A stretch of 40,312 nucleotides of DNA from a virus (lineage: Duplodnaviria; Caudoviricetes). The DNA lies in the IMG/VR virus record IMGVR_UViG_3300010362_000049, positions 1-40,312 of that record; one strand, given 5' to 3'. Below, in pieces: positions 1 through 40,312 of this stretch. How positions within the stretch are numbered: position 1 is the stretch's first letter; the number at the start of each line of letters is the position of its first letter. A program made the translations under genes and the position numbers. Under the pieces are notes generated by a model. It saw only the letters and a list, made by a program, of their open reading frames with translations, made no database searches and was not told where the DNA came from.

Positions 1-87
1 GGTTCCTCGCAATTGCATCGCCCCATTCCCATGCATCGCGATCCGTGACGCCGATTACCTCAATCGACAAGCGGACAAGACGCTTCT

Positions 88-603
88 TCATTTCTGCTCC
101 TGCGGCTCGGGGCGCTCGGCTCGAACCCCTTCGCGATAAACAGCGCACAGCCAGTAGTAACTGATGCCCTTGTTGCTCGCACACGCCAATAGTTCCCGCC
201 GAATCTGCAATGGCACATCCTCTTCCGTCGGAAAAGGATGGTGCGTGCACATCGTCGCGCCACAGTCAGGGCAGAAGGGCGAGTGAATCTCGCTCAACAC
301 GGACGGCTTAGGCTGATAGGCTGGCCCCACCATCAGTTCCTTCGATGCTCCCACATGGCAGGGACAGTTGCATTCGTAACCGTCGGGTTTACCCTCGCAA
401 CAAGGGCCTCGCACTTCCTCGGGGCGCTCTGTGTCTGCGAGGGCGGCTTCGAGTTGATCCCGCCACTGGACGACATCTTCAATCAGCAAGCCTTCTTCGT
501 TGCCGAGCCAGTCGTTTATGCTCGCCAACAAAGCGCGCAGCCGTGCGATCGTGCGGTCAGATGTCGAAGTCCTCGAGAGGACGATATAAGCCTCAGGTCT
601 CAT
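88..603 (-). CDS. Hypothetical phage protein with Cys/His clusters
   Basis: 171 aa ORF with CNCPCH and CPDCG motifs; ATGA coupling with neighbours. Confidence 0.65.
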   Translation of the reverse strand: MRPEAYIVLSRTSTSDRTIARLRALLASINDWLGNEEGLLIEDVVQWRDQLEAALADTERPEEVRGPCCEGKPDGYECNCPCHVGASKELMVGPAYQPKPSVLSEIHSPFCPDCGATMCTHHPFPTEEDVPLQIRRELLACASNKGISYYWLCAVYREGVRAERPEPQEQK

Positions 604-809
604 GAACGGGCCTTGAGATCGTGCGTGACGCGTTTCGTGCGCGTCTCTGTCAGTTCGTAAATGCCAACCTGTTCACCGTCTTCAATCTGATCGGTGCTCT
701 CGCTGGCATTGAGCCAGGACAGAGTCGAATCGCTCGGGTCCGTCTCCCGGTTCACGTAAATTCGCTTCGGCAGCCGTTCCTTTGTCGGCATTGGTGACCT
801 CTTCCGCAT
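600..809 (-). CDS. Hypothetical protein, paralog of 6830..7129
   Basis: LPKRIYVNRE...DGEQVGIYELTETRTKRVTHDL aligns with FPPLVYVRIE...DGELIGVYGLTSVRRQVVTREL. Confidence 0.7.
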   Translation of the reverse strand: MRKRSPMPTKERLPKRIYVNRETDPSDSTLSWLNASESTDQIEDGEQVGIYELTETRTKRVTHDLKARS

Positions 810-1107
810 TGGTGACCTCTTCCGCTTGTTGATGACGCTCTCGCCGTTGCCGGATCCGTCCGACCGACACGGCGACCGTCGCGTAGGACGTGCCGAGGAT
901 GTCGGCGATCGCTTGATGCGACGCGCCCACTCCCTTCAGCAAGCCGATAATGTCCTGCTGACTGACATGCTGGAGAAGCTGCGCGGCGAGTAATGTGTTC
1001 GTGATCTTGACCTGAACAAGCAACTGTTCAAATGGCGGCTGCATCGGAATCGTCAGCGGCCCAGGCCGCCGGCTCCGTTGTCGTGAGAGTTGCGTTTTTT
1101 TAGCCAT
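682..1107 (-). CDS. Helix-turn-helix DNA-binding protein
   Basis: GASHQAIADILGTSYATVAVSVGRIR is a typical HTH (sigma region-4-like) pattern. Confidence 0.65.
   Translation of the reverse strand: MAKKTQLSRQRSRRPGPLTIPMQPPFEQLLVQVKITNTLLAAQLLQHVSQQDIIGLLKGVGASHQAIADILGTSYATVAVSVGRIRQRRERHQQAEEVTNAEEVTNADKGTAAEANLREPGDGPERFDSVLAQCQREHRSD
788..825. repeat. 18-bp tandem duplication
   Basis: gcattggtgacctcttcc twice; duplicates the RBS plus ATG of the 600..809 gene and gives AEEVTN x2 in the overlapping ORF. Confidence 0.85.
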
Positions 1108-1355
1108 TACTTGTTCGGTGCGTCCTGCGCCAGCGGAATCAGGAACGAGCGCCCGTCGACGCCGACAGGCCGATAAACCAGACCGGCGCTGGTCTTACAG
1201 CAGCGCTCGAAATTCCCGGCCGTCCCTTCGCCTCGCGTTTGCAGCGTGCCGTCGGTCTGCACACTCAGCACATCGCCCGGTTGACTCGGCGAGCCGTCAT
1301 CGCGGTGGAGATCCGGCCGCGCGTTGACGGTGAGCGTGTATTCTTCGCCGTCCAT
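1107..1355 (-). CDS. Hypothetical protein, 5'-shortened paralog of 7026..7391
   Basis: Shares PSQxGDVLSVQxDG...ERCxKT...VYRP...PLAxDAPNK; similarity continues upstream of the ATG (ATADQLNAM vs LASDQLIDV). Confidence 0.7.
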   Translation of the reverse strand: MDGEEYTLTVNARPDLHRDDGSPSQPGDVLSVQTDGTLQTRGEGTAGNFERCCKTSAGLVYRPVGVDGRSFLIPLAQDAPNK

Positions 1356-1396
1356 GGCGTTGAGTTGGTCGGCGGTTGCTGCTAAGTACCTCAGGC

Positions 1397-1441
1397 GCTG
1401 ATTTGAAGCGCGCCTAATTACATCAGGCGCTTCAAATCAGC
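1397..1441. repeat. Inverted repeat / hairpin downstream of the replication gene
   Basis: gctgatttgaagcgc (1397-1411) and gcgcttcaaatcagc (1427-1441), perfect 15-bp arms. Confidence 0.8.
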
Positions 1442-1557
1442 TTGTTGCTACTAACCATCCAGATCTTCTTACTGGTACCGGTACCGGATCGCGCGCGTAA
1501 CGCGCGCGCGCCCGAGTCCGCGAGGTGTCCGCTTGGATTCCACGCGGACGGCATAAC

Positions 1558-1923
1558 TCATGCCCGCCCATTTCCACCACGTTCCGCGGCCTTCCGCTCA
1601 CGATCGGCTCGCCGCTTCCTCTTGATATCTAAGGCACTAGGGTTATAGTCACGAAAGTCATGAATGCGGTAGCCGCTCTCGTGTTTGTCAAACAAGCCTG
1701 CGTGCACAAGCGCGTCAGCGATGGACGTAGGGTTAATGACATAGCGCGAAAAACTTTTGACTACGGCATTTGACAAAACGCCATCGGTCAGATGGCGGTT
1801 ACTCCACATCAGAGCCATCGAGTAGAACCCGATCACCAGGCAATGCGTATGCGGGCCGAGTTGATCGGCGGCCTCGGTGACCTTCGGGTGATCGAAGAGT
1901 TCGTCGGCCAGCCGCGACCACAT
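1558..1923 (-). CDS. Phage replication initiator / replisome organizer, N-terminal domain
   Basis: W..L.D....HPKV...W...LTDG.....LV.AGL......Y.IHDF.DYNPS followed by a basic coiled segment; typical of this family. Confidence 0.75.
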   Translation of the reverse strand: MWSRLADELFDHPKVTEAADQLGPHTHCLVIGFYSMALMWSNRHLTDGVLSNAVVKSFSRYVINPTSIADALVHAGLFDKHESGYRIHDFRDYNPSALDIKRKRRADRERKAAERGGNGRA

Positions 1924-2132
1924 CAGGGCTCCGTCACGTCAGCGACCTGATGTGATTTCCCGAAGGCTTCGATCGTCTGCGCGAGCACGCGGGCATCGTG
2001 CACCGTCGACGGCGGCACGCCGATCGACTCAGCGAAAAGCACCCATTGCAAGATCGCCATTTCAGCCAGACCAAGGGTCGAGTGCAGCGAGCGCACCGCA
2101 CTCATACGGATCGTGTCGACCGTCGCAAACAT
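1923..2132 (-). CDS. Hypothetical protein
   Basis: 69 aa, TGATG-coupled to the rep gene. Confidence 0.55.
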   Translation of the reverse strand: MFATVDTIRMSAVRSLHSTLGLAEMAILQWVLFAESIGVPPSTVHDARVLAQTIEAFGKSHQVADVTEP

Positions 2133-2135
2133 GCG

Positions 2136-2441
2136 TCACGCCTTTCGGTTGTCAAAAATCACGCGCCAGGTGCGCGCGTCACGTACCACGCAGTGCCGGG
2201 CACAGGTGTTCGCGAAGTCGATCGCGGGCCCATGCGCGAGAAACTGACCGCCTTTTTTCCAGCCGCGATCGGTGTCGACTAAGGCGACGCAGGCCGATCG
2301 GCGCGACTGATACGGCTCGATGAAATCGTCGGTGTACCGCGCATCGTCGGACTCACGATCGTCGAGGCGATGCCGGCGCCCACTCACGCGCGCCTGACGC
2401 ATCGCGCGCTGCTCACGTGCGATCACGTGCGGGTGCCTCAT
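2136..2441 (-). CDS. Hypothetical protein
   Basis: 101 aa ORF filling the operon, ATGA overlap upstream. Confidence 0.5.
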   Translation of the reverse strand: MRHPHVIAREQRAMRQARVSGRRHRLDDRESDDARYTDDFIEPYQSRRSACVALVDTDRGWKKGGQFLAHGPAIDFANTCARHCVVRDARTWRVIFDNRKA

Positions 2442-2605
2442 GGCTCACCGTCGTCGGCGTCCAGCTCCATTTTCTTCGCGTCGATCGCGGACTCCGCGCG
2501 ATCCACTAGGTCTTCGAGCACCTCGAGGTACGCGGTGTCACTGAGTTCCGCGGCGCGGGCGATCTCGCCGAGGTATGTTTCATTGCGACGAATCCAGTCG
2601 GTCAC
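2438..2605 (-). CDS. Small hypothetical protein (55 aa, not in ORF track)
   Basis: GTG start, MTDWIRRNETYLGEIARAAELSDTAYLEVLEDLVDRAESAIDAKKMELDADDGEP; 4-bp overlaps at both ends. Confidence 0.65.
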   Translation of the reverse strand: MTDWIRRNETYLGEIARAAELSDTAYLEVLEDLVDRAESAIDAKKMELDADDGEP

Positions 2606-2754
2606 GAGTCACCTTCGTCAGTGTCCTCGTCTTCTTCTTCGTCGGTGTCGGTGTCTTCGTCGCGCTCGTCTTCGTCGGGGACCGTCGTCACCGGCGACTC
2701 AGCCGGAAACGGAATGGTGCGATCGGCGGGTGTGTCGTCAGGCATGGCCGGCAT
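2602..2754 (-). CDS. Small highly acidic protein (50 aa, not in ORF track)
   Basis: MPAMPDDTPADRTIPFPAESPVTTVPDEDERDEDTDTDEEEDEDTDEGDS; GAAAGG upstream of the start. Confidence 0.6.
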   Translation of the reverse strand: MPAMPDDTPADRTIPFPAESPVTTVPDEDERDEDTDTDEEEDEDTDEGDS

Positions 2755-2758
2755 CCTT

Positions 2759-3751
2759 TCACAAACGAACGATGTCGAGCGTAAAGCGACCTTTCGGATC
2801 GGTTGTCGTGTATTGCTTTTTCAAGTCGGCGGGTAACTCGATGTGCGACTGCGCACCCCACTTACCCCGAATGTGGAAATGGCCGACGATGCCGCGAAGC
2901 ACGCCGCGCAACCGCTGCTTGACCTCTTTGTCGAGCGAGTCGAAATCATGACCGGCGCCCTTCAAGCTCTCGCGCCGCTCTAACAGCGATTCCAATTCAG
3001 GATCGGTGAGCACGTCGATCGGACCCGCACTCAGTGGCGGGTTACAGGTGTGACCGTAGAACGGGCATCGCTGGCATTCGACGGGATCATCGAGAAAGTC
3101 TGGTAGAGTGCCGGCCTGGTGATGGTCTAACACACGCTCGGCGCGCGTGAGAAAATCTTCCATCGCATCTAAGTGCCGGTCGAGTTCGACCGGCAGCAAC
3201 CGCGGCAACCCGGAGCGGTCAAGCAACAGATACCCGCACGGCTCGCCGGCGCCGTACAGATACGCGAGCAACTGATACGCACCGCTGCGCGTCCACGGTG
3301 AGTTGAAGAGATCGTCGAACGTGTCGATCCGGTCGACTAAGAACGGCGCCCAGGCCTTCACCTCGAGCGGCGCATTCTGACCGTTCGTGCGAATGCGCGC
3401 GTCGACTTTGCCCGTGATCGCCACGCGGCCTTTGCGGTCACGTAACTGGAACCGCTCTTGATGACTGACTACCTCGAACTCGGGCTGCGCGAAGCGGCCG
3501 ACGCGCGTCAGATCGATCAGCAAGTCACGTTCGCGGTCGGCGCCGCGGCGGAACTTGGCGAGGACTTCAGCGGGCCACGGCGGTTGACTGGCGGGTGCGA
3601 CTAATTCGAGCGCCATGCGGCGCTCGCACGTGCGATAGGCTGAGGCGTAGACGTGATCGTGCGGCGCCGGCCGCGCGGATCGATCGCTGATCAGATACGC
3701 GGCCCACGCCTGACTAACATTCGTCGCGATGTCTGCCGCCGCGATCGCCAC
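2759..3751 (-). CDS. Cas4-like PD-(D/E)xK exonuclease
   Basis: ITGKVDA...LEVK and QLLAYL motifs; N-terminal Cys (TCERR) plus C-terminal CxxCxxxxxxC cluster ligands. Confidence 0.85.
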   Translation of the reverse strand: MAIAAADIATNVSQAWAAYLISDRSARPAPHDHVYASAYRTCERRMALELVAPASQPPWPAEVLAKFRRGADRERDLLIDLTRVGRFAQPEFEVVSHQERFQLRDRKGRVAITGKVDARIRTNGQNAPLEVKAWAPFLVDRIDTFDDLFNSPWTRSGAYQLLAYLYGAGEPCGYLLLDRSGLPRLLPVELDRHLDAMEDFLTRAERVLDHHQAGTLPDFLDDPVECQRCPFYGHTCNPPLSAGPIDVLTDPELESLLERRESLKGAGHDFDSLDKEVKQRLRGVLRGIVGHFHIRGKWGAQSHIELPADLKKQYTTTDPKGRFTLDIVRL

Positions 3752-3754
3752 TGG

Positions 3755-4732
3755 TCAACCCTCTTGACCGGGCTCGCGGTGAAACGGAATCTCGGCTGCG
3801 GTGAGCGGCGCCGATGTCGGACTAACAGTGGGCGCCGGACCTGTCGTCGGACTCACGGGCGGGCTCGCCGCGGCCGAAGATGCGGGCGCCGCGGCCTTCT
3901 GTTTCTGCACCCAGTCGGCGGCATCGACAAAGAACCGCTTGTCTTTGTGCGATTCCCATTTCGGGCACCCGTAGAACGGCTTGCGGTCACCTTTGGCCGG
4001 CCGAAACACCGCGGCGGTACCGCAGTGCGGGCACATCGGTGGATCGACGTCGGGTGCTTTCTCGCTGCGAGCACCGACGGCGCGCTCACTACGTGAGCCG
4101 AAGCCGCGGCCGAGGCGACATTGTTCGACTTGTTTCGTGGTCCCGATCCACGCTGCGCGCAGGTCTTCGATCGGCACCGACTTCATGCCGGCGAGTTCGC
4201 GCGTGATGCCGCCGTCGAGATTCGCGCGTGCCGCTTTGCGGACTAACAATTCGCGCTCGACGCCGAACTTGTCTTTGCAGAACTCGTCGGTCGACGAGCG
4301 CCCGCCTTCCATCTGTTCGATCGTCTGTCGCGTCAACTTGCAGCGACCGGACCCGCGGACTAAGTAGTGATACTCGTCGGGATTCGTGCCGGCAATTTTT
4401 TCTGGCGGCGAGATGTCGAAGATTTCGATACCCCACAAGTCACGCACGCGATCGGCGCCGGCATCCTGGAGGTACGCGACCACCTGCCCGCCGTGTTCGT
4501 CAGGCGCTTTGTGCAGCACCCAGTCGGGCGGTGACGTCGCCCGAATCGAGGCGGTGCGTAACGTCGCGATGACTTGCACGCGCGCTTCGATGACCGCCGT
4601 GGCTTCACCTTTCAGCGCGGCGAGCTCGGACAAGGTGACGGGAATCTGCGGCGAGCGCAGCGCGAGCTGCCGCGGCGGAGTCACCTCACCTGTCTCGGTG
4701 TCGATGTCGATCGGTTCAGTGTCGGTCGGCAT
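3755..4732 (-). CDS. Putative recombination / single-strand annealing protein with C-terminal zinc ribbon
   Basis: Adjacent to the exonuclease; CPHCG...FYGCPKW zinc ribbon; disordered tail ending EIPF; GGAG before ATG 4732. Confidence 0.65.
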   Translation of the reverse strand: MPTDTEPIDIDTETGEVTPPRQLALRSPQIPVTLSELAALKGEATAVIEARVQVIATLRTASIRATSPPDWVLHKAPDEHGGQVVAYLQDAGADRVRDLWGIEIFDISPPEKIAGTNPDEYHYLVRGSGRCKLTRQTIEQMEGGRSSTDEFCKDKFGVERELLVRKAARANLDGGITRELAGMKSVPIEDLRAAWIGTTKQVEQCRLGRGFGSRSERAVGARSEKAPDVDPPMCPHCGTAAVFRPAKGDRKPFYGCPKWESHKDKRFFVDAADWVQKQKAAAPASSAAASPPVSPTTGPAPTVSPTSAPLTAAEIPFHREPGQEG

Positions 4733-4734
4733 AG

Positions 4735-4932
4735 TCACTCCACCCGCGCGTTTCGGCAGCGCAACGGACACACCGTAAGAACACGCGCCCAGGCTCGATG
4801 CAGAGCACCCAGCAGTGCCCAGCGAGGCGACAGCGAATCACGATCCAATTGAAGGACCGTAAGCGCGAACACAATCGCGAGCAGCAGAAACCAGAGCGCG
4901 AGCGCGATCGTGAGCGCATCGAGCCACATCAC
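4735..4932 (-). CDS. Small membrane protein
   Basis: N-terminal hydrophobic helix, coupled to the Cro-like gene. Confidence 0.55.
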   Translation of the reverse strand: MMWLDALTIALALWFLLLAIVFALTVLQLDRDSLSPRWALLGALHRAWARVLTVCPLRCRNARVE

Positions 4933-5186
4933 TCGGCCACCTTGCTCCGGCGGCGCCGCTTGAAGGAAGCCAGCGGAATGCGAGCGTACGCAACTAAGCG
5001 AGCCGCGAGGTCGGCCTTCGGGACCGTTAAGCCGCGGACAAAGCGAGAGATGGCGGGCTGCGACGTACGCACGTGTCGCGCGATGTTGGCTTGCGTGTCG
5101 TGCGTCTCAGCCATGTAGCTTCGGAGGTCCGCGTACGAGCGACGCAAGCGACGGCGAATCTGGCGCATTCCGTTCTGAGGTTTCAC
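4929..5186 (-). CDS. Cro-like XRE helix-turn-helix protein
   Basis: TQANIARHVRTSQPAISRFVRG HTH; divergent from the CI-like gene. Confidence 0.8.
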   Translation of the reverse strand: MKPQNGMRQIRRRLRRSYADLRSYMAETHDTQANIARHVRTSQPAISRFVRGLTVPKADLAARLVAYARIPLASFKRRRRSKVAE

Positions 5187-5189
5187 AGC

Positions 5190-5421
5190 CTCGATGGTTT
5201 ATGCGATCTCGAATCACGTTGTCAAATTCTGTATAGGCTGGCGCTGCGGCGAGCGACCTAAACGGCGGATTTAGGCCGGAAAACGTGATTATTCATTTCC
5301 GCATATACAAGGCACCGAGAGAGAGCATATGCTTTAAGGCGCGGGCGGCGATGTTGCAAAGGACTGCTAAAAGTGCATCTAAGGCTTCAGAACGTGCGTC
5401 CAAAGAGTGCTAACGTGCGTC
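5190..5421. promoter_or_regulatory. Lysis/lysogeny switch region with candidate promoter and operators
   Basis: TTGACA on - strand at 5220-5225; inverted pair aatcacgtt (5212) / aacgtgatt (5282); direct repeat aacgtgcgtc at 5391 and 5412. Confidence 0.5.
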
Positions 5422-5825
5422 TTCGGAAAACAGCAGCGGCGAGGTCACCAGTGGCGAACGGTAAGGCGGGCCGATCGAAAGATGCCGTGGCTCGTGAGCG
5501 CATCCGCGAATGGATGCGGATTCATCACATGAGTCAGAATCGCCTGGCGCGATTGATCGATCGGCCGCAACCGTGGCTCAGCCGATACCTGAAGAATACC
5601 GGCGAGAGTGCCGAGCTACTGGAAACGCTTGCGCGAATCGCGGCAGTCTTCGGCCATTCGCTGAGCGCTCTGGTCGACTCACCAGCCGACCCGGCCGAGG
5701 CCGAAGTGGTCACCCTTTACCAGAACCTACCCGACCGCGCACGACCGGCGCTGCTGAATTTATTGCGGAAGATGCAGCCTGCCGATGCGGTCGATGCGCC
5801 GACCGATCGGCAAAGGCGAGAATGA
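5373..5825 (+). CDS. CI-like XRE repressor (true start may be GTG 5451)
   Basis: MSQNRLARLIDRPQPWLSRYL HTH, LARIAAVFG, and a C-terminal LYQNLP..R..LL helix. Confidence 0.8.
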   Translation: MHLRLQNVRPKSANVRLRKTAAARSPVANGKAGRSKDAVARERIREWMRIHHMSQNRLARLIDRPQPWLSRYLKNTGESAELLETLARIAAVFGHSLSALVDSPADPAEAEVVTLYQNLPDRARPALLNLLRKMQPADAVDAPTDRQRRE

Positions 5826-6106
5826 ATCGATGAAACGCGCGATCGACGTCAGGCGGGACACATCGACGCCGCACCGTTAATTCCAGCCGTTCGCCGGCTG
5901 TGACGCGCATCACATAACGCCGCTGGGAAGACGCAGACGCCACGGATCACCTCGCGAAAAAGAAGCCTGGGCGGGACGATTCGACAACCACGATCGGCAA
6001 CCGTAAACCCGATATCGTGTTTGTGCAATGCATAAAGCGATGCATTTGTAACAGCGGTGCAGCGCCAGTGCAAGGCATAGGGCACCCGCGTCAGACGCAA
6101 GCGGAC

Positions 6107-6136
6107 TTGACAGCGCACAACGTATTAGCGTATTCA
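6107..6136 (+). promoter_or_regulatory. Candidate sigma70 promoter
   Basis: TTGACA at 6107, weak -10 (TATTCA) 18 nt downstream, upstream of the + strand small-gene cluster. Confidence 0.4.
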
Positions 6137-6193
6137 CTCGCGCATAAGATGCCGGCACCTGAGAATAGAAACAGGCGAACAGAAGGAGTAACG

Positions 6194-6388
6194 ATGCTGA
6201 CCACACGTGAACTGGCGCAGCGCGGCGCCGCGATTCGCTACACGGAAATTCAGCATGAGATACGACAACTCAAGACGTTTCTGCGGACCAACCTCAAGCG
6301 CCGCGGCCCGCGGGTGATGTCGGCTGAGGCACGAAAGAAAATCAGCCTGGCGCTGCGGCGCCGATGGGCCGAGCGCCACGCCGCGTGA
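6194..6388 (+). CDS. Small basic protein
   Basis: AAGGAG RBS; MSAEARKKISLALRRRWAE NUMOD3-like motif. Confidence 0.7.
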   Translation: MLTTRELAQRGAAIRYTEIQHEIRQLKTFLRTNLKRRGPRVMSAEARKKISLALRRRWAERHAA

Positions 6389-6419
6389 CTCTCACTAAGG
6401 TGCACGTGAGGCTTCTCAA

Positions 6420-6617
6420 ATGGAGTACGTGATCTGGTCGATCGAACATCAGGCCTGGTGGCGCGCGGGCCGAATGGGATACGCGATCACGTTGGCCGAG
6501 GCCGGACGCTATGGCGAGCGCGAGGCCGCGGCGATCATCAAAAAGGCGAACTACCCGCCGGGCACGTTTCACGAGTGCATGATTCCGGTCACCGCATTCG
6601 GCGACCGCGTAGACTAA
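6420..6617 (+). CDS. Hypothetical phage protein
   Basis: YVIWSIEH.AWW....GY.....AGRY pattern seen in small phage proteins. Confidence 0.65.
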   Translation: MEYVIWSIEHQAWWRAGRMGYAITLAEAGRYGEREAAAIIKKANYPPGTFHECMIPVTAFGDRVD

Positions 6618-6624
6618 CGATGCG

Positions 6625-6828
6625 ATGAACTGGTTTGCCGAGCAGCGCCAGAGTTGGATCGCGGAAATGCTGGACGTCTACGGCTTCATCAATCGCGAGC
6701 ACCTCGAGCGGAAATTTCGCATCTCGACGCCGCAGGCCTCGATGGACTTACAACGCTTCGCCCGCGCGCACCCGCGCCACGTGCACTATGACGTGTCGCG
6801 GAAGTGCTACGTGCGGGTCACCGACTAA
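6625..6828 (+). CDS. Stand-alone winged-HTH resembling the N-terminus of WYL regulators
   Basis: GFINREHLERKFRISTPQASMDLQRF...YDVSRKCY. Confidence 0.7.
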   Translation: MNWFAEQRQSWIAEMLDVYGFINREHLERKFRISTPQASMDLQRFARAHPRHVHYDVSRKCYVRVTD

Positions 6829-6829
6829 C

Positions 6830-7129
6830 ATGCGGGCGCCGAAGTTTCCGCCGCTTGTGTATGTCCGCATCGAGCGCCTGCGGGAAGACCGTGACGAATG
6901 GCACCTCTTCGCGTACGATGTGCCGCCAGAAGACACACCCGACGGCGAACTGATTGGCGTGTATGGGCTGACCAGCGTACGGCGTCAGGTCGTCACCCGC
7001 GAGCTAGTCGAGAAAGGAACCGCTCATGACAAAGCTTCACGTCGAACCCGCCGCCACCGAAGCAGTCACGTTGCCGAGCCTGGGCGTGATCGAATGCCTA
7101 GCGTCCGATCAGCTGATCGACGTCGGTAA
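6830..7129 (+). CDS. Hypothetical protein, paralog of 600..809
   Basis: ATG at 6830 within the 6635..7129 ORF; internal paralogy. Confidence 0.65.
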   Translation: MRAPKFPPLVYVRIERLREDRDEWHLFAYDVPPEDTPDGELIGVYGLTSVRRQVVTRELVEKGTAHDKASRRTRRHRSSHVAEPGRDRMPSVRSADRRR

Positions 7130-7391
7130 CAACGAATTCACCGCGACGATCGGCGCGCGGCCGGACATCTCGCGCAACGGCTTACCCATCGATGATCCGA
7201 ACTGTCAGCCGTCACAAGCGGGTGATGTGCTCAGCGTTCAACCGGATGGCAAGCGGCAGGCGAGGCCGGCCGGCACGACCGGCGCCTATGAACGGTGCGC
7301 GAAGACCGGCGCCGGCGCCGTCTATCGGCCGATGGGCAAAGACGGGCGTACCTTCATCGTCCCGCTGGCGCCCGATGCGCCAAACAAGTGA
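7026..7391 (+). CDS. Hypothetical protein, paralog of 1107..1355
   Basis: AAAGGA RBS; strong internal paralogy. Confidence 0.75.
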   Translation: MTKLHVEPAATEAVTLPSLGVIECLASDQLIDVGNNEFTATIGARPDISRNGLPIDDPNCQPSQAGDVLSVQPDGKRQARPAGTTGAYERCAKTGAGAVYRPMGKDGRTFIVPLAPDAPNK

Positions 7392-7400
7392 GCCCGCATC

Positions 7401-8576
7401 ATGGCAACTCTCACGCCGACTGAGACTTACATCGCACTGGTGCAAGGCGCGAGCGGCGCGGCGCCGGCACCGCGACCGCTCGATCGCCGCACATTGCACG
7501 CCTCGTACTGCTCGCATCGCGACAGCACCGGTGAAGTCGTCTTCGATCCGATCTACTTCGGTGTGCTGTGGGCTGACGGCAATCGAGCCCGCATCGATGA
7601 CTGCCTGGCGACCAAGCGCGGCCTCGGCGTCGACGCGATTCAACTGTGCGTCCAAGGCGGGTACGGAAGTTACTTCGGCGGGCGCACGTTTGATTTTCGG
7701 AGTCACCCGAGTCAGTACGGCGACCTCTGCACCTACATGCGCGATGCCGGCTTTGTCCCGATCATTCTCGTCGCGACGGCCGACGGCGGCACCCACAAAG
7801 AGATTTACGACGGGACCATGCAACGCGTCCTCGAGGCCACCGCACATCTCGCGAAGGATGCCTGGTATTGCGCGGGCTACGAACAAAACCTGGATCGCGG
7901 CGGTGCGTATTCAGCGCGACAGCAACACGACGCCGCGCTGCTGATGCGGCAGGTCTGCGGACCTGAGGCGTACTTGATGCTCTGGTTACAGCCGATGCGC
8001 TGCACAATGGCGGCCTACTGGGGCAGTAACAAGGATCACAAACCGACGGCGCCCGACTGGAATCCGATCGACTTTCGATGGGTCACGAGCGCCAGCAATC
8101 CGGCCGAAGGCGCCTGGATTGAAGCCGACGATCCGGCCGGCGGAGGCGAGCAGGAAGCGTGGTACATCGAAGGTGGACTAGAGCTTGACGGGCTCTGGTA
8201 TCAAACGGATCACGGCTCGAATGGACCGAGTTACGCGGCGCCAGGCGGGACACCGGGGCTTGACTCGTTCGGGCAGCCACGTTACTTCGATCGATTGATT
8301 GAAATTTGCGATCGCTTTCTGGCACCGGGCACACCGATGCCGGGTGCAGACGGCTTCATCGACAGCAGCGGGTACCGACATACGGGCGTCTGCCCGTCAC
8401 ATTCGGCGCCCGACTGGTTCCATCAGTCACGTACGCGCGGGCGCCCGACGTTGATCGTCGGTGAGACGGTGCCGTACGAATACACGCGCGACCAGTGCTG
8501 CGATGAAGCGGTCAGCGAGTGCACGCGCGCGCTCGACTCACTGGGCATCACGTCACACGGATGTTGGCGCGCGTAG
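7401..8576 (+). CDS. Putative glycoside-hydrolase-like (TIM barrel) protein, possible lysin
   Basis: Alternating beta/alpha pattern GVDAIQL, GFVPIILV, YCAGYE, LIVGE; the Glu positions resemble clan GH-A (inference). Confidence 0.5.
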   Translation: MATLTPTETYIALVQGASGAAPAPRPLDRRTLHASYCSHRDSTGEVVFDPIYFGVLWADGNRARIDDCLATKRGLGVDAIQLCVQGGYGSYFGGRTFDFRSHPSQYGDLCTYMRDAGFVPIILVATADGGTHKEIYDGTMQRVLEATAHLAKDAWYCAGYEQNLDRGGAYSARQQHDAALLMRQVCGPEAYLMLWLQPMRCTMAAYWGSNKDHKPTAPDWNPIDFRWVTSASNPAEGAWIEADDPAGGGEQEAWYIEGGLELDGLWYQTDHGSNGPSYAAPGGTPGLDSFGQPRYFDRLIEICDRFLAPGTPMPGADGFIDSSGYRHTGVCPSHSAPDWFHQSRTRGRPTLIVGETVPYEYTRDQCCDEAVSECTRALDSLGITSHGCWRA

Positions 8577-8601
8577 TGTAGAATCTGAGGCCGACTAGGC
8601 G

Positions 8602-8787
8602 ATGAGTCGACCCGGCCGGCCTCGTGTCGATCCGCGCGACCAATCGGTCACGCTCTGTCTCACGTTGCCTGCCCGCCAGTATGACCGTGCCTGTCACGAT
8701 GCCCGCCGCGCCGATGTCTCAGTCGCGGAAGTGATTCGCCGGCAGCTCGCCGCCGCGAAGTCACAAGCGACTGAGGAAGACGAATAA
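8602..8787 (+). CDS. Ribbon-helix-helix protein upstream of the head operon
   Basis: GRPR motif, beta strand VTLCLTLP, helices YDRACHDARR / VSVAEVIRR. Confidence 0.7.
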   Translation: MSRPGRPRVDPRDQSVTLCLTLPARQYDRACHDARRADVSVAEVIRRQLAAAKSQATEEDE

Positions 8788-8840
8788 ACATCTAAAAACT
8801 CGACAACGCCAGCGGCACCCGCTCACCCTCGCGACTAACC

Positions 8841-9098
8841 GTGTGGGCCTGGCTGCGCGCATTGCTTGACGTGATCCTTGGTCTGCCACCGTGCCGGCTG
8901 CGGGTGATTGTCGTCAACCTGAAGAGTGATCCTGACAACGCGCTCGAAGGCGTGCTCTGGAGTGCGCGCGGCGACTGGTATGTGCTGCGCAATGGCGCAC
9001 TCGTCAACCCGAACGCGGACCCCGACAAACGCCGCATTCCGGCCGAAGGCGAACTCGTGATTCATCGCGGCAACATCGCGTACTTACAGGTCTTCTGA
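8841..9098 (+). CDS. Conserved-looking small protein preceding the portal
   Basis: 85 aa, beta-rich, directly abuts the portal start. Confidence 0.7.
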   Translation: MWAWLRALLDVILGLPPCRLRVIVVNLKSDPDNALEGVLWSARGDWYVLRNGALVNPNADPDKRRIPAEGELVIHRGNIAYLQVF

Positions 9099-10586
9099 GT
9101 GGCGATCGTCCGATCCTTCGGCGTCTTCCAAAGCACCGAGCGCCGCGCTGCGTTAGTCCCGACCGTGAGTGCGGCGCCGGCCTTCGGCATGACCTACGGC
9201 CTCGGCCAGCAATACGCGCTGATCTATGCGTCACAGCCGAACGTGCGGACCTGCGTCGACTTTCTCGCGCGCAACATCGCACAAGTCGGGTATCACGTGT
9301 TTCGGCGGGTGTCGGATACCGATCGGGTGCGCTTGGCCGATCACCAACTCAGCGACTGGCTGGAGCACCCGAACCCGTACACCTCGAGGTACCGCCTGTT
9401 CGAGAGTTACGTGGCGGATCTCGCGCTCTATTTCAATGCGTACTGGCTGAAGGTGCGCGAGCCCGATCGCATCGGCCTGGTGCGCGTCCCACCGCCGTCG
9501 ATGACGGTCGAAGGCGGATTACTGCCGGAAACGTTCATCTATCACGGCAATACGCAGACGCCCTTTGCGCCGTCGGAAGTCGTCTATGCGAACGGGTACA
9601 ACCCACTAAATCCCATCTTCGGCCTCTCACCGATCGAAACGTTGCGGCGGGTACTGGCTGAGGAAGCGGCCGCCGGCGAGCACCGCGAACGGTACTGGCG
9701 CAATGCCTCTCGCATGGAAGGCATCATCGAGCGGCCGAAGGACGCACCGAGGTGGACGCCCGAACAGAAACAAAAATGGCGTGAGCAGTGGCAGCAGCGG
9801 TACACCGGTCCCGCGAGTGTCGGCGCCGTCCCGGTCTTAGAAGACGGCATGACCTTCAAAGAGATTTCCTACTCGATGAAGGATTCCGACTATCTCAACG
9901 CGCGCAAACTCACGCGCGAAGAGTGCGCCGCGGCCTGGCACATTCCGCTCCCGATGGTCGGCATTCTCGATCACGCCACCTTCAGCAACATCAAAGAGCA
10001 GCACAAACAGCTGTACCAAGACTGCCTCGGGCCCTGGCTGGAAATGCTGGCGCAAGCGATCGAATTACAACTGCTGCCGGACTGTCAGGATACCGCCGGC
10101 ATTTACACCGAATTCAACATTGCCGACAAGATGAAGGGTTCGTTTGAAGAGCAGGCGGACTCACTGCGGCAAGCGGTCGACGGGCCGATCATGACGGCGA
10201 ATGAAGCGCGCTCTCGCTTGAACTTACCGCGCCTCGATGATCCGCGCGCTGATCGCTTGAACGAACCACGCGGCGGGCCATCGGTCGAAGTGCGGCCTGG
10301 TGCGGCCGGCGCCGCGGTGCCGTCGATCGTGCGCGCGCACTGGGCCCGACAACGTTCGCGACTGGAGCGGCTACCAGTCGACGAGCGCGCCGAAGCCCTG
10401 AATCACCAGCGGTGCACCAGCGAGCTCGCGGCGGACCTCTCGCGTCACCTCGGCCGCGGCGAGGCCTGGACGTATGCGGCGCGGGTCACTGACGAGACAT
10501 ACACGCTCTTACTCGAAGGGCGCCAGGCTTTCGGCGCCGATCGGGAACCGCGGCCAGTGGAGTACAGCTATGACCAAGCGGCGTGA
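9099..10586 (+). CDS. HK97-family portal protein
   Basis: GLSPIE, VLEDGMTF, TFSNIKEQ, IMTANEARSRLNLP motifs. Confidence 0.95.
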   Translation: MAIVRSFGVFQSTERRAALVPTVSAAPAFGMTYGLGQQYALIYASQPNVRTCVDFLARNIAQVGYHVFRRVSDTDRVRLADHQLSDWLEHPNPYTSRYRLFESYVADLALYFNAYWLKVREPDRIGLVRVPPPSMTVEGGLLPETFIYHGNTQTPFAPSEVVYANGYNPLNPIFGLSPIETLRRVLAEEAAAGEHRERYWRNASRMEGIIERPKDAPRWTPEQKQKWREQWQQRYTGPASVGAVPVLEDGMTFKEISYSMKDSDYLNARKLTREECAAAWHIPLPMVGILDHATFSNIKEQHKQLYQDCLGPWLEMLAQAIELQLLPDCQDTAGIYTEFNIADKMKGSFEEQADSLRQAVDGPIMTANEARSRLNLPRLDDPRADRLNEPRGGPSVEVRPGAAGAAVPSIVRAHWARQRSRLERLPVDERAEALNHQRCTSELAADLSRHLGRGEAWTYAARVTDETYTLLLEGRQAFGADREPRPVEYSYDQAA

Positions 10587-11592
10587 TAGCGCGCGATACG
10601 AGCACTTAGTCGCGTTCGCACTGGAGCACCCGTGGGCGATTACGCCCGCGATGCGCGCGATCGTCGCGGGGATTCTCGTGCGGCGCATCGTCGGCGAGGA
10701 CCCCGACGAGGACGCGATCGCCGCGGCGATTCAAGCGCGAGAGACGCGCGTGCATCCGGTCAATAGCGGCGGGCTCGTGGCGGTCATTCCGATCGCGGGT
10801 GTGCTCGCACCGCGCATGAATCTGTTTTCCGACATGAGCGGCGGCACGTCATTCGAGTTACTCAGCAAACAATTCAGAACCGCCGTCGATGATCCGAATG
10901 TGAAGACCGTCGTTTTCGACGTCGATAGTCCAGGCGGGAACGTCGCGGGTGCGACCGAGTTCGCGCGCGAGGTCCTGAAGGCGCGCACGCAGAAACGGAT
11001 CATCGCGCACGCACAGTACCTGATGGCCTCAGCGAGTTACTGGCCGATGGCGTGCGCGACTGAGATTGTCGCGTCACCCTCGGCAATGGTCGGATCGATC
11101 GGCGTCTATGCCTTGCACGATGACGTGAGCGAGATGCTCGCGAAGATGGGCATCAAGCGCGAAGTTTTCACCGCGGGCAAATACAAAGGCGAAGGCGCCG
11201 ACGGCGGGCCTCTGTCCGAGGATGCCCGCGCGCACGTCCAAACCTTGATCGATGGATCGTACGGGCGCTTTGTCGGCGACGTCGCGAAAGGCCGCGGTGT
11301 GTCACCAGCCGAGGTCCGCAAGGGTTTCGGCGAAGGCCGCGCGCTCGGTGCCGAGGCCGCTCTAAGTGCCGGCCTGATCGATCGGATCGATACGTTTGAA
11401 AACACACTCGCCCGCGCGAGTAAGCCGACCTCGAGCGGCGACGCGCGCGGCACGCTGGAGTCACCGCCCGTGGTCACGGACCAGGAGCCGGCACCGCCGG
11501 CCACGTCCCAGGAATCACGCGCGGCGATCGATGCGTCGTTTGTCGAGTACGAGCAGCGAGTGCTTGCACTCACGACAAAGAGGCTGCGATGA
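10570..11592 (+). CDS. S49-family prohead protease
   Basis: DVDSPGG, ASASYW, VGSIGV, AGKYK, GLIDRI motifs; start MTKRR at 10570. Confidence 0.92.
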   Translation: MTKRRDSARYEHLVAFALEHPWAITPAMRAIVAGILVRRIVGEDPDEDAIAAAIQARETRVHPVNSGGLVAVIPIAGVLAPRMNLFSDMSGGTSFELLSKQFRTAVDDPNVKTVVFDVDSPGGNVAGATEFAREVLKARTQKRIIAHAQYLMASASYWPMACATEIVASPSAMVGSIGVYALHDDVSEMLAKMGIKREVFTAGKYKGEGADGGPLSEDARAHVQTLIDGSYGRFVGDVAKGRGVSPAEVRKGFGEGRALGAEAALSAGLIDRIDTFENTLARASKPTSSGDARGTLESPPVVTDQEPAPPATSQESRAAIDASFVEYEQRVLALTTKRLR

Positions 11593-12896
11593 ATACCGTG
11601 CAATGGGAATCGGATTTGCGCGCGGCGACTAACAAGGCCCGCGCACTCATCGAAACGATCACGCAAACCTGTCAGGAGCATGTCACCCCGGCGACCGCCA
11701 CCGCGCCGGCGGTCACCGGCCGACTGATGACGGCTGACGAGCGCGCGAGTATCGACGCGGCGCTGGCAGCCGCGGAAGAGATTCAGAAGAAAATCGATCG
11801 CGCACAAAGTGACGCCTCGATGCTCGCACGGCTCGACAAGATGACGGGCGGCGCCGGCACGCGGCCGACCTCGACCGGTGGCAATGGCGGCACCGGACTC
11901 ACGTTGCATCAGCAATCAGTCGGCCGGCAGTTTGTGCAGTCGGCTGAATTCCAGAACCTGATCAAGAGTCGGTTACATCGCGGGTCGAGTTCCTGGTCAA
12001 CCGGCGCCGTCGAGTGCTTCAACCTACGTGCGACCACGATCACCTCTGACCCCGCGTCGGCCGGCAAACTGATCGTGCCGCAGTATCTACCCGGGATTCA
12101 GCCGCTCCTATTCAAGCGCCTGGTGGTCGCCGACTTGATGGGCTCGGGCACAACGGATTCAAACGCGATCGTCTACATGGTGGAAACGGTCTTCACCAAT
12201 GCGGCGACGCCCGTGGCAGAAGGCGCCGCGAAGCCGGAAAGCACGTTAGTTTTCGATCAGAAAACGGACCCGGTGTCGAAGATTGCGCATTGGATTCCTG
12301 TCACCGAGGAACTCCTGGAAGACGTGCCCGCGATGGAGAGTTACATCGATGCGCGCTTGCGGCTCGGTGTCGAACTCGCCGAGGAAGACCAGTTACTCAA
12401 CGGCAACGGCACCCCGCCGAATGTGCTCGGCCTCATGAATCGGTCGGGCCTCGCGCCGGCATTGGCGCGCGATTCGGCGGCCACGCCACCGGAAACAAAC
12501 GCCGATGTGCTCGCGCGGCAGACGATGGCGATCGCGACCAGCTCGTTTGTCTATCCCGATGGGTACATGCTGAATCCGGCCAACTGGTTCAAGATCCAGA
12601 TCAGCAAAGACAACAACGGGCAGTACTACGGCATGGGACCATTCTCGCCGCTCCCGACGCCGTCGTTGTGGGGCTTACCCGTCGCGGTCACGCCGTCGAT
12701 CGTTGCGGGCACGGGACTGGTGGGTGCGTTCAGCACGCAGTCACAAGTCTTCCGCAAGGGTGGGATTCGCGTCGAAGCGAGTAACAGTCACCAAGACTAC
12801 TTCATCAAAAACCTCGTCGCGATTCGCGCGGAAGAACGCCTCGCGCTCGCGGTGTATCGGCCTGGTGCGTTCGGCAAAGTGACCGGACTCAACTAA
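11589..12896 (+). CDS. HK97-fold major capsid protein
   Basis: Coiled-coil delta domain; VAEGAAKPES, EDQLLNGNG, LWGLPV, NLVAIRAEERLAL. Confidence 0.95.
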   Translation: MNTVQWESDLRAATNKARALIETITQTCQEHVTPATATAPAVTGRLMTADERASIDAALAAAEEIQKKIDRAQSDASMLARLDKMTGGAGTRPTSTGGNGGTGLTLHQQSVGRQFVQSAEFQNLIKSRLHRGSSSWSTGAVECFNLRATTITSDPASAGKLIVPQYLPGIQPLLFKRLVVADLMGSGTTDSNAIVYMVETVFTNAATPVAEGAAKPESTLVFDQKTDPVSKIAHWIPVTEELLEDVPAMESYIDARLRLGVELAEEDQLLNGNGTPPNVLGLMNRSGLAPALARDSAATPPETNADVLARQTMAIATSSFVYPDGYMLNPANWFKIQISKDNNGQYYGMGPFSPLPTPSLWGLPVAVTPSIVAGTGLVGAFSTQSQVFRKGGIRVEASNSHQDYFIKNLVAIRAEERLALAVYRPGAFGKVTGLN

Positions 12897-12910
12897 GGAA
12901 GGATCGTCCA

Positions 12911-13237
12911 ATGGCAGACGAAACACCGCCGCCTGAACCGGGCTGGACGAACGTGCCCGAAGACCTCGGCATCGGCGCGCTCGCCGTGCCAGCGGGCGGC
13001 ATCGACATGGACATACCTGGGTGGAGTAACAACGGGCCCGCCTCGACAGGCGCGACGGCGGGCATACCCGGCGCGTGGACCCCGACGAACTCCGATCGGC
13101 CGAATCGGTTTCAGGACATGAATACGATCACGGCGTCACCGGCAACGGCGTGGACCACTGGGCAATACATTGTGCTGGGCGACGGGAGTAAGGCGTACTG
13201 GGGCGGCGCCGCGTGGACCGCTGGGATCAAGCCCTGA
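12911..13237 (+). CDS. Hypothetical structural protein
   Basis: AAGGAAGG RBS; directly after the capsid gene. Confidence 0.7.
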   Translation: MADETPPPEPGWTNVPEDLGIGALAVPAGGIDMDIPGWSNNGPASTGATAGIPGAWTPTNSDRPNRFQDMNTITASPATAWTTGQYIVLGDGSKAYWGGAAWTAGIKP

Positions 13238-13249
13238 CGGTGGAGTCAC

Positions 13250-13501
13250 GTGATGTTTTGGTGGTGGAAAGCTGATCCTGGTCCGTGTCCGGTCGATGAT
13301 GCGCCGCACACAACGTGCACGAGCCAGGGTTACATCGCCGCGCCGTATCCGTCGACGGCGCAACAAACGGTGTCGGTGTCCGCGCCACTGCCGGCCGCGA
13401 CTGGGACGGCCGGCGGCAGCGCGGCGCCGAAGCCGGCGCCAGAGCCGTCGACTACGTTTACGACAAAGACCTATCGGCGCCGGCCGAAGGCCTCATCATG
13501 A
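13250..13501 (+). CDS. Hypothetical protein
   Basis: GGAG RBS; ATGA overlap with the connector gene. Confidence 0.6.
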   Translation: MMFWWWKADPGPCPVDDAPHTTCTSQGYIAAPYPSTAQQTVSVSAPLPAATGTAGGSAAPKPAPEPSTTFTTKTYRRRPKASS

Positions 13502-14106
13502 TCGACTTCGATGATCTGATCTCGCCGCTCGGCGAGCACCTGGTGTCAGTGATCACCGTGCCGCCGAGTAACGAGCCACTGACGCTCGCACAAGGGAAGC
13601 TGCGCGCCGGCCTCGATTGGCCCGATGGTGATCCGCGCGATGACTTGATGAACGGCTTTATCAGGACCGCGCGGACAAAAGTCGAAACCGATGGCTCACT
13701 GGCGCTGCTGACCCAGACGCGGGAGCTCTACTACGACGCGGTGCCGATCGTGTTACAGCTGACCGTGCGTCCGATTCAATCGGCGATCGTCACCGCGGTG
13801 CTCGCGGATGGGACGGAGCAAATCATCGATCCGGCGACCTACACGATCGACAAAGCCGGCGGTCGCATCGGCTTCACCACGGCGCCGGCGGGCACGTTGC
13901 GATCGTTTCAACCGTGGGTGATCGAAGTGGTCGCAGGCTGGAGTACACCGACGGAGATTCCGCCCGACCTGATGCAACTCGTCGGATTACTCACCGCGCA
14001 TTACGCGACCCTCGGCCGCGACCTCGCGAGCGTTGAATCGATCGAAGACGTGCCGTACGGCTACGCGGAACTCATCGAGCCGTGGCGCCTGGAGATCCTG
14101 CCGTGA
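13498..14106 (+). CDS. Head-tail connector (gp6-like)
   Basis: EPLTLAQGK, ARTKVE...LLTQT, AGW...IPPDL...LLTAHY. Confidence 0.85.
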   Translation: MIDFDDLISPLGEHLVSVITVPPSNEPLTLAQGKLRAGLDWPDGDPRDDLMNGFIRTARTKVETDGSLALLTQTRELYYDAVPIVLQLTVRPIQSAIVTAVLADGTEQIIDPATYTIDKAGGRIGFTTAPAGTLRSFQPWVIEVVAGWSTPTEIPPDLMQLVGLLTAHYATLGRDLASVESIEDVPYGYAELIEPWRLEILP

Positions 14107-14531
14107 TCGGCGTACAAACCGCGGTCGGCGATCGGCCGCATCGCGTCACGTTGCAGGACCCCGGCGAAGCGATGCCCGATGGGGTCGGCGGATTTACCGA
14201 AGGCTGGAGCGACTTGAATCCGCCGGCGATCTATGTCCGCATCCAGAACGCGAGCATTGCGGACCTCGAGCGCGTCACCGCCGGGACGGTCGTCACGTCG
14301 GCGACGCACATCATTAGCGGGCCGTATCACCCCGGCGTGTCGACACGGACGCGCCTGCGATTCATCGACTTACAAGGCCGCACCCGCTACTTCAACGTGA
14401 CCGGCATCGGCAATCGCGATGAGCGCAACGTCGACATGGTCCTCACGTGCGAAGAGCGGATCACGGACGCGGGCGTGAAGGCCGGGATGCCGCTCTTTGA
14501 TCCGGCGGTGTTCGATAGGACGACGCGCTGA
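14103..14531 (+). CDS. Head closure / head-tail adaptor
   Basis: HRVTLQ.P....DG.GG....W pattern and position. Confidence 0.85.
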   Translation: MIGVQTAVGDRPHRVTLQDPGEAMPDGVGGFTEGWSDLNPPAIYVRIQNASIADLERVTAGTVVTSATHIISGPYHPGVSTRTRLRFIDLQGRTRYFNVTGIGNRDERNVDMVLTCEERITDAGVKAGMPLFDPAVFDRTTR

Positions 14532-15736
14532 TGGGCACGATCAATCATCGGCATCACACCGACTTACCCGACAATCCCGCCGCGGACATTTCGTCTGACG
14601 AGTGGAATGACTCCCTCGTGATCCTCGGCGGCGACGAAACCGGCTCGGTGCTGGTGCGAGATACGACGGCGCTCGATGGCTGGACCTCGGTCCCGTCGGC
14701 CGCGGGCATTCTCACGTGTGCGGGTGCGGGGACGCTGCCGGCCTTTCATCCGGCCGCGGCCGCACCGCCGCTCGCGCATCATGTTACCCACGAGATCGGC
14801 GGCACCGATGCGATTGCCGCGCTCGATGCCGCAGTGATCACGCAAGGCACGATCAATCTGGCGCGACTGCCGGCGAGTCTCGCGACGAAGCCGATTCCAA
14901 TCGCCGATGGTGGCACGGGTGTCACGACGGGATTGACCGCTCTCAACGCGGCGAATCTCACGAGCGGGACGATTCCGACGGCGCGGTTTCCGACCGATCT
15001 GGCGCTGACTAGTTCGCTCAGTATCGGCACCAATCCGGCGACGACCGGCGCGATCCGCCTCGCCAATAACACCACGATTCAATTACGAAACAACGCCAAT
15101 ACGGCCAATATTCAATTAGTCAAGGTCGGCACGGCCGATGCGGTGGAATTTGGTGACGGCGCGTATAACACCTACTTCTATGGCACGACCTTAAATCTGG
15201 TCACGACGAATTACGTGTTACTTGGCGCGGGCGGTGTGAACTATATCCTCACGTCAACAGTGTTGCGACCAAACGCCACCGACAACGCGCAGGATTTAGG
15301 CGCGGCAGCTCAGAAATGGCGCAGTATCTATGCTGGCACGTCGCTCAGTATCGGCACCAATCCAGCGACGAGCGGCGCGATCCGTCTCGCGAATAATCAG
15401 GCGATTAGTTGGAGGAACGCGGCGAACAACGCTGATGTTATCGGCGTCACAATCAATGCTGCCGATAATCTGACATTGGTTAGTGGCGGGAATGCGATTA
15501 TCAATGTCACAGGACACCTCGTCCCATCGAATGATGCGTTATACGTCATGGGTACTGCCGCAAAGAGATTTACAAATATTTTCGTGAGTAGTTCCGTCGT
15601 CAACAAAGTCAAGACGGGCACGCCGACTGATGCGGATGTATCGGGAGCAGCGGACGGTATGTTGGTGCTCGATTCGACCGCCAATAAAATCTGGGTACGA
15701 CTTGGCGGCGCGTGGAAAGGCGTGGCCGTTGCCTGA
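14531..15736 (+). CDS. Fibre-like protein inside the neck module
   Basis: Gly/Ala/Thr/Asn-rich with an internal repeat; N-terminus paralogous to 23397..24107; lower GC in the 3' half. Confidence 0.75.
   Translation: MGTINHRHHTDLPDNPAADISSDEWNDSLVILGGDETGSVLVRDTTALDGWTSVPSAAGILTCAGAGTLPAFHPAAAAPPLAHHVTHEIGGTDAIAALDAAVITQGTINLARLPASLATKPIPIADGGTGVTTGLTALNAANLTSGTIPTARFPTDLALTSSLSIGTNPATTGAIRLANNTTIQLRNNANTANIQLVKVGTADAVEFGDGAYNTYFYGTTLNLVTTNYVLLGAGGVNYILTSTVLRPNATDNAQDLGAAAQKWRSIYAGTSLSIGTNPATSGAIRLANNQAISWRNAANNADVIGVTINAADNLTLVSGGNAIINVTGHLVPSNDALYVMGTAAKRFTNIFVSSSVVNKVKTGTPTDADVSGAADGMLVLDSTANKIWVRLGGAWKGVAVA
15014..15397 (+). repeat. Internal ~57-bp direct repeat in the fibre gene
   Basis: tcgctcagtatcggcaccaatcc...aataa at 15014 and 15341 (SLSIGTNPAT[TS]GAIRLANN x2). 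Confidence 0.85.
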
Positions 15737-15746
15737 ACCGTCCACC

Positions 15747-15896
15747 GTGGAAGCGAAACTGAAAGGGATTATCGGCGACCTGATTTTCCAAATCGCTGCG
15801 TTACAAGTTGAACTTGAGCGCGCGCAGCAGCCGCGCGACGAGCGCCGCGATGAGCGCAACGTTGACCGGGTTCTCACCGGCGAAGAGAGAAAGTGA
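15747..15896 (+). CDS. Small coiled-coil protein (possible fibre chaperone)
   Basis: IIGDLIFQIAALQVELE heptad pattern directly after the fibre gene. Confidence 0.55.
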   Translation: MEAKLKGIIGDLIFQIAALQVELERAQQPRDERRDERNVDRVLTGEERK

Positions 15897-16114
15897 CGAT
15901 GGCATACGTGCTCCCGCCGCACATTACGAAACCGCTGGAAGATGTCGGGCTCGTGCCGCCGAACGCCGCGCACATCGAGCTTGTGATCCCACCCGACGGC
16001 CTGATGCGACTGCGGTACGAAATCCTCGTGAGGACAGAGCAGCTCGCCGCGCTCGCCGCGGCCTTCACTGACATGGCGCAGAGGTCGCGCATCGCGAACG
16101 ATCCGAGGCGATAG
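15893..16114 (+). CDS. Hypothetical protein, paralog of 37465..37689
   Basis: KPLEDVGLVPPN...LVIPPDG...YE vs KPLQDAGLVPPN...LVIGVDG...YE. Confidence 0.7.
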   Translation: MTMAYVLPPHITKPLEDVGLVPPNAAHIELVIPPDGLMRLRYEILVRTEQLAALAAAFTDMAQRSRIANDPRR

Positions 16115-16564
16115 ATGGCAAAGAAGGGCGGCCGCGGCAACCTACTCGAGATCGAACTGACCGGCCTCAAAGAATTGCGCGAGGCCTTGCAGAAACTGCC
16201 AGAGGACCTCGCGGCCGAAGGGCGACAGATTGTCGAGAATCACACCGAGTTTACGGCGAATAGCCTGGCGATCGCGTACCCGCTCGGTGAGACGGGGAAC
16301 TTGCGCAAGGGCATCAAAACGGAATACATCAACTCACGTTTCGGCACCGTCGGCCGCGTACGCAGCACCTCGCCGCACGCGCACTTGTGGGAGTTCGGCA
16401 CGCAGGATCGGAGGACGCGCGAAGGCTGGTCACGCGGCCGCGTCACACCACGCGGGAAGGAAGAAGGACTCGTCCCGATTTCCGAACGCTGGCGCAAAAA
16501 GATGAATCAGGCACTGGTTGAACTGGTGCGACGCGCGGGCTTCGAGGTGTCGGGTGTCGAATAG
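16115..16564 (+). CDS. HK97 gp10-like neck protein
   Basis: LTGLKEL...TGNLRKGI...AHLWEFGT. Confidence 0.85.
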   Translation: MAKKGGRGNLLEIELTGLKELREALQKLPEDLAAEGRQIVENHTEFTANSLAIAYPLGETGNLRKGIKTEYINSRFGTVGRVRSTSPHAHLWEFGTQDRRTREGWSRGRVTPRGKEEGLVPISERWRKKMNQALVELVRRAGFEVSGVE

Positions 16565-16973
16565 CATCGACGTCGACATCGCGGTGCTCAACCGCATTGC
16601 GAGCGATGCCACGCTGAAGACGATCATGCCGGATGGCACGTGGTGGAAGGTGAGTGCGTCAGGGAAAACCAGAGTCGTGTTGCTCGACTTACTGCATCAC
16701 GAAGTCACCGAGATGCAAGGTGCGATCGCGTACGAACAAATGCTCTATCTCGTCAAAGCGGTCGAGTACTCCCAGAGCGGCCTCAACGTGATCAATGCGG
16801 CGAAGCGTATCCAGGCGCTGCTACTCGATGCGGTGTTTCCGATCACAGGCTATACCGTGATGCGCATTCAATTGTCGGAACTTGTGCACTACGCAGAGCC
16901 CGATAGCGCGAACCCCGATCAACGCTGGCAGCACTGCGGCGCGGTGTACCGCGTCAGTGTCTCACCCAACTAA
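16554..16973 (+). CDS. Tail terminator-like protein
   Basis: Position between the gp10-like gene and the tail tube; GTG start inferred. Confidence 0.7.
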   Translation: MSNSIDVDIAVLNRIASDATLKTIMPDGTWWKVSASGKTRVVLLDLLHHEVTEMQGAIAYEQMLYLVKAVEYSQSGLNVINAAKRIQALLLDAVFPITGYTVMRIQLSELVHYAEPDSANPDQRWQHCGAVYRVSVSPN

Positions 16974-16988
16974 CAGATAGGAGCGACT

Positions 16989-17402
16989 ATGGCTGGCGGA
17001 CGCATTCACGGCAAGAACGGGCAGATCAAGATGGACCCGACGGGCGCCGGCGGCGCTGGTCTGATCATGGTCGCCGACATGAGCGAATGGACGCTCGACA
17101 TGGCGAAGGACCGTGTCGAAGTCACGGCGTTCGGTGACACGAACAAACAGCGTGTGGCCGGGTTGCCTGATTACTCCGGGACCGTCGCGGGCTGGTGGAA
17201 CTCGGCCTCGTCACCGACATTCTTCGATGCGGTGCTCGGCGATGTCGCGGTGATGCTCGACTTGATTCCCGATTCCACTGAGCCGACCTACTTGTTCGAG
17301 GGTAAGGCCAACCTCGATGGGTCGGTGAATTGCAGTGCGACCGGCGCCGTCTCAATTAGCGGGAAGTGGGACGCCGCGGGTAACTGGTCGATGAAACCGT
17401 AG
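16989..17402 (+). CDS. Major tail tube protein
   Basis: EWTLDM..D.VEVTAFGD......GLPDYSG motif; AGGAG RBS. Confidence 0.85.
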   Translation: MAGGRIHGKNGQIKMDPTGAGGAGLIMVADMSEWTLDMAKDRVEVTAFGDTNKQRVAGLPDYSGTVAGWWNSASSPTFFDAVLGDVAVMLDLIPDSTEPTYLFEGKANLDGSVNCSATGAVSISGKWDAAGNWSMKP

Positions 17403-17406
17403 AACC

Positions 17407-17781
17407 GTGGATGTCTCGATTCACGCCGTCACAGGCGTCGTCGCGTCGCTGAAGTGGGGCTATTACTTCGCGGCCTCGATCAACGGATACACGGTCACGA
17501 TTCGCCGCAACCGTCAAACGAAGGCCCGCACGTGGCGCCTGGTGGCGACGGTCATTCAGTGCGATGCCTTCAAGCTGACGCAGCGCCCGCTGATGTTCAT
17601 CGCACCGCATGACAAAGGCGAATGGCACGGTGAGATTCGAGCAATTCACTTCGACGGCGCCGATCGACCGCCGGCGAGCGCACCGTTCACAATTACCGCG
17701 GATCTCGATGGGCTGATCGGCGTCGAGAAAGGAACCACGATCTATGTCACAACCGCTGCCATGTCCGTTCGTTCAGCCTGA
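17407..17781 (+). CDS. Hypothetical tail protein
   Basis: 124 aa ORF within the tail operon. Confidence 0.6.
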   Translation: MDVSIHAVTGVVASLKWGYYFAASINGYTVTIRRNRQTKARTWRLVATVIQCDAFKLTQRPLMFIAPHDKGEWHGEIRAIHFDGADRPPASAPFTITADLDGLIGVEKGTTIYVTTAAMSVRSA

Positions 17782-18148
17782 AGTGGTGCGGCTCGCACTC
17801 ACGAGCGGGCATTACATCGACGTGAAGCGCGAGCTGAATGCCGGCGAGCACCGCAAGGTGTGGGCCGGCATGGTGAAGGATGGCGTCACGCCGGGCGAAG
17901 TCACGAAGCTCGACCCCGAACGTGTCGGACTCACGCGACTACTGGAGTACCTCGTCGGCTGGTCGTTCTGCGATGCGCAAGGGCACCCCGTCCCATTGTC
18001 CGAAGCGGCGCTGCTGAACTTACAGAATCACGTGTTTCGGGAAGTGGCCGAACTCGTCGACAAACACGAAGAGGCCCAGGCGCAGCGCGTGGCCGAGGAA
18101 CAAAAAAAAATCCTCGATGGCGCGACTGGATTAAGAGCGATCTCTTAG
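17744..18148 (+). CDS. Tail assembly chaperone (gpG-like)
   Basis: LVGWSF.D..G.PVP motif; slippery A-run near the end. Confidence 0.8.
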   Translation: MSQPLPCPFVQPEVVRLALTSGHYIDVKRELNAGEHRKVWAGMVKDGVTPGEVTKLDPERVGLTRLLEYLVGWSFCDAQGHPVPLSEAALLNLQNHVFREVAELVDKHEEAQAQRVAEEQKKILDGATGLRAIS

Positions 18149-18291
18149 TCGCGCGCGCGATGCACTGGCGATACGAATGGGTGGCGCAGCTGCCGCGCGA
18201 GGTGTATGACGTCCTTCTCGACATGCTCAACCGCGAAGAGGAACGCGCGGCCGAACAGCGGCGCGAGTTGGAGGCACTAAGTGGCCGTTAA
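18101..18291 (+). other. Programmed -1 frameshift site and gpGT extension
   Basis: CAA AAA AAA ATC at 18101-18112; the -1 frame stays open (NPRWRDWIKSDL...) to 18291, just before the tape measure gene. Confidence 0.8.
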
Positions 18292-20737
18292 CGCGACGTT
18301 CCGCGCCGACTTTTCGTCGTTCTATGAGGCGGTGCAGAAGGCCGAGGCGTCACTGTCTACGTTCGATGGTGACGTCAACAAAGTCGAAGCGTCACTCGGC
18401 CGGATGATGGATTCATTCTCCGGCCGGCAAGTCACCGAACAAGCGGCGCTGCTCACCCGCGCGATCACCGAAGTCGGCGGTGCGTCCACCTTGACCGCCA
18501 AAGAAATGAGTCAGGTCAACGCCACCGTCACCGAAGCGATCGAGAAATACAAAGCACTCGGCCAGGAAGCACCCGCCGACATGATTGCCTTGGCCGATGC
18601 CACGAAAGGCGCCGGCACGGCGTGGGATCAATTCGTCAAGGGCTTCGACGTCAAGGCCGCGATCGCGAATCCACTGGGCACCGCGAAGGACGGACTAACG
18701 GCGCTCGCCGAAACGATGGGCCCGACCGCCACCAAAGCGATCGCGCTCGCCGGCGGAGTCACCGCCGTCGCGGGCGCCGCGCTCTCGCTGGCGAAGAATG
18801 CCGCGAGCGCGGGCGCCGCACTCGCCGACATGAGTAGTAAGACGGGGATGTCGGTTCCGCAATTGTCGAAACTCACGAACGCAGCCGAAGTCGGCGGCGT
18901 CTCGATGGAGAGTCTCCAGAATGCGGCCTTCGCACTAGAGCAGCGCATGGGCGAAGGCTCGAAGGAATTCAAAGCGGCGATCGACACGATCGGGATCAGC
19001 GCCGACCAACTCCAAGCGATGGGCGTGGATCAACGGCTGTTGACGATTGCGACGGCGCTCGACTCGATTCCCGATACGGCCAAGCGCGCGGCGACAGGCA
19101 ATGACTTACTCGGCCGAAGTTGGCGCGAAGTCGCGGGCGCCGCGGAAGACCTCGCGCGCGGCATGGAACTTACGCGGGACATCCAGCCGTGGACCGACGA
19201 GCAGGCGAAACAAGCGAAGGAATTCGAGATGCAACTGGCCTCGCTCAAGGTGCACGCCGAGGCCTTCGCGATCAGTATCGGGCAACCGCTCATCGGCCCA
19301 CTGTCGGCACTGGTGAGCGGACTCTGGGACGGCGCGAAGGCACTGAACCAATGGGTCGACCTCTCGGGCGGTATCGTCTCGATGATGGAAGGATGGAAGG
19401 AAAAATTCGACTGGGCCGGCGCCGCGTACGATCTCTTACGTGGAAAAGTCGAAAGCCCGATCAAACTCGACGCACTAGAGGAAGCGAAACGCAAATTACA
19501 GGAACTCAAGGACGCCGCCTTGGATGCCGCGAACACACCCGACAAGCTCGTCGAGAAATGGAAGAAAGGCGTCGAGGACCTGCAAATTCACGTGCCGAAA
19601 GGCACCGAGGTGCTGACGTTACTCGACACCACCGGGAAGCAGCTCGAGGAATCGACCAACAAAGCGGTCGCCGCGATGAAACCGTTCAACGATGCGATGG
19701 TCGAATTGAATTCGGTGGGCGGCAGTTATTGGCAAACGCTCGCCGGCATCGACGGGGAAACCGTCGAGGCGATCAAGTACTACCTTGAAGCCGGCGTGTC
19801 ACAAACCGCGCTCGCGAATGCCTACGGGCTGACGGCCACGCAGATTCACGCCGTCAGCGAGGCGGTCAAGGATGAAACGGAAACCCGGAAGAAACTGGCG
19901 GAGATTGAACAGAATCACGCGACCGTCAGCTTGGAAAACATCGGACGCAAAAGCACCGCGGAACTCGATTACGTGAAGGCGTCGATCGCCGGCTACGATC
20001 AATTGCACAAGCTGCAACAGGAGAATGCCGACTATGTGATGAAGCAATCGATGACGGAGAACGAATTCAAGATCACGATGATTCGTCGGTGGGAAACCGA
20101 AACGATCGCGGCGTTCAAGGGCACGACGGATCAACTTGATGCCTGGACCGCCGCAGTGCGGATGCGGGCGCAGCAACAAATCGACGCACTCACCCCGGTG
20201 AATGACATGGTGGTACTCATCGGCAAATCCGCGGCCGAGCGCGCGGCCGAGCAACAGGCCGCGGCGAGGACCACCGGCGACGTCGTGGTCGATGAATACC
20301 GCCGACAACAAGAAGCCTTCATGTCGTTTCAAGGTGTGGTCGTCGCCGGCACGAACAACATGGTGGCTGCCACGTATGCGGTGCAGACGGCGATGAGTCA
20401 AACCAGCGATACCGTGATGCGCGACTGGGCGATTCGCCAAGCCCAGATGGAACGCGGCGAGATTTTTTTGACGGGCATGAGCAGCGGGCGCCTGCCGCTG
20501 ATCACGCGCGCGGCGGGTGGACCGGTCGACGTCGGACGCACCTACTTAGTCGGCGAGCGCGGGCCCGAACTGTTTCAACCGTCGGCGTCCGGCAACATTC
20601 TGCCGACCGCATCGGGTGGCGGACTCACGATGGTCAATACGTTCAACGTCAACGGATCGATCGCTGACTTGGCGCGGCCATTGTTCGACGAACTCACGCG
20701 GATGATGAAACAAACGCGGCAATGGCCGGCGGCCTAG
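18281..20737 (+). CDS. Tape measure protein
   Basis: 818 aa helical Ala-rich protein; C-terminal RAAGGPV....YLVGERGPELF. Confidence 0.92.
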   Translation: MAVNATFRADFSSFYEAVQKAEASLSTFDGDVNKVEASLGRMMDSFSGRQVTEQAALLTRAITEVGGASTLTAKEMSQVNATVTEAIEKYKALGQEAPADMIALADATKGAGTAWDQFVKGFDVKAAIANPLGTAKDGLTALAETMGPTATKAIALAGGVTAVAGAALSLAKNAASAGAALADMSSKTGMSVPQLSKLTNAAEVGGVSMESLQNAAFALEQRMGEGSKEFKAAIDTIGISADQLQAMGVDQRLLTIATALDSIPDTAKRAATGNDLLGRSWREVAGAAEDLARGMELTRDIQPWTDEQAKQAKEFEMQLASLKVHAEAFAISIGQPLIGPLSALVSGLWDGAKALNQWVDLSGGIVSMMEGWKEKFDWAGAAYDLLRGKVESPIKLDALEEAKRKLQELKDAALDAANTPDKLVEKWKKGVEDLQIHVPKGTEVLTLLDTTGKQLEESTNKAVAAMKPFNDAMVELNSVGGSYWQTLAGIDGETVEAIKYYLEAGVSQTALANAYGLTATQIHAVSEAVKDETETRKKLAEIEQNHATVSLENIGRKSTAELDYVKASIAGYDQLHKLQQENADYVMKQSMTENEFKITMIRRWETETIAAFKGTTDQLDAWTAAVRMRAQQQIDALTPVNDMVVLIGKSAAERAAEQQAAARTTGDVVVDEYRRQQEAFMSFQGVVVAGTNNMVAATYAVQTAMSQTSDTVMRDWAIRQAQMERGEIFLTGMSSGRLPLITRAAGGPVDVGRTYLVGERGPELFQPSASGNILPTASGGGLTMVNTFNVNGSIADLARPLFDELTRMMKQTRQWPAA

Positions 20738-20741
20738 TTTC

Positions 20742-23393
20742 GTGGCTGCCACCCCAACTAGTCCACCCGTCGTCTTTCGGATCAACGGTTCGGTCACGCC
20801 GCGAGTCCGCTTTCCCGTTGTGACTCTGCACGATGTCATCGGATCGCAACCCAACACCGGATCGCTCACGATCATCAACGAAGCGGTCGACGTGGGTAGT
20901 GCAATCGAAATCGGCCTCGGCGATTTCACGGCAACCAATCTGTTATTCGGCGGGCTGATCCAAGCGCGTGATGAAACGTACGTGAGTCGACCGACGCAAC
21001 CGTGTATGCAATGGCCGGTCACGTTGATCGATTACACGTTTGCGCTCAACCGCCGACGGCCGATCATCTCGTATGTCGGCGAATCCGCCACCAGTCTGGT
21101 GAAGGATTTGATGGGCCGTTTCGCGCCGCCAGGCTATACCACGAATCACGTACAAGATGGTCTGCCAGCAGTCACGATCAACTTCGATGGTTCCGAGCCG
21201 CTCATGTCGTGCATCGCGCAGGTCGCCACGCAGATCAACGGCCGCGCGAAAATTGACTACGCGCGCGATCTGCATTTCTTTATCCCGCCAGAATCCGGCC
21301 TGGTGCCACCGGATTCAATCACGATCGTGAATCCGCCGCTCAATGATCCGCCGATTAGCTTTCACATCGATCTCTCGCAGGTGCGAACGCGAGTCATCGG
21401 ACGTGGCGCCGGCTCACAAACACCGGTCGATGTCGGCGCCAACGAAACAATCATTCCGCTCGCCGATGTCGCGATGTTTACGGCCACTGGCGGCCGCGCC
21501 GTCGGCGGCATCACCGACGCCGGCGCGAAAGGACAACCACTCACGTACACCGGCATTCGCGCGGGTGGAGGCGGGACGATCGTCGGACCGGGCGCGAGCC
21601 CCACCGCGGCGCCGAGCGTGGCTGGGCAACAAGGTACTGGACTCCTGAACGGATCGTATTGGTACGCCTATACGTGGGTCACCGCCGCGGGTGAAACCAC
21701 GCCGGGTCCGATCGGCGCGATCAATACCGGGCCCTTCGCGCCACCGAGCTCGCACCCGACGTTACCGGCCGCGGCGACAGCCGGACCGGGCCCAGATGCC
21801 GGCAGCCATCGGTACGGAATCACGTTTGTCAGTGGGAGCGGTGAAACCACCGTACTCACCTCGAGTAACAGCGTCACCACGTCGAATGATGCCACGCCGG
21901 GACCGCCGGGCACCGCCGCACAGAACGGCGGGAACAATAGCGGGCTGTGGCCTGTCGGCGCACAAGTGGCGTACGTGATGACGTATATCGATCCGGCCGG
22001 CGTGGAAACCGGAATTGGCCCGCCGAGTAACACCGTCGTCGCGACCGTCGGCAGTGGCGGCACGTTCGCGCAAAATATTCAGTTGAGCAATGTGCCGATG
22101 CCCACGCCGGGCACCACGCAAGCGAAACGGATCTATCGAAACGTCAACGGCGCCTGGACCGGCCGCGCGCATCTCAGTACCGTGGGCAGCGATCGCAATT
22201 GGGCACAGGATGGTGTCGGCGCCGATTTCACGCAGGGTACGTTTACGCCACCGCAAACCGGAATCGGTCTGCCACGCAGGACCGTGGCGATCACCGGGAT
22301 TCAAATTGGACCGGCCGGCATCACCGCGCGCCGGCTCTATCGGTCACGCGCGAATCAAACGGATCTCTTCTTAGTCACAACAATCAACGACAACACCACC
22401 ACGAGTTACACGGATACGACGGCCGATGCCGCGCTCGGCGTGGCGCCGCCACCGACAAATACCACGGCCGCGAATCAAGTCGTGATTTACAACGTGGCGA
22501 CGGGGCCATCGTCCGTCACGTCGCGCAAGATCTATCGCACTGCGGTGAATAGCAGTCAGCTCAAATTGCTACTCACGATCGCTGATAACACGACCACCGG
22601 GAATTGGACGGACGCCGCGGCTGATGGCACGCTCGGCGCCAATGCGCCCACGAGTAACACGTCGGGTCTGACTCAAGTCACCGGTCAGGTTCTGGCTGGT
22701 TCCACGTCCATCCCGACCGCCGGCACCGCGCCCTTTGCGAGCACAGGCGGATGGGTCATCACTGGGCAACAAGTCATTCGCTACACCGGCGTCAGCGGGA
22801 ACTCACTCACCGGCATTCCGGCCACCGGGCCTGGTTCGATCATCACCACGATTCCGTATAACACGCAGATTTCGCCGGCGCCCGTCTTACTCGGTGTGAC
22901 GGGCGTACTGCGCGGCATGGCGCGCGGCTCTGCGGTGCACATCCTCGTGCAACGCGATAACGTCACCGCACAAATCGCGCTCGGGCAACTCGAACGCGAT
23001 TCGACTGGGGCGCCGACTGACGGCATTCGTGAATACATGATCGTCGACGAACGCCGCTCGGAACCGAGTTTGATTGCCGTGTGCGATGCGGACCTCGCCA
23101 CGTTTGCTGATCCGACGATCGGTGTCACGTATCAGTGCCGTGATCCGAGAACTCGCGCCGGCTCGATCGTCGGCATCGCGCTGGCCTCTGGCGCCTTTTC
23201 ACCGAACGCGTTCAATCCTGGCGCATACAACACGGGATGGCTCTGGGGCTATAGCGGGTACTTCCTGATCTCGGAAGTCACGATCACGTTTGACCCCGCG
23301 CCGCAGTTGTATCCGCGGTATGCGGTCACGGCCACGTCGAATCGATTCACGTTTGCCGATCTGTTGCAGCGCGTGTTTTTACGAACGGTCTAA
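20742..23393 (+). CDS. Tail tip / baseplate hub protein with internal repeated beta modules
   Basis: Follows the TMP; hub-like ends; repeated (Y)xxT(WFY)....GET and TIxDNTTT modules. Confidence 0.75.
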   Translation: MAATPTSPPVVFRINGSVTPRVRFPVVTLHDVIGSQPNTGSLTIINEAVDVGSAIEIGLGDFTATNLLFGGLIQARDETYVSRPTQPCMQWPVTLIDYTFALNRRRPIISYVGESATSLVKDLMGRFAPPGYTTNHVQDGLPAVTINFDGSEPLMSCIAQVATQINGRAKIDYARDLHFFIPPESGLVPPDSITIVNPPLNDPPISFHIDLSQVRTRVIGRGAGSQTPVDVGANETIIPLADVAMFTATGGRAVGGITDAGAKGQPLTYTGIRAGGGGTIVGPGASPTAAPSVAGQQGTGLLNGSYWYAYTWVTAAGETTPGPIGAINTGPFAPPSSHPTLPAAATAGPGPDAGSHRYGITFVSGSGETTVLTSSNSVTTSNDATPGPPGTAAQNGGNNSGLWPVGAQVAYVMTYIDPAGVETGIGPPSNTVVATVGSGGTFAQNIQLSNVPMPTPGTTQAKRIYRNVNGAWTGRAHLSTVGSDRNWAQDGVGADFTQGTFTPPQTGIGLPRRTVAITGIQIGPAGITARRLYRSRANQTDLFLVTTINDNTTTSYTDTTADAALGVAPPPTNTTAANQVVIYNVATGPSSVTSRKIYRTAVNSSQLKLLLTIADNTTTGNWTDAAADGTLGANAPTSNTSGLTQVTGQVLAGSTSIPTAGTAPFASTGGWVITGQQVIRYTGVSGNSLTGIPATGPGSIITTIPYNTQISPAPVLLGVTGVLRGMARGSAVHILVQRDNVTAQIALGQLERDSTGAPTDGIREYMIVDERRSEPSLIAVCDADLATFADPTIGVTYQCRDPRTRAGSIVGIALASGAFSPNAFNPGAYNTGWLWGYSGYFLISEVTITFDPAPQLYPRYAVTATSNRFTFADLLQRVFLRTV

Positions 23394-23396
23394 CCA

Positions 23397-24107
23397 ATGG
23401 CGACGAATGCGGGCACGATTCATCATCGACATCAATCGCTCGTACCGCCGGCCGGCGCGGACATCGATACGCCGCAGTGGAACGATAGCGAGGTGATGGC
23501 CGGCGGGCTCAATGGTCAGGTCTGTATGCGCGATGCCGGCCAACCGGATGGCTGGGGCTGGGGCAGCGTGGCCGCGCTCGATTCGCCGGCACTCACCGGC
23601 ACGCCGACGGCGCCCACCGCCGCGGCCGGCACAAACACCACGCAGATCGCGACCACGGCCTTCGTGCAGAGCGCGATGCCTGGCGGTACGCGCGGCAGCG
23701 TCTATCACTCGGCCGTCCAATCGATCGCGAGTGCGACGTGGACGGTGCTCGCGTTTGATAGTGCGTTCTATGCGCTCGCCGGCATCGGCAGCGGCGGCAC
23801 CTACCTCGTGGTTCCAGCGTCCGGCATTTATCTGGTACATGCCGCGGTGAGTTTTGCGGGCAATGCGACCGGCGAACGTGGCGTCTCCTTTCAGCGGAAT
23901 CAGAGCGGATTCGAGCGCACGACTTACATGCTCGGGATGAATATGGCGGCAGGTGTGCCGCAAGTGTTATCGGTGTCCGATCTGGTGAGTCTCAACGCGA
24001 ACGATCGGTATGGCGTGCAGGCGTATCAAATCAGCGGTGCCAACCTGTCGACCGGCAGTACGAATCTCACGTACCCGAATCGGTTTTTCATGGTCCGGTT
24101 ATTCTGA
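23397..24107 (+). CDS. Tail fibre / receptor-binding protein with C1q-like C-terminus
   Basis: SPALTGTPTAPTAAAGTNTTQIATTAFV fibre motif; VPASGIYLVHA. Confidence 0.8.
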   Translation: MATNAGTIHHRHQSLVPPAGADIDTPQWNDSEVMAGGLNGQVCMRDAGQPDGWGWGSVAALDSPALTGTPTAPTAAAGTNTTQIATTAFVQSAMPGGTRGSVYHSAVQSIASATWTVLAFDSAFYALAGIGSGGTYLVVPASGIYLVHAAVSFAGNATGERGVSFQRNQSGFERTTYMLGMNMAAGVPQVLSVSDLVSLNANDRYGVQAYQISGANLSTGSTNLTYPNRFFMVRLF

Positions 24108-24119
24108 GGCTGTGATCGA

Positions 24120-24338
24120 TTACGGCACTCCGCCGAATTCGTCGGGATCATAGGCGCCAGGCGCCGGCACGATCGGCGCGAGGCCGCGCGCCATGCGCGA
24201 CTGATTGATTTCATTGAGGCACGTCCGACAGACCGGCTCACGCGTCGCGTCGATCGTTTGACTCGGCACGCTGAACGGATTGTACGAAAACAATCGCAGG
24301 CAGCGGTAACACGGGCCGATCACATAGACAAATGCCAT
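24120..24338 (-). CDS. Small zinc-finger protein
   Basis: CYRC...FSYNP...REPVCRTC; ATG at 24338. Confidence 0.6.
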   Translation of the reverse strand: MAFVYVIGPCYRCLRLFSYNPFSVPSQTIDATREPVCRTCLNEINQSRMARGLAPIVPAPGAYDPDEFGGVP

Positions 24339-24694
24339 TACCCGACCTCGCACCGACTGAGCCGGATGCCGGCACCCGTCGGTATCAGACCGCCATGCTG
24401 ACCGTGGCGAGTAAGGTGGAACGGGCACTCGCGGTCACAAGCGATCGGCGCGTCAATCACGTCTGGGAGTATACGCAATCGGTGATTGCGATCCTCGTGG
24501 TGATGACCACGTGCGGCGGAGTCGTTGCGCTGTCGACGTGGCATAGCGAAGCGCGGATGCCGCCGGAATGGTGGACGATCGTCGGCCTGGTAATCGGGTT
24601 CTACTTCGGACGGACGCGGCCGGCCGCGGGCAGCTCGCCGGCGCCGGCACCGCGGACCGGACAGGAACGCGAGCGCGCGAGCGATACCAAGTAA
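24332..24694 (+). CDS. Holin-like two-TM membrane protein
   Basis: Two hydrophobic segments, VIGFYFG, charged C-terminus; after the tail genes. Confidence 0.65.
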   Translation: MPLPDLAPTEPDAGTRRYQTAMLTVASKVERALAVTSDRRVNHVWEYTQSVIAILVVMTTCGGVVALSTWHSEARMPPEWWTIVGLVIGFYFGRTRPAAGSSPAPAPRTGQERERASDTK

Positions 24695-24699
24695 GCGAG

Positions 24700-26382
24700 T
24701 CACGCCACGACTAAATCGGGATCGTCGGCGACGGGCGCCGCGGTGAGGCGTAACAGGATGTTCCAGGCGATCGCGAGCGCCACGATCGGATCGATGCGGC
24801 CGCGGCTGCGTTTCTTCGCCGGCAGGATATTGTCTTTGTCGTCACGTTTCACCACGATGTTACTCGCCGCCCACTCCATCACCGGGCAAGCGCCGGCATT
24901 GACCGCGCCGGCGAGCACTTCCGCTTCAAGCTCCTTACAGCCGCTCGACATACCCGCGTAGGTTTGCGACACCTCGAGGATCTGATCCTCACTGAATCCG
25001 TCTTCCTCTTGGAGTGCGACTTCTAACTGATCGGCATGCCAAGGATCGAAGCCGACCGCTTGAATCACCGCGAGCGCGGCGAGCTGCGCGAGCGCATCGC
25101 GAATCACCTGATGATTCACCTTGGTCCCAGGCACCGCGATCAGATGTCCCGCTTCGACCCATTGCGGATACGGCGCCCGATCACGATGCGCGCGATCCTC
25201 TAACGTGTCGGCCGGCGTCCAAATCCATCGGAGCACGCGCCACTGACTCACGTTCGGTGTCGGTGGAAACAACGCCGTCATCGCGCACAAGTCGAGTTTC
25301 GAGGCGAGGTCGATGCCGACGGCGCACGGCTGACCGCGCAGGTCCTCGCGCGCCCACGTGCGCGATTGACCTTTGCGCCAGCCATCGAGCGATAGCCACG
25401 GCTGACTCGTGTGCACCCAGATGTTCAACCGTTTCTGTTTGTAGGCCGCGGCCGCGGCGGGAATGCCTTGTGCCTTGCGCACTAACGCCGCGAGATCATC
25501 GGGCTTCACTGAGACGCCGTAGTTGGGATTCGCCTTGCGCGCGGTTTTCAGACTCGTCCAATCGTCTGACGGATCGGCGTGAGCGATGAACGCGAAGTAC
25601 GTATCATCGACTAACACGCGCTCAAGGATCTGACACGCATAGTGGTGCTCCTGCCCGCACGGTGAATTCGGATCGTCACCCGCCGTCGTGATCTTGAAGA
25701 CGATCGGTTGACGGCGCGCACCCGTCGACGTTTCGAGCACGTCGATCATGCCGCGCGTTTTGTACTTGTGAATTTCATCCAGACTGAGAAAGTGAATGTT
25801 GAGGCCGTCGAGTGAATCTTCGTCGGCGCCAAGTGGTTCGAGCTTCGACGCACTCACGTCGCGATAGAGGTTCGACATCAGCACCGCGATGCGGGTGCGC
25901 AACCCGCTCGTGAGCACTAACCGCTTCGCATCGTTGAAAACGATCCGCGCCTGGTCTTTCTTCGTCGCCGCGCAGTACCCTTCGGCACCGGGCTCGCCGT
26001 CGAAGAATGTGGCGTAGACGGCGACCACCGCATCCTCAAGCGACTTCCCTTGTTTGCGCGGTAGCTCGTTGTACGAATGCCGGAACCGTCGCAACCCGCT
26101 ATCACGATGCACCCATCCGAAGAGTGAGCCGAGGCGGTACTGTTGATGCGGCTGCCAGCGAATGAACTGACCGGCCCACTCACCTTTGTAGTGCTTCAAC
26201 TGCTCGCCGAAACGCAGGAAGCGATCGGCGCGATCGAGGTCTAGCAGATACGAAAACCGGCGGGTGCCTTCACGCCGGCGATCGTACTCGTGCCGCTCGC
26301 ACGCGAGGCGATGATACTTACCGGCCGGCACTTTGCCACTGACGACGCTGCGGACATAGGCGTCGATCGGGTGCCGCGCCAT
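24700..26382 (-). CDS. terL: Terminase large subunit
   Basis: Walker A PRKQGKS, Walker B LSLDEIH, ITTAG, GIDLASKLDL, RIDPIVA. Confidence 0.96.
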   Translation of the reverse strand: MARHPIDAYVRSVVSGKVPAGKYHRLACERHEYDRRREGTRRFSYLLDLDRADRFLRFGEQLKHYKGEWAGQFIRWQPHQQYRLGSLFGWVHRDSGLRRFRHSYNELPRKQGKSLEDAVVAVYATFFDGEPGAEGYCAATKKDQARIVFNDAKRLVLTSGLRTRIAVLMSNLYRDVSASKLEPLGADEDSLDGLNIHFLSLDEIHKYKTRGMIDVLETSTGARRQPIVFKITTAGDDPNSPCGQEHHYACQILERVLVDDTYFAFIAHADPSDDWTSLKTARKANPNYGVSVKPDDLAALVRKAQGIPAAAAAYKQKRLNIWVHTSQPWLSLDGWRKGQSRTWAREDLRGQPCAVGIDLASKLDLCAMTALFPPTPNVSQWRVLRWIWTPADTLEDRAHRDRAPYPQWVEAGHLIAVPGTKVNHQVIRDALAQLAALAVIQAVGFDPWHADQLEVALQEEDGFSEDQILEVSQTYAGMSSGCKELEAEVLAGAVNAGACPVMEWAASNIVVKRDDKDNILPAKKRSRGRIDPIVALAIAWNILLRLTAAPVADDPDLVVA

Positions 26383-26396
26383 GATCGCGGCCTCAA

Positions 26397-26903
26397 CTAA
26401 TTCGAGCGCCGCGGGCCTGGCGGTGCCGGCGGCATCGGCTGATCGAATTCACTAAATGGATCGTCGGCGGGCGGGCGAGTCACAGTCACGCGCGATCGAC
26501 TCGACGGCGTGAGCCCAAGTTCCGGCCAGAGCCGCGCACACCCGGCGAGCGCCTTTGTCGCGATCGACAGATACGGATTCGGAATCGGGTACCCGTTCGG
26601 CGTACTGACGACTAAGCCGGCGGTGCGGACCTTCGCCGTCGCATCGAGGTACCGCGCCCATTCGAGACAGAGCGCGAGCAGCGCGGCACGATCGGCATTC
26701 GTGATCTGGCGGGCCTGGACTAACAGCGGCGCCAACCGCTGCCATTCGGCGAGCGCCAGCGGCGCATCGACTAACTCCGCCGGCGGTGTCAGAAAGGCGT
26801 CGTCACTCACGGCCGGCTTGGGCTCGTCTGGATTGGTGCCGCGTTTACCGGGATAGCCCGCGAGTTCTTTGCGCCAGGACGGCAGCGGTTTACGACCGCG
26901 CAT
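26397..26903 (-). CDS. terS: Terminase small subunit (P27 family)
   Basis: MRGRKP, W..LAP.L, NPYL, ELGLTPSSRSR. Confidence 0.92.
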   Translation of the reverse strand: MRGRKPLPSWRKELAGYPGKRGTNPDEPKPAVSDDAFLTPPAELVDAPLALAEWQRLAPLLVQARQITNADRAALLALCLEWARYLDATAKVRTAGLVVSTPNGYPIPNPYLSIATKALAGCARLWPELGLTPSSRSRVTVTRPPADDPFSEFDQPMPPAPPGPRRSN

Positions 26904-27633
26904 GATCGACTGACAAGGGAATCACCCGCGGCCGCGGGTACTCACGCACGATCGTGCCGGCGAGATAGATGCCCATCTCGGTGCGCGGCGCCGCCGACTG
27001 TTTGAAGAAAAATGCCACGCGGGCCCGCTTGGACTTCTCCCGGAGCTCGCGCACCCACGCATGATCCATCGGCCGATACCGCGGGCCCGACTCACCGCCG
27101 ACGATCAGCCAATCGATGCCGCGCAGGTCGAGCGATGGCAGCGGACTAAGTAGCGGCTCGGCCGAGATGAAGCGCACCGCCGCGGGAATCGAGCGCAGAC
27201 GATCGGCGCGGTACGTGAAGCGGTCATTCTCGATGCTCACACCGAGCCACACGTTTGGATAGCCAGAGCCCCAGTCACGTGGCAGGTTCGCGGCGATGCG
27301 ATCGTCACGTTTCGTCAGGATCTGGAAGTGCAGCGACGGACACGACTTGATGATCGCCCAGGCCTCGTCGCGCCACGGATCGGCGTCGACGTGAAACCAA
27401 TCGCTCCACGAACAGGTAAAGACGCGCTCGATGCGGCCGGCCGCGGCCGCGGCGAGCTGCCACTTGCGCGGCTGACCCCAGGTCTGACAGCGAGTCACGA
27501 TCTCCGGGTCACGTCCGTACCGGCGCTGCGCGGTGAACATGTAGCAGTGCGCGCAGCCGGGACTCACTTTGGTGCAGCCGCGCCACGGGTTCCACGTGCG
27601 GTCCGTCCACGCGATGATCGTCTCGTCACTCAT
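26890..27633 (-). CDS. DUF5131 / Gp37-Gp68 family (radical-SAM-like)
   Basis: TWNPWRGCTKVSPGCAHCY (CX6CX2C), QILTKR, NVWLGVS, ISAEPLL, IVGGESG. Confidence 0.9.
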   Translation of the reverse strand: MSDETIIAWTDRTWNPWRGCTKVSPGCAHCYMFTAQRRYGRDPEIVTRCQTWGQPRKWQLAAAAAGRIERVFTCSWSDWFHVDADPWRDEAWAIIKSCPSLHFQILTKRDDRIAANLPRDWGSGYPNVWLGVSIENDRFTYRADRLRSIPAAVRFISAEPLLSPLPSLDLRGIDWLIVGGESGPRYRPMDHAWVRELREKSKRARVAFFFKQSAAPRTEMGIYLAGTIVREYPRPRVIPLSVDHARS

Positions 27634-27908
27634 GACAGCATGTCCCGGCGCGGATCGTCGCCGGCCTCGATGACTGATAGCGCCGCAGGGCACTGCGCAA
27701 AGTATTTGCGCCCATGTTCGACAAACGTGCGAATGAATCGCTGATGATCCTTCGACAGGCGCGGGTGTCGCGCGGCTAACTGTAACAAGCCGATGCAACG
27801 GAGCATCGATTGCGGCGAGAAGACGAACTCACATGGGCCGAGGTTCTCTATCTCGCGCGTGAGCGCCGCGATGAGACGATCGGCCTGAACGTTCAGATCG
27901 TCACTCAT
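27630..27908 (-). CDS. Hypothetical protein
   Basis: Start MSDDLN at 27908; LLQLAARHP; ATGA-coupled. Confidence 0.6.
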   Translation of the reverse strand: MSDDLNVQADRLIAALTREIENLGPCEFVFSPQSMLRCIGLLQLAARHPRLSKDHQRFIRTFVEHGRKYFAQCPAALSVIEAGDDPRRDMLS

Positions 27909-28204
27909 CGACGTTTGCCTTTCTTCGACGGCGAGGCCTGCGCGAGCGCGTGTACCTCGGCGCGGGTTTGCCAGCGCCAGGCGTGTGCACCGCACGTCGT
28001 GTCGAGCGCGCGATCGACGTGCCCGCCGTAGACGCGCTCACCGCAGTGCACGCAGACGCGGCGCGGCCGGCCGGCACGTTGCGCATTCATCTTACGCGCG
28101 CGTACTTGCTTCGGGGTATTCCGACTGCCACCCATGCGCCCGATCTCTGACGCGGTGAGCGGGGTTCCTGGAACGGACTGAGTGACGTTAGTTTTCTTTG
28201 ACAT
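27905..28204 (-). CDS. Small basic protein with KGG-like motif and Cys cluster
   Basis: ASEIGRMGG...CVHCG. Confidence 0.6.
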   Translation of the reverse strand: MSKKTNVTQSVPGTPLTASEIGRMGGSRNTPKQVRARKMNAQRAGRPRRVCVHCGERVYGGHVDRALDTTCGAHAWRWQTRAEVHALAQASPSKKGKRR

Positions 28205-28299
28205 AGTGAGCGGTGAGATTATACATGCAATCTAACAAGCGACTAACAGGACCTCGAGCAAGGCCGCCCGGCCTGGTGTGACCTGTCCTGTCACTCGAC

Positions 28300-28830
28300 G
28301 GCGCTGCGGTGCGGTGAGCGGTGCGATCGGCGGGTGCCGCGGGTGCGGTGCGAGCGGTGCGATCGGGTGCGGCGCCGCGGTGCGGCGGGCTTCGCCAGAG
28401 GCCCGCGGCGGGCGCCAGAGGCCCGCGGGTGCGGCGGGCCCGCCTGAGGCCCGCCAGAGCCCGCCGCTCGTGCAGGCCGGCCACGTCGACACCGATCGAG
28501 AGCCCGCGGCGGGCGCCAGAGGCCCGCGGGTGCGGCGGGCCCGCCTGAGGCCCGCCAGAGCCCGCCAGAGCCCGCGGCGGGCGCCAAAGGCCCGCGGGTG
28601 CGGCGGGCCCGCCTGAGGCCCGCCCAGAGCCCGCCAGAGGCCCGCGGCGGGCGCCAGAGGCCCGCGGGTGCGGCGGGCCCGCCTGAGGCCCGCCAGAGCC
28701 CGCCAGAGCCCGCCAGAGGCCCGCGGCGGGCGCCAGAGGCCGCGGGTGCGGCGGGCCCGCCTGAGGCCCGCCCAGAGCCCGCCCAGAGCCCGCGGCGGGT
28801 GCGGGCGATCGGGTGTCGGGTGCGGGTGCA
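28300..28830. repeat. Very GC-rich tandem repeat region, five ~60-80 bp copies
   Basis: Core gcccgcggcgggcgccagaggcccgcgggtgcggcgggcccgcctgaggcccgccagag starts near 28401, 28502, 28570, 28640, 28719. Confidence 0.9.
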
Positions 28831-28863
28831 AAAAAAAAGGCGCCCGCGGGTGCGGGCGCCTTT
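28830..28863 (-). terminator. Rho-independent terminator
   Basis: aaaggcgcccgc-gggt-gcgggcgccttt stem-loop with a 9-nt U run on the - strand, just after 28884..29324. Confidence 0.85.
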
Positions 28864-28883
28864 GAGCGATCGGCGGGTGCGGG

Positions 28884-29324
28884 TTAGCGGCGGGCTTTCT
28901 TCGCGGGCGCCGCGGCGGGTGCGGGTGCGGGTGCGGGCGCCGCGGCGGGCTTGCGGCCTCGCTTCGCAAGCTGATCGTTTTCCGCTTTCAGCGCAGCGAT
29001 TTGCGCTTGCAGATCAGCCGACGAAACGGCGGGCGCCGCGGCGGGCTTGCGGCCTCGCTTCGCGGGTGCGGGTGCGGGCGCCGCGATCGCGATCGCGTTG
29101 CGCGGAAACCCGACCGCGGCGCCGCTATGCGCTGCTGTCGGTGTGACCGAACGGCGCCGCGGTGCGGGTGCGGGCGCCGCGGCCGCGGCCGCGGTGCGAG
29201 CGGCGATCGCCGCATCGCAGAGCGTATCAACGAAACCCCGTGCGGTTTTCCGATCGCCGATCGCGATCGCTTGCCTGAGTAAACCCCACGTCGGATCGGC
29301 GGGTGCCTTCGGTGTGCCTGGCAT
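28884..29324 (-). CDS. Ala/Pro/Lys-rich basic protein (histone-like)
   Basis: AKRGRKPAAAP twice, short coiled coil, has its own terminator. Confidence 0.6.
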   Translation of the reverse strand: MPGTPKAPADPTWGLLRQAIAIGDRKTARGFVDTLCDAAIAARTAAAAAAPAPAPRRRSVTPTAAHSGAAVGFPRNAIAIAAPAPAPAKRGRKPAAAPAVSSADLQAQIAALKAENDQLAKRGRKPAAAPAPAPAPAAAPAKKARR

Positions 29325-29397
29325 CGGAAACTTTTCCGGGTTTAAGCGGCGCTCGCGCGCTCGCCGCTCGATTCAAACTGACTGAAGCGACCATCGT

Positions 29398-29643
29398 TCA
29401 TTGGCTGATCCTTTCCATCGGGATTTCGATCGCGAACTCACACGCCATGCAGAACGCGACCGTGCAAGTCACGTCGTCCGCGCGGCGCGCGTTGGTGTCG
29501 AGTAACACGAGCCCGCCGCACCAAGGACAGGCCGCGCGCTGATGCGGCGCGCAGGCCTGGCATGGGACGCGCGAGGCGAGACGAATCGCCGCGGTCGCAC
29601 CCGGGCACCAACCGCAGCGTATGAGGCGATTACCTTGCGTCAC
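29398..29643 (-). CDS. Small multi-CxxC protein
   Basis: CGWC, CQAC, CPWC, CMAC; GTG start inferred. Confidence 0.55.
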   Translation of the reverse strand: MTQGNRLIRCGWCPGATAAIRLASRVPCQACAPHQRAACPWCGGLVLLDTNARRADDVTCTVAFCMACEFAIEIPMERISQ

Positions 29644-29995
29644 TGGCGTTGCGCTCCATCCGTTCGAGGCACGTCGAGCACGAGCAGTGCGGATCGTCGG
29701 CCGCGTGCCACTCGGCCCACGCCGCGATGATGAAGTCACGAATGCGATCGGTTGCTGCGGTGTCACTAAGTGGCCGGAGCAGCGCGAAGGATCGGCGCTC
29801 GCCGTTTACTTGATACTGCCGCGCGGGAAACGTCACGTTGAGCCCGCCACCGGTGCGCCGCTCCCAGAGCCCGAAGCCGATTAGCTTGAGCCCGTCGAGC
29901 AGCTCACCGTCACCACTGAAATGCAATTCCGCGTCAGCCACCTTACCCGCCGGCGAACCTTTCTCGTTTGTCACGAACTTCACTGAGATACGCAT
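29630..29995 (-). CDS. SpoVG-like nucleic-acid-binding protein
   Basis: ADAELHF...GLKLIGF.LW.....LNVTFPAR; AGGAG RBS. Confidence 0.65.
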   Translation of the reverse strand: MRISVKFVTNEKGSPAGKVADAELHFSGDGELLDGLKLIGFGLWERRTGGGLNVTFPARQYQVNGERRSFALLRPLSDTAATDRIRDFIIAAWAEWHAADDPHCSCSTCLERMERNASDAR

Positions 29996-30112
29996 CGATC
30001 GCTCCTAAGCAAAATCGCCGCGGCAGAATGCGCGCGGCGAGCATTAAGTATAGCCTAGCGAGCGGTGCGATAAAAGCGAAGAATTAGAGCGGTAAGAATT
30101 GGCTGGAATGAA

Positions 30113-30748
30113 TCAGAGCGGTAAGGCATGCGAGCGCGCGATGTCGGCCGGCGGGTGTGCGGCGGGCGCCGCGGGTGCGAGCGGTGCGAGCCCTAAGGCG
30201 TAGTAGGAGACGTCCTCTAAGTCGAGCACGCTCGCGTGCCGGATGTCGGCATAGTGCCACGTGTCACGCAGCACTAAGTCATCGACATAGGCGGCGAGGC
30301 GCTGCGACTGCGCGATCGGCCAGTGCCGCGGGACGCCGAAGTGCGCGAGCACCGCATCGGTGAGCACGCCCCAGCTCACCGTGCCGCGAGTCACGAAGAC
30401 CGCGGTCGGCTGCCGCAGGCGAGCCAGGACCTCGAGGTACGCTTCCCACGGCTCACCATAGGGATCGATGTCGATCACATTGAACTCATCGAGCGGCATC
30501 GCGCGGATCATGTCGACGGCACTCAGTTTCAGCGTGCCCACTCGCCGCGGCTTGATGTCGGATCGGATGCAGCGACTAATTGAAACGTGCGCCCGCATCG
30601 CGTCCCAAATCACGCCGGCGCCCGCACACGTGTCGAGCACGCGCACGTCGGTGATGTGCATCGCGTCGAGTAACCAGCAACGGAGCTCGACCTTGTGACG
30701 GAGCGATCGGTTATCGGTCTTCCGCTTGACGGGCTCGCGCCGACTCAT
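30113..30748 (-). CDS. SAM-dependent methyltransferase-like protein
   Basis: VLDTCAGAG (motif I) and VIDIDPYG (motif IV-like). Confidence 0.7.
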   Translation of the reverse strand: MSRREPVKRKTDNRSLRHKVELRCWLLDAMHITDVRVLDTCAGAGVIWDAMRAHVSISRCIRSDIKPRRVGTLKLSAVDMIRAMPLDEFNVIDIDPYGEPWEAYLEVLARLRQPTAVFVTRGTVSWGVLTDAVLAHFGVPRHWPIAQSQRLAAYVDDLVLRDTWHYADIRHASVLDLEDVSYYALGLAPLAPAAPAAHPPADIARSHALPL

Positions 30749-30999
30749 GGCCGAAAGAGATCCGGCGCGAATTCGCCGCTCCAGCCGACTAAGGTGATCA
30801 TGCCGTTCCATTCGACCGATTGAATCCGCACCGTCGGCCCGTCGGGTAAGTGCGCCCAGCGCAGGTCACGCCCGAGGAACGAGAGCGCGAGATCCTTGCG
30901 TTCCTGTTCGGGCGCCGTGAGCCATCGATGATGCGGACAGAGTGTCGAGCAGTGGGCATCGTTATAACGAAGGCCGCAGGCCTCGCACGTGTGGATCAT
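30745..30999 (-). CDS. Hypothetical protein with Cys/His cluster
   Basis: CEACG...CPH; coupled on both sides. Confidence 0.55.
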   Translation of the reverse strand: MIHTCEACGLRYNDAHCSTLCPHHRWLTAPEQERKDLALSFLGRDLRWAHLPDGPTVRIQSVEWNGMITLVGWSGEFAPDLFRP

Positions 31000-31625
31000 G
31001 TCGGGTCACCTCGCCCTTTGGAATTCACACCGCCCTTTTCGCGCACCGCGATGCTACTGAAGCTCGCCGCGGCCTGAATCGCTTCGACCGCCGCGGCATG
31101 CTTCGGCCATTCGCTGAGCGGCAGCGCGATGATCACCCACGCGACTTCGTACGGCTTGGCGACCTCGAGCCGCTTGCGCGTTTCGGTCAACTCTTTGGCG
31201 TCGAGCAGCGACGTGAGTTCTTTGTCGGTGAAAAACGGGACTAAGTTCAAGCCGGCCTGGTGGTCGGCCGCAATCTGGTCGGGCTTCCACTCGGCGAGTT
31301 CGGCGGTGCGATTGTCGTACATCGCGAGCAATCGCTTTTGATCGGGTGTGAGATTGCGGCGCCGCACCGCGACTAAGGTGTCCCCGTCGGCCTCGATCAC
31401 TTGCACTTTGGTGATGCCGGCCTCTGGTGCTTTCTCCGCCACGCCATTGCCTGCAATGATCACATCGTTTTCATCGATCACGATCGAGCGCGCGGCGCCG
31501 ACAGTTTGCAGCGACTCGACCAGCAGCGTTTGATTGCGTGTCGGGTGCAAGCGGCGGTTACTCGTGTCGGGTTTCAGCGCCGCGACGTCGATCAGCCGAT
31601 CGGGTCTGGGCTCAGACTTTGCCAT
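30996..31625 (-). CDS. ParB/Srx-like N-terminal domain protein
   Basis: L.P...N.R.H....L..SL...G..RSIVIDE...IIAGNG...DNRTAELAEW. Confidence 0.8.
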   Translation of the reverse strand: MAKSEPRPDRLIDVAALKPDTSNRRLHPTRNQTLLVESLQTVGAARSIVIDENDVIIAGNGVAEKAPEAGITKVQVIEADGDTLVAVRRRNLTPDQKRLLAMYDNRTAELAEWKPDQIAADHQAGLNLVPFFTDKELTSLLDAKELTETRKRLEVAKPYEVAWVIIALPLSEWPKHAAAVEAIQAAASFSSIAVREKGGVNSKGRGDPT

Positions 31626-32227
31626 GATGGGACCTCGACGTGATTACCGCGGCGCATGTTACAGCGGCGGTGCGCCGCGCGTAGATTCCAATCGGCATCA
31701 CTGCCGCCTTGCGTGAGCGGAACGACGTGATCCATTGAGCCCGACCATTGATGCGGCGGACTAAGTGTCGAATCGATCGCGTTACAGCATAGCCAGCAGA
31801 CCCACCCGTCGCGCTCGCAGATAAGACGCCAGCGACCTTTCTGCGGGCGCCACCCGCGGGCTAAGCGTTTCATCGTGGCGCGGTAACGATGCGCACGGCG
31901 CCGAAGCACTTTGATGTCGGGCGGGAGTTTATTCGGTCTAGGGTGATGATTGACTGCGCATTCTTTGCAGCAGTATTTCTGTCGGTTCATTCTAGGTGTG
32001 AAGATAACGCCGCACTGACAAGTGCGCGGAAAGAGAGTGCGGCAACAAGCGCGACAGCGCGCGGCGCGGGCGCACTTGAGCCCGCCACACCGACAGCGAT
32101 CGCGCTTTTCAACTTTGATGATTCGGCCGCGACTGTCGCGCGTCTGGCCTGCGTGAGTCGGCCGGCCGCGGCGGGTGCGCGCGCGCGTCGATACGCCGTC
32201 GAACAAAATCCCTTGTGCCGTTGTCAA
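31592..32227 (-). CDS. HNH endonuclease with N-terminal zinc fingers
   Basis: RDGWVCWLC...DHVVPLTQGG.D...NLRAAHRRCN. Confidence 0.85.
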   Translation of the reverse strand: MTTAQGILFDGVSTRARTRRGRPTHAGQTRDSRGRIIKVEKRDRCRCGGLKCARAARCRACCRTLFPRTCQCGVIFTPRMNRQKYCCKECAVNHHPRPNKLPPDIKVLRRRAHRYRATMKRLARGWRPQKGRWRLICERDGWVCWLCCNAIDSTLSPPHQWSGSMDHVVPLTQGGSDADWNLRAAHRRCNMRRGNHVEVPSWQSLSPDPIG

Positions 32228-32543
32228 CCCCCTACGCGAAAAACGCGGCTAAATTTTCAAAACTGCCGACCGGTTTAATTTCGGGCCAATTCTAGACGAT
32301 TTGAAGACGGGGTAGTTGGTACGGAATCGCTTTTTCGCGGTGCGCGGATTCGGCCGTTTGGAAGTGACGCGCGATCGCGCGCGACGGAAACCGAATCGCG
32401 ATCGGCAACGCAATCGAATCGCGGTGAGCGGTGCGATCGATCGTCGCGCCGAAAGTGGCGATCGGAAATGCCTGGAGCTCAGCGGTGCGAGCGCGGGCGC
32501 CGCGGTGTGCGGTGTGACCGAACAGGTCGGGCGCCGCGGCGCC

Positions 32544-32836
32544 GATTTGTGATCAATTTGTGATCGATTTGCTGAAAAGCGCGCGTCAGCACTAACACAC
32601 GATGAAAAGGAAATTGAAGAATTGCTAAGGAATTAGAAGCGCGCGTAAGCCTACGTAAGCACCAGCCTTCTAAAGTCAGGCTTAGAAGGCCGGTGCTCTA
32701 TCCAACTGAGCTACGGGCGCATATGTGGGCTAAGTGCGTGCTATGCCAAGCGTTTAGCGCCTTTGATCAATCGCGGCATTCGACTAAGTGCTAACGCCGT
32801 TTGGTGATTTGTGATCGATTTGTGATCGATTTGCTG
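32544..32836. other. attP: tRNA-derived core flanked by integrase arm-type repeats
   Basis: (g/a)atttgtgatc x2 plus gatttgctg at both 32544-32574 and 32806-32836; 16-bp inverted arms at 32658-32673 / 32682-32697. Confidence 0.85.
32679..32720 (-). tRNA. 5' half of tRNA-Arg(TCT) (attP identity segment, not a full tRNA)
   Basis: GCGCCCGTAGCTCAGTTGGATAGAGCACCGGCCTTCTAAGCC; acceptor 5' strand, D-arm and anticodon loop present, no T-arm. Confidence 0.88.
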
Positions 32837-34156
32837 CGTTTCGGCGCCCGCCGCGGGTGCATCGGGTGTCGGTTCGGGCGCCGCGGGTGCCTTGCGCCAC
32901 GCATCATACGCCTGTCGCGAGCGGCGAATGTTCGCGGCCTTCGCGTGCAAGTAGGTCGCCGTTTGCGCGATCGAAGAATGGCCGAGCAGATGACTAATCT
33001 CACCAAGATCGATCTGTCCGCTTTCCAGCCACCGGCACGCGGCCTCGTGCCTGATGTCGTGAATGTTCAAGTCGATGTCGGCGAGCGCCGCGCGCGAGCG
33101 CGCATCGAAGTCACCAGTCTCGGTCCAGGCCGGCTCGATGTTATTCGAGCGCAGCACCGCCGTCAGGAAGCTCTTATCGATCGATTTGATTTGATCGCCG
33201 TAGGGATCACCGAAGACGAAGGCCCGCCGCGGCAGTGGCTTGCCCGCGGGATCGGTGCGCCGCAATCCGACTAACAGGTCGTACATCGGTTCGAACATTT
33301 CGATCATGCGCCCGCCCGTCGTGTCCGCGGTTTTGCCCGCGCCAACTTCCTCGCCGCGCACGTAGATTTGCCGCTGCACTAAGTGGACGTCAGGCCAGCG
33401 CAGCGCCAGCAGCTCACCGATACGCATGGCGGTTTCCATCAGTCCGATCAGCACGAGCGGCAGCAATCGCTCGCGTGATTCCGTCGCGGCCTCAAGTAGA
33501 TTCGACCATTCGCGCTCGTCGATGCGGCGCCGGCGCTGCGCAAACTTTTTGCGGCCTAATCGTTTCACCAAGTCAGGCGGTGCGGTCGCAATCGGATCGG
33601 CCGGAATGTGACCGCTCCATTTCGCCCATCGACTGAATTGCCCGATCAGCGTCCGGTACTTGCCCCAGGTCGAATGCGCCAAGTCACCGAGCGCCGCGCG
33701 CACCGCGATCCAATCATCGATCGTCACCTTTGCCATGATGCGATCGCCGAAGCGGTGTTTCCCGATCGTCACGTTACGGAGCGTACCGAGCTTGTAGCGA
33801 TCCTCGGCTTTGCTGCGATCGGTTTTATCGGGTGTGACGGTCAGACTGAGTTCATCGTAGAGCGTCACTAACAGGTCGACGGTGAGCCCTTGCGGTTTGT
33901 CGGGTTCCGCGGGTGCCGGCGGTGCGTACCCTTTGGCCTTCTGATAGGTTTTGTTGCGGATGGCCTGACGGATTTTTTCCGCGACGTCTTCCGCTTCGGT
34001 TTTCGTGTTATGCCACGGATCGATCGCAAGCACGTCGATCGCGTACCGAGTCACGTTCGGGGCTTCGCCGCGGAAGTGCTTCATGTACCAGGCATGGTCG
34101 AAGCACTTCGGCCACCTGGCTTCGTCGCACCCGCAGCGTTTCGTCACAATGCTCAT
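32741..34156 (-). CDS. int: Tyrosine integrase
   Basis: TAMRIGELLALRW, K, HDIRH, LLGHS, Y catalytic residues. Confidence 0.95.
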   Translation of the reverse strand: MSIVTKRCGCDEARWPKCFDHAWYMKHFRGEAPNVTRYAIDVLAIDPWHNTKTEAEDVAEKIRQAIRNKTYQKAKGYAPPAPAEPDKPQGLTVDLLVTLYDELSLTVTPDKTDRSKAEDRYKLGTLRNVTIGKHRFGDRIMAKVTIDDWIAVRAALGDLAHSTWGKYRTLIGQFSRWAKWSGHIPADPIATAPPDLVKRLGRKKFAQRRRRIDEREWSNLLEAATESRERLLPLVLIGLMETAMRIGELLALRWPDVHLVQRQIYVRGEEVGAGKTADTTGGRMIEMFEPMYDLLVGLRRTDPAGKPLPRRAFVFGDPYGDQIKSIDKSFLTAVLRSNNIEPAWTETGDFDARSRAALADIDLNIHDIRHEAACRWLESGQIDLGEISHLLGHSSIAQTATYLHAKAANIRRSRQAYDAWRKAPAAPEPTPDAPAAGAETQQIDHKSITNHQTALALSRMPRLIKGAKRLA

Positions 34157-34163
34157 AAGCGAT

Positions 34164-34385
34164 TCATCCTTTGAAGAGTTTGAGCACCGTGACCAAGGTG
34201 CCGAAGATGGCCGTTTGCGCGATCAACGTCGTAATGATCGTTCGGTGTAGGTTGCTCTCTAACAGCGCGATCTGTTTGGTGATGTCCAGTTTGAACTCGG
34301 CCATGTCCGCGCGGAGATCGGAGCGAAGCCGGTCAAGGTCCGCTTTCGTCGCGTACTCGAATGGTGGCGGGGACTTCGGCATCAT
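34164..34385 (-). CDS. DUF1640-like coiled-coil protein with C-terminal TM helix
   Basis: ATKADL...DMAEFK.D motif plus hydrophobic tail. Confidence 0.7.
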   Translation of the reverse strand: MMPKSPPPFEYATKADLDRLRSDLRADMAEFKLDITKQIALLESNLHRTIITTLIAQTAIFGTLVTVLKLFKG

Positions 34386-34552
34386 AGGCTCGCCTCGATT
34401 CCTCTGGACTGAGCCCAGAGCACGATTGCCCGCTCCAACTGAGCGCGCAAGGGAAGGCCATCACGCCGCTTGATTTCATCGAGCAGCGCACGCACCTTCG
34501 GGGTTAGTTCGACAACGAGCAACTCACGTTTCGGCTTGCGATGTGTTTTCAT
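34382..34552 (-). CDS. Small RHH-like regulator (56 aa, not in ORF track)
   Basis: MKTHRKPKRELLVVELTPKVRALLDEIKRRDGLPLRAQLERAIVLW...; ATGA overlap with the next gene. Confidence 0.65.
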   Translation of the reverse strand: MKTHRKPKRELLVVELTPKVRALLDEIKRRDGLPLRAQLERAIVLWAQSRGIEASL

Positions 34553-34597
34553 GCGGGAAGCGTAGCATGAAAGATATAGCGGAGTAAAGCGTATGCT

Positions 34598-34882
34598 TTA
34601 TCGCCCAGATTTGCGCGGAAAAGGCCGCGGGCCGATCGCGGGTGCGGGCTCGCCTGGTGCGTCAGGATTGATCACCGTCGGGGTACTGAGACTAATCAGC
34701 CACGCATCGAGCCACGTATCGAGGATGCGGATTTGATACTTGGTGCCGAGGCGTGAGGCACGTAAGCGACCGTCGTGAATCGCGCGGTAAATCAACTGCG
34801 CGCTGCATTTCGCGCGGGCCGCGGCCTCTTTGACCGTGAGCCATTCCGTCGAGACGCGATCGGCGGGTGCGGCGATCGTCAC
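34598..34882 (-). CDS. xis: Excisionase-family HTH protein
   Basis: WLTVKEAA....S...IYRAI..G.L.A..LG....RI....LDAW; upstream of the integrase. Confidence 0.8.
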   Translation of the reverse strand: MTIAAPADRVSTEWLTVKEAAARAKCSAQLIYRAIHDGRLRASRLGTKYQIRILDTWLDAWLISLSTPTVINPDAPGEPAPAIGPRPFPRKSGR

Positions 34883-35181
34883 GATCGTTCGGCCTCGATG
34901 CGCGCGACCCAGGCCGCGATGTCGATCACCGTCACAAAGTCACCCTGCGGCAACCACGTCAGCCAGTCGGCTTTGAATCGCTGATGCAGTACGCGCGCCT
35001 TGTGCGGCGTCACGCCGGCCTCTAACAGCAGCGCGAGCGCCAACTGCGCAGGACCGCTGCCAGCATAGCCCCAGTTGAAACCGGTGGGACTATGGTTCCA
35101 GACCTCGAGAGAGCGATCGGGCAGCAGCTCGCGCCCGTCGACTAACACGCGCCTGGTGCGCCAGTCACCTTGAATCGTCAT
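34879..35181 (-). CDS. DUF6166-like protein
   Basis: NHSPTGFNWGYAGSGPAQLALALL; ATG at 35181 preceded by AGGA from the last array junction. Confidence 0.75.
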   Translation of the reverse strand: MTIQGDWRTRRVLVDGRELLPDRSLEVWNHSPTGFNWGYAGSGPAQLALALLLEAGVTPHKARVLHQRFKADWLTWLPQGDFVTVIDIAAWVARIEAERS

Positions 35182-35187
35182 GTATTT

Positions 35188-35768
35188 CCTGCCTTCCGCA
35201 CCGTGCCTTGTCGCCCGAGACTGGCCCAAAGCGGGGTGGCCCAGTCTTACCGCGACTCACGAGAACGGCCATGCCGCACGCCGTCATGCCTCAACATTCC
35301 ATTCATGTCACGTCAATCGCTACCGCATCGCGACGTGGCGGCCTTGTCTAACACGCCTTGCCCGAACGCGCCTGGATAGACGTGCCGTTACCCGCCGCAT
35401 CTTTGTCGGCCGTAACAAACCCGACCCCGCCCCGCCGGGTACGATCCCGCGCGACCGTGCCGAGCCGAATCGGCCGCGTCAGATCGCGCGCCTTGTCGCG
35501 TCGAACCGAGCCTGAGCGAGTCACGCCGGATCTCGCGAAGCCTCCGATGTCACGTCGGCCGCGTCGGAACTGAGTGAGGCTGATCCAATCTCGTCCCGTC
35601 ACACCTAGCCGGCCATACCCAATCTAACCGCGCCGCGCCCTTCGCATGCAGCCAGGCGCCGAGCTTCCGCGCCACTCGCGTCACCCATAACGGGCCTTGC
35701 CCGACCTGCCAAACCGGAACTGACCATATCCTGAGAAGCGTTCCGCCCGTCGCAACGCCCATGCCGAA
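35188..35768 (-). ncRNA. Periodic (GGY/GAY/GTY-NN)n guide-like array, about 8-9 segments (VIPR-like)
   Basis: Visible 5-nt period, e.g. GGC TA GGT GT GAC GG GAC GA GAT TG GAT CA; junctions GGC-C-G / GGC-A-G ending at + positions 35193, 35270, 35343, 35411, 35475, 35560, 35614, (35653), 35710; no credible ORF. Confidence 0.85.
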
Positions 35769-36230
35769 TCAGGCAACCTGTTTCACCACTAACTGCACAC
35801 CGACGATTTCATCGAGTAGCGCGTGGATTTCATTCTGTAACCCGAGCGGCGCCGACAAGTCGAGCGCGCGTCGGACATGACCCGCGGCCGTTTCCAATGT
35901 GTAGATCAAACTTTCGCGCGCGTGATCGGGATTCTGCCGCAGTGTCGCGACCGATTGATACCCTTGGCCTTTCGTGTTCGGCAGGTGCACATACATCGGC
36001 GCCTTGATCGTGGTCGTTTCGTTGGTGACGACCACAGTCACGGCACCGATGATTTCACGGGCCCGCCACAGCCAGTGTTTTTCGGCGGCACGCTGTTGGT
36101 TCCAATCGAACAAGCCGTGAAGCGGACTACGTTTGTTTTTGGCATCCCGCACCACCTGCGCCGGCGTGAGTTGACCGTCGGCATTCTCCAGCGAGCGCAG
36201 GCGACGCAGTTGCGTCTTCGTCAGTGTCAT
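35769..36230 (-). CDS. Accessory protein of the RAMP/array locus (153 aa)
   Basis: GQLTPAQVV.DA....SPLHGLFDW....AA...W...AR.II; starts 4 bp after the RAMP gene and its stop abuts the array. Confidence 0.8.
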   Translation of the reverse strand: MTLTKTQLRRLRSLENADGQLTPAQVVRDAKNKRSPLHGLFDWNQQRAAEKHWLWRAREIIGAVTVVVTNETTTIKAPMYVHLPNTKGQGYQSVATLRQNPDHARESLIYTLETAAGHVRRALDLSAPLGLQNEIHALLDEIVGVQLVVKQVA

Positions 36231-36234
36231 CGAC

Positions 36235-37095
36235 TTACACCGCCATCTCGGCATCATCATCCGTGTCGTCGGGCTCACGGCCGTTACCGTGGGCGGGCGC
36301 ATCGGTGAGCCCTTGCAAGGTGCGCGCGGCAAGCTCGTCACTGAACCACGTCAACAATTCGGCCGTTTCATCGTCATAAGGCACCGGATGGGCGAGCGCA
36401 TCGACTTGCGCTGCGCGACCACCGGTTTTCACGATCCGTTTGAAATCGGGATCGTTTTGGTCACAGACGCGAAAGGCACCATAGTTCAGCGCACCTTTTT
36501 CGGCTCGGCCGTCACCCACGCCAGCGATGATGCCGCCGGCCGCGAGTAGATTTGCGACCGCCTGCGCTCGAATCAGCGGCTTCACAAACGTGATGGTCAG
36601 GCGACAAGCCCACTCACGCATCGCAGCGCGCGTACGAATATCGGGTGTGCGATTCATGTCGGCCGATCGGACCACATCCATCTTCAGCAACGGGATCCCG
36701 AAGACTTCAACCAAGTCACCGTGATCGCCGTCCACTCGGACTAAGCGGCCGACTTGAGCTTTCTTTGCACCTGGGATGTCGAGCGCGGCCGCGCGCATCG
36801 CACCTTTGAAGGCAGCGGCGCGAATGGCGAATAACGTCGCTGCGGTGGGATCCTTCAGCACGTACGGTGACGCTCTGAATTCATCGAGAGGCACATGCTT
36901 CAGAGTCGTCGCACGTTCGATCGCCGTCTTACGACCCCGAGGCAGTAACAATTCGTGCTGCGCCTTTTCGCTGGGCCGATTGTGCACGAGCGTGGTCATG
37001 CCGAGAATGCACGAGTGGAACGTGCCCGTCGAGACTTTCAGGATCTCGGTGATTTCCTCAGTCGCCTTCGGTTTGGTATCCTTCGACTTAGCCAT
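36235..37095 (-). CDS. Stand-alone Cas7/RAMP-like RNA-binding protein (286 aa)
   Basis: LG.TTLVHN, AAAFKGAMRAAA helix, RTRA...W..RL.I.F, glycine-rich loop GG..AGVGDGR.EKG...YG.F.V; AGGAGG RBS. Confidence 0.82.
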   Translation of the reverse strand: MAKSKDTKPKATEEITEILKVSTGTFHSCILGMTTLVHNRPSEKAQHELLLPRGRKTAIERATTLKHVPLDEFRASPYVLKDPTAATLFAIRAAAFKGAMRAAALDIPGAKKAQVGRLVRVDGDHGDLVEVFGIPLLKMDVVRSADMNRTPDIRTRAAMREWACRLTITFVKPLIRAQAVANLLAAGGIIAGVGDGRAEKGALNYGAFRVCDQNDPDFKRIVKTGGRAAQVDALAHPVPYDDETAELLTWFSDELAARTLQGLTDAPAHGNGREPDDTDDDAEMAV

Positions 37096-37131
37096 AACAG
37101 TCCTCCTACCAGGTTGATTGGTGTGGTAACG

Positions 37132-37152
37132 AACCCGCCGCCGCGGCGGGTT
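37132..37152. other. GC-rich hairpin upstream of the RAMP gene
   Basis: aacccgccg-ccg-cggcgggtt; T-rich tail only on the + strand. Confidence 0.55.
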
Positions 37153-37162
37153 TCCTTTCACG

Positions 37163-37468
37163 TCACAAGCCGCGCCCCGTCTTTGCGCCGTGGCACCCGT
37201 GACAGAGCGCCTGCAAGTTAGTTTCGTCCCAAAAGAGCGCGAGATCGCCGCGGTGCGGAATGCGATGATCGACATCGACGGTCCGATCACCGCAGTCACA
37301 AACCGGCTTCGATCGGAGCACGCGAGCGCGCAAGCGGCGCCAGCGCGGCGATCGATAGAGCGCGCGCACCGCGGCATTCGGCCGCACCGCGTCACGAAAA
37401 GGATCATGCTTGCGGCAGTACCCATGCGCGACTAACGTGCGGCAGCGCGGCCGCAGACAGAACCTCAC
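37163..37468 (-). CDS. Terminase-associated (gp74-like) HNH endonuclease
   Basis: Y.S.RW..LR..VL...P.C...VDH.IPH.G...LFWD..NLQALC..CH..KT. Confidence 0.9.
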   Translation of the reverse strand: MRFCLRPRCRTLVAHGYCRKHDPFRDAVRPNAAVRALYRSPRWRRLRARVLRSKPVCDCGDRTVDVDHRIPHRGDLALFWDETNLQALCHGCHGAKTGRGL

Positions 37469-37689
37469 GGTTCACCCGAACGGTTCCCACGTTCCTGATT
37501 CTGTCGAGCGACGTCGATCAGGATCTGGCCTAGCCGTTCGATCTGTTCGACGTCGAGATACGCTTCGTAGGTCACAGCGACCGCGCCATCAACGCCAATC
37601 ACGAGATCCATCAGTCGCGTATTCGGCGGAACCAAGCCGGCGTCTTGGAGCGGCTTATGAAAAGCGCGAACGGATAGACGATTCGCCAT
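37465..37689 (-). CDS. Hypothetical protein, paralog of 15893..16114
   Basis: ATG at 37689; internal paralogy. Confidence 0.7.
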   Translation of the reverse strand: MANRLSVRAFHKPLQDAGLVPPNTRLMDLVIGVDGAVAVTYEAYLDVEQIERLGQILIDVARQNQERGNRSGEP

Positions 37690-37699
37690 AAGGGCTACC

Positions 37700-38308
37700 T
37701 CACCGGTGCCACCAATCGGCGCCGTCGGCCGCGGCCGCGGCGAGCGGCTCGCCGGCCTCGTCTGCATTAACAGGCTGCGCCACGCCCATGACGTCGTACG
37801 TCGGCGGCTCCTGCACCGTCACGTTCGGGACCTGAGCCACGAACCACGTGAGGTCACGTTTGTAGAGCCCGTAGCGCGCGACGATGCAGCCGAACTCTTC
37901 GATGTCGTGTTTGCGCAGGCGATAGACCTGGCGCCCGCGCTCGTCGATGACGGGCTCACCGTCTTTGTCGAGCCGCACCGTCGCATGGGTCAACTCGTGA
38001 TCGAGCAGCGCGCGACGCTGCAACGCCGTCACCTGCGCGTGCTGCCAGAAGTCACGTCGCAGGATGATCACAAAGTCGAACTCCGCGAGCTCACGATCGA
38101 GGTCCGACGCCTTGCGGCACTTACCGAGCGTCACGCGGCCGTCGACGTCGGGCTTCCACGCGGTGTTCCAGGCGAGCGCGATGTGCGCCGCGGCGAGTTC
38201 GTCATGATGCGCGTCGACTAACTCATCGAGCAACGCGTACATCGGTCGGCCGACCTCGCCGGCGCGATCAATCAATTCGTAAGCGACTTTCTTCGGTTTC
38301 GGTTTCAT
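37700..38308 (-). CDS. Putative phage metallopeptidase
   Basis: ALLDHELTH (HExxH) and HDIEEF. Confidence 0.8.
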   Translation of the reverse strand: MKPKPKKVAYELIDRAGEVGRPMYALLDELVDAHHDELAAAHIALAWNTAWKPDVDGRVTLGKCRKASDLDRELAEFDFVIILRRDFWQHAQVTALQRRALLDHELTHATVRLDKDGEPVIDERGRQVYRLRKHDIEEFGCIVARYGLYKRDLTWFVAQVPNVTVQEPPTYDVMGVAQPVNADEAGEPLAAAAADGADWWHR

Positions 38309-38528
38309 CGAGTGCACCTGTCTCCGCCGCTGTCGCGGGCGCCCGCACAAAGTCGGGATCACTCATCAACTCGCTCATGAAACGCAGCACGCGCGATCGC
38401 GCGCGATCAGTCGGCAGCGCCTTCAGGATCGCGCAGACTTTCACGAACGCGCGGACCTGCGGATCGTCGAGCCCTGCGCGGAGTAACTCACCTTCACGGC
38501 GAGCCGTCACTTCGATATGGGTTTTCAT
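38268..38528 (-). CDS. Hypothetical protein
   Basis: AAAGGA RBS, start MKTHIEV. Confidence 0.55.
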   Translation of the reverse strand: MKTHIEVTARREGELLRAGLDDPQVRAFVKVCAILKALPTDRARSRVLRFMSELMSDPDFVRAPATAAETGALDETETEESRLRID

Positions 38529-38542
38529 CGGCTCGTGTCCTT

Positions 38543-38677
38543 TCAGAAAATCACCGACAAGGTGAGCGCAGCCAGGCCGGCCGCGACTAAGTTGAAGCGC
38601 GAGGCCGCGACGCCCGAGGCCGCGAGCACGAAGCACACGAGCGCGAAGACGTAGAGCACGAGGTGGATCGGATACAT
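38543..38677 (-). CDS. Small two-TM membrane peptide (44 aa, not in ORF track)
   Basis: MYPIHLVLYVFALVCFVLAASGVAASRFNLVAAGLAALTLSVIF. Confidence 0.65.
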   Translation of the reverse strand: MYPIHLVLYVFALVCFVLAASGVAASRFNLVAAGLAALTLSVIF

Positions 38678-38685
38678 CGGTGCAC

Positions 38686-38847
38686 CTACCGTTTGCCGAC
38701 GCGCTTCAGCGCGCTCGTTTTGAACGTGCCGCCGCGGCCGAGTGACGCGGTGCAGATCGCGTGCGGACTGGAGACGCCGCCGCGGGCACTAACTTTCTCG
38801 ACGCAGCGGTGCCACTTCGCGGTGTGGATCGATTTGCGACTGGGCAT
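38686..38847 (-). CDS. Small basic protein (53 aa, not in ORF track)
   Basis: MPSRKSIHTAKWHRCVEKV...HAICTASL; AGGAG RBS. Confidence 0.6.
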   Translation of the reverse strand: MPSRKSIHTAKWHRCVEKVSARGGVSSPHAICTASLGRGGTFKTSALKRVGKR

Positions 38848-38959
38848 GTGACTAACTCCTGTTGCTGGCGGGCCTCGCGGCGCCGCTCGGCGGGTGTGAA
38901 GCCGTAGACGTCGTATGTGCCGTTAAGCACGAGCGGATCGCTGGGCTCGAAAATCTTGA

Positions 38960-39451
38960 TCACGGTACGACCTCGAAGAGCGGCATCGGCGCCGCGGGCA
39001 CTGAGATGGGCTCGACGGCCGCCGTCGCTTCGACCCGGATGTCGACGTGCGGTGCGTCACCTTCGCGCGCGTAGTACTTCGCGGTGACTAGCTCGCAGAC
39101 CTGAGAGTCGTCAGCGAATAGCACGTGCGAGAGTGCATCACAGCACGCGCGCACGAGTTTATCGACGTCGGGCCGTTTGGTATGCGCGGTGTATTTCCGC
39201 GGCAGCGACTTCGGCCGCGGCAGATAGAACGCAATCGAGAGACGGACGCCGTCGACTAACAAGCCGCGATCGGTCGGCGGCAATCGGAGCAGCGCCGCGT
39301 TTGCGCATTCGCCGACTAACTGCCGCCAACTCTTCACGTCCGGGTTATCGCTCGTGATGATCGGCCGGCTGTGACCCTTGGGCACGAACGCGCGCGCACT
39401 CCCTTGCGGTTGCGCTTCACCGAAGACCGTGAACTCGAGAGGCTCACGCAT
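38960..39451 (-). CDS. rusA: RusA-family Holliday junction resolvase
   Basis: PQGS, FYLPRPKS, PDVDKLVRA..DAL......DDSQV. Confidence 0.9.
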   Translation of the reverse strand: MREPLEFTVFGEAQPQGSARAFVPKGHSRPIITSDNPDVKSWRQLVGECANAALLRLPPTDRGLLVDGVRLSIAFYLPRPKSLPRKYTAHTKRPDVDKLVRACCDALSHVLFADDSQVCELVTAKYYAREGDAPHVDIRVEATAAVEPISVPAAPMPLFEVVP

Positions 39452-39628
39452 CGGTGTCGATCCCTTTGAACTCGATGCCCACGCCGGCGATTCGCGCAGC
39501 CAGGCGAATCAACTTCGCCGCGAGCCAGATACGCACACGCAGCGCACGCACACCGATCACCTCGACGTGCATCGTCACGTTTTTCGTGATCACGTTCGCG
39601 GGCATCTTCGCGTGCAAGTCAGAGTCAG

Positions 39629-40189
39629 TCACGCCAGCACCGGCGGAAGTGCGCGCGTGAAACGCCGCGGCCAATTCGCGAGACAGTGATCGCGTGCCTC
39701 GTACCACCGCGCAAGCTCGTCACCGTGCGCCCAGTGGCCAACGGTGACTACGTGGCCTTTGCCCGGATGCCACGCGCGCGCGTCGCGTCCATCGTCGGTG
39801 AACTCCGGAACGAATCGCAGAAATCGGTGAGTCACGCCGGCGTCCTGGCAGAGTAGACAGAAGCACCCATCGTCCTGATAGCGGAGCAGCTCGGCGCGCG
39901 TGTAGTCACGCGCTTCGTCTTCGGACATCACGCGCACATCGGCGCCGGCCGCGGCCGCGGGTGCCATCTCGCTGAGTGCGGCGAGCCATTCGGCCGGCTT
40001 CGGAAACGTGCGACTAGTTTCGAGCAATCGCCGGCCGGCACTGAGCACCGCATCGAGCGGTGCGTGGCTGAGTAGTTTGAAATACAAGCGCGTCAACTCA
40101 TCGAAATCGGCCGGCTTGGCTTTCAATCGAAAGGCACTGGAGAAGCGCCGGAAGGCGCTCTCGAAAGTGCCGAAGTCACTATCGAGCAT
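39629..40189 (-). CDS. Hypothetical protein, possible helicase loader/inhibitor-like N-terminus
   Basis: Y...L........A...L......FPKPAEW pattern plus CxxC. Confidence 0.5.
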   Translation of the reverse strand: MLDSDFGTFESAFRRFSSAFRLKAKPADFDELTRLYFKLLSHAPLDAVLSAGRRLLETSRTFPKPAEWLAALSEMAPAAAAGADVRVMSEDEARDYTRAELLRYQDDGCFCLLCQDAGVTHRFLRFVPEFTDDGRDARAWHPGKGHVVTVGHWAHGDELARWYEARDHCLANWPRRFTRALPPVLA

Positions 40190-40312
40190 CGGGCGTGAAG
40201 CCTTCGTCGCGGATGTAGGTGCAGAGTTCGGCGTATTCGTCGACCTGTTGCCGAAAGTCGAACGTCGCGCCGTCCATGTAACCCGGATAGCCGCCTTGGA
40301 CGCAGAGCTGGA
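40179..40312 (-). pseudogene. Truncated fragment paralogous to 7401..8576
   Basis: QLCVQGGYPGYMDGATFDFRQQVDEYAELCTYIRDEGFTP then DAR-stop vs QLCVQGGYGSYFGGRTFDFRSHPSQYGDLCTYMRDAGFVP. Confidence 0.8.

Follow-up and report, generated by a model that had tools for sequence, protein, structure and literature searches.

A predicted VIPR guide-RNA array beside a Cas7-like gene in an uncultured soil phage

Described VIPR systems and the soil-phage locus

VIPR systems have been described in preprints of April to October 2026. A VIPR locus is composed of Vipr, an accessory vap gene and vrRNAs of 9-16 YNNGG repeats; Vipr is a minimal RAMP protein with an RRM core, a glycine-rich loop and a thumb, and seven types of system are distinguished with variant consensus repeats including NNNGG, YNNNG and NNNNG (10.64898/2026.04.26.720920). 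The NN pairs follow a '1 nt skip rule', by which they match NN-x-NN-x and the skip bases are 'overwhelmingly' codon wobble positions; targets are located on both strands, and dsDNA binding results in transcriptional repression (10.64898/2026.04.26.720920). According to the same preprint, the natural targets are competing phages and satellites, self-targets are absent and internal degeneracy of the vrRNAs is frequent, while the legend of fig. S18 mentions 'staggered' arrays in which vrRNAs overlap by 1 nt, the end of one being the start of the next (10.64898/2026.04.26.720920). The companion structures place one protomer on each repeat, with G1, G2 and Y3 buried, N4 and N5 paired with the target strand and the skipped base flipped out; in the Vipr of SUSP1, W178 stacks on G2, and D177 and R179 are also named (10.64898/2026.04.26.720927). 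Binding of dsDNA by the SUSP1 protein was seen both in vitro and by cryo-EM (10.64898/2026.04.26.720920; 10.64898/2026.04.26.720927), and codon periodicity is described as blocking mutational escape in the later preprint (10.64898/2026.10.15.759431).

The backbones of Class 1 CRISPR-Cas effectors (Csm3/Cas7) resemble VIPR in their fold, in having one protomer per RNA repeat length and in a thumb that breaks the duplex periodically. They differ in their period, which is 6 nt with 5 paired, compared with 5 nt with 2 paired in VIPR. In VIPR the guide and target registers also differ (5 versus 3), and the genomic array itself fixes the guides.

The DNA analysed here, called the window in the following, is a complete IMG/VR virus record of 40,312 bp with 62% GC and an estimated completeness of 97%; the single DNA run containing it is labelled soil metagenome, and no RNA run is listed for the locus. 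Pfam and PHROGs searches identified portal, S49 protease, capsid, terminase, integrase, excisionase, RusA and two HNH genes, among others, and by this gene content the window is a temperate tailed phage. Pfam, PHROG and repeat scans found no CRISPR repeats, cas genes or adaptation genes in the window, the sole cas-related match being a PHROG for a Cas4-domain exonuclease that lies well away from the locus. The features of the locus are as follows.

34879..35181, minus strand: DUF6166 gene, directly downstream of the array (Pfam E 5e-22)
35182..35768, minus strand: predicted vrRNA array of about 110 pentamers G-N-Y-N-N, in a 587-nt non-coding gap between minus-strand genes
35769..36230, minus strand: vap-like accessory gene of 153 aa between vipr and the array, phrog_15946, function unknown (PHROG E 7e-13)
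36235..37095, minus strand: vipr, encoding a Cas7/Csm3-like RAMP protein of 286 aa; the true start is MAKSK, and the 396-aa ORF is an upstream extension
37163..37468, minus strand: small HNH endonuclease gene of the phage itself, immediately upstream of vipr (HNH PF01844 in Pfam, E 1.2e-4, 22.6 bits, above cut-off)

The 286-aa protein has 1110 relatives at E<=0.001. An AlphaFold2 model built on an alignment of 34 relatives reached a mean pLDDT of 83 and a pTM of 0.77, and among the matches listed by a Foldseek search of the PDB with this model every row was a CRISPR-Cas effector, chiefly type III Csm and also gRAMP/Cas7-11 and type VII (best match E 7e-5, probability 1.00). The protein retains 50 columns that are invariant among the 34 relatives. 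Using a profile of these relatives, we obtained a match to one phiSUSP1 ORF (KT454805.2, 28474-29061, minus strand, 201 aa) with an E-value of 6.7e-5 over 49 positions, and this ORF has one GGT/NN array upstream and three downstream. Its G-loop reads GVGDWR, compared with GVGDGR in the window. From its position and the agreement of GVGDWR with the named residues D177/W178/R179, we infer that it is the published SUSP1 Vipr. The relationship is invisible to BLAST, since tblastn of the window protein against GenBank phages gave no match. The profile match and the modelled fold together point to a minimal RAMP homologous to the published Vipr family.

The accessory protein has 59 relatives. Its fold search returned no match at E<=0.001, the best rows being winged-helix DNA binders at E>=0.37, and BLASTP detected no similarity to the neighbour gene in phiSUSP1. 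Single-protein searches with both flanking proteins in IMG/VR and GenBank phages gave nothing useful. The DUF6166 gene probably shares an operon with the array. As a candidate array-linked gene it was rejected, given that a strong pentamer array was present in 1 of 80 IMG/VR DUF6166 loci, the low-GC phage locus L020 only.

Compared with the type II system of Escherichia phage SUSP1, the locus shares a phage-encoded Cas7-like Vipr with the G-loop GVGD-x-R, a small accessory gene next to it, and non-coding pentamers of three constrained and two free bases, in which NN corresponds to codon positions 1-2 in genes of other phages and no self-target is found. It differs in several respects. The SUSP1 Vipr has ~195 aa, compared with 286 aa here, and the homology is detected by profile only; the repeat is GGY in SUSP1 and G-N-Y in the window; and SUSP1 has separate vrRNAs of ~100 nt with an invariant pseudoknot tail, whereas the window has one continuous, delimited array. 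Trp at position 178 of SUSP1 is replaced by Gly, and the accessory genes are unrelated by BLASTP. Taken at the level of sequence, the locus is a VIPR system composed of a Cas7-like Vipr, an accessory gene and a vrRNA array, and it appears to be a minimal one outside a CRISPR-cas context. The mechanism is already in print; what is new is an uncharacterised member from a soil phage.

The pentamer array and its relatives

The gap at 35182-35768 contains no credible ORF and no coding-looking frame. Its period-5 autocorrelation is 0.372, compared with at most 0.30 at the best period of the two flanking 580-nt stretches, and 100-nt windows inside the gap reach 0.38-0.43 against a phage-wide mean of 0.257 (sd 0.051). 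When 200-nt windows across the phage were ranked by period-5 power (C, plus strand), the 15 strongest all started at 35141-35581, with a power of 10.4-14.8 compared with a phage median of 1.6 and a 99th percentile of 8.9. The periodicity of the array is unique within the 40-kb phage.

On the minus strand, the GG-GG spacing peaks at 5, 9-10, 14-15 and 19-20, and the units parse as G-N-Y-N-N, interrupted by phase-shifting 4-nt units that are mostly GGCC or GGCA. The array, with a constrained triplet alternating with NN, lies just downstream of vipr and the accessory gene and agrees with the arrays of VIPR loci. The delimiters are listed below.

35710, 35614, 35560, 35475, 35343, 35270 and 35193, minus strand: delimiters GGCC(G)/GGCA(G), each with a phase shift

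These delimiters cut the array into about seven segments, compared with the four segments given in an earlier note made from the letters of the window, on the interval 35188-35768, which coincides with the gap. In 40 strict units, position 2 is G in 55%, A in 25%, T in 12% and C in 7%, and several units within the confirmed guides described below start without G; the arrays of relatives are less degenerate than this one. The spacing of the delimiters in the window and its relatives, with a 4-nt unit every 8-14 units, fits the staggered arrays mentioned in the figure legend (fig. S18, 10.64898/2026.04.26.720920). The 4-nt units would then be the places where neighbouring vrRNAs overlap by 1 nt, a single G closing one vrRNA and opening the next. 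No recognisable vrRNA tail was found in the array of the window. Near its 3' end, the array has one inverted repeat.

35218..35247, minus strand: imperfect hairpin with 11-nt arms, 10 of 11 paired, within the last guide

This hairpin has no T-run, and a simple scan called no promoter and no terminator. The arrays of two relatives (L082 and L020) end in a hairpin or terminator.

The layout is conserved among distant relatives. IMG/VR contains 408 loci with a relative of this Vipr, and 80 of them, at 46-64% identity, were kept for examination. A period-5 G tract with a power of at least 12 on the strand of the gene was present in 78 of the 80, the exceptions being L095 and L151. Most of these tracts begin 400-600 nt past vipr, leaving room for a small accessory gene. 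In the locus L111 the array is clear-cut, with 10-14 GGCNN units per run and a 4-nt GGCA closing each run, and the arrays of L111, L093 and L082 have the same architecture as that of the window; across the relatives' arrays, the NN pairs differ while the frame is the same. In L020, clear NN-GTT pentamer arrays flank a homologue of the accessory gene (E 2e-11) on both sides, and the gene preceding this homologue is itself homologous to the window ORF 36235-37095 (E 3e-9).

The guides of the clade were also examined together. For 281 strict guides from relatives, a frame-independent, sense-versus-antisense score on codon positions 1-2 was more coherent within guides than in shuffles, with a variance of 5.43, compared with 4.34 +/- 0.36 for 300 shuffles, none of which reached the real variance, in a test that leaves composition differences between loci uncontrolled. 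At the residue aligned with SUSP1 W178, the window has Gly and L020, which uses GTT/NN, has His. The mean frequency of G at position 2 was 0.64 in 10 loci with Gly and 0.76 in 54 loci with Trp (Mann-Whitney p 0.009), for loci that are not phylogenetically independent and have overlapping ranges; a tie between the Gly-for-Trp exchange and a relaxed position 2 may be followed up as a lead only.

Readings of the tract as a TRAP-like protein-binding RNA, a G-quadruplex tract, a Chi-like or rut-like element or a decayed microsatellite were dropped given the RAMP neighbour and the VIPR preprint.

Decoded guides and their matches

For decoding, N4N5 of consecutive in-phase units were read as codon bases 1-2, and the resulting exact NNx patterns were scanned in IMG/VR. 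Three guides spelled motifs of identifiable protein families.

35615..35654, minus strand: S49 guide, NN = CT TG AG GC GC TA TG AT, reading L C S A A Y W I
35561..35610, minus strand: JAB guide, NN = TA GT GG GA TG CA TC CA CC GC, reading Y V G E W H S H P A
35217..35266, minus strand: HNH guide, NN = CT GA GC AA TG CA CG TG CA TC, reading L E A K C H R C H S (CxxCH)

The first guide spells LCSAAYWI, which we take to be the S49 motif holding the catalytic serine. Its 16-base pattern had 19 matches in IMG/VR, and 10 of these were in-frame, in sense, within ORFs that are 287-322 aa long. Nine of the 10 lie on contigs closely related to one another, and the tenth belongs to another phage. Pfam scans of three of these ORFs gave Peptidase_S49 each time (E 1e-24 to 1e-27); the other nine matches of the pattern had stops or lay in short ORFs. 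In the second guide, YVGEWHSHP is the JAMM/JAB metal-binding motif. The 8-unit core of this guide had 12 matches, four of them in ORFs that are 174-189 aa long and read yVGEWHSHP[N/Q]G. These four matched nine units (18/18 bases) and mismatched the tenth, and the full 10-unit pattern had no match in IMG/VR. Of three of these four that were scanned, two exceeded the Pfam cut-off for Prok-JAB (E 3e-8 and 1e-5) and one fell just short of it (7e-5). The matches of both guides sit in phages that have no relationship to the window and a GC content of 36-57% compared with its 62%. They show that what the guides spell are genuine conserved motifs, but do not establish these phages as natural targets.

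The HNH guide gave a match in a related phage. Its 8-unit core had 16 matches in IMG/VR, and one of these, G001:C1:8926-8954 on the minus strand, fits all 10 units (20/20). The expected number of such extensions by chance is ~0.06 (16 core matches x 1/256), and among 200 shuffled NN orders of this guide within the G001 contig none reached 20/20, the maximum being 17. G001 is a 37.6-kb phage of 64% GC that has portal, capsid and terminase in common with the window at 65-71% nucleotide identity. Its target ORF and the HNH gene of the window are 46% identical (E 8e-28), and the label HNH of the target rests on this homology, as Pfam did not call the target ORF HNH at E<=0.1.

These scans bear on what the earlier note had claimed, namely that the dinucleotides read as NNx codons yield protein motifs in four segments (JAB, S49, HNH and an RHH start), three in sense and one in antisense. 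The S49, JAB (9 of 10 units) and HNH readings, all in sense, were borne out, while the RHH start and the antisense orientation were not. The antisense candidate at 35339-35305 (M-T-K/N-L-A-A-V-R), which may differ from the segment meant in the note, looked random. It had ~160 metagenome matches with no family among the 120 listed, and of these 120, 49 had C after AT, 40 had G, 16 had T and 15 had A, without enrichment of start codons. A second RHH candidate at 35300-35271 reads [IM]-A-P-[IM]-S-[IM] in antisense and is very short.

The register claimed for the targets agrees with the published rule. NN-x-NN-x targets in codon register are the published VIPR rule (10.64898/2026.04.26.720920), and the three guides here are in frame. 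The skipped base fell at codon position 3 in all in-gene matches of the three guides, which were in-frame and in sense: 16/16 in 10 genes for S49, 18/18 in four for JAB and 20/20 in one for HNH. Matches outside the respective families, which provide an internal estimate of chance for IMG/VR, numbered nine for S49, eight for JAB and 15 for HNH per 16-base pattern. A sliding test gave 16/16 at skip 1 only, and for these three guides only, in a comparison that is circular in that its five contigs had been chosen beforehand by skip-1 matches. The other guides of the window had nothing in phase at 16/16 in the same five contigs, and 225 of the 281 strict guides of relatives had no target at any skip length in 1.09 Mb of local loci. 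Among 401 bacterial genomes, all from the class to which one Vipr-bearing MAG belongs, neither the S49 pattern nor the control had a match.

The polarity of the three guides is that of the coding strand, and therefore they cannot pair with mRNA and can pair only with the template strand of DNA. The earlier note had argued for dsDNA from the use of both orientations. Its dsDNA target agrees with the published VIPR work, whereas only sense guides were found here, and the sense polarity appears to be a stronger and cleaner argument for a DNA target. It also bears on the idea that the array transcript works at the level of RNA and not of DNA, regulating mRNA by antisense pairing or serving as a protein sponge of the TRAP/CsrB type. 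Periodic triplet-plus-spacer RNAs do bind oligomeric proteins, as in the case of TRAP. Folding of the array was no better than shuffles on either strand (z +0.60 and +0.96), as expected for a single-stranded protein-binding RNA, and Rfam found no family in the array. However, mRNA pairing is impossible for three verified guides of coding-strand polarity, and the neighbouring gene encodes a Cas7-like RAMP homologous to the dsDNA-binding SUSP1 Vipr. We consider action on RNA very improbable.

It may also be supposed that the tract is a decayed, functionless pentanucleotide microsatellite and that the protein motifs arose by chance. Other simple repeats do occur in this phage, such as GCGGT x15 at 28301-28372, and the RHH candidate pattern is random-like. 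Against this supposition, 78 of 80 distant relatives have the layout beside the same gene, their NN pairs differing but the frame being kept, 10 of 19 S49 and 4 of 12 JAB matches are in-frame and each set falls in one protein family, and the HNH guide reached 20/20 where ~0.06 was expected. The microsatellite reading is already contradicted by these three results, and we give it hardly any credence, even less than action on RNA.

An identified target is available for 3 of the ~7 segments. This share is one of several observations that would suit a VIPR array that is largely decaying or inactive, in which the motif matches record past guides and silencing has been lost. The period-5 power in the window is 10-15 compared with 12-32 in the relatives, values that were taken in 200-nt and 100-nt windows, respectively; many units are irregular, phase slips are present, and the terminal hairpin and the scan for promoters and terminators gave the results described above. 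On the other side, both vipr and its accessory gene are intact, the 50 invariant columns of Vipr are kept, the guide match in the related phage G001 is perfect, and frequent internal degeneracy is noted for vrRNAs in the preprint (10.64898/2026.04.26.720920). A decaying array is in our view unlikely, though it is the most plausible of the alternatives considered here. We regard 35182-35768 as very probably a minus-strand VIPR array encoding predicted guide RNAs, whose NN pairs would recognise the dsDNA of rival phages with every third base skipped. The interpretation given in the earlier note, a decoding from sequence without tools, is supported in this respect.

The guides were also compared with the phage that carries them. 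Eight guides were scanned against the window at skips of 0-3, with 100 shuffles per guide, and no convincing match was found for any of them at these skips. At skip 1, at least 80% of NN was matched by two short guides only (10/12 and 12/14), and these values were equalled by 100/100 and 47/100 shuffles, respectively. The best match of a long guide at skip 1 was 17/22, equalled by 7/100 shuffles, and one nominal excess, 13/14 at skip 3, was reached by 1/100 shuffles. The phage's own S49 gene matches the S49 guide at no more than 7/16. Its own HNH copy reads L-Q-A-L-C-H-G-C-H-G at the guide site and matches 13/20, counted from the DNA of the site. At skip 1 there is no self-targeting at >=80% NN beyond shuffles.

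Proposed mechanism and significance for the VIPR family

By analogy with the SUSP1 work, the array would be transcribed with the operon and cut into vrRNAs. One Vipr protomer would hold each pentamer with G-N-Y buried, and the resulting filament would expose the NN pairs. The target dsDNA would be opened and its target strand paired with every third base skipped, and the bound gene of the rival would be transcriptionally repressed. The role of the locus is likely interference with competing phages by silencing of their genes for the head-maturation protease (S49), the HNH nuclease and the JAB-domain protein. The guides likely address codons within conserved catalytic motifs, where synonymous changes and most non-synonymous ones alike are not tolerated. 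The claim of the earlier note that synonymous changes cannot lead to escape agrees with the report that codon periodicity prevents it (10.64898/2026.10.15.759431).

A further reading concerns the clade as a whole, which might be a variant of VIPR in both code and strategy: W178 replaced by Gly together with a relaxed G-N-Y, one staggered array without tails, and guides directed against family-wide catalytic motifs and not against one rival. We put this forward tentatively, as a possibility that is more doubtful than probable. If guides against family-wide motifs are indeed used, a single guide could silence many unrelated competitors, and neither synonymous nor amino-acid changes would permit escape.

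The VIPR rule, established mainly in phages of E. coli and Pseudomonas, also reads in an uncultured high-GC soil phage that belongs to a distant branch of the family, and this branch is large, with its 1110 protein relatives and 408 IMG/VR loci. The locus offers concrete natural guide-target pairs that are open to testing; the HNH site of G001 (20/20) and the phage's own HNH site (13/20) form a non-self and self pair that binding assays could use directly. The targets of all three decoded guides lie on conserved catalytic motifs, which suggests that the escape-proof argument may extend from synonymous sites to whole motifs.

The HNH gene and the last guide of the array

A small HNH endonuclease gene lies directly upstream of vipr, the Cas7-like gene of the window:
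37163-37468, minus strand, small HNH endonuclease gene

In a related phage, G001, the homologue of this gene matches the last guide of the array (the HNH guide) perfectly and is its predicted target. Therefore, the VIPR system of the window appears to be aimed at a rival's version of the HNH gene, while the phage seems to have kept its own, diverged copy. Three of the 16 matches of the core of this guide (loci L230, L235 and L239) fell inside ORFs of ~333 aa that read DAKWHRWH, belong to no Pfam family and match the full guide at 16 of 20 positions; these matches may reflect chance or a second target family.

Arrays and repeat code among the relatives

Among the vipr relatives (loci L082-L193), strict G-N-Y-N-N runs, counted from at least 8 units, occurred 281 times on the vipr strand and 87 times on the opposite strand (e.g. 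L153, L146 and L086), and several of these loci carried a second array upstream of vipr, indicating that arrays differ in both number and orientation within the vipr clade. A homologous vipr/accessory pair was also present in a low-GC phage, L020 (IMGVR_UViG_3300027902_000008), in which very clean NN-GTT pentamer arrays flank the accessory gene on both sides:
L020:1360-1530, first array, ending in a hairpin plus T-run
L020:2085-2190, second array

L020 thus uses a GUU version of the consensus repeat.

The repeat code and the protein may also co-vary. Specifically, the residue following the Asp of the glycine-rich G-loop in the window Vipr (36235-37095, minus strand) and its relatives was Trp in 54 loci, Phe in 24, Gly in 10, Tyr in 2 and His in 1, with the window itself reading GVGDGR and hence carrying Gly. 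With the relatedness of the loci ignored, G at repeat position 2 averaged 0.64 in the Gly loci against 0.76-0.79.

Non-coding elements of the window

The DUF5131/terminase block is separated from the operon that follows by 1 kb of highly repetitive, non-coding DNA (28260-29280), which contains:
28301-28372, GCGGT run, 15 copies
28393-28799, higher-order repeats of 59, 79 and 148 nt made of GGCCCGC...GCGGGCC hairpins
within the stretch, GCGGGT hexamer runs
near 28838-28868, A9-hairpin-T3 terminator-like element

This stretch is unlikely to be a guide array, since the 'NN' of its GGT-GC units is constant; it may instead be a candidate cos/pac region or a decoy.

The integrase gene (32741-34156) is immediately followed downstream by a further element:
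32638-32720, minus strand, tRNA-like match (Rfam tRNA, 30.9 bits, slightly over the gathering score)

It is probably the attP core, having arisen from a tRNA gene of the host, whose identity it could help to establish.

Follow-up and report, generated by a model that had tools for sequence, protein, structure and literature searches.

The locus and its genes

The window, by which we mean the whole stretch of DNA analysed here, is an entire IMG/VR virus record (IMGVR_UViG_3300010362_000049) of 40,312 nt with a G+C content of 62% and an estimated completeness of ~97%. It derives from an uncultured temperate siphophage from soil, and its structural, terminase and integration genes are listed in Table 1 along with the other features discussed below. 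The region of interest is a 586-nt gap (35183-35768) within the leftward early operon, which is occupied by a non-coding array of short periodic units. The array is preceded on the same strand by two genes, which we term gpA and gpB, with gpB lying between gpA and the array. The reading frames of both genes are intact and conserved. Searches of gpA and gpB against Pfam, NCBIfam and PADLOC recovered nothing beyond a sub-threshold Chap-C row, and blastn and megablast searches of the array region against cultured phages returned no match.

Table 1. Features of the window discussed in the text (positions counted from its first nucleotide)
Feature	Position	Strand	Basis or remark
Portal, S49 head-maturation protease, major head, tail and tape-measure genes		+	
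S49 head-maturation protease gene	10474-11592	+	
Own S49 prohead-protease active-site stretch, QKRIIAHAQYLMASASYWP	10990..11046	+	Homologous to the predicted target; guide match 9/19
Terminase genes	24700-26903	-	
Excisionase-like gene and tyrosine integrase	32741-34156		At the end of the long leftward early operon
Flank of the gap, DUF6166 gene start	35182		
vrRNA-type array, ~115 G-R-Y-N-N units	35196..35768	-	Non-coding, starts directly after the gpB stop; period-5 HMM
Inverted repeat I6	35218..35247	-	At the array's 3' end; arms of 11 nt (91% complementary) around an 8-nt spacer; no T run follows
4-nt unit GGCC	35611..35614	-	Directly 3' of the guide; punctuation
Candidate guide, 19 units, of which 16 have 5 nt and 3 have 4 nt	35615..35706	-	Viterbi parse; in-frame S49 matches
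4-nt unit GGCA	35707..35710	-	Directly 5' of the guide; frame-shifting punctuation
gpB, vap-like accessory protein, 153 aa, phrog_15946	35769..36230	-	Between gpA and the array
Flank of the gap, gpB stop codon	gpB 36230-35769		
gpA, Vipr-like RAMP protein, 286 aa from MAKSKD...	36235..37095	-	AF2 and Foldseek; conserved upstream of gpB

An AF2 model of gpA, built from a 16-row alignment (pLDDT 74.7, pTM 0.71), recovered 31 matches at E<=0.001 in a Foldseek search against the PDB. All of the matches listed are Cas7-family chains, namely Csm3 of type III-A, Cas7-11 and the Cas7 of type VII, and the best match is the Csm3 chain 6xn3_F (E 4.7e-5, TM 0.39/0.51). Going by this model, the predicted fold of gpA is Cas7/Csm3-like. 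The gpA family displays a G-loop of the form G-x-G-D-[W/G]-R, in which D195 and R197 are invariant and position 196 is occupied by Trp in 9/16 members and by Gly in the remaining 7/16, including the window phage, whose loop reads G-V-G-D-G-R. When the arrays are grouped by this residue, those accompanied by Trp have a mean frequency of G at the second unit position (G2) of 0.76, and those accompanied by Gly one of 0.64, a weak trend with overlapping ranges among loci that are not independent.

The model of gpB (pLDDT 80) displays a winged-helix-like arrangement in its first 100 residues, at Z 5-6.5, followed by a helical hairpin, and its Foldseek matches are weak (E>=0.14). The modelled structure is consistent with gpB being a small protein that possibly adopts a winged-helix, DNA-binding fold. 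Among the window ORFs scanned, no Pfam or PHROGs match to Cas10, Cas5, Cas6 or Cas1-2 was found, and the only other cas-type match was a weak one to a Cas4-domain exonuclease (2759-3751). Likewise, a search for long direct repeats of the CRISPR type within 35100-35850 found none.

The period-5 array

The preliminary description of this DNA had assumed units made of two variable bases (NN) and a three-base scaffold, and three kinds of evidence bear out this 2+3 structure. Firstly, identity at a lag of 5 nt is 0.37-0.40 in the array, as against ~0.25 at other lags, and is the strongest signal of its sort in the window. Secondly, the Fourier spectrum of the array peaks at 4.86-5.0. Thirdly, a five-state periodic HMM that permits slips in unit length gains 87.9 nats over a model with no period, the corresponding gains for periods 3, 4, 6 and 7 being 1.8, 1.4, 6.2 and 29.4 nats. 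On the minus strand the unit emitted by the HMM comprises a G (0.86), a purine (G ~0.51, A 0.30), a pyrimidine (0.92; C ~0.59, T 0.33) and two unconstrained positions. An HMM with background and array states placed the array at 3498-4035 of L026, which corresponds to window positions 35733-35196.

Units of 4 nt also occur in the array, often as GGCC or GGCA, with GGCC being used as punctuation 6 times; for every 100 units of 5 nt the array has 16 of 4 nt. The NN positions are GC-rich in composition. A bias towards G+C at third positions is absent from every frame of the gap, which marks it as non-coding. Rfam yielded no match in the array, neither at the gathering threshold nor at E<=10, and predicted folding of the array was not better than that of shuffled sequences on either strand (z +0.96 and +0.78). 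The 3' end of the array contains an inverted repeat (I6), and no terminator-like site was called at this end in the window. Among sequencing runs, none of RNA was listed as containing the stretch. Several identities that we had entertained for the array were dropped after the gpA fold and the target matches described below: wrapping by a TRAP-like or nucleocapsid-like protein, formation of R-loops or G-quadruplexes, an ops-like element or a decayed microsatellite, and a reading of the units as NNG codons, under which TA followed by G would be a stop.

Related loci

A total of 59 homologues of gpB were found in metagenomes, and an alignment of 28 of them was used to recover 31 loci from viral and metagenome contigs. 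These comprise the window itself, six contigs returned twice, one locus (L043) with a partial gpB match of 23 residues and no array, and 23 others. In all 23 of these others, which have a full gpB match, gpB is immediately followed on its own strand by a single period-5 array of 156-778 nt, some arrays being ended by the edge of the contig. A gpA homologue with 52-64% identity is found just upstream of gpB in 23/23 loci. None of the other window genes is shared with these loci, except for a replication-initiation-like match in L039. Thus, a family comprising gpA, gpB and a staggered array can be defined, with at least 23 loci in addition to the window. In cultured phages, tblastn with gpB gave a single weak match, in Cyanophage Cy-LDV1 (37% over 55% of the query), and a pattern query derived from gpB with an over-long GTG start recovered no relatives from viral and genome contigs. 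The neighbouring DUF6166 gene was dropped as a route to the array, as the 11 loci that have it alone all lack one (0/11).

The unit in the arrays of relatives is stricter than in the window, being mostly GGCNN, and these arrays are punctuated by GGCA followed by GRC, at intervals that are mostly 5k+4 nt (44 to 74 nt). This GGCAGRC punctuation, present in most relatives, is absent from the window array, which is the most degenerate of the 16 loci compared (G2 ~0.50, C at the third position ~0.57). In L022 and L024, the two loci scanned for this feature, a single terminator-like hairpin with a T run lies directly after the array. The arrays of different phages cannot be aligned with each other although the DNA identity of their gpA genes reaches 80%.

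The VIPR framework

A lone RAMP protein gene accompanied by an accessory gene and an array of pentamers is the layout of VIPR, which is described in three 2026 preprints (10.64898/2026.04.26.720920, 10.64898/2026.04.26.720927, 10.64898/2026.10.15.759431). VIPR comprises a phage-borne RAMP protein, Vipr, with an RRM core, a G-loop and a thumb, and an accessory gene, vap (bioRxiv 10.64898/2026.04.26.720920). Its RNAs, the vrRNAs, consist of 9-16 YNNGG repeats, whose NN dinucleotides specify double-stranded DNA with a skip of one base at wobble positions, and internal degeneracy of vrRNAs is frequent (10.64898/2026.04.26.720920). The natural targets are competing phages and satellites, the action is transcriptional silencing, and targets are called at >=80% NN identity, with no self-target reported at that level (10.64898/2026.04.26.720920). 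Seven types (I-VII) are distinguished, including staggered arrays in which neighbouring vrRNAs share 1 nt, the last base of one serving as the first of the next (fig. S18 legend, 10.64898/2026.04.26.720920). In the Vipr of SUSP1, one protomer binds each repeat; the GGY scaffold is held by D177, W178 and R179 of the G-loop, with W178 stacking on G2, and the NN is presented to the target (10.64898/2026.04.26.720927).

A candidate guide for the S49 catalytic-serine stretch

The preliminary description had noticed, between 35612 and 35706, a segment that seemed to spell the active-site region of the S49 prohead protease of a related phage. The Viterbi parse of the array delimits here a candidate guide of 19 units, flanked on either side by a 4-nt unit (Table 1), whose NN series is CG AA CC AT GT GC GT GC AG GG CT TG GC AG GC GC TA TG AT. 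Taken as the first two positions of codons, this decodes as R K P I V A V A.. L C A S A A Y W I. Non-canonical scaffolds, namely CAT and GA, occur inside the guide. The strict-register series TG AG GC GC TA TG AT of the preliminary description is recovered as reverse-complemented dinucleotides at plus-strand positions 35645/35640/.../35615, and its 19-unit parse coincides with ours except at units 9-10, where we read AG GG in place of AA TC.

The same description had left it undecided whether these units formed one guide or two adjacent ones split at 35650-35653. We favour a single guide: the target gene can be followed through all 19 units on one diagonal without a gap, so that a split is not needed. 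Taking GGCT as a boundary would yield C S A A Y W I for the 3' part, at the cost of the Ala that separates Cys from Ser. The automatic parse (GGCTG, CATGC, GAAG) instead leads to L C A S A A Y W I, and 14 natural genes match this at 9/9; a continuous footprint of 57 bp is therefore favoured. Processing into two guides of ~10 and 9 units would nevertheless accommodate several observations: 19 units exceed the 9-16 repeats reported for vrRNAs, the exact natural matches are limited to the nine 3' units, units 9-10 are almost never matched (see below), and L024 has GGCT as punctuation, much like the 4-nt reading GGCT at 35653-35650. We consider such processing unlikely, though deserving of attention, and the identity of the segment is unchanged either way.

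Within the window, the match that the preliminary description had reported between its parse and the phage's own S49 stretch (QKRIIAHAQYLMASASYWP) is reproducible at 9/19 dinucleotides, and the Viterbi parse gives 9/19 as well. For the former parse this site is the best of 80,512 places in six frames. However, each of 100 windows of 19 units from the array finds its best place in the own genome at 7-9/19, with 9 of them reaching 9, and 35/300 series with shuffled dinucleotide order also reach 9/19. Taken alone, the 9/19 match to the own S49 gene is not above chance.

The matches to S49 genes of other phages are a different matter. We obtained the S49 genes of eight related phages by protein similarity, and at the homologous in-frame site the Viterbi guide matches them at 10, 10, 12, 11, 10, 10, 11 and 13 of 19 units, all eight being better than the own copy. 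When the dinucleotide order was shuffled 3000 times, no series scored above 10 on the best of these eight genes and the own one, and 10 was reached 3 times. The parse of the preliminary description scores 14/19 on the S49 gene of L051 (peptide RKPVIAVANTLMASAAYWI). The outcome named in that description as speaking against its reading, with the own copy matched about as well as any other S49 gene, was not observed. Next to these homologues, the natural targets examined comprise those found in IMG/VR by searching for the nine 3' units as a gapped pattern (18 fixed bases). This search returned 14 places, all of which lie in frame on the peptide LCASAAYWI of S49 genes. As controls, a shuffled order of these nine dinucleotides returned 1 place, and nine units of a neighbouring segment, S2 (35605-35561), returned 0. 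Segment S2 itself may resemble a JAMM-type HSHP motif.

Over these 14 places the whole guide matches at 12-15/19, the ten 5' units contributing only 3-6/10, and the best natural match, in L077/L079, is 15/19 or 79%. Units 9-10 are matched in at most 3/14 of the S49 genes found by pattern and in 0/9 of those found by homology. The 14 places represent 8 distinct sequences, which vary at third codon bases (CTC/CTA/CTT/CTG, AGC/AGT, TAC/TAT). In the S49 genes of relatives as in all 14 pattern places, NN falls on codon positions 1-2, and the wobble base is the one that is passed over, skips of 1 nt being those assessed. Because of the shuffles, the 14/14 places and the controls, we hold that the guide spells the S49 catalytic-serine stretch and does so better for foreign genes (10-15/19, with LCASAAYWI exact) than for the own one.

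The exactly matched genes form a sub-lineage of S49 proteases characterized by Cys, a Ser encoded by AGY, and Ile. At the catalytic Ser, where the guide reads AG, the codon is AGC or AGT in all 14 exact targets and TCN in the own gene (TCA) and in 8/8 of its nearest relatives; at the other two positions, Met and Pro are found in 8/9 of the latter set with the own gene included. The own S49 gene thus differs from the targets at units 12, 14 and 19 of the guide (Cys/Met, Ser AGY/TCN and Ile/Pro). The interpretation in the preliminary description is supported, with the qualification that the exact targets belong to a sub-lineage distinct from the nearest relatives.

Guides in other arrays

We also compared 20 arrays, all against all and in windows of 16 units, with 11 phage records and 5 additional S49 genes. 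Windows with >=10 matches numbered 47 in the real arrays and 16 in shuffled ones, and those with >=11 matches 14 and 0, respectively. Runs of at least 8 units were seen in 6 real windows, as against 0, 0, 0, 0 and 1 in five shuffles, whereas runs of 7 units did not discriminate (13 real, 4-15 in shuffles). The credible diagonals for the arrays of relatives are all on the sense strand and all in frame. One of these joins 11 consecutive units of the L014 array, without mismatch, to a P-loop gene of G009 (phrog_1366), and begins directly after a 4-nt unit, just as the window guide does. For the arrays of L019 and L031 the counterpart is a fused protease-major-head gene of G004/G005, for that of L032 it is the large terminase (TerL) gene of G006, and that of L024 shows a weaker match to an HNH endonuclease of G003, in a stretch that runs beyond the stop codon of the gene. 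Two further pairs were judged to be due to chance, L015 with G008 being out of frame and L016 with G001 lying in a junk frame. Against the genome of the window phage the arrays of relatives remain at chance level (11 real and 12 shuffled windows at 10/19).

Elsewhere in the window array, a guide at 35467-35411 corresponds to the antisense strand at the beginning of a small ORF, MSRPGRPRVD. Uninterrupted matches extend over 8 units in G009 and over 7 units in the own genome. The skipped base is again the wobble base, and the match is statistically borderline.

Proposed function and alternatives

We consider it highly probable that the minus-strand segment 35615-35706 is a 19-unit VIPR guide, whose NN dinucleotides correspond to the first two bases of the codons across the LCASAAYWI stretch in the S49 genes of other phages, and which is predicted to bind these genes and likely to silence them. 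In the mechanism that we envisage, the array would be transcribed together with gpA and gpB from the early leftward operon. Following the VIPR preprints, one Vipr protomer per repeat would sequester the three scaffold bases and present the NN, which would pair with double-stranded DNA while skipping every third base of the target, and binding would repress transcription of competing mobile elements. The 4-nt units would mark the one-base overlaps between guides of a staggered array. The resident prophage or infecting phage could in this manner block head maturation of rivals belonging to the other S49 sub-lineage, as distinguished at units 12, 14 and 19. The head operon of a competitor, which the preliminary description had proposed as the target, accords with the foreign S49 matches and with the VIPR framework; its silencing is what we infer from the latter.

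The VIPR locus could be genuine and yet have an array or guide that is decaying and no longer working, the S49 match being the fossil of a former guide. This is a live rival because the window array is the most degenerate of those compared (G2 0.50, C3 0.57, with many 4-nt units) and because its G-loop has Gly in place of the Trp seen in SUSP1 and 9/16 relatives; the missing GGCAGRC punctuation, the absence of a terminator-like site after the window array and the mismatch of units 9-10 and several 5' units to nearly all targets point the same way. Against this, the frames of gpA and gpB are intact and conserved, and the Gly variant is common to 7/16 relatives, with long regular arrays. Moreover, nine consecutive NN units match 8 distinct natural sequences exactly, which neutral decay would have eroded, and frequent internal degeneracy of vrRNAs is noted in the preprint (10.64898/2026.04.26.720920). 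On balance we regard decay as improbable.

Partial pairing of the guide with the own S49 gene, by which it would regulate the phage's own head operon and not those of rivals, is a far more remote prospect. The own site is indeed the single best of 80,512 six-frame places, but 9/19 is a level that 19-unit and shuffled windows also attain somewhere, foreign S49 genes are matched better, and three of the nine 3' units disagree with the own gene, one of them through the codon family of the Ser; self-targets at >=80% NN are likewise not reported in the preprint (10.64898/2026.04.26.720920). Finally, the notion that the array is a periodic G-rich element with some other role (protein scaffold, R-loop or G-quadruplex), its NN being devoid of target information, could appeal to the chance-level match in the own genome, to 7-unit runs being equally common in shuffles and to the GC-rich NN composition, but it is strongly disfavoured by a score of 13/19 where none of 3000 shuffles went beyond 10, by 14/14 pattern places falling in frame in one motif of one gene family (controls 1 and 0), by the exact runs of 11 and 8 units in other arrays, by the Cas7-like partner gpA and by the published biochemistry of the same architecture (10.64898/2026.04.26.720920, 10.64898/2026.04.26.720927).

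Implications

The preferred reading of 35615-35706, as a VIPR guide against foreign S49 genes, would provide a cleanly decoded natural guide from an uncultured soil phage together with 8 distinct natural target sequences. As these targets differ at wobble positions and are identical at the 18 positions that are read, they illustrate the skipping of every third base. Judging from the decoded sequence, the guide appears to aim at the catalytic-serine motif of the head-maturation protease. Similarly, the guides of relatives match protease-capsid, terminase and P-loop genes of other phages and, less surely, an HNH gene, and some of the phages so matched carry VIPR themselves. The value added to what is known is modest, and lies in the natural target set, the split in serine codon family between self and target, and the 23 further loci.

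Two further points are offered jointly, as a tentative suggestion in which we place limited confidence. The first is that the six-fold-degenerate codons might afford both an escape from a wobble-skipping VIPR code and a means of sparing self. If the Ser split were a product of VIPR pressure, switches of codon family (Ser, Leu, Arg) at catalytic residues that do not vary would allow RNA-guided warfare between phages to be read from metagenomes. The second is that a relaxed scaffold (G-R-Y) may be tolerated where the Trp of the G-loop is replaced by Gly; if true, the scaffold-reading pocket would co-evolve with the array.

Comparison with known systems

Viruses are known to carry mini-CRISPR arrays for superinfection exclusion, which consist of ordinary CRISPR spacers and operate with host Cas proteins. 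These share with the present locus the principle of a virus carrying guides against conserved genes of related viruses; in contrast to them, the phage studied here supplies its own protein and a non-contiguous code.

The backbone of Class 1 CRISPR-Cas systems, in which Csm3, Cmr4 or Cas7 assembles on the crRNA, is similar in the predicted fold of gpA, which matches Csm3, Cas7-11 and the type VII Cas7, and in the RNA-guided filament with periodically flipped bases that gpA would form. It differs in its period of 6 with 5 pairing bases, as opposed to a period of 5 with 2 pairing bases here, and in having a guide that is a contiguous copy of the target, which the present one is not. CRISPR repeats and spacers were not found, and none of the window ORFs scanned matched Cas10, Cas5, Cas6 or Cas1-2.

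Closer still is type II VIPR, as typified by Escherichia phage SUSP1 and a Pseudomonas fulva prophage. Here the GGY/NN code is the same, an accessory gene predicted to be DNA-binding has a possibly DNA-binding counterpart in gpB, and the G-loop has Asp and Arg flanking a variable position (D177-W178-R179 as against D195-[W/G]196-R197), a likeness of motif only. However, the Trp of the SUSP1 G-loop is Gly in the window phage, and the targets of the SUSP1 and P. fulva systems are a satellite or regulators of lysis-lysogeny, whereas those predicted here are head-morphogenesis genes of phages. The conserved 3' tail or pseudoknot of ~40 nt that accompanies each type II guide is also absent here: the guides are contiguous, and a hairpin is found only at the end of the array, in the relatives L022 and L024. 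We do not file the locus under type II because its guides abut without such a tail or pseudoknot.

The staggered VIPR arrays provide the closest counterpart. As in these, a lone phage-borne RAMP/Cas7-like gene is accompanied by one accessory gene and, downstream, by a non-coding array of pentamers (>=4 units) with a conserved 3-nt scaffold and hypervariable NN. The NN lie on coding DNA with a 1-nt skip at the wobble base, the targets are in genes of other phages and a good self-target is absent, and the guides appear to abut with a one-base stagger, to judge from the 4-nt units and the spacing of mostly 5k+4. The differences are those of degree: gpA proteins are 260-286 aa long, as against a stated ~20 kD for the Vipr that has been characterised; the scaffold of the window phage follows a looser G-R-Y pattern, 30% of its second positions being A; the guide has 19 units and not 9-16; and the best natural match is 79%, set against a cut-off of >=80%, with the best self-match at 47% (9/19). 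On its sequence features we file the locus as a VIPR system with a staggered array layout; it is a new example of a known system and not a new kind of system.

Serine codons at the S49 protease active site

The catalytic serine of the S49 head-maturation protease is encoded by TCN in the phage's own gene (window 10990-11046) and in its 8 nearest relatives (L044-L051), whereas it is encoded by AGY in all 14 genes that are matched exactly by the 3' half of the main guide (L073-L086). This split between TCN and AGY serines would be a synonymous route by which a gene escapes a wobble-skipping guide, or by which the phage spares itself from its own.

Other guides in the window and in related arrays

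Another guide of the window's array (see table) matches a small ORF (window 8602-8787) on the antisense side of its start, MSRPGRPRVD, and the skipped base falls at the wobble position. The matching run is 8 units long in phage G009 (8297-8320) and 7 units long in the phage's own genome (window 8610-8630); the matched stretch is rich in G+C, and the match is statistically borderline. A scan of IMG/VR with nine units of the guide adjoining the S49 guide returned no exact match; its decoded peptide resembles the HSHP motif of the JAMM/MPN metalloproteases.

Guides in the arrays of five related loci (L014, L019, L024, L031 and L032) match genes of other phages in frame, and several of the phages targeted by them also carry VIPR loci.

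Array guides and other features of the window and related loci
Feature	Position	Strand	Description
Another array guide	window 35411-35467	(-)	NN = TC TC AC CG GG CG CC GG GG CG TT AC
Guide adjoining S49 guide	window 35561-35610	(-)	decoded peptide: Y V G D/E W/C H/Q S H/Q P A
L014 guide	L014 3651-3710		P-loop gene (phrog_1366) of G009; 11 consecutive units
L019 guide	L019 about 3190-3260		fused protease-major-head gene, G004/G005
L031 guide	L031 about 1134-1215		fused protease-major-head gene, G004/G005
L032 guide	L032 about 2960-3040		TerL of G006
L024 guide	L024 about 3814-3890		HNH endonuclease of G003; match less sure
Rfam tRNA match	window 32638-32720	(-)	30.9 bits, barely over the threshold of 29
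GC-rich block	window 28230-29300		~1.1 kb; no coding frame bias; G+C up to 0.87

The gpA G-loop and the array scaffold

When loci were grouped by the Trp or Gly residue of the gpA G-loop motif (column 196 of the alignment in window numbering), the share of G at scaffold position two averaged 0.76 in the 9 Trp (GDWR) loci against 0.64 in the 7 Gly (GDGR) loci, with overlapping ranges among loci that are themselves related. The Gly group includes the window (0.50) and L024 (0.44).

Other features of the window

The tRNA-like match, for which ARAGORN found no tRNA, adjoins the integrase on its downstream side and may be a tRNA-derived attachment site.

The GC-rich block, flanked on one side by the terminase block and on the other by the ParB/HNH genes, consists of tandem repeats in which GCCCGCCAGA-like decamers lie within longer units of roughly 60-80 nt, together with GGTGCG hexamers and one nine-A run; a PHROG search of the ORFs called within it recovered no match. 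Around this block we noted by eye about 7 plus-strand copies of a GAGCGGTGCGAT / GAGCGGTAAG-like motif (window 28156-30125), which may be candidate operator or protein-binding sites.

Follow-up and report, generated by a model that had tools for sequence, protein, structure and literature searches.

What gene is the last segment of a pentamer repeat array in a phage genome directed against, and what would it do to a phage that carries that gene? The question arises from the genome referred to here as the window, an entire virus record of 40,312 bases (62% GC) that carries integrase, terminase, portal, protease and capsid genes. The last segment of its array occupies positions 35188-35266 (79 bases). 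The first-pass annotation had read the segment as the terminal motif of terminase-associated HNH nucleases, and suggested that binding at the end of a competitor's HNH gene could block late transcription or packaging.

The locus

VIPR is a CRISPR-like silencing system described in 2026, with a layout of Vipr, vap and vrRNA (bioRxiv 10.64898/2026.04.26.720920; supplement PMC13142463). The order on the minus strand of the window is a small HNH gene, a 286-aa gene, a 153-aa gene, about 580 nt of pentamer repeats, DUF6166, an HTH_17 gene and the integrase gene (Table 1).

Table 1. Features of the VIPR-like locus in the window
Feature	Position	Strand	Remarks
Own small HNH gene	37163..37468	-	PF01844, PHROG 144; 46-47% identical to target HNH
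Vipr-like RAMP gene, 286 aa	36235..37095	-	model pLDDT 80.9; G-loop GVGDGR
Accessory (vap-like) gene, 153 aa	35769..36230	-	no Pfam family; PHROG 15946 (unknown function)
Whole pentamer array, ~110 units	35189..35765	-	[ggCC]/[ggCA] units cut the array into 7 segments (this parse)
4-nt [ggCC] boundary unit, directly upstream of guide	35267..35270	-	unit type separating guides in related arrays
Guide (predicted vrRNA): 15 NN units including two 4-nt units, plus terminal ggcAG	35189..35266	-	decodes to HNH C-terminus

The 286-aa protein has 1110 relatives among 7998 scored candidates, and the best folds in the PDB for its model are chains of Csm/Cmr complexes (E 2.7e-5, TM 0.39/0.51). This RAMP-fold gene sits outside any CRISPR-cas locus and its neighbours are phage genes. 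As tblastn of the protein against GenBank phages gave no match at E 0.01, its kinship to the characterised Viprs of SUSP1, P. fulva and X1U2U4 rests on fold and locus layout. The G-loop of the Vipr-like proteins, GD[GW]R, resembles D177-W178-R179 of the SUSP1 structure (10.64898/2026.04.26.720927). An alignment-based search found 384 related viral loci, a search with the single Vipr protein as query having given none, and the best 80 of the 384 were parsed; homologues of the accessory vap-like gene are present in 79 of these 80. With a RAMP fold as modelled, an accessory gene and a pentamer array, the locus is VIPR-like.

Two sets of repeats elsewhere in the window may be recorded here. GC-rich tandem repeats with periods of 59, 79 and 148 are present at 28393-28799, and a 31-nt direct repeat (97%) with 11-nt units is found at 32544-32574 and 32806-32836, at the 3' end of the integrase gene, the copies being candidate att or arm sites.

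Organisation of the array

The array is made up of relaxed GGY/NN pentamers in numbers per guide that lie within the 9-16 looked for in VIPR. Among the 8613 units parsed in the best 80 of the 384 loci, 823 have four bases (616 of them GGCA, GGCG, GGCT or GGCC), and such units divide the related arrays into guides of mostly 8-12 units each. These boundary units agree with the published staggered arrays, a form of VIPR with one-base overlaps (bioRxiv 10.64898/2026.04.26.720920). In the window too the guides succeed one another across 4-nt units with no tail between them, and the conserved structured 3' tail that follows each guide in type II, SUSP1-like arrays was not found in this array. Two of its long segments probably comprise two guides each.

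The published VIPR text describes strict pentamers with some degeneracy (bioRxiv 10.64898/2026.04.26.720920). In this array the share of GGY scaffolds is 42% and the relaxation spans the whole array. G at scaffold position 2 is found in 66% of units beside GDGR Viprs (10 loci) as against 81% beside GDWR Viprs (45 loci), a difference with P 0.0015 before any correction for kinship. In SUSP1 the G-loop Trp stacks on the position-2 G of the scaffold (10.64898/2026.04.26.720927), and we infer that this Trp corresponds to the Gly/Trp position of the G-loop in the present clade.

Two other guides of the array can also be read in part. The guide at 35561-35610 (minus strand) has a clean run of 10 units decoding to Y V G [DE] [CW] [HQ] S [HQ] P A, which we take to be like the JAB/MPN metalloprotease motif of CBASS Cap3-like proteins, so that it is possibly aimed at a host defence gene; nine of its units gave no exact match in IMG/VR. 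The guide at 35476-35556 (minus strand) begins V [IM] [DE] [FL] [DE] P, similar to a ParA/Soj motif, and has no match above background in the window or in the related phage genome G001 discussed below.

Reading of the last guide

On the minus strand (35266-35189) the segment reads gttCT cgtGA gtcGC ggtAA gacTG ggcCA cccCG cttTG ggcCA gtcTC [ggGC] gacAA ggcAC ggtGC [ggAA] ggcAG, with four-base units in brackets, and decodes to L [DE] A [KN] [CW] [HQ] R [CW] [HQ] S A [KN] T A [KN]. The 15 NN and the decoded motif given in the first-pass annotation were reproduced exactly, and its borders are those of one guide, since the segment begins right after [ggCC] and ends in ggcAG like several related arrays. 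One DNA sequencing run, possibly the source of the record, covers the stretch with no gap, and no RNA data set containing it was listed.

When the guide is read with the 1-nt-skip code and compared with a profile built from 79 HNH C-termini, it obtains 37.0 bits, more than expected by chance, as 498 real guides of related arrays taken at all offsets and in both orientations give at most 9.9 bits. The identification of the segment as the end of a small HNH nuclease of phages is supported. Because the profile was built up from the best target and its relatives, the columns for E and K are in part circular; those for L, C, H, C, H, K and T are general. HNH-like guides are not enriched in the related arrays (1 in 498, null mean 0.47). 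We conclude with considerable confidence that the guide is real and VIPR-like, and that it either came from a sibling phage's HNH gene or is directed against such a gene.

With regard to the two short scaffolds that had been thought necessary near the 3' end, the first stands and the second is optional, because the last unit can be read as ggaAG (R/S) with a better fit to the family (40.2 bits; R is found in 55 of the 79 and K/N in 2 of the 79). Unit 11 has an alternative in gggCG acAA, with R for A (38.8 bits); the best natural site has GC there. Beyond the four-base unit the register carries on: with NN frequencies taken from the arrays themselves, the fit of units 11-14 to the HNH profile has P ~0.0004, or ~0.001 when the open parses are counted. 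Either the deletion postdates acquisition of the guide or Vipr steps over a four-base unit.

Three other readings of the segment were rejected. A strict five-base parse gives 21.0 bits, and past the slip 0 of 5 units match the best natural site. The antisense reading gives -9 bits, and also contains a CxxC because the guide core is palindromic. A structured RNA, with a hairpin formed by the palindromic TG-CA..TG-CA core (minus strand, region 35225-35247), has z -0.79 against shuffles. As coding sequence the stretch has short and overlapping ORFs only.

Searches for natural target sites

The first-pass annotation had proposed a database search with the NN pattern. An exact scan of IMG/VR with the central nine units gave 4 matches, all 4 of them in frame in HNH genes and each no more than about 2 kb upstream of terL. 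Outside the search pattern the CT of unit 1 is present in 4/4 and the GC of unit 14 in 3/4, and the GA and AA of units 2 and 4 in 0/4. A scan with units 3-10, in the 5' half, gave 11 matches, ten of which look random, the other being an HNH gene with the atypical E and K. Of the 14 bases that the search pattern left free, this gene (locus L086, in G001) matches 10, and no more than 5 are matched by any of the other 10 sites or by any of the 20 found in a control scan with a 2-nt skip; the excess has a binomial P of ~0.007, corrected for 11 matches.

In metagenomes the core scan gave about 170 loci, and among the 119 listed 30 were flagged as HNH-like by a crude rule, a few of them falsely; GA at unit 2 is present in 1 of these 30 and AA at unit 4 in none. 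An exact scan of metagenome contigs with units 2-13 gave no match, and no perfect site for the whole guide was found in any search. The best match at the protein level to the decoded motif among HNH relatives is 12/15. A scan for K-C-H-x-C-H-S-x-K-T gave 28 matches, 5 of them in HNH genes, with a best score of 23/30, and across related loci the 1-nt-skip signal is slight (87 against 52 and 68 of 411 at 0.8 or more). A 13-unit guide of locus L016 has an in-frame site, with 24/26 nt matching, near position 959 of L018, which is itself a phage locus with VIPR.

The best site and its HNH subclade

The best natural site is in the HNH gene of IMGVR_UViG_3300045927_000142 (G001), which ends LEAKCHRCHSATTVR. 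It matches the guide in frame at 26/30 nt (87%) and 12/15 units (80%), the first 11 units (22 nt) being exact, and the skipped bases fall on third (wobble) codon positions. Over 16 units the site scores 26 under skip 1 as against 19 under skips 0, 2 and 3, and none of 500 order-shuffled guides reached 26 in the G001 genome. The other segments of the array have no match above background in G001.

G001 is related to the window phage, with identities of 70% for terL, 63% for terS, 58% for portal, 53% for capsid and 46% for HNH, and tail genes also in common; gene content and GC suggest a common host, though neither the GTDB scan nor a marker protein pointed to a host taxon. No match to vipr was found in the G001 record, which is 91% complete. 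The two genomes may also be compared in layout. In the window terS/terL (24700-26903, minus strand) and portal/capsid (9099-12896, plus strand) are on opposite strands and at least 12 kb apart, while in G001 terL is followed by portal, and the window gene at 39444-39707 resembles the gene after terL in G001. The split in the window is either a rearrangement or an assembly join.

The mismatches of the G001 site are at units 12, 14 and 15, all on the 3' side and all after the first short unit; engagement by SUSP1 Vipr begins at the 3' side (10.64898/2026.04.26.720927). They correspond to non-consensus residues in G001, Thr replacing the Lys found in 78/79 and Val at unit 14 being found in 3/79. 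This could be escape, but general decay is as likely, because just upstream of the site the G001 HNH has also lost an Asn, having Ile where 4 of 5 aligned rows have Asn. As it departs from the family at that Asn and at the Lys within the site, the G001 HNH may be non-functional.

The HNH subclade of G001 supplies the remaining decoded residues, in P0132 (LEAKCHRCHSSKT / LEAKCHRCHSSKTGR), P0149 (LDAKCHRCHSSKT / LDAKCHRCHSSKTGH), P0127 (VQAKCHRCHSAKT / VQAKCHRCHSAKTGR) and P0138 (LKAKCHACHSAKTAR). K/N at unit 4, before the first Cys, is found in 11/79 close relatives and 0/98 wider relatives, counts that omit the proteins without the C..CH motif (43/122 close and 46/144 wider). On the sequences compared E-A-K-C is thus unusual and confined to this subclade. 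The phage actually targeted is probably a sibling of G001 that has yet to be sampled.

Proposed effect on the rival phage

Our preferred reading, which we consider probable, is that a guide RNA from the last array segment silences the small HNH gene of related temperate phages. Following the VIPR papers, the array would be transcribed and processed at its 4-nt boundaries, and the variable dinucleotides would pair with the 3' end of the rival's HNH gene, two bases on and one skipped. Vipr loaded with the guide would form a filament over the 45 bp with which the conserved part of that gene ends, and the bound filament would act as a roadblock to its transcription. The 1-nt skip, wobble alignment and silencing from either strand are described in bioRxiv 10.64898/2026.04.26.720920, and in the case of SUSP1 vrRNA4 a six-unit footprint inside coding sequence suffices (10.64898/2026.10.15.759431). 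GP74 of HK97 promotes cos cleavage (PMC9410871), and packaging of the rival would therefore suffer: by analogy with HK97, a rival without the HNH product would have a terminase that cuts cos poorly, and would package poorly.

The guide is predicted to read the zinc-binding CxxCH codons together with the subclade-specific E and K codons. The zinc-binding codons are not free to change. The phage's own HNH gene differs at the E and K codons, and with 8/15 units matching the own copy would be spared. We lean, by a modest margin, to the guide being active and to silencing as described.

Alternative explanations

The score of the G001 site is no proof of targeting in itself, as 26/30 is also reached by a non-HNH metagenome match (L108) and by a Rhodobacter gene (L222). 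The latter is the best of 7 matches, among 24 in GTDB, that belong to one Rhodobacter/Thioclava CxxCH gene family; none of the 24 reads as HNH. The family may be host cytochrome-c-like. It is very unlikely, however, that the target is another CxxCH gene or that the resemblance is due to chance: the other CxxCH matches have neither CT at the start nor AC at unit 13, units 11-14 fit the HNH profile as described above, and the HNH match sits in a close relative of the window phage. A target nearer home would be the phage's own HNH copy, which ends 68 bp before vipr and which the guide would attenuate as operon feedback. Its site at 37172-37216 is the best 1-nt-skip site in the window, the gene directly precedes the VIPR operon in the same orientation, and the match of 8/15 dinucleotides reported in the first-pass annotation was confirmed (20/30 nt). 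However, order-shuffled guides often do as well (84 of 500 have a site in the window that scores at least 20), the longest exact run is 3 units, HNH adjoins vipr in only 1 of 80 related loci, and the score is under the 80% NN-match cut-off of the VIPR papers (bioRxiv 10.64898/2026.04.26.720920; PMC13142463). We regard such feedback as most improbable, and the low score of the own site is consistent with self-avoidance.

Two further explanations accept the HNH gene but not the effect that we prefer. One is that an HNH-derived guide has decayed by one-base deletions and scaffold changes after acquisition, such that only the ten 5' units work or the guide is dead. The guide has two 4-nt units and degenerate scaffolds, with canonical GGY in 5 of 13 five-base units and with ccc and ctt, which are rare in related arrays (4 and 7 times); every G001 mismatch lies past the first short unit, and in SUSP1 Vipr structures there is one protomer per five-base repeat (10.64898/2026.04.26.720927). 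Against decay, the third-position pyrimidine is kept in 13/13 five-base units, internal units of other than five bases occur in 108 of the 498 related guides, with two or more of them in 25 (some of these being parse errors or unusual boundaries), and the relaxation of scaffolds is array-wide and tracks the Trp-to-Gly change in the G-loop. On these grounds we think decay unlikely. The other explanation, which we think less likely still, supposes a true target in which HNH and terS are neighbours, with the bound filament either exerting a polar block on the late genes downstream or covering a site close to cos. In its favour, the site lies at the 3' end of its gene, HNH, terS and terL are co-directional in G001, and in the four core matches HNH is 0.3-2 kb from terL. 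These four are, however, the matches that have neither E nor K (0/4 each). The first-pass annotation had HNH normally beside cos/terS, which does not hold for the best site: in G001 some 3 kb separate the gene from terS, which lies downstream, and the interval contains other genes and two promoter-like sites (a weak point, 1.1 being expected). HNH is also far from the terminase genes, upstream of excisionase/integrase, in the window and in L265, a second relative. With this distance in G001 the suggested block of late transcription is weak, and loss of the HNH product is the likelier and better-supported effect.

Relation to known systems and significance

The present locus is like the staggered-array VIPR described in the text of bioRxiv 10.64898/2026.04.26.720920 in having a stand-alone RAMP gene with one accessory gene and a pentamer array, a 1-nt-skip code with wobble skips, 1-nt phase shifts between guides, and a predicted target in a competing phage with no self site at 80%. 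It differs in its strongly relaxed scaffolds (42% GGY), in 4-nt units inside the guide that appear to be read in register, in having no long structured tail and in its target, a small HNH gene. With SUSP1 vrRNA4, which is directed against the F5 satellite recombinase (10.64898/2026.10.15.759431), it shares the reading of constrained codons in a gene that a competitor needs. In our case that competitor is a related phage of full size, its HNH product is predicted to assist packaging, and the case is known from sequence alone. The target HNH is like those of the HK97 gp74 type (PMC9410871, PMC3592412) in being stand-alone, of ~100-113 aa, in PHROG 144 and in phages with a TerL_ATPase/TerL_nuclease (PHROG 9) terminase, and differs in not being adjacent to terS in G001 or the window.

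HNH is not named as a VIPR target in the main text of 10.64898/2026.04.26.720920, where the term occurs once for a Vap domain, or in that of 10.64898/2026.10.15.759431, where it is absent, though the target tables of either may list it; a literature search pairing VIPR with HNH endonuclease found nothing in print.

We also put forward a wider suggestion, as tentative and in our own view doubtful. In the Vipr clade with Gly for Trp in the G-loop the code may be looser, with non-GG scaffolds accepted and four-base units stepped over in register, and one guide would then suffice against the packaging HNH throughout a subclade of sibling phages with the own copy spared, amounting to kin discrimination at packaging.

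So far, most mapping of natural VIPR targets has concerned types II, III and V, and the present case offers a concrete guide-target pair for a large clade of soil phages with staggered arrays. The strictness of the five-base repeat rule is directly testable here, and it matters both for VIPR guide design and for target searches that allow no slips. With regard to the phages themselves, the pair points to DNA packaging as the step that would be attacked between siblings.

Follow-up and report, generated by a model that had tools for sequence, protein, structure and literature searches.

We propose, with a probability of roughly three in four, that a 64-base segment of a phage genome is a guide RNA of a staggered-array VIPR, which would steer a Vipr filament to the first twelve codons of an RHH-like gene in related temperate phages and so keep their head genes from being transcribed. 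Directly observed are the repeat, the arrangement of the locus and a match, in codon phase, to one gene family, of which the allele carried by this phage matches less well. The segment lies at 35408-35471 (minus strand) of the window, by which we mean the whole 40,312-nucleotide stretch of DNA analysed. According to CheckV the window, a phage record, is nearly complete (97%); it contains an integrase, a repressor and terminase, head and tail genes, and a DNA run that is perhaps the source of the record agrees with it letter for letter over 35100-35900. The phage is temperate, as indicated by its integrase and the neighbouring 5' part of a tRNA gene:

32679..34156, minus strand: integrase gene (32741-34156) and the 5' 42 bases of tRNA-Arg(TCT) (32679-32720), likely attP

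The same tRNA half occurs exactly in 6 of 301 Acidobacteriota genomes, which, for the one phylum examined, is only a hint that the host may belong to the Acidobacteriota. One of these six genomes (G155) also has a site at 18/20 for the JAB guide described below.

The vipr-like locus and its staggered array

The locus and the part of the array that concerns us first consist of the following features:

36235..37095, minus strand: vipr-like gene, 286 aa, predicted RAMP (Csm3/Cmr4/Cas7-like) fold, glycine-rich loop GxGDGR
35769..36230, minus strand: accessory (vap-like) gene, 153 aa, phrog_15946
about 35730..35198, minus strand: staggered five-base-repeat array, predicted vrRNA array, segments ending in GGC plus one base
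35408..35471, minus strand: guide segment, one array unit of 12 NN pairs plus a terminal GGC with a one-base slip
35472..35542, minus strand: guide segment parsed as 10 pairs plus an irregular end

The predicted structure of the 286-aa protein (pLDDT 84) has Csm3 in the top Foldseek rows (6ifn_E, E 1e-4), while RAMPs occupy the top 25 VIA-align rows and alignment to 6s6b_I gives Z 8.8 with an rmsd of 3.8 over 152 residues. Residues G188, G192, G194, D195, R197 and R154/R156 are invariant in 66 homologues. The model thus predicts what is expected of a Vipr protein, a RAMP fold with G-loop and thumb encoded outside a CRISPR locus. The fold is common to the Class 1 CRISPR RAMPs (Csm3, Cmr4, Cas7), unlike which the gene is accompanied by neither a CRISPR repeat-spacer array nor a cas operon (none in 33-38 kb) and the specificity is gapped rather than contiguous. 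The G-loop reads GDGR at residues 194-197 and not GDWR, DWR being found in many relatives and the glycine in 46 of 120 homologues. An association between the Trp-to-Gly exchange and GAY triplets (p 0.007 over 47 representatives) is confounded by clade, and the highest GAY share belongs to a Trp protein; for these reasons we do not claim it.

Comparison of the 286-aa protein with PDB sequences gave no match to a described Vipr, tblastn against 50,697 GenBank phage records gave no match, and its 90% cluster has one member. Single-protein searches proved insensitive (the RHH-like protein retrieved only itself and the Vipr protein no locus) and alignments worked, an alignment search finding 373 viral relatives, the best 80 of which served as the Vipr relatives. 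The accessory gene, which matched no named family, has a homologue in 79 of these best 80 of 373 loci, so that the window carries the minimal two-gene vipr plus vap locus of a phage-borne VIPR. Among the loci listed, a permissive parser recognized GGY-rich arrays in all 80. The NN pairs of 360 guides of relatives have an entropy of 3.6-3.9 of 4 bits, and none of 704 parsed guides shares more than five pairs with guide 35408-35471. No Vipr was found in 17 matched or related phage records, 16 of them less than 90% complete, or in the searched ones of the 301 Acidobacteriota genomes.

The array lies behind the accessory and RAMP-fold genes on the same strand. Its register slips by a single base wherever a unit is four bases long, in most cases GGC followed by one base; at such terminal units neighbouring guides appear to overlap by one base, both in the window and in 544 parsed guides ending at GGC. 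Segments abut without spacers, and the separate guides with a conserved tail of ~40 bases that characterize type II are absent. The stretch 35686-35640 (minus strand) is out of register, and guide 35472-35542 has no exact match in IMG/VR. The array contains no hammerheads or other Rfam families, and a sigma-70 promoter scan of 34500-37600 found none. The register is also broken in the stretch 35340-35407 (minus strand), which holds a GGCAAGGCGT element that recurs mid-array in relatives L002, L006, L007, L012 and L013. In four others (L011, L037, L071 and L073) array blocks stand upstream of vipr or flank the accessory gene on both sides.

A window-wide scan for such units and triplets singled out guide 35408-35471 as their sole place. 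Read from 35471 to 35408 on the minus strand, its 64 bases parse into twelve five-base units followed by GGC and one base: GATtc GGCtc GGCac GGTcg CGCgg GATcg TACcc GGCgg GGCgg GGTcg GGTtt GTTac GGCc. Eight of the 13 fixed triplets are GGY, 11 begin with G and all 13 end in C or T; 8 GGY in 13 units was reached in 0 of 150 Markov-2 simulations of the window. The segment has the make-up of a VIPR guide, namely 9-16 five-base units (here 12) with a GGY-related triplet and variable NN. All twelve NN pairs listed in the preliminary description were recovered on the plus strand, and the perfect register it reported stands as to spacing, which is exact over 13 triplets, but not as to the fixed triplets, which are loose. 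Decoded in antisense under the one-base-skip rule, the guide reads (GTG)KRPPGRPRVD[DE]. A special RNA fold for the segment was rejected (z -0.35).

The skip rule itself was evaluated by scanning 371 distinct guides (9-14 units) over phage DNA totalling 1.68 Mb, in which arrays had been masked. The best match reached at least 90% for 9 guides with a one-base skip, compared with 0, 1 and 0 guides for skips of 0, 2 and 3 bases, which we rejected as no better than background; one of the nine is guide 35408-35471, scored on loci fetched by its own pattern. Two further guides of the window (HNH and JAB) have exact in-frame matches elsewhere. Judged from these sequence matches, the one-base-skip code, with the skip on the wobble base, appears to hold in this clade.

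By its layout the locus is a VIPR with a staggered array, and hence a new member of a known system. It has in common with the staggered form (10.64898/2026.04.26.720920, fig. S18 legend) a phage-borne RAMP-fold gene with one accessory gene, five-base repeats with variable NN and 9-16 units per guide, the one-base skip at the wobble position, the one-base guide overlap and the lack of any self hit of at least 80%. Unlike that form, its triplets are looser (25/65 GGY and 17 GAY over the array). Non-canonical triplets such as GAC/NN have already been reported in the available text of a further preprint (10.64898/2026.10.21.760802). Its guides are predicted to target a gene of the packaging/head cluster, a packaging HNH gene and a motif of host defence, whereas the available parts of the preprints name satellites, lysis-lysogeny regulators, other VIPRs and REP decoys. 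With the type II VIPR of Escherichia phage SUSP1 and a P. fulva prophage, as far as their accessible text goes (10.64898/2026.04.26.720927; 10.64898/2026.10.15.759431), the locus shares the code and the mode of repression that we infer for it, target sites lying in codon phase over conserved residues, and self scores below rival scores (10.64898/2026.10.15.759431). Unlike type II as described there, its guides have no structured 3' tail and are directly consecutive, and the rival is a full temperate relative rather than a satellite. For the staggered-array form, which the accessible text describes in a figure legend, guide 35408-35471 provides a target that occurs in nature and can be checked.

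An RHH-like gene of related phages as the probable target

The phage carries its own member of the gene family to which the guide corresponds:

8602..8787, plus strand: own small RHH-like gene, start one codon shorter than in the best-matching alleles
8599..8633, plus strand: self site, 18/24 letters, with seven consecutive pairs at 8611-8631
8841..12896, plus strand: head genes downstream, namely a phrog_6750 gene, portal, maturation protease and major head protein

The protein encoded by 8602-8787 has no Pfam match on its own; within the target family 7 of 12 members match Pfam RHH_1 weakly (best E 0.001), and the Foldseek list consists mostly of RHH proteins (Arc, CopG, AmrZ) at E 0.2 or worse. 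A 391-aa gene of no known family (7401-8576) precedes the phage's own copy.

The preliminary description placed the target in homologues of this gene in related phages, and we found such gene starts at up to 22/24 letters and proteins at 11/12 residue classes. The alleles beginning MKRPPGRPRVD[DE] that it suggested looking for did not turn up in full: the exact 12-pair site is absent from IMG/VR, the metagenome set and GTDB, the inner 10 pairs have 0 exact matches in IMG/VR, and none of 252 homologous proteins (compared after dropping two long repetitive rows) fits all 12 decoded classes. Three of these proteins fit 11 classes (MSKRPPGRPRVDE, MPRPPGRPRVDE and VKRPPGRPRVDP) and 14 fit 10; the alignment used in the second protein search was rich in KRPPGRP, and the set is thus enriched for such alleles.

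A degenerate pattern retrieved 26 hits from IMG/VR, 3 at 22/24, 6 at 21 and 17 at 20, the pattern having been widened with knowledge of the family, with a start-like codon forced, and many of the hits coming from few sample series. The 22/24 hits represent two distinct sites, VKRPPGRPPLDE. Other features of the hits were not imposed by the pattern. Twenty of the 26 align in place to the RHH gene, and five open short or divergent frames only. In 25 of the 26 loci terL lies directly upstream, and in nine the portal gene lies downstream, so that the site falls between the terminase and head genes in mid-operon and not, as had been proposed, at the operon's 5' end. The two best-matching elements are ordinary temperate or tailed phages with the gene order terS-terL-RHH-protease/capsid, one with an integrase and a repressor and the other with a portal and a tape measure gene. 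In three loci (L163, L176 and L184) the site opens a short frame and a second RHH-like copy follows 250-620 bases downstream. The terminase genes of the window itself (24700-26903, minus strand) are distant from the head genes and opposite to them in direction, whereas in the relatives terL directly precedes the RHH gene.

An unbiased target set was fetched by means of the portal protein and comprises 80 loci (0.52 Mb). A homologue of 8602-8787 is present in 57 of them, and these yield 48 different sites. The guide matches four of the loci (three distinct sites) at 20-21/24, all at the start codon, while the other skips reach at most 18, 18 and 19 of 24. When the guide was shuffled, 2 of 300 versions reached 21 on this set and none produced four sites of at least 20.

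Self site, proposed mechanism and rival readings

The site 8599-8633 is the window's best for guide 35408-35471. When the order of the pairs was shuffled, 16 of 2000 versions had a self-match run of at least seven pairs, and when single letters were shuffled, 13 of 2000 did; a total of at least 18 letters came up in 395 and 352 of 2000, respectively. For one guide the run thus exceeds chance expectation, unlike the total. The seven-pair match at 8611-8631 noted earlier is real. Its flanking pairs had been described as mismatching, which is fully so for the last pair, but the four upstream pairs each match one letter of two. These mismatches fall one in each of the guide's four 3' units because the phage's own allele is one codon shorter than the best alleles, and the seven-pair run is what homology predicts, G-R-P being nearly invariant in the RHH family. 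The own protein fits 7 of the 12 decoded residue classes. At 75% the self site stays below the 80% that a VIPR self target should not reach, and the best self site of other in-register guides of at least 10 pairs is likewise at most 75%. The self match more likely reflects kinship than self-regulation, and the own allele, one codon shorter, is likely to escape the guide.

By analogy with type II VIPR, the array would be transcribed from the vipr-vap operon and processed into guides at the one-base slips. One Vipr protomer would bind each five-base unit, each NN would pair with two target bases while the wobble base is skipped, and the bound filament would repress by acting as a roadblock. Guide 35408-35471 would pair with the coding strand over codons 1-12 and, since the relatives' site lies just after the terL stop, a roadblock there would cut off the downstream head genes. 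Because the skipped base is the wobble base, the guide would effectively recognize the peptide sequence of the conserved KRPPGRP arm and therefore cover many relatives. It likely enables the phage to shut down particle assembly in rival relatives, and VIPR may accordingly be able to act on genes for late assembly in close kin. The graded natural sites (22, 21, 20 and the phage's own 18 of 24) allow tests of mismatch tolerance, polarity and self/non-self discrimination.

The guide might instead dampen the head operon of this phage itself, for instance during lysogeny, through a self site that is the best in the window, is codon-phased, stands at a gene start ahead of the portal, protease and capsid genes and includes a run seen in just 16 of 2000 shuffles. 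We regard this as improbable, as the site at 18/24 is below the 80% line of the discovery paper, in which no self match exceeds it (10.64898/2026.04.26.720920), the guide is mismatched in each of its four 3' units, homology alone accounts for the run, and relatives match better. In the accessible part of the report on type II structures, engagement begins at 3' subunits 8-12, which may differ in staggered arrays (10.64898/2026.04.26.720927). Also unlikely is that the guide is a leftover against a drifted allele, ancestral or now rare, and silences nothing today. The array is partly out of register or a base short, no exact site was found in IMG/VR, metagenomes or GTDB, and GRPPL alleles outnumber GRPRV alleles in the portal loci, all of which would fit a decaying guide. 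However, this segment has kept exact spacing over 13 triplets, and phages that have been sampled do contain 22/24 sites; in the published work a match of 80% suffices for a natural target (10.64898/2026.04.26.720920), and soil phages are thinly sampled in the collections, as the one-member 90% cluster of the Vipr illustrates.

Binding of rival mRNA over the start codon, blocking translation rather than acting on DNA, would agree with a guide whose sequence complements the coding strand and spans the GTG start, and in the available text on type II Vipr can hold an RNA target in vitro, but most filaments with ssRNA remained incomplete (10.64898/2026.04.26.720927). The JAB and HNH guides, moreover, are in sense orientation and hence unable to pair with mRNA, and we consider this reading very unlikely. 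We give least credence to a target in a host regulator with a GRPR arm, or to a chance match in GC-rich DNA. Among the metagenome hits, the two that have Arg at codon 9 belong to TetR-like regulators and score 21/24, and GRPR arms elsewhere can therefore equal the scores of some family members; in the 301 Acidobacteriota genomes the guide pattern has six hits at 21/24, a chance level given the 11 hits of a reversed-pattern control. Against this, nothing above 21 occurs in about 1.3 Gb of Acidobacteriota DNA, whereas the start codon of a single gene family yields sites at 21 within the 0.52 Mb of portal loci and at 22 in IMG/VR.

Other guides of the array

Three further segments of the array decode in sense orientation:

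35557..35610, minus strand: guide of 10 pairs, sense decoding YVG[ED]WHSHPA, JAB protease motif
35217..35266, minus strand: guide of 10 pairs, sense decoding LEAKCHRCHS, phage HNH endonuclease
35267..35339, minus strand: segment(s) with sense decoding about TAA[SR][FL]VI-IDIGAI, one unit a base short

The JAB guide has 17 exact hits in GTDB, every one in frame on the motif, and PADLOC JAB models recognize all 17 matched proteins. JAB stands alone in six of these, Cap3-like proteins among them, and in five of the six cases a cyclase and an E1-E2 gene adjoin it in a type II CBASS layout (38 of 51 listed neighbours scanned); the other 11 motifs lie in longer frames, mostly with E1/E2-like parts (fused E2-E1-JAB). 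The 301 Acidobacteriota genomes contain five sites at 18-20/20, all in this motif and two of them in genomes already among the GTDB hits, compared with 0 for the reversed control. The scan covered GTDB and these 301 genomes, and a phage-borne JAB target is conceivable. Related JAB guides (WHSHP or WHTHP) occur in 7 of the 80 relative loci, three of which have identical arrays; examples are L002:2759, L003:4194, L014:4849, L024:1744 and L043:11241, and they vary at the amino-acid level.

The HNH guide has one exact IMG/VR hit (10/10, in frame) at L207:2001-2029 in an HNH zinc motif, so that a rival's likely packaging gene is matched for a second time. Tentatively, and with the odds slightly against it, an array of this clade may, by reading conserved peptide motifs, work on two fronts, against packaging and head genes of kin, with the own allele spared, and through the JAB catalytic motif against ubiquitin-like anti-phage systems of the host. 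Since Cap3 undoes the priming of CBASS and usually comes last in the gene order, a phage need not benefit from silencing it, whereas JAB is required in other ubiquitin-like systems. A working JAB guide would extend VIPR from phage-phage conflict to the silencing of host immunity, and the two-front reading, if true, would make VIPR a programmable RNA-guided anti-defence system. A text search of the available parts of the three VIPR preprints found no mention of CBASS, JAB or anti-defense.

The decoding of segment 35267-35339 resembles what we take to be methyltransferase motif I, and similar guides (VVVDIGA, IIIDIGA) occur in several relatives, L043 and L062 being among those with a similar guide. 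Guide L060:11359 matches the 3' end of another relative's vipr gene (L065:10772, 90%), and guide L043:11580 matches L079:6823, presumably a DNA methyltransferase-like gene, at 10/10.
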